Counted from the first letter of the stretch, positions 1 to 64,000 are shown. The stretch is DNA of 64,000 nucleotides from Candidatus Eiseniibacteriota bacterium (GCA_963728475.1 CAVSKL010000004.1:529103-593102), one strand, 5' to 3'. Program-made: numbers and translations. Notes: generated by a model not told the origin, from the sequence alone.

Positions 1-1008
1 GAACGGCCGGCCGGCGCGGTCGAACCCCGCGGCCAGGAAGTCCGCGGCGGCGGCCAGCCGGGCGCGCTCGGGTTCCGGCCACCGCGCGCCGCGCGCGTCC
101 GCGGCCTGGGCCCCCAGCGCGGCCAGGGCCAGCGCAAACGCATGATAGTGGAAGGCCTGCTCCCGGTTTCCGCCGTCGGGGGCGAACTGGAGGAGCACCT
201 CGCGCCGGAGCGCGGCGTCCCAGATCGCCGCGGAGCCCTCCGGGGCGAGTCCGGGAAACGCGGCGTCCACCAGGGCGAGCGTGGCCAGCTCGCCCAGGAG
301 ATGGTTGTTGGCGGACGAGTGCCGGGAGAGGTTCTCCGCCACGGTGAAGCGCTGGTAATGCGCGGAGCGGAACACCGCGTCGAGAAGCGGTTCCGGGGGC
401 CGCTCCCGCGCCGCCCAGAACCGGAGCGCCGCCCCCCAGTGCACGAGCCGGAGGCCGGTCTCGATCGGGGCCAGAAGGTTCGGCCCGGCCAGCGGGGGGT
501 TCTCCTCCATCCAGTCGAGCCAGAGGGTCTCCAGCCGGTCGCGGAACGCGCTCCGCCCGGAGAGGAGATACGCCTTGGCCAGGGTCGCGAACGCGGGGTG
601 GAGGTTGGGTTCCCAGAGGTGCTTGAGGTCGAACCGCCCCTCGGGAGAGGCGGTGGGCAGCGTGCTCCAGTAGGCGGCGGGGAAGGCCACGTCCGAGACC
701 GCCTCCCGGCGCCAGGCCGGCCGCTTGCCCAGGTCGTGAGCGGCGCCCAGCCAGCGGAAAGTGCCTTGCAGCAGCTCCGAGGCCTCGGCCAAAGTGCGTT
801 CCCGCCACCGGGCGGGCCACCGGGCCGCGACCGCCGCCATCCCCCCCGCGGAGAGGATCCAGGGCGCGTCGGCGAAGCCGGCGACGAAGGGCGCGGAGCC
901 GGGCGGGGGTCCGGCCACCGCGTCCGCGCCGCCTCGCGCGAACGCCCGCCGGTGCCTGGCCTCGCGCACCAGCCGCTGCCAGCGCAGGCGGCGTTCATCC
1001 CAGGACAT
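1..1008 (-). CDS. heparinase II/III-like (polysaccharide-lyase fold) protein, first 336 codons; 3' end lies outside the window
   Basis: Absent from the ORF track because there is no stop inside the window. My minus-strand translation from the ATG (plus-strand cat at 1006-1008) reads MSWDERRLRWQRLV...LWLDWMEENPPLAGPNLLAPIETGLRLVHW...NLSRHSSANNHLLGELATLALV...DGGNREQAFHYHAF and stays open to position 1. The NPP..G.N, E.G.R..HW and SANNHL motifs fit heparinase II/III-type proteins. It starts 30 nt downstream of the asnB stop on the same strand. Confidence 0.6.
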   Translation of the reverse strand, partial: MSWDERRLRWQRLVREARHRRAFARGGADAVAGPPPGSAPFVAGFADAPWILSAGGMAAVAARWPARWRERTLAEASELLQGTFRWLGAAHDLGKRPAWRREAVSDVAFPAAYWSTLPTASPEGRFDLKHLWEPNLHPAFATLAKAYLLSGRSAFRDRLETLWLDWMEENPPLAGPNLLAPIETGLRLVHWGAALRFWAARERPPEPLLDAVFRSAHYQRFTVAENLSRHSSANNHLLGELATLALVDAAFPGLAPEGSAAIWDAALRREVLLQFAPDGGNREQAFHYHAFALALAALGAQAADARGARWPEPERARLAAAADFLAAGFDRAGRPF

Positions 1009-1037
1009 GGCCCGGAGCCGTCGAAGGTGCCAGAGCC

Positions 1038-2972
1038 TCATCGGGCCAGCGGCACCTCCAGCTCGGCCGGTCGCGAAAGCGGGGGCTGGGAGGGATCGAT
1101 GAACAGGCGATACCAGAGCTCGAGGTTGAGGAGCGTCCAGATCTCGCGGCGATGATCGCGGCGCCCGGCCAGGTGGTCCTCCACCACCCGCCGCACGGTG
1201 GCCGGATTCAACACCCCCCGCCGGCCCACGCTCCCGTCCAGGAGGGTGTCGGCCACGAACCCGCGGAGATCCTCGCGGAACCAGCGGTCGATGGGCACCG
1301 GGAATCCGGTCTTGGCCCGGGAGAGCACCCGGGGCGGGAGCGCGGGGCCGAAGGTGTCGCGGAGGATCCGCTTCCCCCGTCCCTCGCCCCACTTCCACTC
1401 CGGCGGGAGGGAGAACGCGAACTCCACCAGGCGGTGGTCGAGGAACGGCACCCGCGCCTCCAGGGAGGCGGCCATGCTCATGCGGTCCATCTTCATCAGG
1501 AGATCGTCGGCGAGCCAGGTCTTGACGTCGGCGTAGAGCATCCGGGTGAGCGGATCGCGTCCGTCGGCGCGGTCCACCCAGGCCGCCACCGGCCCGCGGG
1601 CGGTGGGATCGTCCAGCCGGCGGAGGAGGTCGGGGTGGAGCACCTCGCGGCGTTCGGGTCCGGCGAAGCCCGCGAACCACGACGCCCACCGCTCCGAGGG
1701 CTCGTCGATGGAAAGGCTCCGCTCCGCGACCCGTGCCTTCCGGAGCGGCCACGGCGCCGCCCGGAGCCCCTTCCGCACCAGCCCCTCGCGCAGGAACCGC
1801 GGAACCCGGGCATAGGTGCGGGCGAGATGGTCGCGGCCGTACTTGGGATAGCCGGCGAAGAGCTCGTCCGCGCCCTCCCCGGTCAGCACCACCGTCACCG
1901 TCTCGCGGGCGAGCCGGGAGATGAGATAGACCGGGATGGCCGCCGGCTCCACCAGCGGTTCGTCCATGTGCCAGATGAGAGGGAGGATGGCGCCGGGCAG
2001 GTCGCGCTCGGCCATCACCAGTTCGTGATGCTCGGTGTGGAACGCCCCGGCCACCTCCCGGGCGAAGGGAAGCTCGTGGTCGTTTCCCGCCGCGCCCGCG
2101 AAGCCCACCGAGAAGGTCTTGACCGGGCCCCCGTGCATTCCGGCCATGAGCGAGACGATGATGCTCGAATCGAGCCCCCCGGAGAGGAGCGCGCCCAGGG
2201 GCACGTCGGCCATGAGCCGGGCCCGCACCGCGGCCTCGGTGTGGGCCCGCAGCGCCTCTTGGGCGTCCTCGTAGGTGCCCTCGAACCGGCGCGAGAGATC
2301 CACGTCCCACCACATCTCGAGCCGGGCCCCCCCGGAGTCCACCATCAGGCGATGACCGGGGGGGAGCTTGCGGATCCCCCGGAAGAGGGTATGGGGGGAG
2401 GGAAGGTAGCGGTAGGTGACGAAGAGCGCGGCGGCCTCTTCCGAGGCCTCGCGGGGGACGCGCGGGTGGGCGAGCAGGCTCTTGATCTCCGAACCGAACA
2501 CCACGGTGCCGTCGTCGAGCGCGGCGTAGTGGAGCGGCTTGATCCCCAGCCGGTCGCGGGCCAGGAGCAACCGCCCGCGCGGGCGGTCGTGGAGGGCGAA
2601 GGCGAACATCCCCTGGAGGCGCTCCAGGCAGTCCGGGCCCCACTCCTCGTAGGCGTGGACCACCGCCTCGGCGTCGGAGCGGGTCCGGTAGGTGTGGCCC
2701 CGCGCCTCCAGCTCCGGCCGGAGCTCGGCGTGATTGTAGATCTCGCCGTTCAGGACCAGGACCACGGTGCCGTCCTCGTTGGCGATGGGCTGGTGCCCTC
2801 CGGCGAGGTCCACGATGCTGAGCCGCCGGAACCCCAGGGCGAGACCGGGCTCCAGATGGTGGCCGTAGTCGTCGGGGCCGCGGTGGGCGAGCGGCGCGGC
2901 CATGCCGCGGATCACCGCCTCGTCGGGGATCTCCCCGCCCGAGGGCTTGAAGAACCCGGTGATGCCGCACAT
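1038..2972 (-). CDS. asnB: asparagine synthase (glutamine-hydrolysing)
   Basis: 644 aa. N-terminal MCGITG (Cys2 nucleophile of Ntn amidotransferases), PP-loop LLSGGLDSS, typical length and C-terminal synthetase domain. Confidence 0.9.
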   Translation of the reverse strand: MCGITGFFKPSGGEIPDEAVIRGMAAPLAHRGPDDYGHHLEPGLALGFRRLSIVDLAGGHQPIANEDGTVVLVLNGEIYNHAELRPELEARGHTYRTRSDAEAVVHAYEEWGPDCLERLQGMFAFALHDRPRGRLLLARDRLGIKPLHYAALDDGTVVFGSEIKSLLAHPRVPREASEEAAALFVTYRYLPSPHTLFRGIRKLPPGHRLMVDSGGARLEMWWDVDLSRRFEGTYEDAQEALRAHTEAAVRARLMADVPLGALLSGGLDSSIIVSLMAGMHGGPVKTFSVGFAGAAGNDHELPFAREVAGAFHTEHHELVMAERDLPGAILPLIWHMDEPLVEPAAIPVYLISRLARETVTVVLTGEGADELFAGYPKYGRDHLARTYARVPRFLREGLVRKGLRAAPWPLRKARVAERSLSIDEPSERWASWFAGFAGPERREVLHPDLLRRLDDPTARGPVAAWVDRADGRDPLTRMLYADVKTWLADDLLMKMDRMSMAASLEARVPFLDHRLVEFAFSLPPEWKWGEGRGKRILRDTFGPALPPRVLSRAKTGFPVPIDRWFREDLRGFVADTLLDGSVGRRGVLNPATVRRVVEDHLAGRRDHRREIWTLLNLELWYRLFIDPSQPPLSRPAELEVPLAR

Positions 2973-2973
2973 G

Positions 2974-3852
2974 TCAGCCGCGCTTCTCCAGCACCGCGAA
3001 CGCGCCGTTGGCGGTGATCATGGGCGGGGACTGCAAGGTGAGCGGCTCCGGCGAGTCGTAGAGCGCCATGTAGCGGGCGGCGAACACCGGGCCCAGCCAG
3101 GCGTAGGCCGCCTTGAGCGGCTTGGCCCATCCGGGGAGCACCCAGAACCGGTTGAAGAAGGGGGTGCCCGCCTCGCCGAAGTAGGCGCGCTTCACCACCC
3201 GGAGCCCGGAGGGGCCAAGGAGCCGTTCCTGGAGGGTGTCCGGGGTGTAGTGGCGCTGGAAGAAGACCGGCTTCCCGTGATAGGTCTCCGAATAAACCGT
3301 CTGCTCCATGAAGAAATCGCGGGCGGTCATGCCGAAGGGGACGGTGAGGATGAGCCGTCCCCCCGGCGCCAAGACCCGGGCCAGCTCCCGGATGCCCTCG
3401 ATGTCCCCGGGATCCGGCACGTGCTCGATGACCGAGATCACCGTGACCCGGTCGAAGTGGCCGTCGGGGTAGGGGAGGCTTCGCAAATCGGCCTGGCGCG
3501 CCACCAGCTTTCCCTTGAGCCGGCTACCCAACCGCTTGGCGAGGGCGGCCTGGGCCTCGACGGTGGGGTCCAGGTCCACCGCGTGCACCTCGACCCGGTG
3601 GCGGGAGGCGACGAAGAGGGGGAACACGCTGGTGCGCGCCCCCGCGTCCAGATGCCGCATCCCGGGGCGGAGTTCCAGATGGTTGTAGACCAGCGGGAAT
3701 TCCAGGCAGCGCACGTAATCCAGGCCGCGCACCGCCCGCCCCGCGCCGAGCGACGCGTTGAGCCGGGCGAAGTCCCAGGGCCCGGCCCGGTCGGAGCCGG
3801 GGCGGGGGCCGGCGGGAACGGAAGTCGGGGAGGGGGAGGCCATGGCCGTCAT
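2974..3852 (-). CDS. class I SAM-dependent methyltransferase
   Basis: 292 aa. Methyltransf_11-like pattern HLDAGARTSV...VHAVDLDP...FDRVTVISVIEHVPDP. Its stop is 1 nt from the asnB start, suggesting an operon. Confidence 0.7.
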   Translation of the reverse strand: MTAMASPSPTSVPAGPRPGSDRAGPWDFARLNASLGAGRAVRGLDYVRCLEFPLVYNHLELRPGMRHLDAGARTSVFPLFVASRHRVEVHAVDLDPTVEAQAALAKRLGSRLKGKLVARQADLRSLPYPDGHFDRVTVISVIEHVPDPGDIEGIRELARVLAPGGRLILTVPFGMTARDFFMEQTVYSETYHGKPVFFQRHYTPDTLQERLLGPSGLRVVKRAYFGEAGTPFFNRFWVLPGWAKPLKAAYAWLGPVFAARYMALYDSPEPLTLQSPPMITANGAFAVLEKRG

Positions 3853-3883
3853 CCGGCTTTCCGCGGACGTCGGGGAACGCCGC

Positions 3884-5068
3884 TCATGAAGCCTGGCGCT
3901 GGTCGGCGGGCTCGGTGAGCTCGGCCTTGAGGTCCGCCACCTGCACCGAGAGCATGCTCAGGAAGAACGAGGAGAAGAGGATCTGCCCTCCCACCGCCAG
4001 GAGCGTGCTCCCCACGATGGCCTGGCGCAGCGCGTGAAGCTCGCCGAACCCGCTCCGGATCCAGGTCACCGCGACCGCCAGGTCCAGCCCGAACCCGGCC
4101 AGGAATACCACCAGGCCGAGGATGAGCCCCTTCTCGAGGTTGAAGTGCCGGGCGAGGGTACGGATGAGGGGATCGCCGCGGTCGAAGTGCCGCTCGTAGC
4201 TGTAGACCTTGGCGAAGAGGCCGGTGGTGATGACCTGGGTCCCGAGGATCGAGAGGAGGCTTCCCAGGATCATGCTGTGAACGTCGATCTCCCGGCCGCC
4301 GACGTGGAGCGGGCCGGGGTAGAGAACGGCGAGGAGGATCACCCCCAGCGCCAGGAGCGCCGAGCCCGGGACCAGGAAGAGGCCGGCCGGGCTGTACATG
4401 AGCATGAATCGGAGGTGGCGCCACCCGTCCCGCCAGGTGCGGAGATGCGGCCGCCGGGTGCGCGCGTCCTTGTGGAGGGTGATCGGGATCTCGGCCACGT
4501 TGAGCTTGGCCTTGCCCGCCTTGATCACCATCTCCGAGGCGAACTCCATGCCCGAGGTCCTCAGGTGCATCCGGTCGTAGGCCTCCCGGGTGAACGACCG
4601 CATCCCGCAGTGGGCGTCCGAGATCCCGGTGCGGAAGAGGAGATTGAGGATCCCGGTGAGAACCGGGTTTCCCAGGTACCGGTGGAGGAAGGGCATGGCC
4701 CCGGGCTCGATCCGGCCCTTGAGGCGGGTCCCCATCACCATGTCCGCCCCCGCCCGGAGCGGCTCCAGGAACCGGCCGATGTCGGTCCAGTCATAGGAGT
4801 CGTCGGAGTCGCCCATGACCAGGTACCGGCCCCGGGCGGCGGCGAAGCCGGCCTGGTAGGCGTTGCCGTACCCTTTGAGCGGCTGGTGGACCACCCGGGC
4901 GCCGAAGGACTCGGCGATCTCCACCGAGCGGTCGGTGGAACCGTTGTCCGCCACCACGATCTCGGCGTCCAGGTCGAGCTTCTGGATCGTGCTCCTGGCC
5001 TTTTCCAGGCAGATGCCGAGAGTTTCCTCCTCGTTGAGGCAGGGCATGACCAGGGAGACTTCTGGCAA
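3884..5068 (-). CDS. family 2 glycosyltransferase with C-terminal membrane domain (polyprenyl-phosphate sugar transferase-like)
   Basis: TTG start at 5068 with AAGGAG 8 nt upstream (alternative ATG at 5047). GT-A motifs SLVMPCLNEEETL, VVADNGSTDRS and GDSDDSYD. The C-terminal third carries several hydrophobic helices (LFLVPGSALLALGVILLAVL, GLILGLVVFLAGFGL, LLAVGGQILFSSFFL). Confidence 0.8.
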   Translation of the reverse strand: MPEVSLVMPCLNEEETLGICLEKARSTIQKLDLDAEIVVADNGSTDRSVEIAESFGARVVHQPLKGYGNAYQAGFAAARGRYLVMGDSDDSYDWTDIGRFLEPLRAGADMVMGTRLKGRIEPGAMPFLHRYLGNPVLTGILNLLFRTGISDAHCGMRSFTREAYDRMHLRTSGMEFASEMVIKAGKAKLNVAEIPITLHKDARTRRPHLRTWRDGWRHLRFMLMYSPAGLFLVPGSALLALGVILLAVLYPGPLHVGGREIDVHSMILGSLLSILGTQVITTGLFAKVYSYERHFDRGDPLIRTLARHFNLEKGLILGLVVFLAGFGLDLAVAVTWIRSGFGELHALRQAIVGSTLLAVGGQILFSSFFLSMLSVQVADLKAELTEPADQRQAS

Positions 5069-5229
5069 GCGGGGGGCTCCTTGGGAGGAGTGGATGTCGT
5101 GGCGCCGCCGCGGGTTCCGGCCCGGGCCCCGGGACCCGCTTCAAGCCGTTGACCGCGACTGAATTCCGGCCCGTGAGTTTAGCAGATCCGGAATCCCGGT
5201 TCCACGGCCCCGGGCCGGGGCCGGCACGC

Positions 5230-6543
5230 TCAGGGCAGGACGACCAGCCGCTCCGACGCCCCCCCATTCCGGAGGAAATACACCCCGGGGGGGACCCGCT
5301 GCCCCGACCCGTCGGTGAGGTTCCAGCGAAGGCCGGAGGGGGCCGGGGAGAGCCGGCGGACCAGGCGGCCGCTGAGGTCGTAGATCCGGACCGGGTGCGG
5401 GACGTCGGTCGCGATGTCCACGTAGGCGCGGGCCGGGTTGGGACCCAACCGGAGCGCGGTCCCCTCGCCGGTCCGGCCCGGATTTTGCTGCCCTCCGGGG
5501 GCGGGCCCGGCCAGCTGCGCCACCGCGGCGGCCGCGGCCCGGGCCACCTCGATCCCCATCCGCGGATCGGTGTTGGCGTAGACGTCGGTGGAGCGGTGAT
5601 AGGCCGGGTAGGCTTCGTAGTCACGGTCGATGAGGAGCACCGCGGGAACCCCGAAGTCCTCGAAGGCCTGGTGGTCACTGAACAGGGAAGCGTTGCTGAA
5701 CTCGCGGCTCAGGCCGGTGTAGGCGTCCACCGCTTCCCCCACCAGCTGCATGAGCGGCGCCGAGGCCTCGTTGCCGTCGATGAGGACCCCGTACCGGTCC
5801 TTCCAGAACGAGATCATGTCGAAGATCACCGCTCCCCGCACTTCGGCCCCGGCCGCCTGGAGCGCCTTCACGTAGGCGCTGCTCCCGCGCAGGAACTGTT
5901 CCTCCCCGGTGAAGAGCACCAGCTCGACGGTGGAGTCGAACCGGCGGCCGGCCAGCGCCGCCGCCGCGGTGAGCACTCCCGCGCTCCCGCCGGCGTTGTC
6001 CTCGGCCCCCGGCGCCAGGGTCCACGACTTCTCCGAGATCGAATCCAGGTGCGCTCCCAGCACCACCACGCGGTTCGGGGTCTTCACGCCTTGGATCCGG
6101 GCCACCAGGTCCACCCGGGTGCCCCCGCCGATCGAGTACGCGGTGGAGTCCACGGTGTAGCCCATGGCGGCGAGCCGCTCCCGCGCATACTCCACCGCCC
6201 GGCGACCCTCCGGGCAGAGGGTATAGCGCGTCCGGAACAGGGTCCGGGCGCCGCCGACCTCCACCGAGTCCTCGCCGCTCAGGGCGCGGAGCGTCCGGTC
6301 GTAGCCGGAGAACGTCATCGCGTGAACGATGTCCCCGACCTCGGGGGAGAAGTTCGCGGGAGGGACGGCATCGAGGCTCGAGAACACGGCTCCGGCGGGA
6401 AGCGGGGCGTGCGGGCAGTCGGGATCGGCGGCGGGAGCGCCGGACGGCAGCACCCCGGAAGCCAACAGGAGCGCAGCGCCCACCAGGGGCGCGATCCGGC
6501 CGCGACCGGGCCGGACCATCGTGGGGGAATACGATGGCTTCAT
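5230..6543 (-). CDS. exported M28-family zinc aminopeptidase with C-terminal FlgD-Ig/T9SS-like sorting domain
   Basis: 437 aa with a signal-like N-terminus. M28 motifs GAHLDS, AEDNAGGSAGVL and LFTGEEQFLRGS. The C-terminal 74 aa (about 5230-5454) read ...GPNPARAYVDI...IYDLSGRLVRRL...GVYFLRNGGASERLVVLP. Confidence 0.75.
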   Translation of the reverse strand: MKPSYSPTMVRPGRGRIAPLVGAALLLASGVLPSGAPAADPDCPHAPLPAGAVFSSLDAVPPANFSPEVGDIVHAMTFSGYDRTLRALSGEDSVEVGGARTLFRTRYTLCPEGRRAVEYARERLAAMGYTVDSTAYSIGGGTRVDLVARIQGVKTPNRVVVLGAHLDSISEKSWTLAPGAEDNAGGSAGVLTAAAALAGRRFDSTVELVLFTGEEQFLRGSSAYVKALQAAGAEVRGAVIFDMISFWKDRYGVLIDGNEASAPLMQLVGEAVDAYTGLSREFSNASLFSDHQAFEDFGVPAVLLIDRDYEAYPAYHRSTDVYANTDPRMGIEVARAAAAAVAQLAGPAPGGQQNPGRTGEGTALRLGPNPARAYVDIATDVPHPVRIYDLSGRLVRRLSPAPSGLRWNLTDGSGQRVPPGVYFLRNGGASERLVVLP

Positions 6544-6799
6544 GACGTGACGGCCTTCCAGGACGAGGGGCTCGACGGTGATTCCGAGGGGACTTCAAGG
6601 ATATCATCGGCACGGGAGCGCCCGGAACCGGGTGAAGCCTCCCGCGTTCAAATTGTTTCGCGCGCGCCGCCGAGAACTCCGCAAAGTTTACGAGAAGGTT
6701 GGAACGGCCGGCGGGGTTCGAGTCAGGGCGAAAACGAAATCGGATGGCATTCGAAGCGGTGCAGACCGTCCTGAACCCGTGACCCGGGAACCGCGCGGG

Positions 6800-8026
6800 T
6801 CAGGGTTCGAGCAAGCGCACCGCCTCCTCGACCGGTTCGCGCGTGAGGTACTCGGCGGGGTCGCCGCCGGCGAGCGCGCCGGCCGGGATCGCCAGCACCG
6901 GGCCCGCGTAGCCGGTGCGAAGGCTGCCGGCCCGGTCGGCCAGCCCGAGCGCGCGCGCGCCGCCCGCGGTCGCCATCTCGAGCACCGCGGCCGCGGGGAT
7001 CTCCGGGGCCGCCTTCCGGAGCGCCCGCATCTCCGCCCACACCGAGAGGTCGTGATTGGTCGCCCGGGAATCGGTGCCCAGGCACAGCGGCACCCCGGCG
7101 CGGTGAAGGGCGAGCGCGGGAGCGGGGGGAAGGCCCAGGTAGGCGTTGCTGCGCGGGCAGAGGCAGACCGAAGCCCCGCTCCCGGCCACTCGCGCGATCG
7201 CCCGGGCATCCAGGTGCACCGCGTGCACCAAGAGCGCCCGCCGGTCGAGCGCCGGTTCCAGCATCTCCACCGCTCCCGTTCCCGGGAGCGGGAACGATCC
7301 GTCCCATACCCCGAGCCCCTCCAGGTACGCGAGGAGCGGGCCGGCGCCGCGCTCCAGGAACGCGTCCTCGCCCGGCGGCTCGGCGAGATGGGTGGACCAG
7401 ACCCAGTGGTGTTCCCGGCTCGCCCGCGCGGTCTCGCCCCAGAATTCCGGCCACACCGAGTACGGCGCGTGGGGGGAGAGACCGGCTCGCGCCCCTCCGG
7501 CGGGCGGCGGGACCGCTTGATCGAACGCCGTGGCGGCGCGGAGCGCGGCGGCGAACCGCTCCCGCGCCCGCTCCGCGGTCACGCCCAGGAACTCGAAGAA
7601 CACCCGCGCGGCCAGGCCGGTCTCCTCGCGCAGGATCGCGGCCCCCTCGGGCCGGGTGGTGATCTCGCCCACCGCCGCCGTTCCCAGTCGACGGCACTCG
7701 GCGATCCCCTCGCGCACCGCGTCCCGGACCGAGGCTTCGGACAGCGACGCGGAGGCGCGGGCAACCTGCGCGAGCCCGTCGAAGAAACCGGCCCCTGGAG
7801 ACACCGTCCCCGCGAGCCCGGTGAGGGAGAGATGGGTGTGCGCGTTGACCAGGCCGGGAAGGAGGATCGTCGCGCCGAGGTCGCGGACCCCGGCCGCGGG
7901 CCGGCCGGCGAGAACGGAGGACGCGGGGCCGGCGGCGAACACGACGCCGCCGTCGGTCGCCACCGCCCCGTCCCGGACGGGAGGGCTCGAGATGGGGAGC
8001 ACCCAGCGCGCTCGATAGATCGTCAC
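6800..8026 (-). CDS. amidohydrolase-superfamily deaminase/chlorohydrolase-like protein (MtaD / aminofutalosine deaminase-like)
   Basis: GTG start. Metal-binding HxH in LLPGLVNAHTHLSLT, then HAVHLD, VCLCPRSNAYLG and LGTDS. 408 aa. Confidence 0.75.
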   Translation of the reverse strand: MTIYRARWVLPISSPPVRDGAVATDGGVVFAAGPASSVLAGRPAAGVRDLGATILLPGLVNAHTHLSLTGLAGTVSPGAGFFDGLAQVARASASLSEASVRDAVREGIAECRRLGTAAVGEITTRPEGAAILREETGLAARVFFEFLGVTAERARERFAAALRAATAFDQAVPPPAGGARAGLSPHAPYSVWPEFWGETARASREHHWVWSTHLAEPPGEDAFLERGAGPLLAYLEGLGVWDGSFPLPGTGAVEMLEPALDRRALLVHAVHLDARAIARVAGSGASVCLCPRSNAYLGLPPAPALALHRAGVPLCLGTDSRATNHDLSVWAEMRALRKAAPEIPAAAVLEMATAGGARALGLADRAGSLRTGYAGPVLAIPAGALAGGDPAEYLTREPVEEAVRLLEP

Positions 8027-8194
8027 CGCACCTCCGCCGGCGCCGGCGCCGGAAACGCCGCTTCACCTTGCCAGACCCCGGGGTCCGCGGCAACGCCGGA
8101 TCAAGGCCACGATTTCGCTGGTCTCCGCTCATGGGCACTTGTAAGATATTCGCCCTTAACGTCTTGTGTCTCCAGCTGGAGGAGCGTGACCAGC

Positions 8195-8617
8195 ATGTCC
8201 GAACCGAGATCCGCCGGGCTCGCGGAAGAAACCCGGGAAGCGGAGCGGCTCTACCGGGCGCTATTCGACGGACCGGTGCCTCCGGCGGTGGCGGAGCGGT
8301 TCGCGCTGGCCTCGAAGCGGCTGGAGGCGCGTTTCGATGCCGCCGAGGTCGCCCGCTACCGGCGGGCCCTGGACCGGGTAGCCGACCTGGAAGCGCTGGA
8401 GATCGCCTGCCGGTACCGCCGCACCCTGCCGCTTCTGAGCCGCAAGTTCCGGATCATGGTGGCCATGGCCGAGACCGTGCCCGAGACCCAGGCGAGCTTC
8501 GTGAACGAACGGTCGAGCTTGGCGCGGGGACTCTGGGTGATCGCGGCGGGCGGGTTCCGCTCGGTCTACAAGCTGGGGAAGGGGCTCCTGCTTCAAGGGA
8601 GGCTCGGCCATGACTGA
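8195..8617 (+). CDS. hypothetical small protein (140 aa) preceding the GMC oxidoreductase
   Basis: Only the last 140 codons of track ORF 6578-8617 look coding (MSEPRSAGLAEETREAERLYRALF...); the ATG at 8195 was verified in the sequence. The upstream part of that ORF is antisense to the amidohydrolase and Arg/Gly-rich. Confidence 0.45.
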   Translation: MSEPRSAGLAEETREAERLYRALFDGPVPPAVAERFALASKRLEARFDAAEVARYRRALDRVADLEALEIACRYRRTLPLLSRKFRIMVAMAETVPETQASFVNERSSLARGLWVIAAGGFRSVYKLGKGLLLQGRLGHD

Positions 8618-8661
8618 CCGGGGCTTCCCGCCGCTCCCTGCCCCCGAAGGAGCGCCGCCCC

Positions 8662-10254
8662 GTGCATGACGTGATCCTGGTGGGCTCCGGCGCGTCCGGG
8701 GTGGCCGCCGCGCTGGAGCTGAGCGGGCGGGGAATCCGTCCCCTCATCCTGGACGTCGGCCACCGCAAGCACGAGCGCATCCCGAGGGTGGAGGAAAACC
8801 TATACGACCACCGCCGGCGCCACGACACCTTCCCCCTCCTGGTCGGCGAAGGCCTGGAAGGCCTTTCCAACGTCCTCACCGACCGCGTGCTTCCGGTCAA
8901 GCTCACCACGCCCAACATGGAGTACATGACCCGGGACACGCAACGGCTGGCTCCGGTGGAGGAGACGGACTTCAGCCTCGTCCAGAGCCTCTCCGCCGGC
9001 GGGTTGGGAAACGCCTGGGGGGCGGGCCTCTACCGGTTCGTGGACCAGGACCTGGAAGGGTTTCCCATCACCGCCGCGGATCTGGAGCCCTTTTTCGACG
9101 CGTTGACCGGCGAGATCGGGATCGGGGGCGAGGAGGACGATCTCGCTCCCTTTTTCGGGAGCACGGAGGGCCTTCTCCCGCCGCTCCGGCTCTCCCACAA
9201 CATCGACCGGCTCTACCGGGGCTACCGCCGCCGCCGCGCGGCGTTTCACCGGGACCGGCTTTACCTGGGCCGGGCCCGGGTGGCCGCGCTCGCCCGGTCC
9301 CTCGACGGGCGGCCCGCGGTGGATTACCGAAGCCTGGAATTCTGGCAGGACACTCCCGCCATCTACTCCCCGCGCTTCACCCTGGACCGGCTGGCGGCCT
9401 CGGACCGGGTGGACTACCGGAGCGGGTTCCTGGTGGAGGCCTGGCGCGAGACCGCGGAAGGGATCGAGGTCCGGGGGCGCGACCTGGAGGCGGACGGCGC
9501 CGGGCGCACCTTCTCCGCCCGGAAACTGCTCCTGGCCGCGGGCGCCGTCAACACCTCCCGGATCGTGCTCCGCTCGTTCGAGGACTACGAGACCGAGCTG
9601 GAGCTTCTCGAGAACCCGGCCCTTCAGATTCCGTTCGTGCTGCCCGGGAGCTTGGGACGGGCGCTGGACCGGACCGCGTTCGGGCTGGTTCAGCTCAACA
9701 TGATCTGGAAGTCGGCGTACTGGAGGTGCACGGTCCAGGGGAGCATCATGGAGATCACCTCCCCGGCGCGGGCGGAGTTCTTCGAGAGCCTTCCGCTCTC
9801 GGCGCGGGCCAACCTGGGACTCCTGCGGGTGCTGCTGCCGTCCATGCTGGTGATGCAGCTCTTCTTCCCGGGGCAGGCCGAGCCGGCCTCGCGGGTCTCC
9901 CTCCGGCCGGACGGGCGGTTGCGCATCCACGGCCATCCCAACACCATCGATCTCGCGGGGTTGAAGCCGCTCCTCGCCCACTTCCGCCGGGCGGGGGCCT
10001 GGAGCGCGCTCCCCCTGGTGGTGCGCGTCCCGGTGGGGCACTCCATCCACTACGCGGGGACGCTCCCCATGAGACCCGTCCCCGGACGCTACCAGTGCGA
10101 CCCGGGCGGGCGTCTGTCCGGAACCCGGGGGGTGTTCGTGGTGGACTCCGCCTCCTTCTCCCGGCTCCCGGCCAAGAACATGTCCTTCGGCATGATGGCC
10201 AACGCCATGCGCATCGCCTCCGGGGTGGCCCGGGAGCTGAAGGGCGACGGATGA
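8662..10254 (+). CDS. GMC-family FAD-dependent oxidoreductase
   Basis: 530 aa. N-terminal dinucleotide fold DVILVGSGASGVAAALELSGRG. GMC C-terminal pattern HSIHYAGTLPM...GVFVVDSASFSRLPAKNMSFGMMANAMRIA. Confidence 0.75.
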   Translation: MHDVILVGSGASGVAAALELSGRGIRPLILDVGHRKHERIPRVEENLYDHRRRHDTFPLLVGEGLEGLSNVLTDRVLPVKLTTPNMEYMTRDTQRLAPVEETDFSLVQSLSAGGLGNAWGAGLYRFVDQDLEGFPITAADLEPFFDALTGEIGIGGEEDDLAPFFGSTEGLLPPLRLSHNIDRLYRGYRRRRAAFHRDRLYLGRARVAALARSLDGRPAVDYRSLEFWQDTPAIYSPRFTLDRLAASDRVDYRSGFLVEAWRETAEGIEVRGRDLEADGAGRTFSARKLLLAAGAVNTSRIVLRSFEDYETELELLENPALQIPFVLPGSLGRALDRTAFGLVQLNMIWKSAYWRCTVQGSIMEITSPARAEFFESLPLSARANLGLLRVLLPSMLVMQLFFPGQAEPASRVSLRPDGRLRIHGHPNTIDLAGLKPLLAHFRRAGAWSALPLVVRVPVGHSIHYAGTLPMRPVPGRYQCDPGGRLSGTRGVFVVDSASFSRLPAKNMSFGMMANAMRIASGVARELKGDG

Positions 10255-11135
10255 GGACGGTGCTGGTGACCGGAGCGGGCGGGTTCATCGCCCGGGCCGC
10301 CGCCCGCCGGCTCGCTGCCGGGGGGTGCCGGGTGATCGGGGTCTCTCATTCGGGGGCGGCCGGACCGGAGTACGCGCGTACGGTGCGGGCGGGCCTCGGA
10401 GATTCCCTGAATGGTCTCCTGGAGGGGGAGCGGCTGGACGCGGTGATCCACGCCGCGGTACACGCCGGCGAGGACGAGTACCGGGTGAACGTGGAGGGGA
10501 CCCGCCGGTGGCTCGCCGAGACCTCGGAACGCGGCGCGCCGCTCCAGGTCTTCCTGAGCACGCTCTCGGCCAGGCCCGATGCGCTCTCCGCCTACGGCCG
10601 CTCCAAGTACGCGCTGGAAGACCCGTTCGTGGCGGCCGGGGGCGCCGTCCTCCGCCTGGGGGTGGTGGTGGGGAACGGCGGCATGTTCGGAAAGATGGTG
10701 GAGTCGCTCCGGCGGGCCCCGGTGGTTCCGCTTCTTGACGGAGGACGAGGCCGGATTCATGTCCTAGGCATCGACTTCCTCGCGCTCCTGTTGGCCCGGA
10801 TCGTGACGGAGGACGGCGGAGGATTCCGGGGCCGGGTTCTCCATGTGCAGCAGCCCGAGCCCCATAGCTTGTCCGAGGTGCTGGAGGCGATCCGCCGCCA
10901 CTACGGGTTTTCCTGCCGGTTCGTGTCCGTGCCCCTGGGGCCGGTCGAGTTGGCGGTGGGAATCTTGGAGCGAATCCCCGGCGTCCGCCTCCCGGTGTCG
11001 GGGACCAACCTCAGGGGACTCCGTCAGAGCCGGAACGAGACCTTCCCATCCGACTTCCCGGAGCTGGGATTCCCGGTCGAGAGCCTGGACCAGCTCGTGG
11101 CCCGGGCCGCGGCCCGGGCGCGGGATGGAGGCTGA
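10251..11135 (+). CDS. NAD-dependent epimerase/dehydratase (SDR) family protein
   Basis: The ATG at 10251 overlaps the previous stop (ATGA). Rossmann motif MRTVLVTGAGGFIARAAARRL and the YxxxK-type motif YGRSKYALE. Track ORF 9726-11135 extends spuriously upstream. Confidence 0.75.
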   Translation: MRTVLVTGAGGFIARAAARRLAAGGCRVIGVSHSGAAGPEYARTVRAGLGDSLNGLLEGERLDAVIHAAVHAGEDEYRVNVEGTRRWLAETSERGAPLQVFLSTLSARPDALSAYGRSKYALEDPFVAAGGAVLRLGVVVGNGGMFGKMVESLRRAPVVPLLDGGRGRIHVLGIDFLALLLARIVTEDGGGFRGRVLHVQQPEPHSLSEVLEAIRRHYGFSCRFVSVPLGPVELAVGILERIPGVRLPVSGTNLRGLRQSRNETFPSDFPELGFPVESLDQLVARAAARARDGG

Positions 11136-11170
11136 GATCGGGGGCCCCGGCCCGGGTCACCCCGGACCGA

Positions 11171-12262
11171 TCAGGACCTGCTCACCGGAGCATCGGGGGT
11201 ATTCTGCATGTCGTACGCGACCGCCGAGAGCAGAAGCTGGAAGCCCAGGATGACCGGAATCGCAGCCAGCATCACCGTCCCCGTGGTGGCGGGCATGTGA
11301 CTCTGGCTGGAGTGGATCCACCGGAGCCCTCCGAACACCAGGCCCCACAGGACCAGGAGTGTGCCCGACACCAGGTACACCGATCCGATGGAGAAATCCA
11401 TCACGAAGTATTGCAGCCAGACTCGACGGGCAAGTCCCTTCAACAGCAGGGACGGGAATTCCCGCAAGGTTCGGGTGATGGAGAGCGAAGAAACATTGTC
11501 CAGGTACCGGGCGGGCATGCTTACGTCTACCACCACGGCCCGCAGGATGTTCAACTCTATCAACAGGCTGCTCTCGAAAAAGTAACGGGAATGGATCCGT
11601 TCCCGGCTCAGTTCGGTGAAAACCCGACTGGAAATCGCCGTATAGCCGTTGGTGGGATCGAAGATGTTCCAGTATCCGCTGGCCAGCTTGGTCAGGAACG
11701 ACAGGCCCAGATTGCCCCATCGGCGGATCAGGGGCATATGCAAGAGAGCCTCGTATTGTACGAATCGGTTGCCCTTGGCGTAGTCCGCCCGCCCTCGCAG
11801 AATGGGCCGGATCAGCGGGGAGAGAAATTCCGGGGCCATCTGTCCGTCCCCGTCCATCTTGACCATGATCGTGGCGCCCAACTCGACGGATTTGGCGTAG
11901 CCGGAGAGCATCGCCCCGCCCACGCCCCGGTTGACGGTGTGCCGGATCAGGCTCAGGCGCGGATCTGCCGCCGCCAGGGCTTCTTCGGCGCTTCGGTCCG
12001 GACTGGCATCGTCCACGGCGACGATCCCGGCCACCCAGTCCGGAATCGAGGCGATCACGTCACGGACGTGCGGCTCCACCCGGTACATGGGGATGACCAC
12101 GAACACCACGGGTTCGGGTTCGCCCCGCGCGACCTGGTGGGGTGGAAGGGCAAAGACGTCGACGGGATCCTGGTTGGTGGTCACTCGCTTCTTCCGTTGA
12201 GCGGGCGGGGGGGTCGCGGGTCCGGATGGGCTCTCAACCCGGGCGAAAAGCCGTCCTTGCAA
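11171..12262 (-). CDS. family 2 glycosyltransferase, GtrB/ArnC-like, with two C-terminal TM helices
   Basis: Motifs VVFVVIPMYRVE, VAVDDASPDRS and KMDGDGQM (DxD), plus the C-terminal helices SVYLVSGTLLVLWGLVFGGL and TVMLAAIPVILGFQLLLSAV. Start uncertain: TTG at 12262, or GTG at 12184 preceded by GGAAGAAG. Confidence 0.75.
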   Translation of the reverse strand: MQGRLFARVESPSGPATPPPAQRKKRVTTNQDPVDVFALPPHQVARGEPEPVVFVVIPMYRVEPHVRDVIASIPDWVAGIVAVDDASPDRSAEEALAAADPRLSLIRHTVNRGVGGAMLSGYAKSVELGATIMVKMDGDGQMAPEFLSPLIRPILRGRADYAKGNRFVQYEALLHMPLIRRWGNLGLSFLTKLASGYWNIFDPTNGYTAISSRVFTELSRERIHSRYFFESSLLIELNILRAVVVDVSMPARYLDNVSSLSITRTLREFPSLLLKGLARRVWLQYFVMDFSIGSVYLVSGTLLVLWGLVFGGLRWIHSSQSHMPATTGTVMLAAIPVILGFQLLLSAVAYDMQNTPDAPVSRS

Positions 12263-12405
12263 GGAATTAGATCCACATGGATTCTAGTGAAGGGCTCGAA
12301 GGGATGTCAATCACGGGACCGGAACCCCGGTGCGCGGTTCCCGGAGCGGTTGCGGCTCATTGAAGTGCGTCAGTATGATCTCCCCCTGCATTGAGGAGAG
12401 GATCC

Positions 12406-14085
12406 ATGAACGAGGATATTCAACGCGACGAGCTGGAGCTGGACGTGGTGTTCGTGGGGGCGGGACCGTCCGGGCTGGCCGGCGCGGTGCATCTCGCCGA
12501 CCTCATCGCCGATCACAACCGCCGGGTGGAGGCGGGGCAGGAAGCGCGCAAGCTCGAGCCCGCGATCGCGGTGATCGAGAAGGCGGCCGAGCCCGGCGCC
12601 CACATGCTCTCCGGAGCGGTCATGGATCCCCGGGGCCTGGACGCGCTCATTCCGAACTGGCGGGAGGAAGGCTGCCCGGTGGAGTCGGAGGTCACCGACG
12701 ACGCCATGCTCTACCTCACCGCCGGCCGCGCGATCAAGTCGCCCCTCACTCCGCCCCCCCTCCAGAATCACGGCAACTACGTGGTCTCGCTCTACCATCT
12801 GGTGCGCTGGTTGGCCGGGGAGGCGGAGAAGCGCGGGGTGGACGTGTTCCCGGGCTTTCCGGCGGCGGCCCTCCTCACCGAGGGGGCGCAGATCACCGGG
12901 GTGCGCACCGGGGACAAGGGCATCGACAAGCACGGGAACCGCAAGTCGAACTTCGAGCCGGGCGTGGACATCAAGGCCAAGGTCACCGTGCTCGCCGAGG
13001 GCACCCGCGGAAATCTCACCAAGCAGCTGGTGCGCGACCGGAACCTGGAGGGAACCAACCCCCAGACCTACGGGACCGGCATCAAGGAGGTGTGGAAGGT
13101 GCCGGCGGGGCGGATCAAGCCGGGCGCGGTCTACCACACCCTGGGGTGGCCGCTTCCCGCCGGCGTCTACGGCGGCGGCTGGATCTACGGCATGGCCGGC
13201 GACAAGGTCTCGGTCGGATACGTGGTGGGGCTCGACTACGGCAACCCCTATACCGATCCCCATCACGAGTTCCAGAAGTACAAGACCCACCCCTTCGTGA
13301 AGGCGATCCTGGACGGGGGGGAGATGCTCACCTACGGGGCGAAAACGGTCCCCCTGGGCGGCTGGTACTCCATGCCCAGGCGGGTGCTCCCGGGGGCGCT
13401 GATCGTGGGGGACTCCGCCGCCTTCCTGAACGCGGAACGCCTGAAGGGCGTGCACCTCGCCATCGAGAGCGGGATGATGGCGGCGAAGGCGATCTACGAG
13501 GCCCTGAAGGCGGAGGACTACTCCGAGGCCTCGCTCTCCCACTACGACGCGCTCTTCTCCACCAGCCCCGCGCGGGCCGAGCTGCTGAGCGTGCGGAACT
13601 TCCACCAGGGGTTCCGGAACGGCCGCTGGGCGGGAGTCCTGAACGCGGGGGTGCTCCTGGTCACCGGAGGGAAGGGTTTCGGCGAGGCGACCGGGGTGAT
13701 TCCCGACTACAAGCACATGAGGCGCAGGGCGGGGGAGCGGCCGCCCGCGCCGGTCAAGTTCGACGGCAAGCTCACCTTCGATAAGCTCACCGACGTGTAC
13801 AAGTCGGGGACGGTGCACGAAGAGGACCAGCCGTCGCACCTGGTGGTCAACGACACCGACATCTGCGCGGGACGCTGCGTGGAGGAGTACGGGAACCCCT
13901 GCCAGTACTTCTGCCCCGCCGCGGTGTACGAGATGGTGAAGGGGGACGCCCCGTCGGGGAAGCAGCTGCAGATCAACGCCTCGAACTGCGTGCATTGCAA
14001 GACCTGCGACATCATGGACCCCTACGCCATCATCACCTGGGTTCCCCCCGAGGGCGGCGGGGGACCCAAGTACGTGGATCTCTGA
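12406..14085 (+). CDS. electron-transfer flavoprotein:ubiquinone oxidoreductase (ETF-QO)
   Basis: ATG at 12406 preceded by GAGGAG (the track start 12391 is a TTG upstream). FAD fold DVVFVGAGPSGLAGA. C-terminal 4Fe-4S segment CPAAVYEM...NCVHCKTCDIMDP...WVPPEGGGGPKY. Confidence 0.9.
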   Translation: MNEDIQRDELELDVVFVGAGPSGLAGAVHLADLIADHNRRVEAGQEARKLEPAIAVIEKAAEPGAHMLSGAVMDPRGLDALIPNWREEGCPVESEVTDDAMLYLTAGRAIKSPLTPPPLQNHGNYVVSLYHLVRWLAGEAEKRGVDVFPGFPAAALLTEGAQITGVRTGDKGIDKHGNRKSNFEPGVDIKAKVTVLAEGTRGNLTKQLVRDRNLEGTNPQTYGTGIKEVWKVPAGRIKPGAVYHTLGWPLPAGVYGGGWIYGMAGDKVSVGYVVGLDYGNPYTDPHHEFQKYKTHPFVKAILDGGEMLTYGAKTVPLGGWYSMPRRVLPGALIVGDSAAFLNAERLKGVHLAIESGMMAAKAIYEALKAEDYSEASLSHYDALFSTSPARAELLSVRNFHQGFRNGRWAGVLNAGVLLVTGGKGFGEATGVIPDYKHMRRRAGERPPAPVKFDGKLTFDKLTDVYKSGTVHEEDQPSHLVVNDTDICAGRCVEEYGNPCQYFCPAAVYEMVKGDAPSGKQLQINASNCVHCKTCDIMDPYAIITWVPPEGGGGPKYVDL

Positions 14086-14150
14086 TCCTCCCCTGGATCG
14101 TCCCGGATGGAATCAGGCCGCCGTTGCGCGGCCGGAACTGGAGTTGAGCC

Positions 14151-15617
14151 ATGTCCGATCCGAAGGAGGCCGCGATCCGGCCCGGGAAACTCTTCATCGG
14201 CGGGGAGTGGGGGGACGCGGCCTCGGGAAAGACCTTCGAGACCGTGAATCCGGCCACCGAGGAGGTGCTGGCCACGGTGGCCGAAGCGGGGCCCGAGGAC
14301 GTGGACCGGGCGGTGGCCGAGGCGCGGGCCGCCTTCGACCGGACCTGGCGGAACACCCCCGGGGCCGAGCGCGGCCGGATCCTGGCGCGGGTGGCCGAGC
14401 TCATCCTGAACAACCGGGACGAGCTGGCGCTCCTCGAGACCCGCGACCAGGGGAAGGTGATCTTCGAGTCGTCGAAGGTGGACGTCCCCATGGCCGCCGA
14501 CACCTTCCACTACTACGCGGGCTGGGCGACCAAGCTCCACGGCCGCACGATCCCGGTCCGCCCCGACTTCCTCAACTACACGGTGGCCGAACCCTACGGG
14601 GTGGTAGGCCAGATCATCCCCTGGAATTTTCCGCTCCTGATGGCGGCGTGGAAGCTGGGACCGGCCCTGGCCGCGGGGAACACCGTGGTGTTGAAGCCGG
14701 CGGAACAGACGCCCCTGTCCGCGCTCCGGCTGGGGGAACTCCTGACCGAGGCCGGCCTCCCGCCGGGGGTGGTGAACATCGTGCCGGGGGCGGGTCCGGT
14801 GGCGGGGGCGGCCTTGGCCGCGCACCCGGGGGTGAACCGGCTCGCCTTCACTGGCTCCACCGGGGTGGGGCGGGCGATCATGCGGGCGTCGGCGGACCTT
14901 CCGCGCCCGGTGTCGCTGGAGCTGGGGGGTAAGTCGCCGAACGTGGTGTTTGCCGACGCCGACCTCGAGGCCGCGGCCAAGGGGGCGGTGCTGGGGATCT
15001 TCTACAACAAGGGCGAGGCCTGCACCGCGGGAAGCCGGCTCTTCGTGGAGCGTACGGTGGCCGGCGAGTTTGCCCGGACGGTGGCGGCGAGGGCGGCCCG
15101 GTCGCGCCCCGGGGACCCGCTCGACCCCAAGACCAAGATCGGGCCGCTGGTCTCCGCCGCCCAGCGGGACCGGGTGGAGCGTTACGTGAAGATCGGCCGG
15201 GAAGAGGGGGCGCGGGTCCTGATGGGCGGCGGTCGCGCCGTGGTGGGGGACGGCCGGGGCTACTTCTACGAACCCACCATCTTCACCGACGTGACCAACA
15301 CCATGACCATCGCCCGGGAGGAGATCTTCGGGCCGGTGCTCTCGGTGATCCCCTTCGACGGCGAGGAGGACCTGGTGGCCATGGCCAACGACAACCCTTA
15401 CGGCCTGGCCGCGGGGGTCTGGACCCGGGACGTGGGCAAGGCCCACCGGGTGGCGGCGGCGTTGGAGGCGGGCACGGTCTGGATCAATTCCTACGGCCTC
15501 TACAACGCCGCGGTGCCGTTCGGCGGCACCAAGCAGTCCGGCTTCGGCCGGGAGTTGGGCGAAGAGGGGGTGCGCGCCTACACCCGGACCAAGTCGGTAT
15601 GGGTGGGACTGGCGTAG
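14151..15617 (+). CDS. NAD(P)-dependent aldehyde dehydrogenase
   Basis: 488 aa. Motifs PWNFPLLMAAWK, the catalytic Glu in LELGGKSP, and the catalytic Cys in FYNKGEACTAGSR. Confidence 0.9.
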   Translation: MSDPKEAAIRPGKLFIGGEWGDAASGKTFETVNPATEEVLATVAEAGPEDVDRAVAEARAAFDRTWRNTPGAERGRILARVAELILNNRDELALLETRDQGKVIFESSKVDVPMAADTFHYYAGWATKLHGRTIPVRPDFLNYTVAEPYGVVGQIIPWNFPLLMAAWKLGPALAAGNTVVLKPAEQTPLSALRLGELLTEAGLPPGVVNIVPGAGPVAGAALAAHPGVNRLAFTGSTGVGRAIMRASADLPRPVSLELGGKSPNVVFADADLEAAAKGAVLGIFYNKGEACTAGSRLFVERTVAGEFARTVAARAARSRPGDPLDPKTKIGPLVSAAQRDRVERYVKIGREEGARVLMGGGRAVVGDGRGYFYEPTIFTDVTNTMTIAREEIFGPVLSVIPFDGEEDLVAMANDNPYGLAAGVWTRDVGKAHRVAAALEAGTVWINSYGLYNAAVPFGGTKQSGFGRELGEEGVRAYTRTKSVWVGLA

Positions 15618-16552
15618 GCGGCGACGTGCCCGTTTCCGGAGACCTCGACCGCCGGGTCCGGCTGGCCGCCTTTGCGTTCCTCGAGGAACAAACGATTCGC
15701 CACGGCGAAGTCCTGCCCCGGGACATCCTGGCGCGGGGGTTCGACTGGCAAGGGACCCGGGTCCCGTTCCTGGGGCCGCAGGGCATCTTCAAGCCGGCGG
15801 TCCTGCCGTACATCCCGCTCAGCATCACCACCGCCCCCGAGGTCCCGGGCAAACCCCGCCCTTACGACGATGAACATCGCCCCGACGGGTTGCTCCGCTA
15901 CCGGTATCGCGGGACCGATCCGAGCCATCGGGACAACGCCGGCCTGCGCGAGGCCTATCGGAGCCGGACCCCGCTCATCTATTTCTTCGGCCTGGTCCCG
16001 GGCCGGTATCTCCCGGTATGGCCGGTCTTCATCGAACACGACGACCCGGCGGAACTCTGCTTCCACGTGACCGTGGATGACCGGCGGCTCTATTCGTTCG
16101 CGGAGGCGGAGGCCTCGGACCGGGTCGCCGAATCCAGACGCGCCTATGTGACGGTGCTGACCCAGCAGCGGGTGCACCAGACCGGCTTCCGGGAACGGGT
16201 GCTGCGGGCATACCGCGAGCAGTGCGGAATCTGCCGCCTGCGCCACGCCGAGCTCCTGGAGGCCGCGCACATCCTTCCGGACAAGCATCCGCGCGGCGAG
16301 CCGGTGGTCACCAACGGGATCGCGCTCTGCCGCCTGCACCACGCCGCCTTCGACCGGAACTTCATCGGCGTGCGGCCGGACTCGGTGATCGAGGTCCGGC
16401 GCGACATCCTCGAGGAGGAGGACGGACCCATGCTCCTCCACGGGTTGAAGGGCTTCCACGGAGCGCTGCTCCATACCCCGGCGGCACCGCGCAGCCGGCC
16501 CAATCCCGAGTTCCTGCGGGAGCGGTACGCGCTCTTCAGACAGGCGCTCTGA
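15599..16552 (+). CDS. HNH endonuclease (HNH_2-type core) with uncharacterised N-terminal domain
   Basis: Core motif FRERVLRAYREQCGICRL...LLEAAHILP...NGIALCRLHHAAFD. The ATG at 15599 overlaps the ALDH by 19 nt; an alternative GTG at 15626 lies after the ALDH stop. Confidence 0.7.
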   Translation: MGGTGVGGDVPVSGDLDRRVRLAAFAFLEEQTIRHGEVLPRDILARGFDWQGTRVPFLGPQGIFKPAVLPYIPLSITTAPEVPGKPRPYDDEHRPDGLLRYRYRGTDPSHRDNAGLREAYRSRTPLIYFFGLVPGRYLPVWPVFIEHDDPAELCFHVTVDDRRLYSFAEAEASDRVAESRRAYVTVLTQQRVHQTGFRERVLRAYREQCGICRLRHAELLEAAHILPDKHPRGEPVVTNGIALCRLHHAAFDRNFIGVRPDSVIEVRRDILEEEDGPMLLHGLKGFHGALLHTPAAPRSRPNPEFLRERYALFRQAL

Positions 16553-16685
16553 CCGGCGCCGGGGACCCCGGGAAACACCCGGGTATCTCATCGTATTGCA
16601 GATAGATACCCGGGCAGTCGCGTTTCGTCAGCCCGCCGCCGGGCGGCCGGGCGGGCGGACCGGCCCCCCGGAGCGCGACGGACCT

Positions 16686-18185
16686 TCAGCGGTCCAGCTT
16701 CACCATGCGGGCGACGGCGGTGGACCCTCCGGTGGTGACACGGGCGAAGTAGACCCCCGCCGGCGCCGGGGTTCCGGCGTCGTCCCGCCCGTCCCAGACC
16801 AGGGTGTGCCGCCCCGGGGTCTGGGCGGCCGCGGTCAGCACCCGCACCCGCCGCCCCGAGGCGTCGAACACCGCGAGCAGGATCGGCGTGTCGTCGGCCA
16901 CCGAGTAGTGGATCTCGGTGCGAACGCGGAAGGGGTTGGGGGCGGGCGCCACCCGCGCTCCCGGCCCCTCGCCCAACCCGCCGTCCGCGACGCCGGTCAC
17001 CACCAGCCCGTGCGGCCCCGCCCCTGAGGGGGTGTAGCCGTGGCACACGTCGCAGTTCCTCAGGGTGCCGGCATGACCCTGGAGCGCGGCGGCCTGGAGA
17101 TTGTCCCGCGCCTCCCGCGAGGGGAGGATGGCGTGGGGGCTGTTGTGACAGGTGGGGCAATAGAGGTTCCCGTGGCCTCTGGAGTTCCGGTAGAGGGTAT
17201 TGGCCTCCTCGGCGTGGGCGGTGCCGTGGCAATCGCCGCAGCGAGGTTCCTGGAGCCACGGCTGGCGGCCGTTCTTGATGGTCTCGGCCACGTCGCGCAC
17301 GCTCCCGTGGCAGTTCTGGCAGACCAGGCCGAAGTCGGTGGCCATGGTGCCGCGCAGGCACTGGGTGGTGGGACCCGGGTGACATTGGTAGCAGTTGTTG
17401 GTCTCCTCGGAGTGCTGGTCGTGCATGGCCTCGGAAAGGCTGGGGAGGTTCGGCATGCCGGGGGTTCCGAGAGCGTTGCTGGCGTGGCAGCTCGCGCACA
17501 GGACCGGCGTGGAAGTCGCGAGATGGGTGCCGTTCTCGTTGTCGTGAAGCCGGAGGATGGCGTGCTCCACCGTCTCGCCGGTACCGGGGTGGTGGCAGTT
17601 GGAGCACATCATCTCGTTCGAGATCGGCAGCACGATCCGGGTCTCGGCGATCTTCGCCGCCCCGTCGTAAGCCTCCAGGATCCCGAGCTGGAACGGGGCC
17701 GGGTTCACCAGGTCGTTGTCGGTGAAGGGGGTGAGGGGGATCCCGAAGGCGTCGAAGTGGTCGGACTTGGGATCGAGATTGCCGGAGAGACCCTTCCCGG
17801 CCAGGCCGACGTTGTCCGGAAGCGATGCCCCGAAGATCTGCGGGGCGTAGGTCCAGAAGTCGGTCTTTCCCACCGAGTACGTGTTGTTCTCAATCCGGTA
17901 GGTGACGGTATAGGGGTTCACCACGATCCCCGGCAAGGTGGACGCCGACCCGCGGAGGATGATCACGGCCCAGACGTTGTTGTACGGGGGAAGCACGGTC
18001 AAGTCCTGGAACCGGGCGTTCGCGCAGTGCATCCCGAGGTCGTTCCAGCCGATCACGATGTACGGTCCGAGGGCGGCCGGGGCGGCATCGTAGGGCGGGG
18101 GCGAGGCGAGGGCGGTGGGCACGGCGGTCAGGGCGAGGATCAGGACCAGCACGGCGAAAGCAGACCGACGGCGGATGGGAAGCAT
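16686..18185 (-). CDS. exported heptaheme c-type cytochrome with C-terminal FlgD-Ig/T9SS-like sorting domain
   Basis: ATG at 18185 (plus-strand cat 18183-18185) with a GGAGGA RBS upstream. Signal peptide MLPIRRRSAFAVLVLILALTAVPTALA. Seven CXXCH motifs: CSNCH, CASCH, CYQCH, CQNCH, CGDCH, CPTCH, CDVCH. C-terminal 88 aa: ...PNPFRVRTEIHY...VFDASGRRVRVL...GVYFARV...MVKLDR. Confidence 0.8.
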   Translation of the reverse strand: MLPIRRRSAFAVLVLILALTAVPTALASPPPYDAAPAALGPYIVIGWNDLGMHCANARFQDLTVLPPYNNVWAVIILRGSASTLPGIVVNPYTVTYRIENNTYSVGKTDFWTYAPQIFGASLPDNVGLAGKGLSGNLDPKSDHFDAFGIPLTPFTDNDLVNPAPFQLGILEAYDGAAKIAETRIVLPISNEMMCSNCHHPGTGETVEHAILRLHDNENGTHLATSTPVLCASCHASNALGTPGMPNLPSLSEAMHDQHSEETNNCYQCHPGPTTQCLRGTMATDFGLVCQNCHGSVRDVAETIKNGRQPWLQEPRCGDCHGTAHAEEANTLYRNSRGHGNLYCPTCHNSPHAILPSREARDNLQAAALQGHAGTLRNCDVCHGYTPSGAGPHGLVVTGVADGGLGEGPGARVAPAPNPFRVRTEIHYSVADDTPILLAVFDASGRRVRVLTAAAQTPGRHTLVWDGRDDAGTPAPAGVYFARVTTGGSTAVARMVKLDR

Positions 18186-18516
18186 GTTCTTTTCCTCCAC
18201 GGACCCGGTTTCGAGAACCGCCGAACCGGTTCCGGGGCCGGGGGCACGGGCCCTCCGCCGGAACCGGAAAGAGCGTGGCATCGTGTGTTCCCGAGGAATG
18301 GACGCCGGAGGAGAAAGGGATAGGCGGAGAATCCGGTCCCCGCCCCATGGGGTGCGCGGACCGGTAGCGGGAGGAACGGGGGCACCGTCTCACCGAATCT
18401 TCCCGGCCCGCGGACGATTCGTCAATGAGCGCGATCAAGAGGGCGATCCGTGTCAGGACCGGTCGACCGGTCCCCGGAGAGCGGCGCCGGCGCAAGCCGA
18501 ACGGCCGGCCTGGGGG

Positions 18517-19257
18517 CTAGTTCCCGCTCGAGTCCCGTTTCACCGCCCCGGCCTGGCGGACCAGGGTCTCGAGGACCGGGTACGGCTGCGCCCCCACCAC
18601 GAACCGGCCCCCGGCCTCGAAGGTGGGAACCGCGTTCACCCCCCGGCCGGTGGCCCGGGCCCAGTCCGCGTCGACCGCCCGGCTGAAGGTCCGCCGGTCG
18701 AGCACCCGGGCCGCTTCCTCGCGATCGAGTCCTACCGAGGAGGCCAGGTCGAGCAGCACCGCCCGGTTCCCGATGTTCCGCCCCTCGGCGAAGTAGGCGC
18801 GGAAGGCGGCGTCGTTGAACGCGGGGCCCTTCCCCTCGGACTCGGCCCACTTCCCCAGCTCCTGGGCCAAGCGGCTGTTGAAGGTGGAGTCGCGGTCGGC
18901 CATGGGGAGCCCCTCCTCCGCGGCCAGCGCCTTGAGCCGGGCCTGGGAGGCGGCGATCCGCCGCGCGGCCCCCGCCCCTCCCCCGAACAGCTCGGCGAGG
19001 CTTATCCCGTCTCCGGGCGTATCGGGGTGGAGCGGGAAGTGCACGTAATCCACGCGTACGTCGTATTCCTTCTGGAGTTTCTCAACACGGACCGTGCTGA
19101 GGTAGCACCAGGGTCAGACGTAGTCGCTGTAGACGACGAGAACGACGGGAGAGGCTCCCGCCTTGCCGGCGTGAGGTGACGACATGACGGCCCCGGTGGT
19201 GACGAGAAGGGCGGCGACGGCCGTGCCCAGGGCACGGCGCAGGGCGAACGAAGGCAT
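18517..19257 (-). CDS. DsbA/FrnE-like thiol:disulfide oxidoreductase, candidate selenoprotein (in-frame TGA = Sec at the first position of the CPWC motif)
   Basis: The track reports only 18517-19053. Reading the same frame upstream gives MPSFALRRALGTAVAALLVTTGAVMSSPHAGKAGASPVVLVVYSDYV-TGA-PWCYLSTVRVEKLQKEYDVRVDYVHFPLHPD.... The TGA is at plus coordinates 19114-19116. The ATG at 19257 follows AAAGGA and opens a signal-peptide-like segment; an alternative ATG is at 19185. SDYVxPWCY is the DSBA-family redox motif. Confidence 0.6.
19081..19101 (-). promoter_or_regulatory. SECIS-like hairpin 12 nt downstream of the in-frame UGA
   Basis: The mRNA reads CUCAGCACG-GUC-CGUGUUGAG: a 9-bp stem (one G-U pair) with a GUC apical loop. 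The loop G and U sit at positions 25-26 counted from the U of UGA. Confidence 0.5.
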
Positions 19258-19645
19258 GAGGTTCCTTTCACGCAGGCCGAACACGACCCGATCGGTCGAG
19301 TATGGCAGGACGCGGCCCCGGAGTCCATCCGCGGGTGCCCCGCCCCGCTCCGGCTCAATCGGACCCGGCCGTCCCCGCCCCGACCGGCTTGGTCCCGGAC
19401 GGCCGCGCCGCCGCCCGCCTGGGCGCCGCCCGCGCGAATCCGCCGTACTTCTTGAGTTCCTTCAGCCGGCACGCGGTAGAGATCCCGGGGGTGCGGCTGG
19501 GTGTTCATGGGCCCTCCTCGGGCCCGGCGGGCGGCGCCGGAAAGATGATCAATACGATACATTCTATTTCGTTGTGAAGAACCGATTTGCTATGAATGTT
19601 GAGTAGCACACCCCGGGGTAGGCGGCAAGGGGCGGGGAACGGCGA

Positions 19646-20578
19646 CTACCCGGTTTCGATCCGCTCCCCACCGGAGTAGACGTTGAACCGGTCGCCGCGG
19701 AGGAATCCGATCAGGGTGAGGCCGTGCTCGCGGGCCAGGTCCACCGCCAGCGTGGTGGGCGCCCCCACTGCGGCCAGGAACGGGATCCCGGCCAGGAGCG
19801 CCTTCTGCACCAGCTCGAAGCTGGCGCGACCGCTCACCAGGACGATCGTGCCGCTGAGGGGCAGGCGTGCTTCCAGGAACATCGCCCCCACCACCTTGTC
19901 CATGGCGTTGTGCCGCCCGACGTCCTCGCGGGAGAGAAGCAGCTCTCCGCCGGGTTCGAAGAGCGCGCTGGCGTGGAGGCCCCCGGTGCGGGCGAATCCC
20001 TCCTGGGCGCGGCGCGCCCGCCCGGGGAGCGCGCAGAGACGTTGCCGGTCCACCCGGAAGCCGCCCACCGGACGGGCCGGGCAGGCGGTGCGGACCAGAT
20101 CCAGCGAGGCCCGTCCGCAGATCCCGCAGCTCGAGGAGGTGTAGACGTTCCGGCTGAAGCGCCCGGGATCGAAGGACGCTCCCGGCCGGAGCCGCACGTT
20201 GATCACGTTGGCGCCCGGCGAATCCGGCCCCGCCGCGCAAGGCGCGATCGACTCCACCTGGGCGGGGTCGGTAAGCACGCCTTCCGAGACCAGGAACCCC
20301 GCGGCCAGCTCGCGGTCGTGGCCGGGGGTGCGCATGGTCACCGCCACCGAGTGGCGCCGTTCGCCTCCGGCCTCTTCGACCACCACCCGCACCTCCATCG
20401 GCTCCTCGGCGGCGACCGCTTCGGAGCGGGAGCGGGCGGCGGCTCCCTCCACCGCGATCGCCTCGCGAAGTCCGGAAACGGCGTCCCCGCCCGGGGTGCC
20501 CGGCGCCGGCGCCGGCGGCTCCACCGGCTCCGCGATCTCGGGAGGGTACGCGGGGCGGTCGGGGGAACGGTCAGCCAC
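19646..20578 (-). CDS. fdhD: formate dehydrogenase accessory sulfurtransferase FdhD
   Basis: 310 aa with motifs SSCGICGRASLD and EDVGRHNAMDKVVGA. The GTG start overlaps the stop of the upstream molybdoenzyme gene by 8 nt. Confidence 0.85.
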   Translation of the reverse strand: MADRSPDRPAYPPEIAEPVEPPAPAPGTPGGDAVSGLREAIAVEGAAARSRSEAVAAEEPMEVRVVVEEAGGERRHSVAVTMRTPGHDRELAAGFLVSEGVLTDPAQVESIAPCAAGPDSPGANVINVRLRPGASFDPGRFSRNVYTSSSCGICGRASLDLVRTACPARPVGGFRVDRQRLCALPGRARRAQEGFARTGGLHASALFEPGGELLLSREDVGRHNAMDKVVGAMFLEARLPLSGTIVLVSGRASFELVQKALLAGIPFLAAVGAPTTLAVDLAREHGLTLIGFLRGDRFNVYSGGERIETG

Positions 20579-22748
20579 GAGGGACCACCTCCACCGCGGC
20601 CTCGCGGTAGGCGGGAATGCCGCACACGGGGTCGGTGACCCCGCGCGGAACCAGGGTGTTGGCTTCCGGCCAGTGGAGGAGGGCGGTTCCGGGATGGAGC
20701 GGGCCGGGCCCTACCCGGAGGTCGAGGCTCCCGGTGGGGGAGCGGACGGTGACCGGGTCGCCCTCGGCCAGGCCCAGCCGGGCCATGTCCTCCGGAGCGA
20801 GGAGCACCTGGTCGCGGCCGATCCCGGCGAGCATGTCGCCCCCGTCGAAGACCATGCTGTTGAACTGCTTTCCCCGGCGGGTGAGGAGTCGGAAGTGTCC
20901 GGGCGGGGTCTCGCGCCGCGGCGGCTCGAGCGGGGTGAACCGCGCGCGGCCGTCGGGGAAGCCGAAGCGCCCATCGGCGCAGAGGCGCTCGCCGCCCCAC
21001 TGGAACTGGTCCCCCTTGGCGCGCAGGTGCTGGATGCCGTCGTAGAGCGGGACCACCCGGGCGATCTCCTCGCGGATGGCCGCGGTCGAGTCGAAGCGGA
21101 TGCGTCCGGCCTCGCCGGGTTTGACCCGCTCGGCCAGCTCGACCAGGACCCGCCACTCGTCCCTCGCCCCGGCCACCCGGGGTCCGGGGATCTCGGGGTT
21201 GTAGATGATGCGCCGCTCGGTGGAGGTTTCGGTGTTGCCGCCGGCCATCTCGTAGCGGGTGGTGGCGGGAAGCACCAGCACGGTGTCGGCGGGATCCACC
21301 ATCATCTGCGGGTTGAGGACGATGTCGTGGTGAACGCGGAGGGGGATCCGCTCCAGGGCCTCCCGCACGTAGGCGGGGTCGGGGAGGACCCCGAAGAGGT
21401 TGCTCCCCACGCACCAGAGCGCGTCCACCTCGCCCCGCCAGGCGGCGTCCACCGTCTCCGCCGCGAAGTGTCCCTTCCAGTCCGGCACCGGGAAGCCCCA
21501 CTTCGCGGCCAGCGCGGCCGCGCCCCCGGGCCCGGCGGGGGCGCCGCCGGGGAAGGTGTCGGGGACGCAGCCCATCTCCGCGCCCCCCTGGACCCCGGAG
21601 TGGCCGCGGATGGGCATGAGGCCCGACCCCGGCTTTCCCACCAGGCCCCGGGCGAGCGCGAGGTTCGCGATCGCCTTCACGTTCCGGACTCCGTGGGTGT
21701 GCATGGTGATCCCCATGGACCAGACGAAGACCGCGCTCCGGGCGGCGCCGACCATTCGCGCGAACTCGAGCATACTCTCCCGGCTCGCTCCGGAGGCGCG
21801 CTCCAGCTCCTCGAAGCTCTGCCCGGCCAGCGCCCGCTCCAGCTCGTCCCAGCCCGCGGTGTGGGCTTCCACGAACGCGCGGTCCACCCGCCCCTCGGCG
21901 ATCAGGTGCTTCAGGGTTCCGTTCAGGAACGCGATGTCGCCGCCCACCCGGAGGGTGAAAAAAGCGTCGGCGATCCGGGTCCCCAGGAGAGCGGAGTCCA
22001 CCGAGGAGGGCACCCAGTAGCGTTCCATCCCCGGCTCGCGGAAGGGGTTCACCACCGCCACCTTCGTCCCCGCCTTCTTGGCCAGGTGGAGGTACTTCAT
22101 CACCACCGGCTGGTTGTTGGCGGCGTCGCTTCCCAGGAACACCACCAGGTCGCTCCCGATCAGGTCGCGGTAGCTACAGGTGGTGGCCGCGAAACCCACC
22201 GACTCCTTGAGGCCGGTGGTGGAGGGGGAGTGGCAGATGCGGGCGGAGTTGTCCACGTGGTTGGTGCCGAGATACCGCGCCACCTTCTGAGCCGCGTAGT
22301 AGGTCTCGTTGGCGGTCCCGCGCGAGACCAGGTAGAAGGCCAGCCGCCGGGGGTCGATTCCGCGGATGCGGGAAACGGCAAGCTCCATGGCCTCGGGCCA
22401 GGGGAGCGGGCGGAACCCGGAATCGCCGCGCCGGCGAACGAGCGGAACCGGGATGCGGCCGAGCTTGCGCAGCTCCCGCTCGCTCATCGCGGCCAACGCC
22501 GAGGCGTCCGCGGCCACCGCCGGATCCAGGGCGGGCATGGTGTTCAGCCGGAGGAGGTTCAGGCGCACCCAGCAGAGGTGGACCTCGGGCATGGTCCAGT
22601 CGCGCATGCCGCTGGTGCCCAGCGCGCAACCGTCGCAGACCCCGTCCCGGAGGATGCGCCAGGCGTAGCCGGGCCGGTCCCGGTTGGCCCACAGGGCTCG
22701 GGCGATTTCGCGGTAGGGGCCGGTCCGGCGGGCCAGCGTCCGCTTCAC
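20571..22748 (-). CDS. FdhF/YdeP-family molybdopterin oxidoreductase (alpha subunit)
   Basis: Motifs DGVCDGCALG, ARICHSPSTTGLKES (Cys at the position of the Mo ligand) and RGHSGVQGG, plus a C-terminal molydopterin dinucleotide-binding domain. I place the start at GTG 22748 (GTGA overlap with the upstream stop) rather than track 22847. Confidence 0.85.
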   Translation of the reverse strand: MKRTLARRTGPYREIARALWANRDRPGYAWRILRDGVCDGCALGTSGMRDWTMPEVHLCWVRLNLLRLNTMPALDPAVAADASALAAMSERELRKLGRIPVPLVRRRGDSGFRPLPWPEAMELAVSRIRGIDPRRLAFYLVSRGTANETYYAAQKVARYLGTNHVDNSARICHSPSTTGLKESVGFAATTCSYRDLIGSDLVVFLGSDAANNQPVVMKYLHLAKKAGTKVAVVNPFREPGMERYWVPSSVDSALLGTRIADAFFTLRVGGDIAFLNGTLKHLIAEGRVDRAFVEAHTAGWDELERALAGQSFEELERASGASRESMLEFARMVGAARSAVFVWSMGITMHTHGVRNVKAIANLALARGLVGKPGSGLMPIRGHSGVQGGAEMGCVPDTFPGGAPAGPGGAAALAAKWGFPVPDWKGHFAAETVDAAWRGEVDALWCVGSNLFGVLPDPAYVREALERIPLRVHHDIVLNPQMMVDPADTVLVLPATTRYEMAGGNTETSTERRIIYNPEIPGPRVAGARDEWRVLVELAERVKPGEAGRIRFDSTAAIREEIARVVPLYDGIQHLRAKGDQFQWGGERLCADGRFGFPDGRARFTPLEPPRRETPPGHFRLLTRRGKQFNSMVFDGGDMLAGIGRDQVLLAPEDMARLGLAEGDPVTVRSPTGSLDLRVGPGPLHPGTALLHWPEANTLVPRGVTDPVCGIPAYREAAVEVVPRG

Positions 22749-23812
22749 TCGAAGCGGGTGAAGGTCACGTCCAGGTAGCGGCTCTGCTCGAGCGCCTTCT
22801 TCCACTGGACGAGAATGGGGCTCTGGTAGATCCCTTCCACCACGCATCCCCGCCCGGGCTGGAACTGGTCGCTCACCAGCAGGCTCACCTGGCGCTTCAT
22901 GCGCATGAGCCGGGCGGCGGGGAGCGCGAGGAACTTGTCCACCGCCCGCTCCAGGGCGGAGTCGGTCACCCCCAACGCGTCCATGATCGCGTTCAGGACC
23001 TGGACGAAGTCGTACTTGGCGTAGTTGAGGGTCTTGACCGGAACCGTCCTCGGATCGAGAAGCATGTTCCGCCCCCGCTCGGCCACGAACCGGAACGGGT
23101 TGCGCAGCACCTCGGCCAGATCGTGCCGCATGAGGAGCGTCTCGTACTCGTTGACGGTGAGCGCGGCGTGGCGCTCGTTGGGGGCCAGCGAGATGTCGAC
23201 CCGCCCCTTGGTGATGTCCAGGGTTTCGATGAGATGGCAGATCTGGGCGTAGAGCCCGAACCGCGGATCCTTGAGGTTGACCGAGTCGATCGGGTGGAGC
23301 GAGGTCGGCACCTCGATCCGGACCCGGTCCACCACCTCTTCGCGGTCGTATCCGATCACGGTGGTGCGGCGGGTGCGCTGGGTGTGCTCGTGGACCCCGT
23401 CGAGGTCGATGAAGTAGACCGGCGAGCTGGGGCGGTTGACGTAGGTCACGCAGCTCCGGAGGCCGGAGCCGATGAAGGTGAGGTGGCTGTCGCCGTTCCG
23501 GGGCTCGATCAGGCGCTGGGCGTCGGTGAGCTCGCTCCGAAGGTGGAGCTGGTCGTGCCGGTAGTCGGCGTCCGGAGGAAAGATCCGCTGGAACCCGCCT
23601 ACGAAGTTCTGGACGGTGTCGCGATCGTTGTTGAGGCGCGCGCAGAAGCTCTGCTCCAGGTACCCCGCGGTGGTGTGGTGGGAGCAGTAGACCGATTTGC
23701 GATAGCGGTTGAAGAAGTCCTCGACCTCGCCGGCCACGCGGCGGCCGACGTCGATGACGTCCAAGCGCGACCGCGGCCGAAGCTCGAGGGTAATCTCAGC
23801 AGGTGGCGACAT
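22745..23812 (-). CDS. tandem YjbQ/UPF0047-like domain protein
   Basis: Only the last 355 codons of track ORF 22745-24739 look coding; ATG at 23812. First domain: LDVIDVGRRV...VYCSHHTTAGYLEQ. Second domain: RHAALTVNEYE. It is translationally coupled to the molybdoenzyme gene. Confidence 0.6.
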   Translation of the reverse strand: MSPPAEITLELRPRSRLDVIDVGRRVAGEVEDFFNRYRKSVYCSHHTTAGYLEQSFCARLNNDRDTVQNFVGGFQRIFPPDADYRHDQLHLRSELTDAQRLIEPRNGDSHLTFIGSGLRSCVTYVNRPSSPVYFIDLDGVHEHTQRTRRTTVIGYDREEVVDRVRIEVPTSLHPIDSVNLKDPRFGLYAQICHLIETLDITKGRVDISLAPNERHAALTVNEYETLLMRHDLAEVLRNPFRFVAERGRNMLLDPRTVPVKTLNYAKYDFVQVLNAIMDALGVTDSALERAVDKFLALPAARLMRMKRQVSLLVSDQFQPGRGCVVEGIYQSPILVQWKKALEQSRYLDVTFTRFE

Positions 23813-24013
23813 GGGATATGGGGTCTCCGGGTAGAGAATTCTACCGGGATCGGCCCCCGCAGTCAACGTACGGGTAGGTAGCCGGTTACCGGAGGGCTTC
23901 CGGCGCCCGGCCGCCGGCGGGCCGGTGGAGAACCGGGCGAAGCTCTGGCACAATGGCCCCGCCCCCGGCGGTTCCGCCGGGGGGCGCCGGACGACCCGAG
24001 CCCGGGAGGACCC

Positions 24014-25045
24014 ATGCGAGCGGTGGTGATCGAGGCCCATGGCGGGCTGGAGGCGTTGACGATCCGGGAGCGGCCGGATCCGGTCCCGGGACCGGGCGAG
24101 GTCCGGGTGCGGGTGCGCGCGGCCGCGCTCAATCATCTGGATCTCTGGGTCCGCCGCGGGGTGCCCGGCGTCCGCTACCCGCTCCCGATCGTCCCCGGTT
24201 GCGACGGGGCCGGGGTGGTGGATGCGCTGGGTCCCGGGGTGACCGGGATCGAGCCCGGTTCCGCCTGCGTGGTGGCGCCCGGGGTCTCGTGCGGACGCTG
24301 CGAGCCCTGCTCGCGCGGCGAGGATCAGCTCTGCCGCGACTACGGCATTCTGGGCGAGCACCGGGACGGAACCTGCGCCGACTTCGTGGTCGTGCCGGCC
24401 CGGAACGTCCTCCCCAAACCGGAGAACCTCTCGTTCGAGGAGGCGGCGGCGATGCCGCTGGTGTTCCTCACCGCCTGGCACATGCTCACGGCCCGGGCCG
24501 GGCTCCGGCCGGGGGAGACCGTGCTCATCCACGCCGCCGGGAGCGGGGTCTCCACCGCCGGCATCCAGATCGCCGATCTCCTCGGCGCGCGCATCCTGGT
24601 CACCGCCGGGAGCGACGAAAAGCTCCGCCGGGCCCGGGAGATGGGAGCCGAGGCCGGCATCAACTACCGCACCGCCGATTTCGTGGACGAGGTGCGAACC
24701 CTCACCGGGAAAAGCGGTTGCGACGTGATCTTCGACCACATTGGCAAGGATACCTGGCAGGGCAACATCAAGAGCTTGGCCAAGGGGGGGCGCCTGGTGA
24801 TCTGCGGCAACACCAGCGGCCCGGCCGCCGAGACCCCGCTCCCGTACGTGTTCTTCAAGGGGCTCTCCCTTCTCGGCTCCACCATGGGCTCACGGGCGGA
24901 ACTTTACGAGGTGCTGCGCCTGGCCGGACGGGGCGACCTCGCCCCGGTGGTGGACCGGACGCTCCCCATGAACGAGGTGGCCGAGGGGCATCGCGCGCTC
25001 GAGGCGCGCGAGGTCTTCGGCAAGATCGTGCTCACCCCCTGGTAG
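24014..25045 (+). CDS. zinc-type alcohol dehydrogenase / quinone oxidoreductase (MDR family)
   Basis: 343 aa. Motifs EVRVRVRAAALNHLDLWVRRG and IHAAGSGVSTAGIQIA (Rossmann fold). Confidence 0.85.
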   Translation: MRAVVIEAHGGLEALTIRERPDPVPGPGEVRVRVRAAALNHLDLWVRRGVPGVRYPLPIVPGCDGAGVVDALGPGVTGIEPGSACVVAPGVSCGRCEPCSRGEDQLCRDYGILGEHRDGTCADFVVVPARNVLPKPENLSFEEAAAMPLVFLTAWHMLTARAGLRPGETVLIHAAGSGVSTAGIQIADLLGARILVTAGSDEKLRRAREMGAEAGINYRTADFVDEVRTLTGKSGCDVIFDHIGKDTWQGNIKSLAKGGRLVICGNTSGPAAETPLPYVFFKGLSLLGSTMGSRAELYEVLRLAGRGDLAPVVDRTLPMNEVAEGHRALEAREVFGKIVLTPW

Positions 25046-25058
25046 GGAGGGAATCCCC

Positions 25059-25817
25059 ATGAACCCGATCCTCAAGCGTGAGCGGCGGGGCGAGATCGAG
25101 ATCCTCACGTTGAACCGGCCGGAGAAGCGGAACGCGCTCAACCTGGAGCTGGTGCGCGCGCTCCACGCCGCGCTGGCCGAGCTAGAGACCGACCGCGACT
25201 TGCGGGCGGCGGTGCTGACCGGCGAAGGGGACCATTTCGCGGCGGGCGCCGACATCGCCCAGCTCCTCGACCGCCGCGGCCCCGAGGCCCTGGACGCAAT
25301 CAACGGGGCGCTGTTCACCCGCCTGGAGGAGCTTCCGGTCCCGGTGATCGCGGCGGTCCGCGGATATGCCCTGGGGGGCGGCTGCGAGCTGGCGCTGGCC
25401 GCCGACATCCGGGTGGCGGGCGAGAGCGCCCGGCTGGGCCAGCCCGAGGTGGGGCTGGGGATCATCCCCGGCGCCGGCGCGACCTACCGGCTCCCCCGGC
25501 TGGTGGGGATGGGGCGGGCCAAGGAGCTCATCTTCACCGGGCGCCGGGTGGAGGCGGCCGAGGCCCTGGCCATGGGCCTGGTGAACCGGGTGGTTCCCGA
25601 CGGCCGGATGCTCGAGGAGGCGTTGGACGTGGCCTCGGAGGTGGCGCGCCAGAGCCCGGAGGCGGTTCGCATCGCCAAGCTCGCCCTCAACGCCCAGCGC
25701 CATGGGCAGCGCGAGGGAGACGCCCTGGAGAGGCTGGCCCAGGCCGTCCTCTACCAGAGCCCCGAGAAGGCGCGACGGATGACCGCATTCCTCTCCTCCA
25801 AGGGCAAGCGTTCGTGA
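25059..25817 (+). CDS. enoyl-CoA hydratase/isomerase (crotonase fold)
   Basis: 252 aa. Motifs VLTGEGDHFAAGADI and AAVRGYALGGGCELALAADIRVA. Confidence 0.85.
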   Translation: MNPILKRERRGEIEILTLNRPEKRNALNLELVRALHAALAELETDRDLRAAVLTGEGDHFAAGADIAQLLDRRGPEALDAINGALFTRLEELPVPVIAAVRGYALGGGCELALAADIRVAGESARLGQPEVGLGIIPGAGATYRLPRLVGMGRAKELIFTGRRVEAAEALAMGLVNRVVPDGRMLEEALDVASEVARQSPEAVRIAKLALNAQRHGQREGDALERLAQAVLYQSPEKARRMTAFLSSKGKRS

Positions 25818-25981
25818 TGCGGACGGCTTTTGTGGGGATTCGGGCTAAACCCCGGGCCCCGGAGCCCCGATCATTCCGGGGAGAGGTTCGCGGCGGTCCG
25901 GACCGCCTGGGTCTGGAACATCAAGAAACACATTCGGTTCGGGCACGTGCCTCGAGTCGATTGGGAGGAGCCCTCAGGCTC

Positions 25982-26347
25982 ATGACGATTCGCCATCACG
26001 TGGGCCGGCTCGACGCCCTTCCCGACCGGGAGGGGATCCGGGTCCGGCTCGGCGGCCACACCGTGGCCATCTTCCAGCGCGACGGACGCGTCCACGCGGT
26101 GAGCGATTCCTGTCCCCACATGGGGGCGTCCCTCTCCGAGGGCTACCTCTCGGGGTGCACCGTGGTCTGTCCCTGGCACGGCTGGGCGTTCGACCTCGAC
26201 GACGGCAGCTCGCCCTTCGACCCCGACGTCTCGGTTTCGGTGTATCGTGTGGAGGTAGAGGGGGGCGAGGTCTACGTCGAGATCGAGGAAGCGGCCGAGG
26301 CCCACACCGGAACCTGCGGCGAGGAGGGAGGGCGGGGCGCGGCCTGA
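25982..26347 (+). CDS. Rieske [2Fe-2S] domain protein (NirD-like small subunit)
   Basis: ATG at 25982 inside track ORF 25814-26347. Rieske motifs CPHMGASL and CPWHGWAF. Confidence 0.7.
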   Translation: MTIRHHVGRLDALPDREGIRVRLGGHTVAIFQRDGRVHAVSDSCPHMGASLSEGYLSGCTVVCPWHGWAFDLDDGSSPFDPDVSVSVYRVEVEGGEVYVEIEEAAEAHTGTCGEEGGRGAA

Positions 26348-26361
26348 GTCCGGGAGGCGTC

Positions 26362-27027
26362 GTGTCCCAAAGTCCACCTCGGGTTCTTCCCCTCTTTCCC
26401 CTCCCCGACGTCGTCTTCTTCCCCGGCACCAAGCTCCCGCTGCACGTGTTCGAGCCCCGCTACCGGCAGCTGGTGGAGGACGTGATCCGCGAGCGCTGGT
26501 GGATCGCGGTGCCGCTCCTTCGCCCCGGGCACCTGGGCGAGATCGAGGGCGCGCCCCCGTTTCATGACCTGGCCGGCGCCGGGCGCCTCACCCGCTACAC
26601 CCGGCTCCCCGACGGCCGATTCCAGGTCCTGGTGGAGGGCCGGGCGCGGGTGCGGCTCAGCGAGGTGGCCTCCGAGCGCCTCTACCGGAAGGCGCGGGCG
26701 GTGACGCTGCCCGAGGCGGCCGGGGAACTGGAGGGGAGGACGGTGGAGGGAGCGCTCCGGCAGGGGGTGCGACTGGCCGCGGAACTCGGGCTCCTCGAAA
26801 CCACCCAGGCCGGTCTCGGCGTTCCCCGGGACGGGGACGGCCGGCTGGCCCTGGTGAACCGGATCGCCTCGGTGGTGCTGGCCGAGTCCACCGAACGGCA
26901 GGGAATTCTGGAGACCGACGATCCACGGCAGCGGCTGGAGCTGGTGCTGCGGCAGCTCCGGATCTCGGCGCGCCTGCTCGAGGCCCTGGCCCGTTCCCCG
27001 CGCCCCCGCAAGCCGGAGGAGAACTGA
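26362..27027 (+). CDS. LON substrate-binding (N-terminal) domain protein
   Basis: GTG at 26362 preceded by GGGAGG. LPLFPLPDVVFFPGTKLPLHVFEPRYRQL is the classic Lon N-domain opening. No ATPase or protease domain follows. Confidence 0.7.
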   Translation: MSQSPPRVLPLFPLPDVVFFPGTKLPLHVFEPRYRQLVEDVIRERWWIAVPLLRPGHLGEIEGAPPFHDLAGAGRLTRYTRLPDGRFQVLVEGRARVRLSEVASERLYRKARAVTLPEAAGELEGRTVEGALRQGVRLAAELGLLETTQAGLGVPRDGDGRLALVNRIASVVLAESTERQGILETDDPRQRLELVLRQLRISARLLEALARSPRPRKPEEN

Positions 27028-27088
27028 CCCGCCGCCCGGCAGCGGCTGTTCAACCGGCGGCGCGGCCGGGACCGGCACTTCCCACGGT

Positions 27089-28117
27089 CTAGGACACGAA
27101 GCGGAAGTGCACGCCGTCGCGGAGCCCGTGCCGGCCGAGCGCGTCAGCCAGGGTGCGCCGCGAGGGATCGCTGCCGTAGGCCAGGAGCCACCGGAGCCCG
27201 GGCGCGTTCCGGCCGGGAGTGAGCCGGGGGGCGGCCAATTCTCCGGGCCGGGGCGGATCGGGGAGGCCGTCGGCCCCCCGCACCTCCCGGGGACTCACCT
27301 CCACCGGTTGCACGCGGAAGCCCCGGCTCCGGAGCCCTTCGTCCCAGTCCTCCAGCGAGCGCCCCCAACCCCAGATCAGCACCGGCTCGTTCCGGGGGAA
27401 CGATCGCGAGCAGGCTTCCATGGCCACCCGCCGGAAACCGTCGCGGCTCAGCCTGGGGTCGGTCCGGGTCACCCGGTCGGGGCGTTCGCGCCACTGGTAG
27501 AGGACCCGGTTCACCTTCCCGAAACGCCACCCCGCGGCCGCGCCCCGGAGCCAGAGATCCAGGTCCTCGGGCCCGTCCACCTCGCGCCACCCGCCGATCC
27601 GCTCCAGCGACTCCCGGCGGAAGAGGGCGGTGGCGTGGGTGAGGGGGCTCTCCACCAGGAGGTTCCGCTCCAGCGCGCGGTGGATGAGAAACCGGTTCTG
27701 CCACTTCACGTACTCCCGCATGTTGTCGCTCACCGACTTTTCCGGGAACATGCGGACCCTGGTTCCCACCACGTCCAGGCCCGGGTGGCGCTCCATGTGG
27801 CGGAGCTGGCGGACCAGGCGGTCGCGGGCGCACAGATCGTCGGCGTCCATGCGGGCGATGTAGCGCCCCTCGGCCTTGGCCATGGCGGCGTTGAGGGTGG
27901 CGGCCAGGCCCGAGTAGGGACGGGCGAGGATGCGCACCCGGGGGTCGGCGCCGCCCGCCTCCTGGGCGATCCGCAGGGTATCGTCCTCGGAGCCGTCGTC
28001 GGCCACCAGCACCTCCATGTCGAGGCCGAGGTCGTGCTGTTCCAGGACGCACCCCAGGGCATGGAGCAGGGTGCCGGCGGCGTTGCGGGCGGGAAGGAGG
28101 ACGGAGACCTCGAGCAT
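27089..28117 (-). CDS. family 2 glycosyltransferase
   Basis: 342 aa. Motifs VSVLLPARNAAGTL, VLVADDGSEDDT and ARMDADD. Confidence 0.75.
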   Translation of the reverse strand: MLEVSVLLPARNAAGTLLHALGCVLEQHDLGLDMEVLVADDGSEDDTLRIAQEAGGADPRVRILARPYSGLAATLNAAMAKAEGRYIARMDADDLCARDRLVRQLRHMERHPGLDVVGTRVRMFPEKSVSDNMREYVKWQNRFLIHRALERNLLVESPLTHATALFRRESLERIGGWREVDGPEDLDLWLRGAAAGWRFGKVNRVLYQWRERPDRVTRTDPRLSRDGFRRVAMEACSRSFPRNEPVLIWGWGRSLEDWDEGLRSRGFRVQPVEVSPREVRGADGLPDPPRPGELAAPRLTPGRNAPGLRWLLAYGSDPSRRTLADALGRHGLRDGVHFRFVS

Positions 28118-28336
28118 GGGGAAGTCCGGGTTTTCCTCTCGGGGCGAGGTTCATTATCCTCGGTGGGTCGCACCCCGACCGGGGAGGGTCACGGGCCGGG
28201 AGGACCGTGGGGGGCGGCACCCCGGTGATCGGGCCGGGCGAGGGGGAGGCGTCCGGGCGCGGGTCCGGCGGCGCCTCGACGCCGCACGGTCGGCTTTAGT
28301 GTTGCAGATCGGCCACCTTCAGTCCAGGAGAACCGC

Positions 28337-29128
28337 GTGAACCACCGTCTCGCCGGCCGCACCGTGCTCGGCGTATTCGCCCACCCCGACGACGAAACCT
28401 TCGGCCCCGGCGGCACCTTGGCCCGGCTCGCCGCCGAGGGGGCCGACGTCCACCTCCTCACCGCCACCCGCGGGGAGTCGGGCACCATCGGGCCCTCCGG
28501 GGGCCTGGGCCGCCTCCGCCTGGCCGCGATCCGGGAACGGGAGCTGGTGGACGCCTGCGCGGTGCTGGGGATCCGCCCGCCGGTCTTCCTTTACCTCCCC
28601 GACTACGGCCTGGGCCGCCTGGAGGAGGAGACGCTGCTCCGCCCCATCGTCCGGGTGGTGCGCGAGGTCCGTCCCGACACCCTCCTGGTCTTCCATTCGA
28701 ACGGCATCAGCGGCCACCTGGACCACCGCACGGTCACCGAACGCACGCTCACCGCCTTCGCGCGCGCCGCCGATCCCGATTTCGCCCCCGAACTCGGCAC
28801 CCCCCACCCGGCGGCCCGGATGTGGGGCTACTGCATTCCCGAATCGCGAACCCGGAAGATCACCTGGCGCCGCGTTCACGGGGTGCCCGACGCGGAGGTC
28901 GACGCGGAGATCGATACCCGGGAGTTCCTGAAGGCGAAGCGCGAGGCGGTCAACGCCCACGCCACCCAGCGCGCGTTCATCGACGACATGGAGGCGCGGC
29001 TGGGGGGGCTCGAAGGGATCTGGTCGAGCGAGGGGTTCGTGCTGATGGCGGCGCGGGCGCCGCTCCCCGCCGGCGCCCCCCACCCGGTGGACGATCTCTT
29101 CCTGGGGATGCCCGGCGGAGCCGGCTAG
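28337..29128 (+). CDS. PIG-L/LmbE-family N-acetylglucosaminyl deacetylase
   Basis: GTG start. Motif VLGVFAHPDDETFGPGGTLA and a later HLDH. 263 aa. Confidence 0.8.
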   Translation: MNHRLAGRTVLGVFAHPDDETFGPGGTLARLAAEGADVHLLTATRGESGTIGPSGGLGRLRLAAIRERELVDACAVLGIRPPVFLYLPDYGLGRLEEETLLRPIVRVVREVRPDTLLVFHSNGISGHLDHRTVTERTLTAFARAADPDFAPELGTPHPAARMWGYCIPESRTRKITWRRVHGVPDAEVDAEIDTREFLKAKREAVNAHATQRAFIDDMEARLGGLEGIWSSEGFVLMAARAPLPAGAPHPVDDLFLGMPGGAG

Positions 29129-30174
29129 ATCTCCAGCCCGCCGCGATCCCGGCCGGATTCGGGCACGCGCACGGTGCCGTCCTCGAAGTCGATCAGGTCG
29201 TCGAACCGCCGGCGGAACTCCCCGGGGTCGTAGGGCTCGGGCCCGAGGCCCCGCACCCGCGCGTCCTCCAGCAGCGCCAGCACCCGCGCGTTCACCGGGG
29301 CGTCGATCCCGGCCTCGCGCCCCAGACGCACGATCTCGCCGTGATAGAAGTCGTTCTCCAGTCGCGGCCGCCGGTGGTGCAGGTTCTGCCAGGTGGAGTT
29401 GTACACCCCGCCCGAGGTGTCGGGCGGGCTCCCGCCGGCCCGGAAGCGGGCCAACAGCTCCTCCACCGGCTGCCCCAGGCCCGAGGCGGGTTCGGCGCGG
29501 ATCTCCGCCGCCGCGAACACCCGCTGCGCCTCCTCCAGCACCGCCACCTGCACCCGGGCGAGCGCGGGCTCGATTCCGGTCCGGCGCACCAGCACCGGCG
29601 GCCCGCTGACCAGGTTCACCAGGAGCTTGAGCGCCTTGTCCGCGCGGATGTCGGGGCTGAGGGCGGCGGTGAAGCCGGCGCCGGCGAGGTCGGCGGCCAT
29701 CTCGCGGGCCGCGTCGTCCACCCCGCCGGGATACCGGCCGAGGATGAGCTGGCCGGGACGGCGCAGCCGCACCTCGCCCGGCACCAGCAGGGTGGCGGTG
29801 AACCGCACCACGCCGCCGTAGAGCCGGGGGCAGAAGGGGAGCGCGGTCTCCTCGGCGCGGATGCCGTTCTGCCAGGTCACCACCGGGCGCGCTCCCGCCG
29901 AAGCGGCGGCGCGGGCGGCGGCGGCCACGTCGGGGGCCTGGACGGTGAGGAACACCGGCGCGCCGGAAGGGAGGCGGGCGGGGAGCGCGGTCTCCGCGCG
30001 CACCGGCGCCAGGAAGGTCTCTTCCCGGGCCACCGCGCGGATCCCTCCCTGGGCCCGGATCGCCTCCACGTGGGCGGGGCGCGCGATCACCGTGGCCGCG
30101 CGCCCGGCGCGGGCCAGGTAAGCGGCCATCGCCGAGCCCACCGCGCCCGCCCCGAAGATCACGTAGGACTTCAT
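29125..30174 (-). CDS. ketopantoate reductase (ApbA/PanE) family oxidoreductase
   Basis: 349 aa. N-terminal Rossmann motif MKSYVIFGAGAVGSAMAAYL. Converges on the deacetylase gene with a 4-nt overlap. Confidence 0.65.
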   Translation of the reverse strand: MKSYVIFGAGAVGSAMAAYLARAGRAATVIARPAHVEAIRAQGGIRAVAREETFLAPVRAETALPARLPSGAPVFLTVQAPDVAAAARAAASAGARPVVTWQNGIRAEETALPFCPRLYGGVVRFTATLLVPGEVRLRRPGQLILGRYPGGVDDAAREMAADLAGAGFTAALSPDIRADKALKLLVNLVSGPPVLVRRTGIEPALARVQVAVLEEAQRVFAAAEIRAEPASGLGQPVEELLARFRAGGSPPDTSGGVYNSTWQNLHHRRPRLENDFYHGEIVRLGREAGIDAPVNARVLALLEDARVRGLGPEPYDPGEFRRRFDDLIDFEDGTVRVPESGRDRGGLEI

Positions 30175-30235
30175 GCAGGCGATTGTAGGATTCGATCCGG
30201 CAACGTGCTACCGTGTTGTCGGGCTTGATCAAGGC

Positions 30236-32782
30236 ATGAAGCGAATCCTCCGCCTGGGCTTCTTTCTCCCGGGTCTTTTCATCATCGCGACCACGGCCCC
30301 CGGCGGGGCCTCGGCCGTGCCCGCGCCCGCTCTCGACCCGCCGCTCCGCGCCCTTCTCGCCCTTCCCGCGTCGAGCGCCCCCGGGGTGCTGCGTTCGGCG
30401 GCGGACGGGGCCTCCCGCCCTCCCATTCCCCTCTCGCTCATGAGCGCGGTGGAGTCCGGCGATCCGCCCCGGCTGGAGGTCTTCCTCCAGACCGAGCCGG
30501 GGCGCGCTCCCGGCGGCGACGGGGTGGCGGCGGTGTCGATGGGGGGCGGCCTTTACGCCGCGCGCGTCACCCTCGACGGCCTCCGGAGGCTGGTCGACGC
30601 GGGAGCGCTACGCGAGGCGCGGCTCTCACGGCCGCTCTTCCCGACCCTGGACCGGAGCACCGCGTTCCTGGGCCTGGGGCAGGTGCGCCGCATGGATCCC
30701 CAGACCGGGGAGTTCTCCGGCGCCACCGGTGACGGGGTGGTGGTGGGGATCGTGGACACCGGCGTGGACTGGAATCATCCCGACTTCCGCACCCCCGGCG
30801 GCGGTTCCCGCATCGCCTGGCTCTGGGACCAGGAGGAACCGTTCGGGACCCCCCCCAAGCCCTACGGGTTCGGGCAGGAGTACACCGGAGCCGAACTCGA
30901 CTCCCGGGCGGTGGATTCCTACGACCGGGCCGGGCACGGGACCCACGTGGCCGGAATCGCCGCGGGCAACGGACGCGGCTCCCTGGTTCCCGGCGAAGGG
31001 GTGCGGTTCGCCGGGCTCGCCCCCAAGGCGACCCTGGTGGTGGTGCGCACGAACTTCACCGAGTTCGGGGTCGCGGTGGGTGCGCGCTACGTGTTCGACA
31101 AGGCCGCGGCGATGGGCATGCCCGCGGTGCTGAACCTCAGCCTGGGGAACCACTCCGGACCGCACCTGGGCGACACTCCGTTCGAGCGCTCGCTGATGAA
31201 CCTGGTGGGTCCGGGCCATCTGATCGTGGCCGCCGCCGGTAACGACGGGGCCCGCGACATCCACGCCGAGGTTCCGGTGCCCGCCTCCGGCGCGGCGGCG
31301 CTCCGGTTGCGCTTTCCCCTTCACGGGCGCGATCCCCAGACCGTCGCCTATACCAGCATCGCGGGATGGTACGCGCCCGGCGACCGGTACCGGTTCACCG
31401 TGATCGATCCCGACGGTGTCGACTCCACCCGTTTCGAGTGGGGCGACGTGGAGAAGCGGGTGAGCTTCCGCCGCGCCGACCTCCTCGCCTCGGTGACCTC
31501 GGACGAGGGGCGCGGGACCTTCACCCTGGAGATCGCCGACTCCCCCGGCGCGGTCCGCGCCGCCACCGGCGACTGGACCGTGCGGATCGAAGCGGCGGCG
31601 CCCGAATCCGATGCGCAGGTCGACTTCTGGCTGGTCAACTGGCGGAACGACACCGGCGAGTACCCGGTGTTCCTGGACGATGTGGATCACGAGGAGACGG
31701 TGGTGGTGCCGGCCACCGCCCCTCGCATTCTGGCGGTGGGGGCGATTTCCACCCGCTCCTGCTGGACCGACTCCGCCGGCGGCGAGCGCTGCTACCCGAC
31801 CCCTCCCACCGAGGGGGACGTGGCCTTCTTCTCCAGCATCGGGCCCACCGCCGACGGGCGGGTCAAGCCCGAGATCCTGGCCCCCGGCTACGGGGTGGTC
31901 TCGGCCCGCTCCTCCACCATCTCCCCGGACTCGAGGACGCCCGCGGAGCTGGCCGCGCTCAGCACCCCCGACGGCCTGTACTGGCTGGACCAGGGGACCA
32001 GCATGGCTTCGCCGCACGTGGCCGGCACGGTGGCGCTGTTGCTCCAGCGCTTTCCGGACCTCACCTTCGACCAGATGGTGGGCCGGATCACCGCGCGCGC
32101 CTCCACCGGCGAGGATGGGCGCACCGGCAAATCCGACCGCATCCTGCGCACCGGGGACGCGGTGGCGCCCGCGGTCACCCTCAGCATCGCCGACGCCCAG
32201 GTCGAGGCCGACGGCGTCCACGTGACCTGGTACGCGGGCCGGAGCCGGGGCGAGGTCCGCTACCGGGTCTACAAGGGGTACGCCCCCGAGGGCCCGTACT
32301 TCGCCTTCGCCGGCGCCCGGGTGGGGGGCGACAACCCCTACACCCTTCTGGACCCCGATCCCGATCCCGGACGGGTGCAGCTCTACCGGATCGCCAGCGT
32401 GGACGCGGCGGGACTGGAGGAGGACCTGGATACCCTCCGGGTCCCGGTGGGTGGAAGGGCGCGGTTCGCCTTCCGCGCCCCCGACCCCAATCCCGCCCGG
32501 GACGCGGTCACCCTGCGCTTCTACGTTCCCCCCACTCCGGCGGGAGGCGCCTACGCGCTGCGCACGGTGGACGTGAGCGGCCGGCTGGTGAGCCATGAGG
32601 AGGGGAGCTTTCCCCCCGGCGGCGCCGACCTCACCCGGCGATGGGATCTGCGGGGCCTGGGGGGGAACCGCGTGGCCGCCGGGATCTACTTCGTGCGGCT
32701 CTCGGTCCGGCCCGCCGCCCCGCCCGGCGCCGCCCCGCCCGGCGCGTGGAGCGCGGTCCGGCGGGTGGTGGTCCTGCCCTGA
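30236..32782 (+). CDS. exported S8 (subtilisin-like) serine peptidase with C-terminal FlgD-Ig/T9SS-like sorting domain
   Basis: ATG at 30236 with signal peptide MKRILRLGFFLPGLFIIATTAPGGASA. Catalytic triad motifs VGIVDTGVD, HGTHVAGIAAGNG and GTSMASPHVAGT. C-terminal domain (about 32465-32782): ...DPNPARDAVTLRF...VDVSGRLV...GIYFVRL...VVVLP. Confidence 0.85.
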   Translation: MKRILRLGFFLPGLFIIATTAPGGASAVPAPALDPPLRALLALPASSAPGVLRSAADGASRPPIPLSLMSAVESGDPPRLEVFLQTEPGRAPGGDGVAAVSMGGGLYAARVTLDGLRRLVDAGALREARLSRPLFPTLDRSTAFLGLGQVRRMDPQTGEFSGATGDGVVVGIVDTGVDWNHPDFRTPGGGSRIAWLWDQEEPFGTPPKPYGFGQEYTGAELDSRAVDSYDRAGHGTHVAGIAAGNGRGSLVPGEGVRFAGLAPKATLVVVRTNFTEFGVAVGARYVFDKAAAMGMPAVLNLSLGNHSGPHLGDTPFERSLMNLVGPGHLIVAAAGNDGARDIHAEVPVPASGAAALRLRFPLHGRDPQTVAYTSIAGWYAPGDRYRFTVIDPDGVDSTRFEWGDVEKRVSFRRADLLASVTSDEGRGTFTLEIADSPGAVRAATGDWTVRIEAAAPESDAQVDFWLVNWRNDTGEYPVFLDDVDHEETVVVPATAPRILAVGAISTRSCWTDSAGGERCYPTPPTEGDVAFFSSIGPTADGRVKPEILAPGYGVVSARSSTISPDSRTPAELAALSTPDGLYWLDQGTSMASPHVAGTVALLLQRFPDLTFDQMVGRITARASTGEDGRTGKSDRILRTGDAVAPAVTLSIADAQVEADGVHVTWYAGRSRGEVRYRVYKGYAPEGPYFAFAGARVGGDNPYTLLDPDPDPGRVQLYRIASVDAAGLEEDLDTLRVPVGGRARFAFRAPDPNPARDAVTLRFYVPPTPAGGAYALRTVDVSGRLVSHEEGSFPPGGADLTRRWDLRGLGGNRVAAGIYFVRLSVRPAAPPGAAPPGAWSAVRRVVVLP

Positions 32783-32792
32783 CGGCCCCGCC

Positions 32793-34598
32793 CTAACTGT
32801 CCCGCGGCGGGGCCTCGGGTTCCGGGCCGGGCCAGAGGTCCTTGCGCCAGCCCCCTACCGCCGCCGCCCGCGCCGCCCGCCGCCGGAGGCCCCACGCCCG
32901 CCATCCCGAACCCGCCGCGGTGAGCGGACGGCGGCGAAAGCGCGCCTGGTGATAGACGGCGAGGTTGTGGAGGAAACCGGGATGGCCGGGCTCGAGCGCG
33001 GCCGCGCGGGCGGTGCAGGCGAGCGCCCGGTCGAGGTCCCCCTCGTAGAACCAGGCCGCTCCCAGGTCGCACCAGTAGCGCGCGCGGTCGGGCTCGGCGG
33101 CCACCGCCCGCTCCAGCCGGCGCCGCGCCTCCTCCGCCCGGCCCGCGCGGAGGGCCGCGACCCCCAGCAGGTAATCGAAGCCGGGGATGGGGGTGAGGGG
33201 ATCGCGCCCGGCCGCCCGCCCGTAGTGTTCGATCGCCGCCGCCGGTTGTTCCTCCACCGCCAGATCGCCCAGCCCCCGGTGCCCCCAGGGGGAGTCGGGA
33301 TGCCGGCGCGAGAGCACCTTGATCAGCCCTTCCGCCTCCACCCGGCGCCCGGACCGGCGGAGAAGATCGGCAAGCGCGTACTCCAGGACCGGGACCGGGC
33401 CGCAATCGCGGATCGCCTCGCGGAGCCGGCGCTCGGCGGCGTCGCGTCCGAGGAGGCGCTCGTCGGATCGGGCCAGGAGCTGGTGGGGAAGGGGGTCGCC
33501 GGGCCGCGCTTCCGCCGCGTCCTCGAGCAGTTTCCTCGAGGCCCCGGGAGCCAGGAGCCGGAGCGCGCCCAGCCCCGCCACCAGGAGCGTGGCCGCGGGG
33601 AGGAGCGCCAGCGGCTCCTCGAAGACGGCGGCGTAGGCGCGGCGCGCCTCCTCCGTCCGCCCCAGCTGCTCCAGGGCCTGCCCGCGGGCGGCGGTGAGCC
33701 GGGGATCGCCGGGGCCGGCGCCGATGCTCCCGTCCAGGATGCGGAGGGCGTCCTCGGGCCGTCCGCTCCGGCGATGGATCGCGGCCAGCGCGGTCACCGC
33801 GGGCACGTGGCCGGGCTCGCTCTCGAGCGCGCGGGCGAGGAGTTCCGCGCGGGCATCGTCGTCCAGGTCCGGAGCGGAGACCGCCCGGGTGTAGAGAACC
33901 TCCGGGTTCGCGGGGAACGCGGTCTCGAACCGTCCGCGCGCCTCGTCCCCGGCCTCCTCCCCCTGGAGCGCGAAGAAGGCGAAGGCGGTTTCGCGCAGGA
34001 GCCGGGGGAGGCGCGCGGGATCCGGCGCCGCCACCTCGTGCCGCCAGAGCCGGGCCATGCCCTGGAAACGGAGATGGCGGGTGAGATCCTCCAGCTCCAG
34101 GAGTGCCTCCTCGCGGCGGCCGGCTCCGGCCAGGGCCAGGGCGAGCTGGAGCCGGGTGGGGGCGTGGGTGGGCGCCACCTCCCGCGCGGCCCCGGCCAGC
34201 CGCACCGCCTCCTCCCAGCGCCCGTCCCGCGCCTCGATGGCGCCCAGTGCGGCCAGGGCGGGCGCATCCCGGGGATCGTCGTCGAGGAGGTTCCGCGCCA
34301 CCGCCCGGGCGAAGTCCGCGTTCCCGACCTCCAGGTAGCGCTCGAGGTCGCGATAGCGCGGCCAGCGGTGGAGAAAGCGGATGAGATCGGCGCGGGCGGC
34401 CATCTCGGGGTTCCGCGCCACCGCGGCCTCGAGGCCGCGCCCCAGGATCTCCAGGGAGAGGCGCGCGCGCCCGTCTCCCCCCAGAATGGACAGTTCGGGC
34501 TCGGCGGGGAGATGGAGCCGGAGGGGCAGGGAAAAGAAATCGGCGGTGCCCGGGTCGAGTTCGAAGGAAATCCAGAGGGGAGGTGAGGGGTCGGGCAT
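32793..34598 (-). CDS. tetratricopeptide-repeat (TPR) protein
   Basis: ATG at 34598 (cat at 34596-34598) preceded by GGGAGGGA; the track start 34775 is less likely. The sequence shows repeated A/L/R-rich helical hairpins, for example AEEARRRLERAVAAEPDRARYWCDLGAAWFYEGDLDRALACTARAAALEP. Confidence 0.65.
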   Translation of the reverse strand: MPDPSPPLWISFELDPGTADFFSLPLRLHLPAEPELSILGGDGRARLSLEILGRGLEAAVARNPEMAARADLIRFLHRWPRYRDLERYLEVGNADFARAVARNLLDDDPRDAPALAALGAIEARDGRWEEAVRLAGAAREVAPTHAPTRLQLALALAGAGRREEALLELEDLTRHLRFQGMARLWRHEVAAPDPARLPRLLRETAFAFFALQGEEAGDEARGRFETAFPANPEVLYTRAVSAPDLDDDARAELLARALESEPGHVPAVTALAAIHRRSGRPEDALRILDGSIGAGPGDPRLTAARGQALEQLGRTEEARRAYAAVFEEPLALLPAATLLVAGLGALRLLAPGASRKLLEDAAEARPGDPLPHQLLARSDERLLGRDAAERRLREAIRDCGPVPVLEYALADLLRRSGRRVEAEGLIKVLSRRHPDSPWGHRGLGDLAVEEQPAAAIEHYGRAAGRDPLTPIPGFDYLLGVAALRAGRAEEARRRLERAVAAEPDRARYWCDLGAAWFYEGDLDRALACTARAAALEPGHPGFLHNLAVYHQARFRRRPLTAAGSGWRAWGLRRRAARAAAVGGWRKDLWPGPEPEAPPRDS

Positions 34599-34924
34599 CA
34601 GGCCGTCCCTCCCGCGCCGGTCCGGACGGTTCGATGTCGTGACGGGTAAGTTCCGTGGTCCACAGCGCGCACCGGTCGTAGTAGGTTCCCGACGTCTCCC
34701 CGCGGCGACCGGCCGCGGGGTGGAGCGGAGGCGGGAGGTGCCGCGCACGCGGACCCCGGCACTCCCGTTCCCCAAGGGTACCTTGAGACACGCAAGCTGC
34801 GGTTGTCCATGATGTTAACCTTGCGGCCGGAACCGGGGCCGGCCCGGCGCGGCGAACCGGCGCCCACGCGGGCCGCCGCGGACCGGACCGGCCGCCGCCG
34901 GCGAGGAGGGAAAGGGGTTTGGAC

Positions 34925-34953
34925 TTGACAGCTAAGTTGTTGCCTCGTAAGGT
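34925..34953 (+). promoter_or_regulatory. sigma-70-type promoter for the folB operon
   Basis: TTGACA (34925-34930), a 17-nt spacer, then TAAGGT (34948-34953). It lies about 30 nt upstream of the GGGAGGGGA RBS and the TTG start at 34984. Confidence 0.45.
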
Positions 34954-34983
34954 TTTTGAGGCCCATCACCCGGGAGGGGAGAC

Positions 34984-35346
34984 TTGACCGCGGACCACGT
35001 CCGGCTCAACGATATCGTGCTGTTCGCCCACCTCGGGGTCACCGACGCCGAGCGCGAGGTCGGGCAGCGGATCCACATCGATCTGGACCTCTGGGTGGAC
35101 TTGACCGAGGCCGCCCGGTCGGATGCGCTGGCCGACACCGTCAACTACGAGGCGGTGTACCGGCTGGTCCAGTCCCGGGTGGAAGTCTCCCGCTGCCGGC
35201 TCCTGGAGTCGTTGGCCGAGACCTTGATCGCCGGTATCCTGGAGCGCTTTCCGGTGGAGCGGGTGGGGGTGCGCATTCGCAAACCCAACGTTCCCTTCGC
35301 GGGGAGCCTGGCCTCGGCGGAAGTGGAGCTGGTGCGAGCACGATGA
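34984..35346 (+). CDS. folB: dihydroneopterin aldolase
   Basis: 120 aa. VLFAHLGVTDAEREVGQRIHIDLDLWVD...NYEAVY is the FolB pattern. TTG start. Confidence 0.8.
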   Translation: MTADHVRLNDIVLFAHLGVTDAEREVGQRIHIDLDLWVDLTEAARSDALADTVNYEAVYRLVQSRVEVSRCRLLESLAETLIAGILERFPVERVGVRIRKPNVPFAGSLASAEVELVRAR

Positions 35347-35840
35347 CCAGAGCATTCATCGGCCTGGGATCGAACCTGGGCGATCGGGAAACCCATCTCG
35401 AACGGGCGCTGGAGGAGATCGACCGCATCCCCGCGACCGAGCTCACCCAGGTCTCCTCGTTCTACGACTCCGATCCGCTCGGGGATCCCGGCCAGCCCGC
35501 GTACCTGAACGCGGTGGCGGTGGTGGAGACCGGGCTCGCCGCCGACCGGTTGCTGTGGAACCTGCAACTCATCGAGCGGCGCCTGGGGCGTCCGGCGGTG
35601 CGGCGGCAGGCCCCGCGCACCATCGACCTCGATCTCCTCTTCTTCGGTCAGGAGGTCATCCGCGCCGCCGGGCTCGAGGTGCCGCATCCGCGCTACGCGG
35701 AACGCCCCTTCGTGCTCGTGCCCATGACCGAGATCGCTCCGACCTGGACCGATCCCCGGACGGGTCTCCGCATGGATCAACTCTTGAGGGAGCGGAAGGG
35801 ACCGGCCACCGTGCGGTGGGCCGGCCGCTACCGGCGCTGA
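35343..35840 (+). CDS. folK: 2-amino-4-hydroxy-6-hydroxymethyldihydropteridine diphosphokinase (HPPK)
   Basis: The ATG at 35343 overlaps the folB stop (ATGA). Motifs AFIGLGSNLGDR, RTIDLDLL and HPRYAERPFVLVP. Confidence 0.85.
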   Translation: MTRAFIGLGSNLGDRETHLERALEEIDRIPATELTQVSSFYDSDPLGDPGQPAYLNAVAVVETGLAADRLLWNLQLIERRLGRPAVRRQAPRTIDLDLLFFGQEVIRAAGLEVPHPRYAERPFVLVPMTEIAPTWTDPRTGLRMDQLLRERKGPATVRWAGRYRR

Positions 35841-35845
35841 GGCAT

Positions 35846-36493
35846 ATGGCGAACAAGCAGTTCGTGGTCATCGAGGGGGTCATCGGGGCGGGGAAGACCA
35901 CGCTGGCCCGCTATCTGAGCGAGACCTGGGACGCCACCCTGGTGTTGGAGGAGGTGGAGGAGAATCCGTACCTGGAGGAGTTCTACCGGGACCGGCGGCG
36001 CTACGCCTTCCAGACCCAGATCACCTTCCTCCTCAGCCGCTACCAGCAGCAGCAGAACCTCCTCCAGCGGGACATCTTCTCGCCGAGGGTGGTGAGCGAT
36101 TACCTGTTCCAGAAGGACCGGATCTTCGCCAACATCAACCTGAGCGACAAGGAACTCTACCTCTACGAGCGGCTCTTCCCCATCCTGGAGCGCGACGTCC
36201 CCACCCCGGACCTGGTGGTGTACCTGCAGGCCTCGACCGAGGTCCTGCTGGATCGGATCGGCCGGCGCGGACGCACCTTCGAACAGGACATGGACGGGAA
36301 CTACATCGAGGCCCTTAACGAGGCCTACAACTACTTCTTTTTCCACTACGACGCGACCCCGCTCCTGGTGGTGGACACCAACGGCATGGACTTCGTCAAG
36401 GACGCGGGCCAGCGCGACGACCTGATGAGCCGGATCGAGGAGCACTCCGGCGGCATCGTCTACTACAAGCCCCTCCCGGGGGACCGCGCGTGA
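35846..36493 (+). CDS. deoxynucleoside kinase
   Basis: ATG at 35846. P-loop FVVIEGVIGAGKTTLA, followed by EENPYLEEFY...AFQTQITFL and LVVYLQAS...LLDRIGRRGR, as in the dNK family. Confidence 0.8.
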   Translation: MANKQFVVIEGVIGAGKTTLARYLSETWDATLVLEEVEENPYLEEFYRDRRRYAFQTQITFLLSRYQQQQNLLQRDIFSPRVVSDYLFQKDRIFANINLSDKELYLYERLFPILERDVPTPDLVVYLQASTEVLLDRIGRRGRTFEQDMDGNYIEALNEAYNYFFFHYDATPLLVVDTNGMDFVKDAGQRDDLMSRIEEHSGGIVYYKPLPGDRA

Positions 36494-37293
36494 GCGGGCG
36501 CCGGATGTCCGCCCCCGAGTTCCGTGCGCTCAAGGGGAAGCGGAAGGCGGTGTGCCTCACCTGCTACGACGTCCTCAACGCCTCGGTGATGGACGACGCA
36601 GGCGTGGATCTGCTGCTGGTCGGCGACTCCATGGGAAACGTGGTGCTCGGTTACGACACCACCCTCAAGGTGACCCTCGACGACGTGGCCGCCCACGCGG
36701 CGGCGGTGGTGCGCGCCCGGCCGCGGGCGATGGTGGTGGCGGACATGCCCTACCTCACCTTCCACGTCGATCCCCGCGAGACCCTGCGCAACGCCGCCCG
36801 GCTGGTGGTGGAGGCGGGGGTGGACGGGGTGAAGCTCGAAGGGGGGCGCGAGCGCGTGCCGCACGTCCGCGCCCTGGTCGAGGCCGAGATCCCGGTGATG
36901 GGACACCTGGGGCTCACCCCTCAATCGGTGCTCAGGTTCGGCGGCTACCGCGTGCAGGGGCGGGGCGCGGAGGCGGCGGAGCGGCTGGCGGAGGACGCGC
37001 GGGCGCTGGAGGAGGCGGGGGTGTTCAGCATCGTGCTGGAGGGGATGCCGGGGCCGGTGGCGGAGCGGCTGACCGCCGCGGTCTCGGTTCCCACCATCGG
37101 GATCGGAGCGGGCGCGGCCACCGACGGGCAGATCCTGGTCTGGCAGGATCTCCTGGGGCTGACCCCGAGCGCCCCCCGGTTCGTGCGGCGGTACGCGGAC
37201 CTGCGCGCGGTGGTCGGCGACGCGGTGCGCCGCTACGCCGAGGACGTGCGGGAGGGGCGCTTCCCCTCCGAGTCCGAAACCTATCCCGAGTGA
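36490..37293 (+). CDS. panB: 3-methyl-2-oxobutanoate hydroxymethyltransferase
   Basis: The GTG overlaps the previous stop (GTGA). Motifs LTCYD, LLVGDSMGNVVLGY, VKLEGG and GHLGLTPQS. Confidence 0.9.
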   Translation: MSGRRMSAPEFRALKGKRKAVCLTCYDVLNASVMDDAGVDLLLVGDSMGNVVLGYDTTLKVTLDDVAAHAAAVVRARPRAMVVADMPYLTFHVDPRETLRNAARLVVEAGVDGVKLEGGRERVPHVRALVEAEIPVMGHLGLTPQSVLRFGGYRVQGRGAEAAERLAEDARALEEAGVFSIVLEGMPGPVAERLTAAVSVPTIGIGAGAATDGQILVWQDLLGLTPSAPRFVRRYADLRAVVGDAVRRYAEDVREGRFPSESETYPE

Positions 37294-38168
37294 AGGACCC
37301 GGGCACGGTGCGGACGGCCACCCAACCCGACGCGGTCCGCGGGCAGGCGCGCGCCTGGCGCGCGGCGGGCGAGCGCATCGCCTTCGTTCCCACCATGGGC
37401 GCGCTCCATCGCGGACACCTGAGCTTGGTCCGCCGGGGGCGCCGGCTGGCGCCGCGGGTGGTGGCCAGCATCTTCGTGAACCCCACCCAGTTCGGCCCCG
37501 GCGAGGATTTCGAACGCTATCCCCGCGACCTCGATCGCGACCTGAAGCTTTTGGGGGCGGAGGGGGTGGACCTGGTGTTCACCCCGCGGGCGGACCGCAT
37601 GTACCGCCCCGGCCGGCGGACGGCGATCCAGGTCGCCGGGCTGGAAGCGGTGCTGGAGGGGGCGGCCCGCCCCGGGCACTTCGCGGGGGTGGCGCTGGTG
37701 GTGCTGAAGCTTCTTCACGTGGTGGAGCCGGACGTGATGGTGCTGGGGCAGAAGGACGCGCAGCAGGCGGTGATCCTGGAACGGATGATCGCGGACCTGG
37801 ACGTCCCGGTGCGGGTGGTGCGGGCGCCGATCGTACGGGAACGGGACGGGCTCGCGCTCTCCAGCCGCAACGTCTATCTTTCGGCGGAGGAGCGGGACGC
37901 GGCGCGGGTGCTCTCCCGGGCGCTGGGGGCGGCGCGCGAGGCGATCGCGGGAGGCGAGCGCTCCGGGGCCAGGATCCGCGCCGCGATGCGGCGGGCCTTC
38001 GCCGGCGAGCCCCGGGCCCGGCTGGACTACGCCGAGGTGGTGGACGCCCGCACCCTGGAACCGGTGAAGCGGCTCCAGGGACGGGTGCTGTTGCCGGTGG
38101 CGGCCTGGCTGGGCCGGACCCGGCTCATCGACAACCTGGAATTCACGGTGAACGAGGAGCGCACATGA
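37290..38168 (+). CDS. panC: pantoate--beta-alanine ligase
   Basis: The GTG at 37290 overlaps the panB stop. Motifs VPTMGALHRGHLSL, SIFVNPTQFGP and GQKDAQQ. Confidence 0.9.
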   Translation: MKDPGTVRTATQPDAVRGQARAWRAAGERIAFVPTMGALHRGHLSLVRRGRRLAPRVVASIFVNPTQFGPGEDFERYPRDLDRDLKLLGAEGVDLVFTPRADRMYRPGRRTAIQVAGLEAVLEGAARPGHFAGVALVVLKLLHVVEPDVMVLGQKDAQQAVILERMIADLDVPVRVVRAPIVRERDGLALSSRNVYLSAEERDAARVLSRALGAAREAIAGGERSGARIRAAMRRAFAGEPRARLDYAEVVDARTLEPVKRLQGRVLLPVAAWLGRTRLIDNLEFTVNEERT

Positions 38169-38920
38169 CCCCCCCGCGCAAGACCGCCGCGGTGATCCTG
38201 GCCGCGGGCAAGGGCACCCGCATGAAGTCGGACCTGGCCAAGGTCCTGTTTCCCCTGGTGGGCGGACGCCCCCTCATCCACTACGTGGTGGACGCGGTGG
38301 AGGCGGCGGGGTTCCATCGGACGGTGGTGGTGGTGGGCCACCAGCACGAGCGGGTGCGCGAGACCCTGGCCGGGCGGAAGGTGGAGTTCGCGCTCCAGTC
38401 CGAGCAGCTGGGAACCGGGCACGCGGTGAGCTGCGCGGCGCCGCTCCTGGAGGGGTTCGAGGGCGACCTCGCGGTGCTGGCCGGCGACGCGCCCCTCATC
38501 CGGGGGGCCACCCTCCGGGGCCTCGCGACCCGGCACGCGGAGGCGGGGGCCACCGTGACCGTGCTCACCGCCCGCGTCCCCGATCCCGCCGGTTACGGCC
38601 GCATCCTGCGCGGGCCCGACCTCCGCGTGGCCCGGATCGTGGAGGACAAGGACTGCACCCCCGCCGAGCGCGCCATCGACGAGATCAACTCCAGCATCTA
38701 CGCCTTCCGGTACCCGTTCCTGGCCCGGGCGCTCCCCGCCATCGGCAACCACAACCGGCAGGGGGAGTACTACCTCACCGACACGGTGGGGATGGCGTTC
38801 AGGGAAGGGCTCCCGGTGGAGGGGATGGTGGTGCCGGACCACCGGGAGGTCGCGGGCATCAACACCGTGGACCAGCTCGAGGAAGCCCGGCGGATCATGG
38901 AGGAACGCGGCGGTGAGTGA
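38165..38920 (+). CDS. sugar-1-phosphate nucleotidyltransferase (GlmU N-terminal-domain-like, no LbH acetyltransferase domain)
   Basis: The ATG overlaps the panC stop. Motif AAVILAAGKGTRMKS. At 251 aa it is too short to contain the hexapeptide-repeat domain. Confidence 0.75.
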   Translation: MTPPRKTAAVILAAGKGTRMKSDLAKVLFPLVGGRPLIHYVVDAVEAAGFHRTVVVVGHQHERVRETLAGRKVEFALQSEQLGTGHAVSCAAPLLEGFEGDLAVLAGDAPLIRGATLRGLATRHAEAGATVTVLTARVPDPAGYGRILRGPDLRVARIVEDKDCTPAERAIDEINSSIYAFRYPFLARALPAIGNHNRQGEYYLTDTVGMAFREGLPVEGMVVPDHREVAGINTVDQLEEARRIMEERGGE

Positions 38921-39464
38921 ACGACTCTGGGCGGGATGGCGCATGGCCTACATCAGCGAGTCGGACCGGACGGCGCGGGGGTCCTCCGGGCCCGGCCCGT
39001 GCCTCTTCTGCGGGCTGGCCGGCCGGTCTCCCTCGGCGGAGAATCTGGTGCTCGAGACCTACGGGCACGCGTTCCTCATGCTGAACGCCTTTCCCTACAC
39101 CACCGGGCACGCCATGGTGGCGATGAACGCGCACCAGGACTCCCTCCTGGCCGGGAGCGCGGAAGAGCGGGCCGAGGTGATGGCGGCCCTGGAGCGCGTT
39201 CGCCGGGCGCTCACCGCCGAGTACCATCCCGAGGGATTCAACGTGGGGGTGAACCTGGGCCGCTCGGCGGGGGCGGGGGTGCCCGGGCACCTCCACTGGC
39301 ACCTGGTGCCCCGCTGGCAGGGGGATACGAACTTCATGCCGGCGGTGATGGACACGCGGGTCATCCCCGAGGCCCTGTCGGCCACCTACGGCAGGCTGGT
39401 CCGCGCCCTGTCGCGGGAAGCGGCGGAGGGGTTGGAGGTCAAGGAGCGCGGCGGTGAGCCGTAG
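38913..39464 (+). CDS. HIT-family nucleotide hydrolase/phosphorylase (Ap4A phosphorylase-like)
   Basis: LWAGWRMAYI opening and the histidine triad VPGHLHWHLVPRW. The GTG overlaps the upstream gene by 8 nt. Confidence 0.75.
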   Translation: MSERLWAGWRMAYISESDRTARGSSGPGPCLFCGLAGRSPSAENLVLETYGHAFLMLNAFPYTTGHAMVAMNAHQDSLLAGSAEERAEVMAALERVRRALTAEYHPEGFNVGVNLGRSAGAGVPGHLHWHLVPRWQGDTNFMPAVMDTRVIPEALSATYGRLVRALSREAAEGLEVKERGGEP

Positions 39465-39876
39465 GCGCCGCCGGGCCAACCTGGCCACCCTCGTCCTGGT
39501 GCTCCTGGCGGGAGCCGCCCTGGGGGCGGTGGCGCTGAGCGTGGTGCTCCGCAGCCGGGAGCCGGGACCGGCCCGGGCCGGCGATCCCGATCTCCGGGTC
39601 GAGGTCCTGAACGGCTGCGGCATGGAGGGGGTGGCGGACCGGGTGGCGTCCATTCTCCGGAGCGGAGGCTACCGGGTGGAGAGCGTGGGCAACGCCGACC
39701 ACTTCCACTACCGGCAGGACATCGTGGTGGCCCGGACCGTGGACCGGAAACGCGCCGAGGCGCTGGCCCGGTGGCTGGACGGCCCCACGGTGGTGGTGGA
39801 ACAGCAGATCCCCGGTTACGGCTACGACGTGTCGGTGATCGTGGGGCGCCCGCACTCGCTGGTGCCGGAAGAATAG
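39454..39876 (+). CDS. membrane-anchored LytR_C domain protein
   Basis: N-terminal TM segment LATLVLVLLAGAALGAVALSVVL, then LRVEVLNGCGMEGVADRVASILRSGGY. Overlaps the HIT gene by 11 nt. Confidence 0.6.
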   Translation: MSRRRRRANLATLVLVLLAGAALGAVALSVVLRSREPGPARAGDPDLRVEVLNGCGMEGVADRVASILRSGGYRVESVGNADHFHYRQDIVVARTVDRKRAEALARWLDGPTVVVEQQIPGYGYDVSVIVGRPHSLVPEE

Positions 39877-39892
39877 CCCCGGCGGGGCCCGG

Positions 39893-41722
39893 TCAGGACC
39901 GGTAGTCGCGGATCTTGGCGCTCTTGCGCAGATCTTCGAGCCACGCGTTGAAGATCCGGCTCTGCTCCACCGCCAGGAGCGACTGGCGAAGCTGCTCCTT
40001 CTGCTTGTCGAACCCGGACCAGTCCACGTCGGGCCGGTCGTCCACCTTCATCACCACCCATCCCCGGGTGGCCTTGAGCGGATCGCTCACCTCGCCCACC
40101 GGTAGCCCGAACGCCGCGCCCACCACGTCGGGGTCGCGTCCCAGCCCGGGGACGCCCGAGCGCCGGGTGAAGTCGGGGGTGGTGACGGCGGAGAGGGAAT
40201 CCTCGGCGGCCGCGTCCTCCAGGCTCTTTCCCGCCTTGGCCGCCGCCGCGATCGCCTGGGCGCGGGCCTTGACCGCGTCCATGCTCTGCTGGTGGAGAAG
40301 GTCGTTCCGCACCCGGTCCTTGATTTCCTCGAGCGGCGGCACCCCCGCCGGGGTGTGCTCGCCGACCTCGACCAGGAACCAGGAGTTGTTGGTGGCCATG
40401 ACCCGGCTCAGGGTCCCCTTGGGGCTCTCGAACGCGAACTGGGTGACCTGGGGAATCGCGGCCAGCCCAGGCACGATCCCGGAGAGGGTCACGTCCTTGG
40501 CGACCATCACCTTGAGCCCGTGGGCCGCGGCGGCGGCGCCCAGTCCACCGTTGGCGGCCTCGTCGCGCACCGCGTCCAGCCGGTCGCGAACCTCGTTCAC
40601 GGTGCTGTCGGAGGGCGCGATCCGCATGGCGAGGTCGCGAATCTGGACCGAGGTCTCGCCCTTGTCCTTGTCCTCCTTGGCGTCCACCACCTGGACCAGG
40701 TGGAAGTAGCCGCCGTCCTTGTAGGGACCGCCGATCTCCCCCTTGCCCAGGCCCTGCACCGCCCGCTGCATGGGCTGGGACATCTCCTCGGGGGTGAGAT
40801 AGCCCGGGCTCAATCCGCCCTTGTCCGCGTTGGGCCCGTCGGAGAAGGACTCCACCAGGGTCTCGAAATCGCTGTGCTCGACGTCTTCGCGCCCGGCGGC
40901 CTTGGCCTCGGCGGCCAAGCGGGCCTCGGAGGCCAGCCCCCGGAGATCGGAGAGGAGGGCGGCGGAGTCGGCGGCGGTGGCCTGGCGGGGGAGGGTGACG
41001 TAGTCGAGGGTCACCCGCTCCGGCAGCCGGTAGTCGCTCTGGTGCTGGTCGTAGTAGCTCTTGAGCTCGGCGTCGGTGGGCCGGGCTCCGGCGGGAATGC
41101 GGCCGGCGTCCACCAGCACGTAGGTGACCTTCGCCTTCTGGTTCTGCTCCAGGTAGGTGCGGCGGAGCTCGTCGTCGGTGACCTTGGCCGCGGAGACGAT
41201 CAGGTTCTGGATCTTCTCCAGCGGCAGGTAGGAGCGGACCTCATCCTCGAGCCCGATGATCTGCTGGACCGGAACGTCGGGATTGGTGAGGATGGCCCGG
41301 TAGGTGGCCATGTCGAACTTGCCCTGCTTCTGGAACGCGGGAATCTGCTGGATGAAGGAGGGCGGATCGTAGAGGAGCGCGGCCCGGACCTCGCTGTCCT
41401 TGGGCAGGAGGTGGCGCTTCGCCGCCTCCTGCATGAGCAGCCGCCGCTGGACGATGTTGTTCCAGGCCTGCTCTTCGATCTGGAGTTCCTGGCTGGGGAG
41501 GACTTCCTGCCCCCCGCGCCGGGCTCCTTCGCGCAGGCTGGCCAGCTCCTGCTGGTATTCCTGGTTGGTGATGGTGGCGCCGTTCACCGTTCCCGCCTCG
41601 TTCGGCAGACGCTTGCCTCCGAACTGGAGGTCGGCGCCCCACACCAGGAAGATGAGGAGCACGAAGGAGGCGACGGTGATCCACAGGATCAACTTTGTCT
41701 TACGGCGCAGAAGCTCGAGCAT
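39893..41722 (-). CDS. PpiD/SurA-like periplasmic chaperone with parvulin PPIase domain
   Basis: ATG at 41722 (MLELLRRKTKLILWITVASFVLLIFLVWGA is an N-terminal anchor). Parvulin-like segment KGEIGGPYKDGGYFHLVQV. 609 aa. Confidence 0.75.
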   Translation of the reverse strand: MLELLRRKTKLILWITVASFVLLIFLVWGADLQFGGKRLPNEAGTVNGATITNQEYQQELASLREGARRGGQEVLPSQELQIEEQAWNNIVQRRLLMQEAAKRHLLPKDSEVRAALLYDPPSFIQQIPAFQKQGKFDMATYRAILTNPDVPVQQIIGLEDEVRSYLPLEKIQNLIVSAAKVTDDELRRTYLEQNQKAKVTYVLVDAGRIPAGARPTDAELKSYYDQHQSDYRLPERVTLDYVTLPRQATAADSAALLSDLRGLASEARLAAEAKAAGREDVEHSDFETLVESFSDGPNADKGGLSPGYLTPEEMSQPMQRAVQGLGKGEIGGPYKDGGYFHLVQVVDAKEDKDKGETSVQIRDLAMRIAPSDSTVNEVRDRLDAVRDEAANGGLGAAAAAHGLKVMVAKDVTLSGIVPGLAAIPQVTQFAFESPKGTLSRVMATNNSWFLVEVGEHTPAGVPPLEEIKDRVRNDLLHQQSMDAVKARAQAIAAAAKAGKSLEDAAAEDSLSAVTTPDFTRRSGVPGLGRDPDVVGAAFGLPVGEVSDPLKATRGWVVMKVDDRPDVDWSGFDKQKEQLRQSLLAVEQSRIFNAWLEDLRKSAKIRDYRS

Positions 41723-41952
41723 TGGACGGTCATCCCCCGGTCGGACGCGCTTGCGCAATCCGGGAACGAGACGTTATGGACGGGGCCTCGGGCGACCGCG
41801 CCGACGGCGGGCCGCCGGCGAGCCCCTCCCTGAATGGGACCGACAACGATATCAGAACGCCCCCCGCCCCAACAAGGGCATCAGGGGGGCTTGCGGGGGG
41901 GCCGGAACCCGGGGAAGATAGCGCTACTCCAAGAAAGGACGGACGTTAGCCC

Positions 41953-43224
41953 TTGACGCTCGAAGAGCTGGGACTGTCGCTGGGATTCGGCGTGCTCCTG
42001 ATCCTCTCCGGAACCTTCTCGGGGAGCGAGACCGCCTTCTTTTCCCTGGACCGCCTGCAACTGCGCCGGTTCGAGCGTTCCGCCTCCCGCCGGGAGCGGG
42101 CGGTGGCCGCGGTCGCCGCCCACCCCGAGCGGCTCCTGGCCGGTATCCTCTTCGGCAACACCCTGGTGAACGTGGCCGGGTCCAGCGTGATGCTGGCCCT
42201 GGCCCGCCGGCTCCACGGCCGTTTCTTCGACTGGGACCCGGTGGGGGTTTCGGTGGCGGCGGCGACCGCCTTCATCCTCATCCTGGGCGAGATCCTCCCC
42301 AAGGGCGTCGCCGTCCACTGGCCGGCCCGGGTCGCCCCCTCGGCGGTGGTGGCGCTCGACCCCCTGCTCCGGGTGGTGGCCCCCGCCGCCCGGATCCTGG
42401 AGCGGGCGGCTTTCGGCTTCCTCGGCGCCCTGGGGGTGCGCGAGGAGCCGGCGGGGACCGGGATCGGCCGGCGGGAACTCCAGGTCCTGTTCGAGGACAT
42501 CCAGGCCGGGAAGGAGGTCACCGAGGACGAGGGGGTGATCGCCGCCAACATCTTCGACTTCTTCGAGACGCGGGCCTACGAGATCATGACCCCCCGGGTG
42601 GACCTGGCCGGGATCGCGGTCGATCTGCCCGCCTCCGAGCTCCGGACCCGGGTGGCGGCGGCCCGCCACAGCCGGCTTCCGGTCTATCGCGACTCCTTCG
42701 ACCAGATCATCGGCTTCATCAACGCCAAGGACTGCCTGCTCGACCCCGATGTCCCCCTCGACGGGCTCCTCCGCCCGGTGCACTACGTCCCCGAGCGGGC
42801 CCGCCTGCACCGCATCCTGGCCGAGATCCAGTCCCGCCGCCTGAACCTGGTGGTGGTGGTCAACGAGTACGGGGGGACCGAGGGGATCATCACCAAGGAG
42901 GACCTGGCCGAAGCGGTGGTGGGAGAGATCTTCGACGAGCAGGAGCGCGACCAGGCTCCGCCCCTGGAGGCGGCCGGCCCGGGGGAATGGCGGGTGGACG
43001 GGCTGCTGCCCACCGACGACCTTGCCGAGGCGGTGGGGCGCGAGCTTCCCGAGGGCCCGGCGGAGACGGTGGCGGGACGGGTGGCGCACCTCCTCGGCCG
43101 GCCCCCGCGTCCCGGCGACGCCGTCGAGGACGCGGTGCTGAGCTACCGGGTGCTCACCGTGCGCCGCCACCGGGCGCACCGGCTCCAGGTGCGGCTTCGG
43201 CCGGAGCCGGAGGAGCGGGCGTGA
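41953..43224 (+). CDS. CNNM/DUF21-CBS-CorC_HlyC family transporter-associated protein
   Basis: TTG start. DUF21 membrane domain (FSGSETAFFSL), a CBS pair (MTPRVDLAGI..., VVVNEYGGTEGIITKEDL) and a CorC C-terminal domain. Confidence 0.8.
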   Translation: MTLEELGLSLGFGVLLILSGTFSGSETAFFSLDRLQLRRFERSASRRERAVAAVAAHPERLLAGILFGNTLVNVAGSSVMLALARRLHGRFFDWDPVGVSVAAATAFILILGEILPKGVAVHWPARVAPSAVVALDPLLRVVAPAARILERAAFGFLGALGVREEPAGTGIGRRELQVLFEDIQAGKEVTEDEGVIAANIFDFFETRAYEIMTPRVDLAGIAVDLPASELRTRVAAARHSRLPVYRDSFDQIIGFINAKDCLLDPDVPLDGLLRPVHYVPERARLHRILAEIQSRRLNLVVVVNEYGGTEGIITKEDLAEAVVGEIFDEQERDQAPPLEAAGPGEWRVDGLLPTDDLAEAVGRELPEGPAETVAGRVAHLLGRPPRPGDAVEDAVLSYRVLTVRRHRAHRLQVRLRPEPEERA

Positions 43225-43249
43225 GCGCGCGCGGCCCGGGGAGGCGGGC

Positions 43250-44482
43250 ATGCTGATCCCGGTCCTCCTGATCCTCACCGTCGCCGGTTCCGCGCTCTTC
43301 GCCGGGCTCGAGACCGGGGTGGTCTCGCTCAACCGCATCCGGCTCCGGGTGCGGGCGCGGCGCGGCGACCCCACCGCGGCGCGGCTCCTCCGGCTCCTCC
43401 AGCGGCCGGAGCGGGTGCTCTCCACCTTCCTGGTCGGCAACACCCTCTGCAACGTGGGCGGCGGCGCCCTGGCCAGCGCGTGGTTGGTCCGGGGGTTGGG
43501 GCTGGGAGAGGCGCTGGGCTCGGTGGCCGCCACGGTGGGGATGACCGCGGTGTTCCTGGTCTTTTCCGAACTCGGTCCCAAGGCCTATTTCCGGGTCCGG
43601 GCCGAGGAGGCGGTGCCGCGGCTCCTGTGGTTCATCCGCGGCACCACCTGGCTCTTCGCCCCCCTGGAGTGGGTCACCTCGGCCCTGCTCCGCCTGGTGA
43701 TCGGGCGCGGCGGCCGGAGCCCGTTCGTGACCCGGGAGGAGCTCCGCCAGATCGTGCGCGAATCGCGGGCGGTCCTGGGCAGCGGCGAGCAGCGGATGCT
43801 GGAGAGCATCTTCGACTTCGGCTTCACGGTGGCGCGGGAGGTCATGCTCCCCCTTCCCGACGTCGTCTCGCTCCCCGAGACCGCGGACGTGCGGGAACTC
43901 TTCGAACTGGTCCGGCGGCGCCACTACACCCGGATCCCCCTCTACCGGGACCGCGTGGACACCATCGTGGGGCTCGTCAACGTGTTCGACGTCCTCTACG
44001 ATTCGAAGGCGGAGGGCGCGGTCGGGCGATACCTCCGGCCGATTCATATCGTGCCCGAGACCTCGCGCATCCATCGGGTGATGGCGGACCTGCAGCGGCG
44101 GCGGGAGAGCATGGCCCTGGTCGTGAACGAGTTCGGGGCGGTGATCGGCATCGTCACCCTGGAGGACATCATCGAAGAGATCATGGGCGAGCTCGCCGAC
44201 GAGCACGAGGAACTCCGGCTCCCGGTCCAGAAGACCGCCGACGGCTGGGTGGTGGACGCCACCCTCGACGTGGACGACCTGAACGCCGAACTCGGGCTCT
44301 CGCTCACCAAGGACCGCTTCGACACCGTGGGCGGGCTCCTGCTCCGGCGCCTCGGGCGGATTCCCGGGGTGGGGGAGCGGTTGCGGGTGGGGGTGGTCGA
44401 GTTCGAGGTGCTCGCCGTTCATCCCTACGGTCTGAAGCGGGTGAAGATCCGGTTGCCCGAAGGAGGAAGCGGAACACGGTGA
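43250..44482 (+). CDS. CNNM/DUF21-CBS-CorC_HlyC family protein (tandem paralogue)
   Basis: Same architecture as the previous gene: FAGLETGVVSL, VMLPLPDVVSL, LVVNEFGAVIGIVTLEDI. Confidence 0.8.
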   Translation: MLIPVLLILTVAGSALFAGLETGVVSLNRIRLRVRARRGDPTAARLLRLLQRPERVLSTFLVGNTLCNVGGGALASAWLVRGLGLGEALGSVAATVGMTAVFLVFSELGPKAYFRVRAEEAVPRLLWFIRGTTWLFAPLEWVTSALLRLVIGRGGRSPFVTREELRQIVRESRAVLGSGEQRMLESIFDFGFTVAREVMLPLPDVVSLPETADVRELFELVRRRHYTRIPLYRDRVDTIVGLVNVFDVLYDSKAEGAVGRYLRPIHIVPETSRIHRVMADLQRRRESMALVVNEFGAVIGIVTLEDIIEEIMGELADEHEELRLPVQKTADGWVVDATLDVDDLNAELGLSLTKDRFDTVGGLLLRRLGRIPGVGERLRVGVVEFEVLAVHPYGLKRVKIRLPEGGSGTR

Positions 44483-47406
44483 ACACCCAGGCGATCCGGT
44501 GGTGCGCGGCGGCCGCCATCCTCATGACGGCGGCGGGGAACGCGGGGGCGGAGGCCCCGGTCCCGCCGCGAACCCCGGTGCCGGCGGTGGGAGCCGCCCC
44601 CTGGGCCGCGTTCCGCCCCTGGATCCCCGCTCCCGCCACCCCGGTTCCGATTCCGTGGGCGGCGGGCGGCGACTCCTGGGCCGGGTGGCGGGCGCCGGTT
44701 CCCGCGGAGGAGGCCGAGCCCCCCCGCGAGGGTCCCACCGTGGCCGAGGCCTCCAGCGTGGAGGCGGGGGCGCCGCCCCTGTCCGGGGAGAGCGACGCCT
44801 TCCGCGCGGCGTGGCCCCTGGCGCTGGAGGCGGCGCGCGCGGGCGAGGCGGACAGCGTGCTCTCCGTCCTGTCGGGGGCGCGGGCCCAGACCGTGGAGGG
44901 GCGCCGGCGGGCGCGGCGGCTGGCCTTCGCGGCGGCGGTGGCCTCGGGGAATCGCGCCGCCGCCGATTCGCTCTTCTATCGAATCACCTGGGACGACCAG
45001 GGACGGACCGAGGCGCGGCTGGCCGCCTGGCGGTCGCTGGCCTCGGGGCGGGGCGCCGAGGCGGCGGGAGCGCTCGCCGGGCTTCCCGCCCCCACCGCCG
45101 GGGAGCGCGCGGCGGCGGCGATGGCGCGCTGGATGGCCGACCCCGGCTCCCCCGATCCCGGCCTCACGGGGGCGGAGGCGTCGGGGATTCCGGGGGTGGC
45201 GCTGGCCCTGGCCCGGGCGCGGAGCGATCTGGTCTCGAACCGTAGGGGGGACGCGCTCCGCACCTTGCGGGCGATCGATGCGGCCTCGGTGCCGCCCGGC
45301 TGGAGCGGGACCTACGCGGCGCTCCTGGGCCGGGCGGGCCCGGACACCGCCGCCGCCGGGGGCGCGGACGAGGCGGCCTATCGCGAGGCCGCGGCCGCGT
45401 TCGCGGCGGGGGACACCGCGCGCGCGCGCCCCCTCCTCGACGCCTGGCTCGCCGCCTACCCGGTTTCCCCCGAGCGGGCCCGGGCGCTCTTTCTGCGCGG
45501 CAGCCTCCGGCTGGCGGCGGGGAGGTTGCGGGACGCGGCGGACGATTTCCGGGCCGCGCGGCTCCAGGGCGATGCCCAGACCTCGGCCCGGGCCGGCCTG
45601 GGGCTGGCCTTCGCCCAGGCGCGCAGCCGGCGGTTCGGCGAGGCCCGGTCGCTCTACGAGGAGGTGCTGAACGGACCGCTCGGCCGGGTGGCGGAGCCCG
45701 AACTCCTGTTCGACCGCATCCGGATCGCGCGCCTCGCCGGCAACGACTCCACCGCCCGGAACACCCGGCTCCGTCTGGAGGAGGGCTTCCCCGGTACGCC
45801 GTGGCCGGCGCGGGGGGCGGCGGACACCGTGGCCTCGGAGTGGGGGACGCCGTGGCCCACGCTGCCGCCGGAGCCGCTCCACGCATCGGTGGTCCCCGCA
45901 CCCCGCGACGGACCCTGGGGCGCGCTCCTGTGGGGGGACGAGGTCCTTGCGCGGACCGCCCGGGCCCTGGCCGGAACTTCGGAAGAGGCGACGGCCACGC
46001 CGGTCCCGGCGCCGGCGTCGCCGGTTCCCGCCGGTCCCGTCCCGCCCGGGCCCCGGGCGACGGTGGGGGTGGCCGGCGGCGGTCCCGCCGCGGTGATCCT
46101 GGAGGGGGCGGCCGGCGGCGGCACCCGGGAGCTCGAGTACCCGGGCGCATGCCGGCCACTCGGTATCGGCGGGACGGAACGGACTTCCCGACGCCCGGCG
46201 GCTGGACTGGGAGGGCGGGTTGGGGGGCGAGGCCGGAACCCTCCGGTGGAACTTCCTCGCCTCCGGGGTCACCCGCAAGGACGAACGCGCGGGCGAAGTG
46301 GGCCTGGTGGACGAACCGGTGAGCGCGTCGTGGAGCGCGTTGCGCTTCAACGCCGAGATCCGGCCCGAGGGCCCCTGGCGCGGTTCGGCCTGGATCGCCC
46401 CCGCGCGGGGACGGGTGGCCGTGCCCACCCCCGGCGACTGGAGAACGGCGCAGGCGTGGCTGGGGGGCGAGGGGAGCTACGCGGGCGCCGGCGCGCTCTT
46501 CACCGGCCGCCTGGACGTGGCCTCGATCGAGCAGAGCCAGCCCCAGCTCGGCACCTTCCGCTACTGGTACCGGAACCTGCGCGTGGTGCGGCACGACCCC
46601 GCCGGCTGGTACGCCGGGGCGCGGGCGGCCGTCTACAACCACCGCGCCCTCCTCCTCCCGGTGGCGGGGGTCGAGGGACCGGTGGGGGGAGGCTGGAGCG
46701 GATGGGCGGCCACCGAGCCCGGCCTGGCGCTTCCCTCCTTCCGGCGCACCTTCGTCCAGGACGGCGACTGGAACGTGCCCGATCTCACCCTGCCCGCGGT
46801 CCGGCGCGACCTGGATCTTCGCGGGGGGCTCCGTCGCGGCACCACCGAGGACTCGGTGGGGGTCCGGGCGGGGATCTTTCGGGAGAGCGGCACCCGCACC
46901 TGGCGCCGGGAGGACGGGCTCTTCGTGGAGAGCGCGGAACGTCACGCGGTGGGCGCGTCGGTCACCGTCGAGGGGCGCGCGACCCAGGGCCGGCTCACCG
47001 CAGGCGGCACCCTCACCCTTCAGCGGGTAGCCGCCTCCGGCGACCGGGTGCCGTACCTCCCGGACGTGAGGGGACGACTGGAACTGGACTACGCCTACCG
47101 GGGTTGGCGCTGGGAGCTGACCGCGCTCGGAGTGGGGGGGCGACGCGACGAGACCGGCGCCGCCTTCGGGTCGTTCATCCGGTGGGACGTGGGGGTGGAC
47201 TACCGGCTCCGCGGATCCGGGTTGCCGCTGGAAGCGCGGTGGGTGGACCTTTCGCTCACCGTGCGCAACCTCACCGGCGTCGAGGACCGCCGCTGGCCGG
47301 GGGTGCCGGGCACCGGCCTCGGCGTGTACGGCGGGGTGCAGGCGGCTTACGGGAACTGAGCCGGAACCGGAACCGGCGCCCCGGACGCGCCGTCGAACCC
47401 CGGTGA
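44479..47406 (+). CDS. exported TPR-like protein. The ORF as read runs to 47406, but only about 44479-46150 looks coding in this frame (apparent frameshift into the next feature).
   Basis: The GTG at 44479 overlaps the previous stop (GTGA). Signal peptide VNTQAIRWCAAAAILMTAAGNAGA, then Ala/Arg-rich helical repeats and a Pro-rich linker. After ...GGGTRELEYPG the frame turns Arg/Gly/Pro-rich and loses its third-position GC bias. Confidence 0.5.
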   Translation: MNTQAIRWCAAAAILMTAAGNAGAEAPVPPRTPVPAVGAAPWAAFRPWIPAPATPVPIPWAAGGDSWAGWRAPVPAEEAEPPREGPTVAEASSVEAGAPPLSGESDAFRAAWPLALEAARAGEADSVLSVLSGARAQTVEGRRRARRLAFAAAVASGNRAAADSLFYRITWDDQGRTEARLAAWRSLASGRGAEAAGALAGLPAPTAGERAAAAMARWMADPGSPDPGLTGAEASGIPGVALALARARSDLVSNRRGDALRTLRAIDAASVPPGWSGTYAALLGRAGPDTAAAGGADEAAYREAAAAFAAGDTARARPLLDAWLAAYPVSPERARALFLRGSLRLAAGRLRDAADDFRAARLQGDAQTSARAGLGLAFAQARSRRFGEARSLYEEVLNGPLGRVAEPELLFDRIRIARLAGNDSTARNTRLRLEEGFPGTPWPARGAADTVASEWGTPWPTLPPEPLHASVVPAPRDGPWGALLWGDEVLARTARALAGTSEEATATPVPAPASPVPAGPVPPGPRATVGVAGGGPAAVILEGAAGGGTRELEYPGACRPLGIGGTERTSRRPAAGLGGRVGGRGRNPPVELPRLRGHPQGRTRGRSGPGGRTGERVVERVALQRRDPARGPLARFGLDRPRAGTGGRAHPRRLENGAGVAGGRGELRGRRRALHRPPGRGLDRAEPAPARHLPLLVPEPARGAARPRRLVRRGAGGRLQPPRPPPPGGGGRGTGGGRLERMGGHRARPGASLLPAHLRPGRRLERARSHPARGPARPGSSRGAPSRHHRGLGGGPGGDLSGERHPHLAPGGRALRGERGTSRGGRVGHRRGARDPGPAHRRRHPHPSAGSRLRRPGAVPPGREGTTGTGLRLPGLALGADRARSGGATRRDRRRLRVVHPVGRGGGLPAPRIRVAAGSAVGGPFAHRAQPHRRRGPPLAGGAGHRPRRVRRGAGGLRELSRNRNRRPGRAVEPR
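46220..47359 (+). CDS. beta-barrel outer-membrane-protein-like segment, probably the C-terminal part of the preceding gene
   Basis: Protein-like sequence with alternating beta-strand patterns, ending ...LSLTVRNLTGVEDRRWPGVPGTGLGVYGGVQAAYGN (TonB-dependent-receptor-like C-terminus). This frame opens after the stop at 46094-46096, and its only start codon before the good sequence is the TTG at 46220. Confidence 0.5.
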   Translation: MGGEAGTLRWNFLASGVTRKDERAGEVGLVDEPVSASWSALRFNAEIRPEGPWRGSAWIAPARGRVAVPTPGDWRTAQAWLGGEGSYAGAGALFTGRLDVASIEQSQPQLGTFRYWYRNLRVVRHDPAGWYAGARAAVYNHRALLLPVAGVEGPVGGGWSGWAATEPGLALPSFRRTFVQDGDWNVPDLTLPAVRRDLDLRGGLRRGTTEDSVGVRAGIFRESGTRTWRREDGLFVESAERHAVGASVTVEGRATQGRLTAGGTLTLQRVAASGDRVPYLPDVRGRLELDYAYRGWRWELTALGVGGRRDETGAAFGSFIRWDVGVDYRLRGSGLPLEARWVDLSLTVRNLTGVEDRRWPGVPGTGLGVYGGVQAAYGN

Positions 47407-47428
47407 CCGGACGAAACAAGGAGGGCGC

Positions 47429-48061
47429 ATGCTGGATCTCATGAGCAAGGGCGGACCGCTGATGCTGGTGATCCTGCTCTGCTCGATCGCCTCGTTGACC
47501 ATCATCCTGGAGAAGCTGTTCCTGCTTCGCGCGACCAAGAAGCGCATGGACGCGTTCGGGGTCCGGATCCAGGGGATTCTCAAGTACGGACACCTGGACG
47601 AGGTGGAGAAGCGGGCGCGCGAGCAGCCGAACCCGGTGGCCCGGATCTTCCTGGCCGGGCTGGAGAAGGCGGGGCAGGGTGAGGCGCGGATCCGCGAGTC
47701 GATCCAGATCGCCGGGGAGAAGGAGGCCCGCCGCCTCCGCCGCCACGTTCCCGGTCTCGCCACCATCGTGGCGGGGGCGCCGCTCCTCGGCTTCCTGGGA
47801 ACGGTGCTCGGCATGATCGAGGCCTTCCGGCAGATCCAGGAGCTGGGCGGCAACGTGAACGCCTCGGTCCTGGCCGGCGGCATCTGGCAGGCCATGCTGA
47901 CCACCGCCGCCGGGCTCACCGTGGCCATTCCCACCCTGTTCGCGCACAACTGGATCGCGAGCCAGATCAAGGCGCTGGTGGAGGAGATGGAAGACGCCTC
48001 GCAGACCCTCCTGGAGTCCCTGAATCCGCGCGGTCCCGGCGCCGGCGGGGGAGGTGCGTGA
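47429..48061 (+). CDS. MotA/TolQ/ExbB proton-channel family protein
   Basis: 210 aa. Motifs GGPLMLVILLCSIASLTIILEK, GAPLLGFLGTVLGMIEAF and LTTAAGLTVAIPTLFAHN. Confidence 0.85.
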   Translation: MLDLMSKGGPLMLVILLCSIASLTIILEKLFLLRATKKRMDAFGVRIQGILKYGHLDEVEKRAREQPNPVARIFLAGLEKAGQGEARIRESIQIAGEKEARRLRRHVPGLATIVAGAPLLGFLGTVLGMIEAFRQIQELGGNVNASVLAGGIWQAMLTTAAGLTVAIPTLFAHNWIASQIKALVEEMEDASQTLLESLNPRGPGAGGGGA

Positions 48062-48480
48062 TGTTCCGTTTCGAGGAACAGGACGCCACCATCGGCACCA
48101 TGGAGGCGGCGCCGATGGCCGACATCATTTTTCTGCTTCTCATCTTCTTCTTGCTCTCGTCTTCGTTTATATTGCCGACAGGGATCCCGGTGAATCCGCC
48201 GAAGTCCGAGACCGCGGTCACCGCCAAGGAGCAACCGATCGTGGTGACCTTGACCCGCGCCGGCGACACCTACCTCGACGAGGAGAAGGTGGCGCCGGCG
48301 GAGCTGGCCACCGCCCTCGGAGCCAAGCTGGCCAACGCGCCGGTGAAGGCGGTGGTGGTGCGGGGGGACGAATCGATTAGCCTCGGCCGGTTGGTGGAGG
48401 TCATGGACATGGCCCGGGACGCCGGCGCCGAGAAGCTGGCCATCGCCACCGAGCAGAAGAAATCCGGACGCCGGCGCTGA
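48058..48480 (+). CDS. ExbD/TolR biopolymer transport protein
   Basis: Overlaps the ExbB stop (GTG at 48058 or ATG at 48061). Single TM segment MADIIFLLLIFFLLSSSF followed by a periplasmic domain. Confidence 0.8.
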   Translation: MMFRFEEQDATIGTMEAAPMADIIFLLLIFFLLSSSFILPTGIPVNPPKSETAVTAKEQPIVVTLTRAGDTYLDEEKVAPAELATALGAKLANAPVKAVVVRGDESISLGRLVEVMDMARDAGAEKLAIATEQKKSGRRR

Positions 48481-48554
48481 CCCTCAGCATCCGGCAGGCG
48501 GCGGCTCTCCGCGCGGGAGGCCGTCAGGATCGCGAAGGAGGAACCATCGTCACG

Positions 48555-49636
48555 ATGGCAGGAGCGACCACCGCCCGGTCATGGGCGGATATGGCGTTCG
48601 AGCAGCTTCCCATTCCCGCCGCGGTGCTCGACCCCAAGCGGCGGGTGCTCGCGGCCAATGCCGCGGCCCTCGACCTCCTCCGGACGGATCTGGACGAGAT
48701 CAAGGGCAAGGACCTCACCGAGGTCGTCCGCAGCGACGACCCCACGTGGTGCAGCATCGACCCGGTGGACCGGCTGGGGGCGCCGAGCATCGGGCGGAAA
48801 CTCAAGGCCAAGGTCCGCAACCGGCGCCGGATCCTCAAAGTGGGGGTCTACCCCCTGCGGGACGGCGAGAGCGGAGACGAGGTGGGGATGCTGGTCACCA
48901 TCCGGGACGCCCGCACCGCCGACCGGGATCCGCACGAGGAGAAGGATCATCTCGCCTCGCTGGGCGAACTCTCCGCCTGCGTGGCCCACGAGATCCGCAA
49001 TCCCCTCACCGGCGTCCGCACCACCGTGCAGTTCGTGGATTCCAAGCTGACCGCCGGGGACCCCAGGCACGAGGATCTCCAGGAGGTGATCAAGGAGCTG
49101 GACCGGATTGAGCAGATCATCGGGGACCTTCTGCTGTTCGCCCGGCCCGCCGAGGGGCACAAGGTGCAGACCGACCTCAACGCGCTGGTCGACCGCATCC
49201 TGGATTCCATGGAGAACCAGTTCTCGGCGGCGGAGGTGACCGTCCGCCGCAACCTCTCCCCGGGGCTCCCCCCGTTCGTGTTCAGCCCCGACAACATGCA
49301 ACAGGTGCTCCTGAATCTCATCCGGAACGCGCTGGAGGCGATGCCGGAGGGGGGCAAGCTCAAGGTGACCACGGGGCTCCGCCACTACCGCTCCGAGCGG
49401 CCCCCGGCGGTGGAGATCTTCGTGGGCGACACCGGACACGGGATTCCCGAGGATCTCCTCGACGACATCTTCAAACCCTTCTTCACCACCCGGCACAACG
49501 GCACCGGGCTGGGGTTGCCCATCTCGGCCAGCATCGTGCGTGGTCACGGCGGCCGCATCACCGCCCGCAATCGCGGCAAGGGAGGCGCCACCTTCCGGAT
49601 ATCCATGCCGCTCGTGCTGGAGGAAGAGCCGGACTC

Positions 49637-49640
<4 letters not shown>
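48555..49640 (+). CDS. cytoplasmic PAS-domain sensor histidine kinase (NtrB/AtoS-like)
   Basis: H-box LSACVAHEIRNPLTG, N-box LLNLIRNALEAM, G-boxes VGDTGHGIPED and GTGLGL. No TM segments. Confidence 0.85.
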
Positions 49641-51079
<1,439 letters not shown>

Positions 51080-51146
51080 TTTTCCCTCCGGATCCCTCCG
51101 AACCGCGCACTCCAAGCCATCCGCGTACTGCCTGAATTCTTGGCAG

Positions 51147-51163
51147 TGTCCAGATTCTGGACA
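51147..51163. promoter_or_regulatory. palindromic site TGTCCAG-ATT-CTGGACA (candidate enhancer/UAS 1)
   Basis: Perfect 7-bp inverted arms read directly from the sequence, centred about 191 bp upstream of the -24 GG. Confidence 0.4.
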
Positions 51164-51230
51164 GATTCGTGTAACTGATTACCAGATCACCTGCTACAAG
51201 GAAAGGGCGGGGCTTCTGATGCTGTAACCA

Positions 51231-51243
51231 TCCAGTTTCTGGA
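51231..51243. promoter_or_regulatory. palindromic site TCCAG-TTT-CTGGA (candidate enhancer/UAS 2)
   Basis: Same core as site 1, centred 82 bp downstream of it and about 109 bp upstream of the -24 GG. Confidence 0.4.
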
Positions 51244-51344
51244 CACTTGCGGAGTTCTCCACCGTCCCCGAAGCGCCGGTCTGAGTGCGGTCAAACCTCG
51301 TAACTCATGGCGGTCCTGAGGGTTGGGTCGCCAGGGAACGGCGT

Positions 51345-51360
51345 TGGCATGAAAGCTGCT
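51345..51360 (+). promoter_or_regulatory. sigma-54 (-24/-12) promoter
   Basis: TGGCATG-AAAG-CTGCT against the consensus TGGCACG-N4-TTGCW. The GG (51346-51347) and GC (51358-51359) are at the canonical spacing. It lies about 35 nt upstream of the GTG at 51394. Confidence 0.55.
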
Positions 51361-51393
51361 CTTAGGAGCGGTCCAGAGGATTGGGGGTTAGTC

Positions 51394-51804
51394 GTGGCTA
51401 AGACGGTCTTGATCGTCGAGGACGAACGACTCTTGGCCCGGACCTTATCGACCGCGCTGAAGGAAGCAGGATACGACGCCGTCGTGACTCATTCCGCGGA
51501 ACAGGCGGAGAAGCAGTGGCTCGGGGAAGGAACGTTCGATCTCGTGATCCTGGACAACCGCTTACCGAAGGCGACCGGGCTGGAGCTGCTTCAGGCCGCG
51601 CGTGCCGCGGGCCGGAGTTCCAAGGTGATCCTGACGACCGCCTTCGGGAGCCGGGACGTGCGGTCGGAAGCGCGGCGACTTCAGGTGGACCGCTACGTGC
51701 GCAAGCCCTTCGATCTCGACAGCATGATCCTGAGTGTAAACGAGCTCATCGGCAGCCCCGGGAACGGGGTGTCGGCAAATACCCACAAGGAGGGGGGTGA
51801 GTAA
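51394..51804 (+). CDS. single-domain CheY-like response-regulator receiver
   Basis: Motifs VLIVEDE, FDLVILDNRLPKATG, ILTTAF and VRKPF. I prefer the GTG at 51394 (GAGGA/GGGGG upstream), because the ATG at 51349 sits inside the sigma-54 promoter; the track start is 51307. Confidence 0.75.
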   Translation: MAKTVLIVEDERLLARTLSTALKEAGYDAVVTHSAEQAEKQWLGEGTFDLVILDNRLPKATGLELLQAARAAGRSSKVILTTAFGSRDVRSEARRLQVDRYVRKPFDLDSMILSVNELIGSPGNGVSANTHKEGGE

Positions 51805-51806
51805 CC

Positions 51807-52097
51807 ATGGCAAAGAAGAAGACCGCGAAGAAGAAGGCGACCAAGAAGAAGGCCGCCAAGCGCAAGACCGCCAAGAAGAAGGCGGGCAAGAAGAAGGTCG
51901 CGAAGAAGAAGGCCGGCAAGAAGAAGGCCGCCAAGCGCAAGACCGCCAAGAAGAAGGCCGGTAAGAAGAAGGCCAAGAGGAAGGCCGGCAAGAAGAAGGC
52001 GGCCAAGAAGAAGGCGGGAAAGAAAAGGGCCAAGAAGCGCTCCGCCAAGAAGAAGGCCTCCAAGAAGGCCCCGTCGAACCGCATGATCAAGATGTAG
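51807..52097 (+). CDS. Lys/Ala-rich histone-H1-like basic protein (96 aa)
   Basis: MAKKKTAKKKATKKKAAKRKTAKKKAGKKKVAKKKAGKKK.... Strong AGGAGGGGGG RBS; the ATG is 2 nt after the receiver's TAA. Composition resembles bacterial Hc1/AlgP-type H1-like proteins. Confidence 0.7.
   Translation: MAKKKTAKKKATKKKAAKRKTAKKKAGKKKVAKKKAGKKKAAKRKTAKKKAGKKKAKRKAGKKKAAKKKAGKKRAKKRSAKKKASKKAPSNRMIKM
51851..51997 (+). repeat. direct tandem repeat (75 nt + 72 nt) inside the H1-like gene
   Basis: Both copies start with the identical 32 nt ggccgccaagcgcaagaccgccaagaagaagg (at 51851 and 51926) and encode AAKRKTAKKKAGKKK.... Copy 2 carries a 3-nt deletion. Confidence 0.6.
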
Positions 52098-52113
52098 GTT
52101 CGTCCGATCCTGG

Positions 52114-52133
52114 CCTTCCCTTCCGGGGGAAGG
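52114..52133 (+). terminator. possible hairpin terminator after the H1-like gene
   Basis: CCTTCCC-TTCCGG-GGGAAGG, a 7-bp stem 17 nt after the stop. There is no clear U-tract, so support is weak. Confidence 0.3.
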
Positions 52134-52233
52134 TGTGGTCGAGAGGGGTCGGTGACGGGACGTTGTTCCGCCGCCGGCCCCTTACCATTTCCCCTCCCTC
52201 GGCTCCTCCGGGGCGATCGGCTACAATGGCCGG

Positions 52234-55035
52234 ATGCCCGAACCCCGCCCTCCCGGCGCCTTCACCGAAGGCCGCATCGAGATCCGGAACGCCCGCCAGA
52301 ACAACCTGAAGGGGGTGGACGTCTCCATTCCCCGCCGCCGGATGACCGTGGTCACCGGGTTGAGCGGATCGGGCAAGTCGTCGCTGGCCATGGACACTCT
52401 CTACGCCGAGGGGCAGCGCCGCTACCTGGAGGGGGTCTCCGCCCACGCCCGCCGGTTCCTGGAGCGGTTGCCGCGCCCCGAGGTGGACGTGGTGGAGGGG
52501 ATCTCCCCGGCGGTGTCGCTGGAACAACGGGCCTCCGCCCGGAGCGCGCGGTCCACCGTCGGCACCGGCACCGAGATTTACGACTACCTCCGGCTCCTGT
52601 TCGCCCGGGTCGGACGGATTTATTGCGACCGCTGCGGGGGAGAGGTGCCCCGCTGGACGGTGGATTCGGTGGCGGCGGCGTGGACTGGAAGCGGCGGCCG
52701 CCGGCTCCTGGTGAGCTTCCCCCACCCGGTGCCGGCCGACGCCGGGGCCTCGCGGCGGGGGTTGGCGGGCCGGGGCTACCTGCGGGCGGTCTCCGGCGGA
52801 AACGTGGTGGACCTGGCCCGGATCCCGGACGGGATCGCGGAGTGGGACGTGCTCCAGGACCGGGTGCGGGAGGGGCGCCGGGGGCGGCTGGTGGAGGCGT
52901 TGGAGGCGGCGTTCCGCGAGGGCGGGGGGCGCGCGGCGGTCTGGCCCGAGGACGCCCCGCCGGTGCGTTATCGCGAAGGCCGGGTGTGCGCGACCTGCGA
53001 CATGGCTTATCCGGAGCCCGATCCGCTTCACTTCTCGTTCAACAGCCCGGCGGGAGCGTGCTCCCGGTGCCAGGGTTTCGGCTACACCCTGGACCTGGAC
53101 CCGGAACGGATCGTGCCCGATCCGGGACTCACCCTGGACGGTGGCGCCATCCTGCCCTGGGCCGGCCGCTGGCGCGGCTGGTTCCGGAAGAAGCGCGAGG
53201 CCTCTGCCCGGGCCCGCGCGATTCCCGGGGACGTGCCGTGGCGCGACCTTCCTCAGGCCGATCGGGACCTGCTTCTGCACGGCGACAAGAGCTTTCCCGG
53301 AGTCCTCCGCTTCCTGGATCGTCTTTCCTCCAAGGCCTACAAGGCCGGAGCCCGCTTCCTGGTCAAGCGGTACCAGAGCCCGCGTCTCTGCGAGGAGTGC
53401 GGGGGGGCGCGGCTCCGTCTCGAGGGGCGCCGGGTCCGGCTGGGCGGAGCGTCGCTCCCGGAGTGGTGCGCGGAACCGGTGGCGCGGCTGCGGCCGCGGC
53501 TGGCCGGGCTCGACCTCACCGAGCGCGAGCGCGACACCGCCCGCTCGGTGGCCGAGGACGCGGCCCACCGGCTGGAAGTGCTGGAGCGGGTCGGGCTCGG
53601 ATATCTGAGCCTCGACCGGCTGTCCCGGACCCTCTCGGGGGGCGAGGCCCAGCGTATCGAACTGGCCCAGGCCCTGGGAGCGCGCCTGGTAGACGCCCTC
53701 TACGTGCTCGACGAACCCACGGTGGGCCTCCATCCCCGGGACACCGGCCGGCTCCTGGACGTCCTGCGCGACCTCACCCGGCACGGGAACACGGTGGTGG
53801 TGGTGGAGCACGACCTGGAGGTGATGCGGGCGTCGGACTGGATGGTCGACATGGGGCCGGGCGCGGGGCGGGACGGCGGCTCCGTCCTCTACTGCGGCCC
53901 CGCCTCCGGACGCGCCGGCGGCGCCCCGTCGGCCACGGTGGATCTGTTGACCGGCGGCCTCCGGCGTCCCCGGGCGCCGCGCACCGCGTCCCGGGGCCGG
54001 CTCCGGCTCTCGGGGGCGGGGCTTCACAACCTGAAGAACGTCAGCGTGGACTTCCCATGGGGGGTCCTGGCCGGGGTGTGCGGGGTGAGCGGCTCGGGCA
54101 AGAGCAGCCTGGTCGCCGACACCCTGGTGCCGCTGCTCCAGGCGGCGGGCTCGGGCGAAGGGATTGGGCGCGGCCGGCGGAAGCTGGAGGCGGTCCGGGA
54201 GGGGCTGGGGCGGCTGGTGGTCGACGCCCCCTTCACCGGGTTCCAGGTGGTGGACCAGACCCCGCTTCCGCGCTCGGCGCGCTCCATTCCCGCAAGCTAC
54301 ATCGGAGCCTGGAACGGCATCCGCGCGGTGTTCGCCGCCCTGCCGGAGTCCCGGCGCCGGGGATTCACTCCCGGCACTTTCTCGTTCAACGTGGCCGGCG
54401 GCCGTTGTGAGGTCTGCCGGGGCGAGGGCGAGGTCACGGTGGACATGGACTTCATGCCGGACGTCCGGCTTCCCTGCGAGGCCTGCGGCGGGACGCGGTT
54501 CGGTTCCGAGGCGCGGCGCCCCAGCTATCGAGGGGCCACCATCGTGGACGTGCTGAACCTCACCGTGGACCAGGCGCTGGCGGCGTTCGCGGCGGTTCCG
54601 GCGGTGGCGCGCCGGCTATGGTGGATGAAGCGGGTCGGCCTCGGCTACCTTGCCCTCGGGCAACCGGCGGCCTCGCTCTCGGGGGGCGAGGCCCAGAGGC
54701 TCAAGCTCACCCGCCGCCTCGCCGCCGGCGACACCGATACCCTGGTGGTGCTGGACGAGCCCACCGTGGGCCTCCACGGAGCGGAGGTGGACCGGCTCAT
54801 CGACCTTCTCCGCGACATGGTGAAGGTGGGGAACACGGTGCTGGTGATCGAGCATCACACCGAGGTCCTGGCCGCCTGCGACTGGCTGGTGGAGCTGGGG
54901 CCGGACGGGGGCGACGGAGGGGGGCGGGTGGTGGCGTCGGGAACCCCCGAGGACCTGGCCGCGAACCGCGAGTCCGCCATGGGGCCCTATCTCGCGCCGA
55001 TCCTCGACGCGCAATCGACGGAGGCGGCGTCATGA
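52234..55035 (+). CDS. uvrA: excinuclease ABC subunit A (UvrA or divergent UvrA-like paralogue)
   Basis: 933 aa. Two ABC modules (Walker A GLSGSGKSSLA and GVSGSGKSSLV; signature LSGGEAQR twice). Zinc modules CDRCGG, CATCD...CSRCQGFG and CEVCRGEG...CEACGG. Confidence 0.8.
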   Translation: MPEPRPPGAFTEGRIEIRNARQNNLKGVDVSIPRRRMTVVTGLSGSGKSSLAMDTLYAEGQRRYLEGVSAHARRFLERLPRPEVDVVEGISPAVSLEQRASARSARSTVGTGTEIYDYLRLLFARVGRIYCDRCGGEVPRWTVDSVAAAWTGSGGRRLLVSFPHPVPADAGASRRGLAGRGYLRAVSGGNVVDLARIPDGIAEWDVLQDRVREGRRGRLVEALEAAFREGGGRAAVWPEDAPPVRYREGRVCATCDMAYPEPDPLHFSFNSPAGACSRCQGFGYTLDLDPERIVPDPGLTLDGGAILPWAGRWRGWFRKKREASARARAIPGDVPWRDLPQADRDLLLHGDKSFPGVLRFLDRLSSKAYKAGARFLVKRYQSPRLCEECGGARLRLEGRRVRLGGASLPEWCAEPVARLRPRLAGLDLTERERDTARSVAEDAAHRLEVLERVGLGYLSLDRLSRTLSGGEAQRIELAQALGARLVDALYVLDEPTVGLHPRDTGRLLDVLRDLTRHGNTVVVVEHDLEVMRASDWMVDMGPGAGRDGGSVLYCGPASGRAGGAPSATVDLLTGGLRRPRAPRTASRGRLRLSGAGLHNLKNVSVDFPWGVLAGVCGVSGSGKSSLVADTLVPLLQAAGSGEGIGRGRRKLEAVREGLGRLVVDAPFTGFQVVDQTPLPRSARSIPASYIGAWNGIRAVFAALPESRRRGFTPGTFSFNVAGGRCEVCRGEGEVTVDMDFMPDVRLPCEACGGTRFGSEARRPSYRGATIVDVLNLTVDQALAAFAAVPAVARRLWWMKRVGLGYLALGQPAASLSGGEAQRLKLTRRLAAGDTDTLVVLDEPTVGLHGAEVDRLIDLLRDMVKVGNTVLVIEHHTEVLAACDWLVELGPDGGDGGGRVVASGTPEDLAANRESAMGPYLAPILDAQSTEAAS

Positions 55036-56417
55036 GCTTCGAGCTGTTTTCCCGGCCGGGGCCGGAGGGGGAAGGGAGCGGCCCGGGGCGTTCCGCCCCC
55101 CTGGCCGAGCGGCTGCGGCCCAAGAGCCTGGAGGAGGTGGCGGGGCAGGAGCATCTCACCGCTCCCGACCGGTTGCTGGGACGGATCGCCGCCGGCGCGT
55201 CGTTCCCTTCGCTCATCTTCTGGGGACCTCCGGGGACCGGCAAGACCACCCTCGCCCGTATCCTGGCCCAGGGCCGCGGCGCCCACTTCGTCGGGCTTTC
55301 CGCGGTCTCGGCCGGGGTGAAGGAGATCCGGGCCGCGGTGGAGGAGGCGCGCCGCGCCCGCAAGGCGGGCCGGGGCACCGTCCTCTTCCTGGACGAGATC
55401 CACCGCTTCAACAAGGCCCAGCAGGACGCACTCCTTCCCCACGTGGAGTCGGGGCTCCTGATCCTGCTCGGCGCCACCACCGAGAACCCCTCGTTCGAGG
55501 TGAACTCCGCGCTTCTCAGTCGCTGCCGGGTGGTGACCCTCCGGGCGCTGGACGAGGCGGCGCTGGGCGCGCTCCTGGAGCGGGCGCTGGCCGACGCCGA
55601 GCGGGGGCTGGGGGGGCGCGGGCTCCGCCTGGGCGAGGGGACCTCCGCCGCCCTGGTCCGAGGCGCCGACGGCGACGCGCGCAGGCTCCTGAACACGATC
55701 GAGGTGGCGGCCGACCTGGCCTCGGTCGGGGACGGGGACGCCCCGGAGATCACGCTGGACCACGTCCGGGAAGCCCTGCAATCGGCGGCGCTCCGCTACG
55801 ACCGGGCGGGGGAGGAGCACTACAACCTGATCTCGGCGCTCCACAAGAGCGTGCGGGCGAGCGACCCCCAGGGCGCGGTGTACTGGACCGAGCGCATGCT
55901 GGCGGCGGGGGAGGATCCGCTCTACGTGGCCCGGCGCCTGGTGCGGATGGCGGTGGAGGACGTGGGGCTCGCCGATCCCCGGGCGCTCTCCCACACCGTG
56001 GCCGCGCAGCAGGCGGTGCACTTCCTGGGGCTTCCGGAGGGCGCCGCCGCCCTGGCCCAGGCCGCGGTGTACCTGGCGCTGGCCCCCAAGAGCAACCGGA
56101 TCTACCTGGCCGAGCTGGCCGCGCGGGAGACGATCGGGCGCACCGGTTCGCTCCCGGTCCCGATGGCGTTCCGGAACGCGCCCACCTCGCTCATGAAGAA
56201 CCTGGGCTACGGCCAGGGCTACCGGTACGACCACGATACCGAGGAGGGGGTGTCGGGCCAGGAGGGGCTCCCCGAGGAACTCGCCGGGACCGAGTTCTAC
56301 CGCCCCACCGACCGGGGAATGGAGAAGGACCTGGCCGAGCGGATGCGGCGGCTGGAGGAGCTGCGCCGGCGGCGCCGGGCGGAGAAGGTCCCGCCACCCG
56401 GGGACGCCGGCTCCTGA
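55032..56417 (+). CDS. rarA: replication-associated recombination protein A (AAA+ ATPase)
   Basis: The ATG at 55032 overlaps the uvrA stop (ATGA). Motifs GPPGTGKTTLARILA, FLDEIHRFNKAQQDALLP and the MgsA_C segment YDRAGEEHYNLISALHKSVRASDPQGAVYW. Confidence 0.9.
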   Translation: MSFELFSRPGPEGEGSGPGRSAPLAERLRPKSLEEVAGQEHLTAPDRLLGRIAAGASFPSLIFWGPPGTGKTTLARILAQGRGAHFVGLSAVSAGVKEIRAAVEEARRARKAGRGTVLFLDEIHRFNKAQQDALLPHVESGLLILLGATTENPSFEVNSALLSRCRVVTLRALDEAALGALLERALADAERGLGGRGLRLGEGTSAALVRGADGDARRLLNTIEVAADLASVGDGDAPEITLDHVREALQSAALRYDRAGEEHYNLISALHKSVRASDPQGAVYWTERMLAAGEDPLYVARRLVRMAVEDVGLADPRALSHTVAAQQAVHFLGLPEGAAALAQAAVYLALAPKSNRIYLAELAARETIGRTGSLPVPMAFRNAPTSLMKNLGYGQGYRYDHDTEEGVSGQEGLPEELAGTEFYRPTDRGMEKDLAERMRRLEELRRRRRAEKVPPPGDAGS

Positions 56418-56522
56418 ACCCCCGGCCGCGGCGCCTCCGGCCGGCCGGCCGTCGGACCGCCGTCCCCCCGCCCCGGGGTCGCCGCCTTCCCGGGGGGCCG
56501 GCTCCCCCCGAAACCGGTCCCC

Positions 56523-56558
56523 AAAAAAAGAGACCGGCCCGCGCGGCGGGCCGGTCTC
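56523..56558 (-). terminator. rho-independent terminator for the minus-strand gene 56582-57202
   Basis: Perfect 13-bp stem GAGACCGGCCCGC / GCGGGCCGGTCTC (56530-56558) with a 3-nt loop. On the minus strand it is followed by a T7 run (plus-strand A7 at 56523-56529). It sits between convergent genes. Confidence 0.65.
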
Positions 56559-56581
56559 GCAGGTCGGTCGCAGAGCGAAGA

Positions 56582-57202
56582 CTACTGGGCGGTGCAGGCG
56601 GATCCGGACTTGATGGCGGCGGCGAGCACCACCGCGTCGTCGAGAGCCACCACGCCGTCCGAGGTCACGTCGGAGCAGAAGTCCGCGCCGCCGCCCTTGA
56701 TCGCGGTGGCGTGACGGGCGCCGTCGGAGAGGCCGACCACGCAGCTGCCCTGGGGGTCCCAGCCCTGGGTGGGCAGGAGGCCGCCGGCGTCCACGGCGTC
56801 GGGGCTCACCGCGCCCACTTCACTCAGCTTGATCCCGTTGGCGAACACTTCCACCGCGGGCGGGGAGGAGACCAGCGAGGGGTCCACGCAGCCGCCGGCC
56901 GCGATAAAGAAGTGAGCCTGCCCGTTGATGTCGGTGGTCGCGGTGACCATGGGGTGAGTCTGGCCCAGGCACCAGCAGATCAGGGTGTCCGATTCGCTGG
57001 AGAAGACGATCTGGACGGTGGCGCTGTCGATCGGGCCCGAGGACCCGTTGACGGTCACCGTGTATTCCAGGGTCCCACCCGGGGAGTAGAGCACGTTGGG
57101 AACAACGCTCAGGTTCGGGTCGGGAATGCCCGCATATGCGGCGCTGGCCGCCACGGCCCCCACGGCGAGCGCGGCGATAAGAAGACGGAATCTGCGACCC
57201 AT
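56582..57202 (-). CDS. exported hypothetical protein with dockerin-like C-terminal segment
   Basis: Signal peptide MGRRFRLLIAALAVGAVAASAAYA, an AGGAGG RBS, and the C-terminal segment DVTSDGVVALDDAVVLAAAIKSG, which resembles a single dockerin/EF-hand-like repeat. Confidence 0.6.
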   Translation of the reverse strand: MGRRFRLLIAALAVGAVAASAAYAGIPDPNLSVVPNVLYSPGGTLEYTVTVNGSSGPIDSATVQIVFSSESDTLICWCLGQTHPMVTATTDINGQAHFFIAAGGCVDPSLVSSPPAVEVFANGIKLSEVGAVSPDAVDAGGLLPTQGWDPQGSCVVGLSDGARHATAIKGGGADFCSDVTSDGVVALDDAVVLAAAIKSGSACTAQ

Positions 57203-57433
57203 CGATGCACCTCCTGCTTTCAGTCGAAGTCGAGTTGAGAAAAAGACAGCTCCACCCTTGCCGTTGCTCGAGTCGGATCACCGAAAATAGTAACCCCCGG
57301 GGCGGAGGGGAATCAACAGTTTCTTAACATTCGTCACAAGTGCTTGACTTATAACCGGTTGTCGAACAGGCCGGCCGGAGTGGACCGGTCCCACCCGCCG
57401 GGGCAACGGGATCCGCCCGCCCGCCGGCGCGGG

Positions 57434-58294
57434 TCACTGCTTGAGATCCTCGGTCGGGCGCGCCGGCTTGGGCTTGTCCTTGAGCTTCTGGCGGTCGGCG
57501 GCCTTGTTGAGCCGGGAAGCGAGGACCTGGGGAAACGCCACCACGTCCGGCGCGTAGCAGATGTTGCACTTGATATAGTAGAGGGTGGCGATCGAGCCGT
57601 CCGGCTCGATTTTGTTCTTCATATCGGTCACGCGGTAGCTCCCGCCGTCCTGGGGACAGCGCATGCGCAGGATGACCGAGGTTTGCCGGAAACCGTCCGC
57701 CTTCGCCGCCATGATGAGATCGTCGTGCGAGCGGCGGTAGACGGTGGTTCCGTGAAGGATGAGCCGGAGCGCCAGCTTGTCCGCAGAGCCGGGGGAGAGC
57801 CCGGGATCGCCCCGGGCGCTGTCCGCCCCCGCCACCGCGTCCCCGGCCGCGCCCAGCACCATGAACGCCACCGGCTTGTCCCCCAGCTCCGGCATCGGTC
57901 CCAGCCGTTTCTGGAAGAGGATCGCCTCCTGCTCCGGCGGGAGCGTGCTGTCGGCGGCCACCGCGGCGGCCGCGATCCGGTTCACGGCGTCCACCACCGC
58001 GCCGTCGTATCGATCCTGGGTCTCGATTCCGTCGAGCTGGGTCAGGGGGAGCGTCTTCCCCAGCTCCCGGAGCGCGGCGTCGCGCCGGGCCAGGAGCCCC
58101 CGGATCACCTCCACCGCGCCTTCCGGACTCTGGGCCTTGGGCATCCCCCCGGCGGCCATGGCCTCGATCGCCGCCTCCTGGCTCCGGAGAAAGGTGGAGT
58201 CGGGTTCGGCGAACCGGGCCCAGACCGGGGTGGCGGGCACGCCGGCGAGGATCCATGCGAGGACACCGGCGATGGCGACGCGGCTGGTCTGCAT
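57434..58294 (-). CDS. exported hypothetical protein
   Basis: 286 aa with signal-like N-terminus MQTSRVAIAGVLAWILAGVPATPVWA. I recognised no family motif. The C-terminal tail is Lys-rich. Confidence 0.5.
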   Translation of the reverse strand: MQTSRVAIAGVLAWILAGVPATPVWARFAEPDSTFLRSQEAAIEAMAAGGMPKAQSPEGAVEVIRGLLARRDAALRELGKTLPLTQLDGIETQDRYDGAVVDAVNRIAAAAVAADSTLPPEQEAILFQKRLGPMPELGDKPVAFMVLGAAGDAVAGADSARGDPGLSPGSADKLALRLILHGTTVYRRSHDDLIMAAKADGFRQTSVILRMRCPQDGGSYRVTDMKNKIEPDGSIATLYYIKCNICYAPDVVAFPQVLASRLNKAADRQKLKDKPKPARPTEDLKQ

Positions 58295-58600
58295 GTCGTG
58301 GTTTCTCCTGCCCGGGGGATCGTCCCGATCCGCCCCGGAATTGCGGGCCAGAATCGTAGCATCCGCGCCGGCTTCCGGTCAAAAGCGCCGGAGACGCTTT
58401 GACGCGCGCAATCCATCCTGGTAGAATAATCTACTCGAATCGGCCGCCGGGATTCCCCGCCGCTCCGACCTCGCTTCCCGGCCCGTGCCGGCGGACGGGG
58501 GGGACCGGGTCCCCGGCATCCGCCTCCGGTCCCGGGTTCGGCCTCCGTTCACGCATCCAGGTCGCCTGCACGCTCAGCACAACTGCTAGGAGCCGCCCAT

Positions 58601-61600
58601 ATGCGCCCTTCCCCCAGGGTGATGGTGATCGGCCTTGTGGCCTCTATGGCACTCGCCGCGACGCCCCGGACGCCGCGGGCAGGGTTCGAGACATCACGAC
58701 TTTCCCGCCGGTACGATCCCTCCCGGATCACCTTGACCTCCACCGCTGAAGGCTTTCATGCGAGGTGGCCCGGCCTCACCCCCCTCGCCGACCCCGGGCG
58801 GCCCGCCCTCCCGGTGGACCGGGTGACGGTGCGTCCCCCGGAGGGCATGCGGCTGGCCGCGGTTCACGCGGTGCTGGGGGACGTGCGGACCCTGTCCGCT
58901 CCCGGCGTTCCCGCGCGGTACGAGCCGGAAGGGAGCCCGGTCCCCGACGTTCCCACCGGCGCCGTGTTTCCCGCCGAGGCGGCGGAACTCGCCGGCGGGG
59001 GCTATCTCCGCGGCCGCCGGCTGGACACGGTGGAGATCCATCCCCTCCGCTGGCGGAACGGAGTCCTGGAAGCGGCGGCAGAGGTGGAACTGGAACTCAC
59101 CTACGAGGCCGACACCGATCCCGGCCGGCTTCGCCCCCGCCCGGGAACCTGGGAATCCCGCGACCCCTTCGAGGCCGCCGCCCGCGAGGCGGCCGTCAAC
59201 GGCGGCGCTCCGGACTTCCCCCGCCTCCGGCCGCTGGTGAACGGCGCCGAGCCGTTCTCGCCCCGGTTCCTCCCCTCGGACGACGGTTCGCCCGTCCGCT
59301 ACCTCATCATCACCACCGACGAACTCGCCCCCGATTTCCAGGTTCTGGCCGACTGGAAGACCGCGTTGGGATCGCCGGCGGTGGTGCGGACTCTGTCGTG
59401 GATCTACGCCAACTATCCGCGCGGGGTGGACCACGCCGAGGACCTGCGCAACTTCATCCGTGAGGCGGTGCAGCACTGGGGGGTGGAGTACGTGCTGCTG
59501 GGCGGCGACACCGAGGTCCTGCCGTTCCGCTACGGCAAGTCGTATTTCCACGGCGGTGAGTTCATCCCCACCGACCTCTACTTCATGTGCCTGGACGGGA
59601 CCTGGAACTCCAACGGCAACGATCTCTTCGGCGAGGGCTACCTCAATTCCTCCATTCCCGGCGACGGGGCCGACCTCTATCCGGACGTCTGGCTGGGACG
59701 GGCGCCGGTTCGCAATCCCTCCGAGGCCTCGGTCTTCGTGCGCAAGGTCAAGGATTACGAGACCCAGGCCCCGCTCGGCCCGAACTTCGGCGAGACCAAC
59801 CTGGTCCTGGGCGAGGTCTTCTTTCCCCAGAACTGGAGCGCGGGGGACACCGTGATCTTCGACGGAGCCTGGGTGGCCGAGACCGGCATCAGCCACATGG
59901 CCGGAGTCTCCGAGTACAAGATGTACGAGAACTACACCGCGTATCCGGGAGCGAGTCCCGAGTACAAGACCCAGGTGATCTCGCGAATCAACTCGGGCTA
60001 CAACCTCATCCTCCACGTGGGCCACGGCTACCGGAACACCATGTCCCTGGGGATCGACAGCGGCACCCTCGACAACTCCGACGCCGACCAGTTCGTGAAC
60101 GGCGTCCGCGCGGGCATGATCTACGCCATCAACTGCACGTCGTCGTCGTTCGACTTCGACTGCATCGCGGAGCATCTCCTTCGCAACCCCGACGGGGGGG
60201 TGGTGGCCTCCGAGGGCTCCAGCCGGCTCGACTTTCCCGCCACCGGTTGGGACTACCAGGACGAGTTCTTTCACCAGGTCTACGAGGCCGGGGTCACGCG
60301 GATGGGCCAGGCGGTGGCGCTGCAGAAGCTCCCGTTCATCCCGAACTCGGGCAAGGACAGCGAGCATCGCTGGACCCAGTTCAGCCTGAACTACATGGGC
60401 GACCCGGACCTGGATCTCTACACCGGTCCGGTGGACACGCTCCACTACGTGCTCAACCCGCCGCTCGAGCTGGGGGTCTCCTCCTACACCGTGACCGTGA
60501 CCGATTCGCAGGGGCCGGTGGCGGGGGCCACCGTCTGCCTGAACAAGGCGGGCGACTCCTACGGGACCGCGCTGACCGACGTCTCCGGGATCGCGGCGGT
60601 GGACTTCCGGCCCGATCTCCCGGGGACGGCCAGCCTGGGCCTTCGCGCCCACGATCACCGGTCGCGGGTGGACTCGCTGGGGGTGGCGGCGCCGGCCGGC
60701 CCGCACCTCTTCGCGGACAGCCTGGCGGTGGACGACGCCGCCGGCGGCGACGGCGACGGGGAACTGGCCGCGGGCGAGACGGCCTACCTCTATCCCCGGA
60801 TCTCCAACCAGGGCTCGACCGCGGTCACCGGGGTCACCGTCACCGTGACCGGCGCTCCGGCGGGAGTCACCGTGCTCGATTCCACCGCCTCCTGCGGGCC
60901 GGTGGCGCCCGGGGCCTCGGTCCCCTGCGCCGACCCGATCCGGATCGCCCTCGACAGCTCTCTCCCCGACGAGAGCGCGCTCGGGTTTACCCTTCACCTC
61001 ACCGCCGGCGCCTACGCGGTGGACGATCCGCTGGTGCTCTACTCGGGGGCGCCGGGACTCAAGATCGCGGCGACCGCGGTGCGGGACACGGTGGGGAACG
61101 GGAACGGCAACGGGACCATCGAGGCCAACGAGGACCAGCACCTCCGGGTCTACGTGCGGAATCTGGGCCTGGGGGCGTCCATCGGGCTGACCGGAGCGCT
61201 CACCAGCTCCGACCCCGCGGTCCAGGTGACCGACGGCGCCTCGGGCTACGGCGACGTGGAGCCGGACTCCACCTCCGGCGGCGACGGCTTCGGGTTCCGG
61301 TTCACGGACTCCAGCCTCGCCCACACTTTCCAGTTCACCCTCTCCGACCAGCGGGGAACGGTGCTGAGCCGGGTGCTCGACCTGGTGGCGCCGGGGGCGC
61401 CCACCGGGCTCACCGCCCAGGGGGGAGCCACCGACGTCCAGCTTCGGTGGACCCCGGTAACCGGGGCCGATCTGAGCGGCTACAACGTCTACCGGGGGGC
61501 GGCCCCGGCCGGGCCGTTCGTCCGGGTGAACGCCGTCCCCACCGGAAAGGTCTCCTACTACCGGGACGAAGACCTGGCCCAGCTCACCCGCTACTACTAC

Positions 61601-63307
61601 AAGGTCGCGGCGGTCGATTCCTCGGGGAATGAGAGCGGGCTCTCGGGGGTGGCCCAGGCCTCCACCAGCCTTCCCCCCGAGCCGGGTTTCCCCATGGCTC
61701 TGGCTCAGAGCACTTCCTCCTCCCCATGCCTGGCCTACATCGACGGGGACAAGAAGGCGGAGGTGGTCACCGGATCCAACGAGATCTACGTGGCCAAGGC
61801 GAACGGCGAGGAGCTCCTGGACGGGGATGAGGACAGCCGCACTTACGGGGTGTTTTCCAGAACCGGGGTCGGCCCCTACTGGGCGCCGCCCTCGGTGGCG
61901 GACATCGACCGGGACGGCGTCCCCGAGATCGTCGCCGCCGGCTTCTCCAGCGGACTCCTCTACGTGTGGAGCGCGCACGGCGGGGTGAAGCCGGGCTGGC
62001 CGCAGGCGCTCAACCTCGACAACAGCTCCTCGCCGGCGGTGTGGGGGGCGGCGGCGCTGGCCGACGTGGACGGCGACGGCAAGCTGGAGATCTTCGTCAA
62101 CGCCGGCCGCTACACCATGGCCTTCCACTCCGATGGGACGGAGCTGGTGGACGGGGACCGCGACCCCTCGACGAAGGGGGTGTTCCTGGTCATGAACGCC
62201 TCCGCCAACTACAGCACGCCGGCGGTCTCGGACCTGGACGGGGACGGCGAACCCGAGATCGTGGTCGCCTCCCGTGACGGAAAGATCTACGTGGCCCACG
62301 CGGACGGCAACGAGCTGCCGGGATTCCCCTACAACACCAACGGCGACATGACCGGATCCCCGGCCATCGGCGACCTGGACCGGGACGGTCTCAAGGAGAT
62401 CGTGGTCGGAACCGGGGCGCTCCAGGTGCAGGCCCTGAACATGAACGGCGTGCAGCCTCCCGGGTGGCCGCAGGCGGCCAACATGAACCAGGACTACGAC
62501 GCCTCCCCCGCGCTCGCCGACATGGACGGGGACGGGTTCCTGGACGTGATTCTGTGCGCCGGGAACGGCACCGTCTACATGTGGCACGGACAGAACGGGC
62601 AGCTCTTCCCCGGCTGGGGTTTCGTCATCCACGACGCCTCCGGGGCCAAGGTGCCGCTCACCAGCTCTCCCGCGATCGGAAACCTGGATGGGGATCCCGG
62701 CCTGGAGGTCTGCTTCGGAGGGAGCGACGGCAACGTGTACGGCTACAACGTCGACGCCACCCCGGTGGACGGGTTCCCCATCGGGACCGCCAACGGGATC
62801 GACGGCGGCCCGCTCCTCTGGGACATCGACGACGACGGCACCACCGAGGTGGTGGTGCATAGCCTCGACCAGAACCTCTACGCCTGGCGGTCTCCGGGGG
62901 CCTTCGATCCCGCCAATCAGCCCTGGCCCATGTTCCATCACGACTCCCGCCGGAGCGGCGCGATCGAGGTGCCGGCCTGGGAGGTCACCGGCGCCCCTCC
63001 GGGCGGGGTGGGCGCCACCCAGCTGGTGCTGACCCCGGTCTTCCCCAACCCGGCTTCCTCGCGGTCCACGGTGGCCTTCCGCATTCCCGAGAACGCGACG
63101 GCGGGGGAGGACGTGGATCTCACCCTGTTCGATGCCTCGGGGCGGCGGGTGCGCACCCTGGCCCGGGGCCGCTATCTACCCGGCGCCCACGAGGCGACCT
63201 GGGACGGGACCGGCGCCGACGGCCGCCGGGCGGCGGCGGGGGTCTACTTCTTCCGGCTGAAGGCGGGCAAGGAGCGGCTCACCCGGAAGCTGGTCCTCAT
63301 CCCCTGA
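58601..63307 (+). CDS. giant exported gingipain-like (peptidase C25) protein with FN3 domain, FG-GAP/VCBS repeat propeller and C-terminal FlgD-Ig/T9SS-like sorting domain
   Basis: 1568 aa with a signal peptide. C25 core: YLIITTDELAPDFQVLADWK...YVLLGGDTEVLPFRY...LYFMCLDGTWNSNGN, a catalytic-His context ILHVGHGY and a catalytic-Cys context IYAINCTSSSFD. FN3 segment APTGLTAQGG...YNVYRG...YYYKVAAVDSSGNES. At least seven D.DGDG..E FG-GAP motifs. C-terminal domain (about 63023-63307): ...FPNPASSRSTVAF...LFDASGRRVRTL...GVYFFRL...LVLIP. Confidence 0.85.
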   Translation: MRPSPRVMVIGLVASMALAATPRTPRAGFETSRLSRRYDPSRITLTSTAEGFHARWPGLTPLADPGRPALPVDRVTVRPPEGMRLAAVHAVLGDVRTLSAPGVPARYEPEGSPVPDVPTGAVFPAEAAELAGGGYLRGRRLDTVEIHPLRWRNGVLEAAAEVELELTYEADTDPGRLRPRPGTWESRDPFEAAAREAAVNGGAPDFPRLRPLVNGAEPFSPRFLPSDDGSPVRYLIITTDELAPDFQVLADWKTALGSPAVVRTLSWIYANYPRGVDHAEDLRNFIREAVQHWGVEYVLLGGDTEVLPFRYGKSYFHGGEFIPTDLYFMCLDGTWNSNGNDLFGEGYLNSSIPGDGADLYPDVWLGRAPVRNPSEASVFVRKVKDYETQAPLGPNFGETNLVLGEVFFPQNWSAGDTVIFDGAWVAETGISHMAGVSEYKMYENYTAYPGASPEYKTQVISRINSGYNLILHVGHGYRNTMSLGIDSGTLDNSDADQFVNGVRAGMIYAINCTSSSFDFDCIAEHLLRNPDGGVVASEGSSRLDFPATGWDYQDEFFHQVYEAGVTRMGQAVALQKLPFIPNSGKDSEHRWTQFSLNYMGDPDLDLYTGPVDTLHYVLNPPLELGVSSYTVTVTDSQGPVAGATVCLNKAGDSYGTALTDVSGIAAVDFRPDLPGTASLGLRAHDHRSRVDSLGVAAPAGPHLFADSLAVDDAAGGDGDGELAAGETAYLYPRISNQGSTAVTGVTVTVTGAPAGVTVLDSTASCGPVAPGASVPCADPIRIALDSSLPDESALGFTLHLTAGAYAVDDPLVLYSGAPGLKIAATAVRDTVGNGNGNGTIEANEDQHLRVYVRNLGLGASIGLTGALTSSDPAVQVTDGASGYGDVEPDSTSGGDGFGFRFTDSSLAHTFQFTLSDQRGTVLSRVLDLVAPGAPTGLTAQGGATDVQLRWTPVTGADLSGYNVYRGAAPAGPFVRVNAVPTGKVSYYRDEDLAQLTRYYYKVAAVDSSGNESGLSGVAQASTSLPPEPGFPMALAQSTSSSPCLAYIDGDKKAEVVTGSNEIYVAKANGEELLDGDEDSRTYGVFSRTGVGPYWAPPSVADIDRDGVPEIVAAGFSSGLLYVWSAHGGVKPGWPQALNLDNSSSPAVWGAAALADVDGDGKLEIFVNAGRYTMAFHSDGTELVDGDRDPSTKGVFLVMNASANYSTPAVSDLDGDGEPEIVVASRDGKIYVAHADGNELPGFPYNTNGDMTGSPAIGDLDRDGLKEIVVGTGALQVQALNMNGVQPPGWPQAANMNQDYDASPALADMDGDGFLDVILCAGNGTVYMWHGQNGQLFPGWGFVIHDASGAKVPLTSSPAIGNLDGDPGLEVCFGGSDGNVYGYNVDATPVDGFPIGTANGIDGGPLLWDIDDDGTTEVVVHSLDQNLYAWRSPGAFDPANQPWPMFHHDSRRSGAIEVPAWEVTGAPPGGVGATQLVLTPVFPNPASSRSTVAFRIPENATAGEDVDLTLFDASGRRVRTLARGRYLPGAHEATWDGTGADGRRAAAGVYFFRLKAGKERLTRKLVLIP

Positions 63308-63631
63308 TCCGCGCGGCGCTTCGACGCCGGGGGAGCCGGGACCGCGTCCGGTCGCGCGACGGGACTGGTCCGCGCGCGCCCGGACTGTTACGCTCCCATT
63401 TTGGCGGCGCCCCCCCCGGGGCGCCGGGAATCTCGCCACCCCCGGAGGACGCGCGCCCCGTTCGAAGTTGCTAGCCCGCCCTTGAGGAAGATCCCGGCCG
63501 TACCGGCGCCACTGCCGGGCTGTGCCGGGCCCGCCGGTCCACCTCCCCCGGGACCGGAGTCCATCACTCGAGAGGGAACCGCGGCCGGCGCGATCCGCCG
63601 GCCGGACGGCTCCGTGGACCGGATTCACGCC

Positions 63632-64000
63632 ATGTCCAATCGACGCCGGCTATCGATCCTGATCGCCCTTGCCGCTTTCCTCACGGGCGCGAGCGCGGCC
63701 TCGGCGGCCCCCTTGTCCCGGACCGTCGACCTCCGGGTCGATCCGGCCGGGATCACCTGGACGGGAGGCGCCGGCGGGCTCCACCTCGCCCTCGCCGCGG
63801 GGGCGCCGGCGGCGGTGGCGGGCGCCCCCGACCTTCCCGTGCTTCCGGTCACCGTGGTGCCGCCGGCGGGATATCGCCTGGTCGCGGCGTCGGTGCGCTC
63901 GTCCGACACGGTTCCGCTCCGGCTCCCCCGCGAGCTGGCGCGCTACGGCTCCCCGGGAGAGACCGCGGTCATGAGCACCGATCCCGCGGACTGGCCGCTG
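63632..64000 (+). CDS. second gingipain-like (C25 propeptide-like) exported protein, 5' fragment running off the window
   Basis: Absent from the track because there is no stop in the window. My translation from the ATG at 63632: MSNRRRLSILIALAAFLTGASAASAAPLSRTVDLRVDPAGITW...APDLPVLPVTVVPPAGYRLVAASVRSSDTVPLRLP. This parallels the N-terminus of the 58601 gene (RPALPVDRVTVRPPEGMRLAAVHAVLGDVRTLSAP). Confidence 0.5.
   Translation, partial: MSNRRRLSILIALAAFLTGASAASAAPLSRTVDLRVDPAGITWTGGAGGLHLALAAGAPAAVAGAPDLPVLPVTVVPPAGYRLVAASVRSSDTVPLRLPRELARYGSPGETAVMSTDPADWPL

Follow-up and report, generated by a model that had tools for sequence, protein, structure and literature searches.

An in-frame UGA at the redox motif of a split DsbA/FrnE-like gene: a probable selenocysteine codon in a mis-annotated member of a known selenoprotein family

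A gene for a DsbA-like protein on the minus strand of the 64-kb stretch of DNA analysed here (the window, 71% G+C) contains one TGA, at the exact position of the nucleophilic cysteine (Cys) in the redox motif of its homologues. The question raised by this locus is whether the TGA ends translation or is read as selenocysteine (Sec), as a sequence-only reading of the window had proposed. Our analyses indicated that 18517-19257 (-) is, with high probability, a single intact gene whose product is a DsbA/FrnE-like thioredoxin-fold thiol-disulfide oxidoreductase with Sec as the attacking active-site residue (U-P-W-C). Sec insertion at codon 48 in the source organism itself, and likewise the export and the substrate of the enzyme, are matters that we infer from the sequence.

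Reading frame and the UGA at the redox motif

Translation of the minus-strand frame 19257..18517 gave 246 sense codons and a TAG terminator, with a TGA at codon 48 as the sole internal stop, and this retranslation was identical to the protein in the sequence-only reading. The conceptual translation is MPSFALRRALGTAVAALLVTTGAVMSSPHAGKAGASPVVLVVYSDYV*PWCYLSTVRVEKLQ..., in which the asterisk marks the TGA, with the C-terminus ...VKRDSSGN. The TGA (19114-19116, plus-strand tca) occupies the first-Cys position of SDYV-C-PWCY. When Cys was put at codon 48, the Pfam family DSBA (PF01323) matched residues 40-231 at E=2.6e-36 over profile positions 2-188 of 191, so that the CxxC falls inside the match. 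The resolving Cys of UPWC, encoded by UGC at codon 51 (19105..19107), is the only Cys in the protein. Residues V210-P211-T212 (18622..18630) correspond to invariant columns across the family alignment; by analogy with other thioredoxin-fold proteins, they probably form the cis-Pro loop opposite the redox motif. The Shine-Dalgarno-like AAAGGA claimed for the gene was found by direct reading at 19263..19268, 5 nt before the ATG (19255-19257).

As had been stated before, the mechanical ORF list for the locus held just a 178-aa GTG-started fragment (18517..19053). Gene callers, which had been expected to miss the gene, return it as a 47-aa ORF (19114-19257) and the 178-aa ORF (18517-19053), both on the minus strand, a split of one gene. 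It is very unlikely that the fragment from the GTG at 19053 is the sole product, or that a near-cognate tRNA reads through the UGA with Trp or Cys and not Sec. That GTG start does exist, and the UGA here is followed by C, a context considered to terminate weakly in E. coli. However, the fragment has none of the redox motif and is also missing the fold's first beta-strand and first helix, and simple read-through leaves unexplained the conserved SelB-type hairpin and the adjacency of selABC in relatives that are described below.

The 47 codons 5' of the TGA had a GC3 of 0.83 in frame, versus 0.72 and 0.57 in the other frames, and this coding-type bias was absent from the intergenic DNA farther upstream of the selenoprotein gene. 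Within this stretch, the residues VVLVVYSDYV before the UGA aligned with homologues, and the U was placed opposite the first Cys of CxxC both in the Cys homologues and in the solved FrnE; these were the alignments by which the sequence-only reading had proposed that its claim be checked. Within the 388 nt of intergenic DNA 5' of the gene (19258-19645, -), an AT-rich island at approximately 19545-19600 (...CTACTCAACATTCATAGCAAATCGGTTCTTCACAACGAAATAGAATGTATCGTATTGATCATC...), unusual at 71% G+C, may be a promoter or regulatory region.

TGA terminates 22 of the 32 long ORFs in the window, which indicates the standard code without global reassignment, and any recoding must therefore be local. A crude scan of the window for further TGA-interrupted frames returned antisense frames and ordinary gene ends only, at thresholds that also missed the positive control. 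Any metagenome-assembled contig may contain an error of sequencing or assembly, but nothing specific points to one at the TGA. The same 741 nt, TGA included, were recovered in a separate Logan assembly (run ERR11718636), and orthologues from unrelated assemblies carry the same codon; we give this explanation a negligible probability.

A scan of one genome per species yielded 80 related loci, in which the codon at the first-Cys site was TGA in 70 and TGT or TGC in 10, and TAA or TAG in none. Counting the window, the 70 loci and two extra truncated copies in one genome (L039), 73 of 73 stop codons at this site were TGA. According to their record titles, the TGA-bearing loci came from Alpha-, Beta- and Gammaproteobacteria, Myxococcota, Thermodesulfobacteriota, Methylomirabilota (Rokubacteria), SAR324, Eisenbacteria, Verrucomicrobiia and Terriglobia. 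A scan of metagenomes, made with the Cys back-translation of DYVCPWC and hence biased toward Cys forms (75 Cys, 2 Sec), served as a control for Cys forms only and added the loci L088 and L089. A single base change turns TGC or TGT into TGA, and the gene could thus be an ordinary DsbA-like gene made a pseudogene by a nonsense mutation at the Cys codon. This is hardly credible in view of the same TGA in 70 of 80 loci across phyla and never TAA or TAG, the dedicated conserved hairpin 3' of the TGA, and a frame without other lesions. Together, the conservation of the TGA across loci, the identical Logan assembly and the standard code effectively exclude a pseudogene or a sequencing error.

The split of the gene recurs in its relatives. 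The nearest proteins in a collection of 5.8 billion sequences were almost all truncated, beginning M/VRIEKLEREY... right after the CxxC region, which is the usual footprint of gene callers halting at a Sec codon. In all the contigs examined (those of proteins P0002, P0045, P0117, P0091, P0099 and P0068), an in-frame ORF of 43-58 codons ending at TGA preceded the truncated protein, and the same gene was split in 9 of 9 relatives looked up in protein and contig collections. At locus L082, a relative with 72% identity and full synteny (molybdoenzyme, FdhD, split DsbA, multihaem cytochrome), the TGA, hairpin and signal peptide have all been kept.

An unusual arrangement was observed in L039, a metagenome-assembled genome of an uncultured alphaproteobacterium, in which the 5'-terminal ~100 nt of the Sec-dsbA-like gene are present three times between 7600 and 10100, with TGAs at 7709, 8954 and 10040. 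All three copies extend from the start codon past the UGA to the end of the SECIS loop, so as to include the 5' arm, and break after ...CAGTACCGTGCG; the third copy alone runs on into the full gene. The intervening units of 1.1-1.25 kb code for zinc-ribbon-like proteins, one of 252 aa and one of 244 aa. The pattern looks like serial insertion of small elements at the SECIS hairpin, with each element carrying its own copy of the 5' end of the gene.

The hairpin downstream of the UGA

The sequence-only reading had noted a SECIS-like hairpin after the UGA, and conservation and published criteria both supported a bacterial SECIS (bSECIS) hairpin at 19081..19101 (-). With the U of the UGA as nt 1, the structure spans nt 16-36 and begins 12 nt past the UGA, with the 5' arm CUCAGCACG (nt 16-24), the apical loop GUC (nt 25-27; 19090-19092, G25 being 19092) and the 3' arm CGUGUUGAG (nt 28-36). 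This is the minimum free energy (MFE) structure, at -12.5 kcal/mol in a 42-nt segment. The published bSECIS model has an apical loop of 3-9 nt, a stem of 4-16 bp, a G within the first two loop positions, a gap of 16-37 nt from UGA to loop and an MFE of -7.5 kcal/mol or lower, with a loop that is typically N1-G-[G/U]-N-N2 (PMC13188914). The window hairpin lies within each of these limits, with a loop of GUC (or GGUCC), an upper stem of 8-9 bp, a loop G in the context G-G-U-C-C, a gap of 21 nt and the MFE given above. Searches of Rfam with the whole window at gathering thresholds gave no match, and at E up to 10 around the UGA site only two implausible matches to eukaryotic families, with no family that fits the hairpin.

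The folding of the single sequence was by itself not significant against shuffled sequences (z=-1.41 for 76 nt, z=-1.86 for 42 nt), and the argument is therefore carried by the comparative data. Across 64 distinct Sec-form sequences the helix 16-23/29-36 was 92.4% paired, compared with 18-49% when the 3' arm was slid by 1-3 nt, and neither the observed pairing nor the covariation score was matched by any of 500 shuffles. The loop G25 was invariant in these 64 sequences. Pair 21-31, which couples the synonymous third position of a Ser codon to the first position of an Ile or Val codon, was U-A in 57 of them, C-G in 7 and broken in none, and pair 19-33 occurred as A-U, G-C, U-A, G-U and U-G. At locus L089, an apparently exported relative, the residues differ (YVGAGRIDKL), yet all 8 of 8 pairs remain in register via three G-C substitutions, and the loop is CGGGC. 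In the window gene itself, the 3'-arm codons CGU and GUU, each of which accounts for only 4.0% of the codons of its own amino acid in the window genes, sit exactly where U must pair with A22 and A19.

Cys-form homologues carry other residues after PWCY (LGDNRVKKL, LASARVARL) and were 54% paired in the register of the Sec hairpin. Some of them form hairpins nearby, so that a hairpin by itself is not fully diagnostic. Marine Rhodospirillales-type Cys forms have their own hairpin (ACCUGGG-CGACAAC-CCGGGU), shifted by ~2 nt, and LSTARIERL-type Cys forms retain 6 of the 8 pairs of the Sec-type hairpin. Cys-form hairpins, located 13-40 nt after the Cys codon, were seen in L010, L017, L080, L096, L102 and others. 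These hairpins may be fossil SECIS elements left by switches from Sec to Cys.

Sec machinery, export and genomic neighbourhood

No tRNA-Sec, nor any other tRNA, was found by ARAGORN within the 64-kb window, Pfam scans identified no SelA, SelB or SelD domain among the ~46 ORFs scanned, and tblastn of the SelA and SelB of relative L025 against the window gave no match. In some relatives of Burkholderiales type, the gene is physically linked to selA-selB-selC. ARAGORN identified a tRNA-SeC (anticodon tca) 5' of the gene in three relatives, at a distance of ~0.5 kb in L025 and L074 and of ~6 kb in L069, and the corresponding tRNA-SeC/sel regions are L025:6319-10621, L069:5-2967 and L074:68-163. 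In L025 the cluster lies directly upstream of the gene, in the order selA-selB-selC-dsbA(U); its SelA matched PF03841 at E=3e-157, and its SelB had GTP_EFTU together with the SelB winged-helix and beta-barrel domains. The same selA-selB pair lies upstream of the gene in L069.

These results bear on whether the window gene is a young relic, an ancestral selenoprotein gene stranded in a lineage that has lost its Sec machinery, in which translation would end at codon 48. Selenoprotein loss has been described as frequent in bacteria (PMC1794560), and the lack of sel genes and tRNA-Sec in the window is in keeping with such a loss, but 64 kb is a small sample and sel genes usually lie elsewhere in the genome. 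Moreover, the frame is intact, with coding GC3, both before and after the TGA, rare codons preserve a perfect hairpin, and the syntenic relative at L082 retains the TGA, hairpin and signal peptide. We consider a relic unlikely, and favor a working selenoprotein gene.

If the gene is a working one, the UGA at codon 48 would be recoded in translation. SelB-GTP-Sec-tRNA(Sec) would bind the hairpin at nt 16-36, with its G atop the loop, 12 nt downstream of the UGA, and SelB would compete with release factor 2 in bringing Sec to the ribosome. In the resulting protein, a selenenylsulfide/selenol-thiol redox couple (U48/C51) would lie opposite the conserved V-P-T loop, presumably with the usual thioredoxin-fold chemistry in which the selenolate attacks and C51 resolves. 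Based on its cleavable-looking signal peptide, the window copy would be exported and act on periplasmic or envelope thiols.

The signal peptide proposed for the extended ORF was supported by inspection by eye and by a hydrophobicity measure. Approximately residues 1-30 (19168..19257, -) resemble a signal peptide, with RR in the n-region, GTAVAALLVTTGAV as the hydrophobic core and small residues around SSPHA/GK; by the heuristic used, Kyte-Doolittle hydropathy in the 35-residue N-terminal extension peaked at 2.14 over 12 residues. The U is preceded by 40-58 residues in the window protein and nine relatives (L082, L083, L085, L001, L006, L089, L168, L170 and L172), and the extensions of the relatives have a positive start, a hydrophobic core and a small-residue site (SMA/A, AKA/R, ARA/D). 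The extension is conserved in character and not in sequence, as expected of signal peptides. Most family members begin 14 residues before the U (M-x-E-P-x-x-L-E-V-F-S-D-Y-V-U) and look cytoplasmic; the window copy and the nine relatives appear to be exported.

The next gene 3' in the window, as in L082, encodes a multihaem cytochrome of the c type, which has 7 CxxCH motifs and ends in a T9SS sorting domain (16686..18281, -). Upstream are a gene of the FdhD/NarQ family (19646-20578, -) and one for a molybdoenzyme of the FdhF/YdeP family (20571-22847, -), both syntenic in L082. The molybdoenzyme uses Cys and not Sec, as the sequence-only reading had it, with ICHSPS at residue 204. Upstream of the YdeP-like gene there is an ORF of ~355 aa (22848-23911, -) that had no Pfam or NCBIfam match; its position is conserved in L082. 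At 58430-63304 (+) the window encodes a 1625-aa C25-peptidase/FG-GAP protein, which, like the cytochrome at 16686-18281 (-), ends in a FlgD_ig/T9SS type A sorting domain. These two T9SS-sorted proteins suggest that the source is an FCB-group-like bacterium with type IX secretion and 71% G+C.

Multihaem neighbours were also present in L083 and L006, and none were present in L001, L089, L168, L170 or L172. A CxxCH ORF was found in 5 of the 6 exported-form loci first examined and in 0 of five further loci, and an ORF with at least two CxxCH motifs was nearby in 3 of 9 independent loci. The association of the exported forms with c-type cytochrome genes is thus only suggestive, a hint, as the five further loci have no CxxCH ORF. 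We speculate that the exported forms constitute a distinct subclade, with VYSDYV-U-PWCY and a signal peptide of 40-58 residues, that gives uncultured bacteria with a T9SS and many cytochromes a selenol-based thiol-disulfide oxidoreductase in the periplasm or envelope; this is a tentative proposal, to which we give somewhat less than an even chance. Ten TGA-bearing members and one Cys form with an N-terminal extension (P0003) were seen. If the proposal is correct, the subclade might have a part in maturing or repairing c-type cytochromes.

The practical value of these findings lies in gene calling, in which one 246-aa selenoenzyme is reported as two pieces, a 47-aa ORF and a 178-aa fragment that would be catalytically dead. 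The 64 aligned sequences of the family-specific SECIS could be the starting set for a covariance model by which such mis-split genes are rescued automatically. The gene would imply selenium use by a high-G+C uncultured bacterium and suggests an exported Sec-based oxidoreductase. Exported selenoproteins have precedent, as in the (seleno)lipoprotein family of NCBIfam and in the periplasmic formate dehydrogenases, which are known exported selenoproteins. The current understanding of Sec decoding is unchanged by the window gene.

Comparison with known selenoproteins and DsbA-superfamily proteins

The window hairpin resembles the SECIS of the E. coli fdhF type and the bSECISearch consensus in being a stem-loop in the coding sequence just 3' of the UGA, with a loop, G-G-U-C-C, that fits N1-G-[G|U]-N-N2. 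The SECIS of fdhF has a bulged U in its upper stem. The window hairpin differs in having no bulged U in that stem, and its primary sequence is unrelated.

The closest solved structures were those of FrnE of Deinococcus radiodurans (5CNW, 5CP1; E=7e-23) and SCO1869 (3GL5; E=4.5e-17). The match to 5CNW/5CP1 (E=7.2e-23) spans query residues 33-227 and aligns the CPWCY of FrnE onto UPWCY, and both FrnE and SCO1869 share an NxxLAxxL helical insert with the window protein. FrnE has Cys and not Sec and no signal peptide, whereas the window protein has a predicted Sec and a signal-peptide-like extension. FrnE also has a C-terminal tail that contains Cys; the window protein has no Cys besides C51. By sequence comparison, the window protein belongs to the FrnE type (COG2761) within the DsbA superfamily and has a putative U-x-x-C couple, and the match to FrnE fixes its predicted fold.

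Three other assignments were considered, and the window protein differs from each. Cytoplasmic proteins of the FrnE type are without a signal peptide, and the window protein has, by the heuristic measure, a 35-residue extension with a hydrophobic core. Classical periplasmic DsbA of the E. coli type has CPHC and depends on DsbB; the motif here is UPWC, the DsbA structures 4PWO and 4PWP matched only weakly (E~1e-5, residues 130-227), and no DsbB-type Pfam match was found among the window ORFs scanned. The Rcas_1661 thioredoxin-like (seleno)lipoprotein family (NF041057) is likewise an exported thioredoxin-like family with Sec forms and shows weak local similarity at the C-terminus, but the score was 49.8 bits against a cut-off of 190, with 70 residues aligned and no lipobox Cys, and the window protein does not belong to it. 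No NCBIfam model captured the window protein.

The DsbA-like selenoprotein family (COG2761, UxxC) was first described in 2005 by Zhang, Fomenko and Gladyshev from nine Sargasso Sea sequences with predicted SECIS elements (PMC1088965). It was later recorded in cultured Anaeromyxobacter, Desulfovibrio and Desulfotomaculum (PMC1794560), and a 2026 review lists a "DsbA-like protein form 1, PF01323, UxxC" (PMC13188914). The statement in the sequence-only reading that Sec-containing DsbA/FrnE-like proteins had been reported was thus right, as was its view that the gene is mis-annotated and does not found a wholly new family, since the family has been published since 2005. The window gene is a new, mis-annotated member of this DsbA-like UxxC selenoprotein family (COG2761/FrnE, PF01323). 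It shares with the family the DSBA domain, a predicted Sec as the first residue of UxxC and a bSECIS with a loop G directly downstream, and Cys-containing homologues of the family are widespread. Compared with most of the family members found here, the window copy adds the signal-peptide-like N-terminus of 40-58 residues that is common to at least nine relatives, and the exported subclade would be at most a minor variant of the known family.
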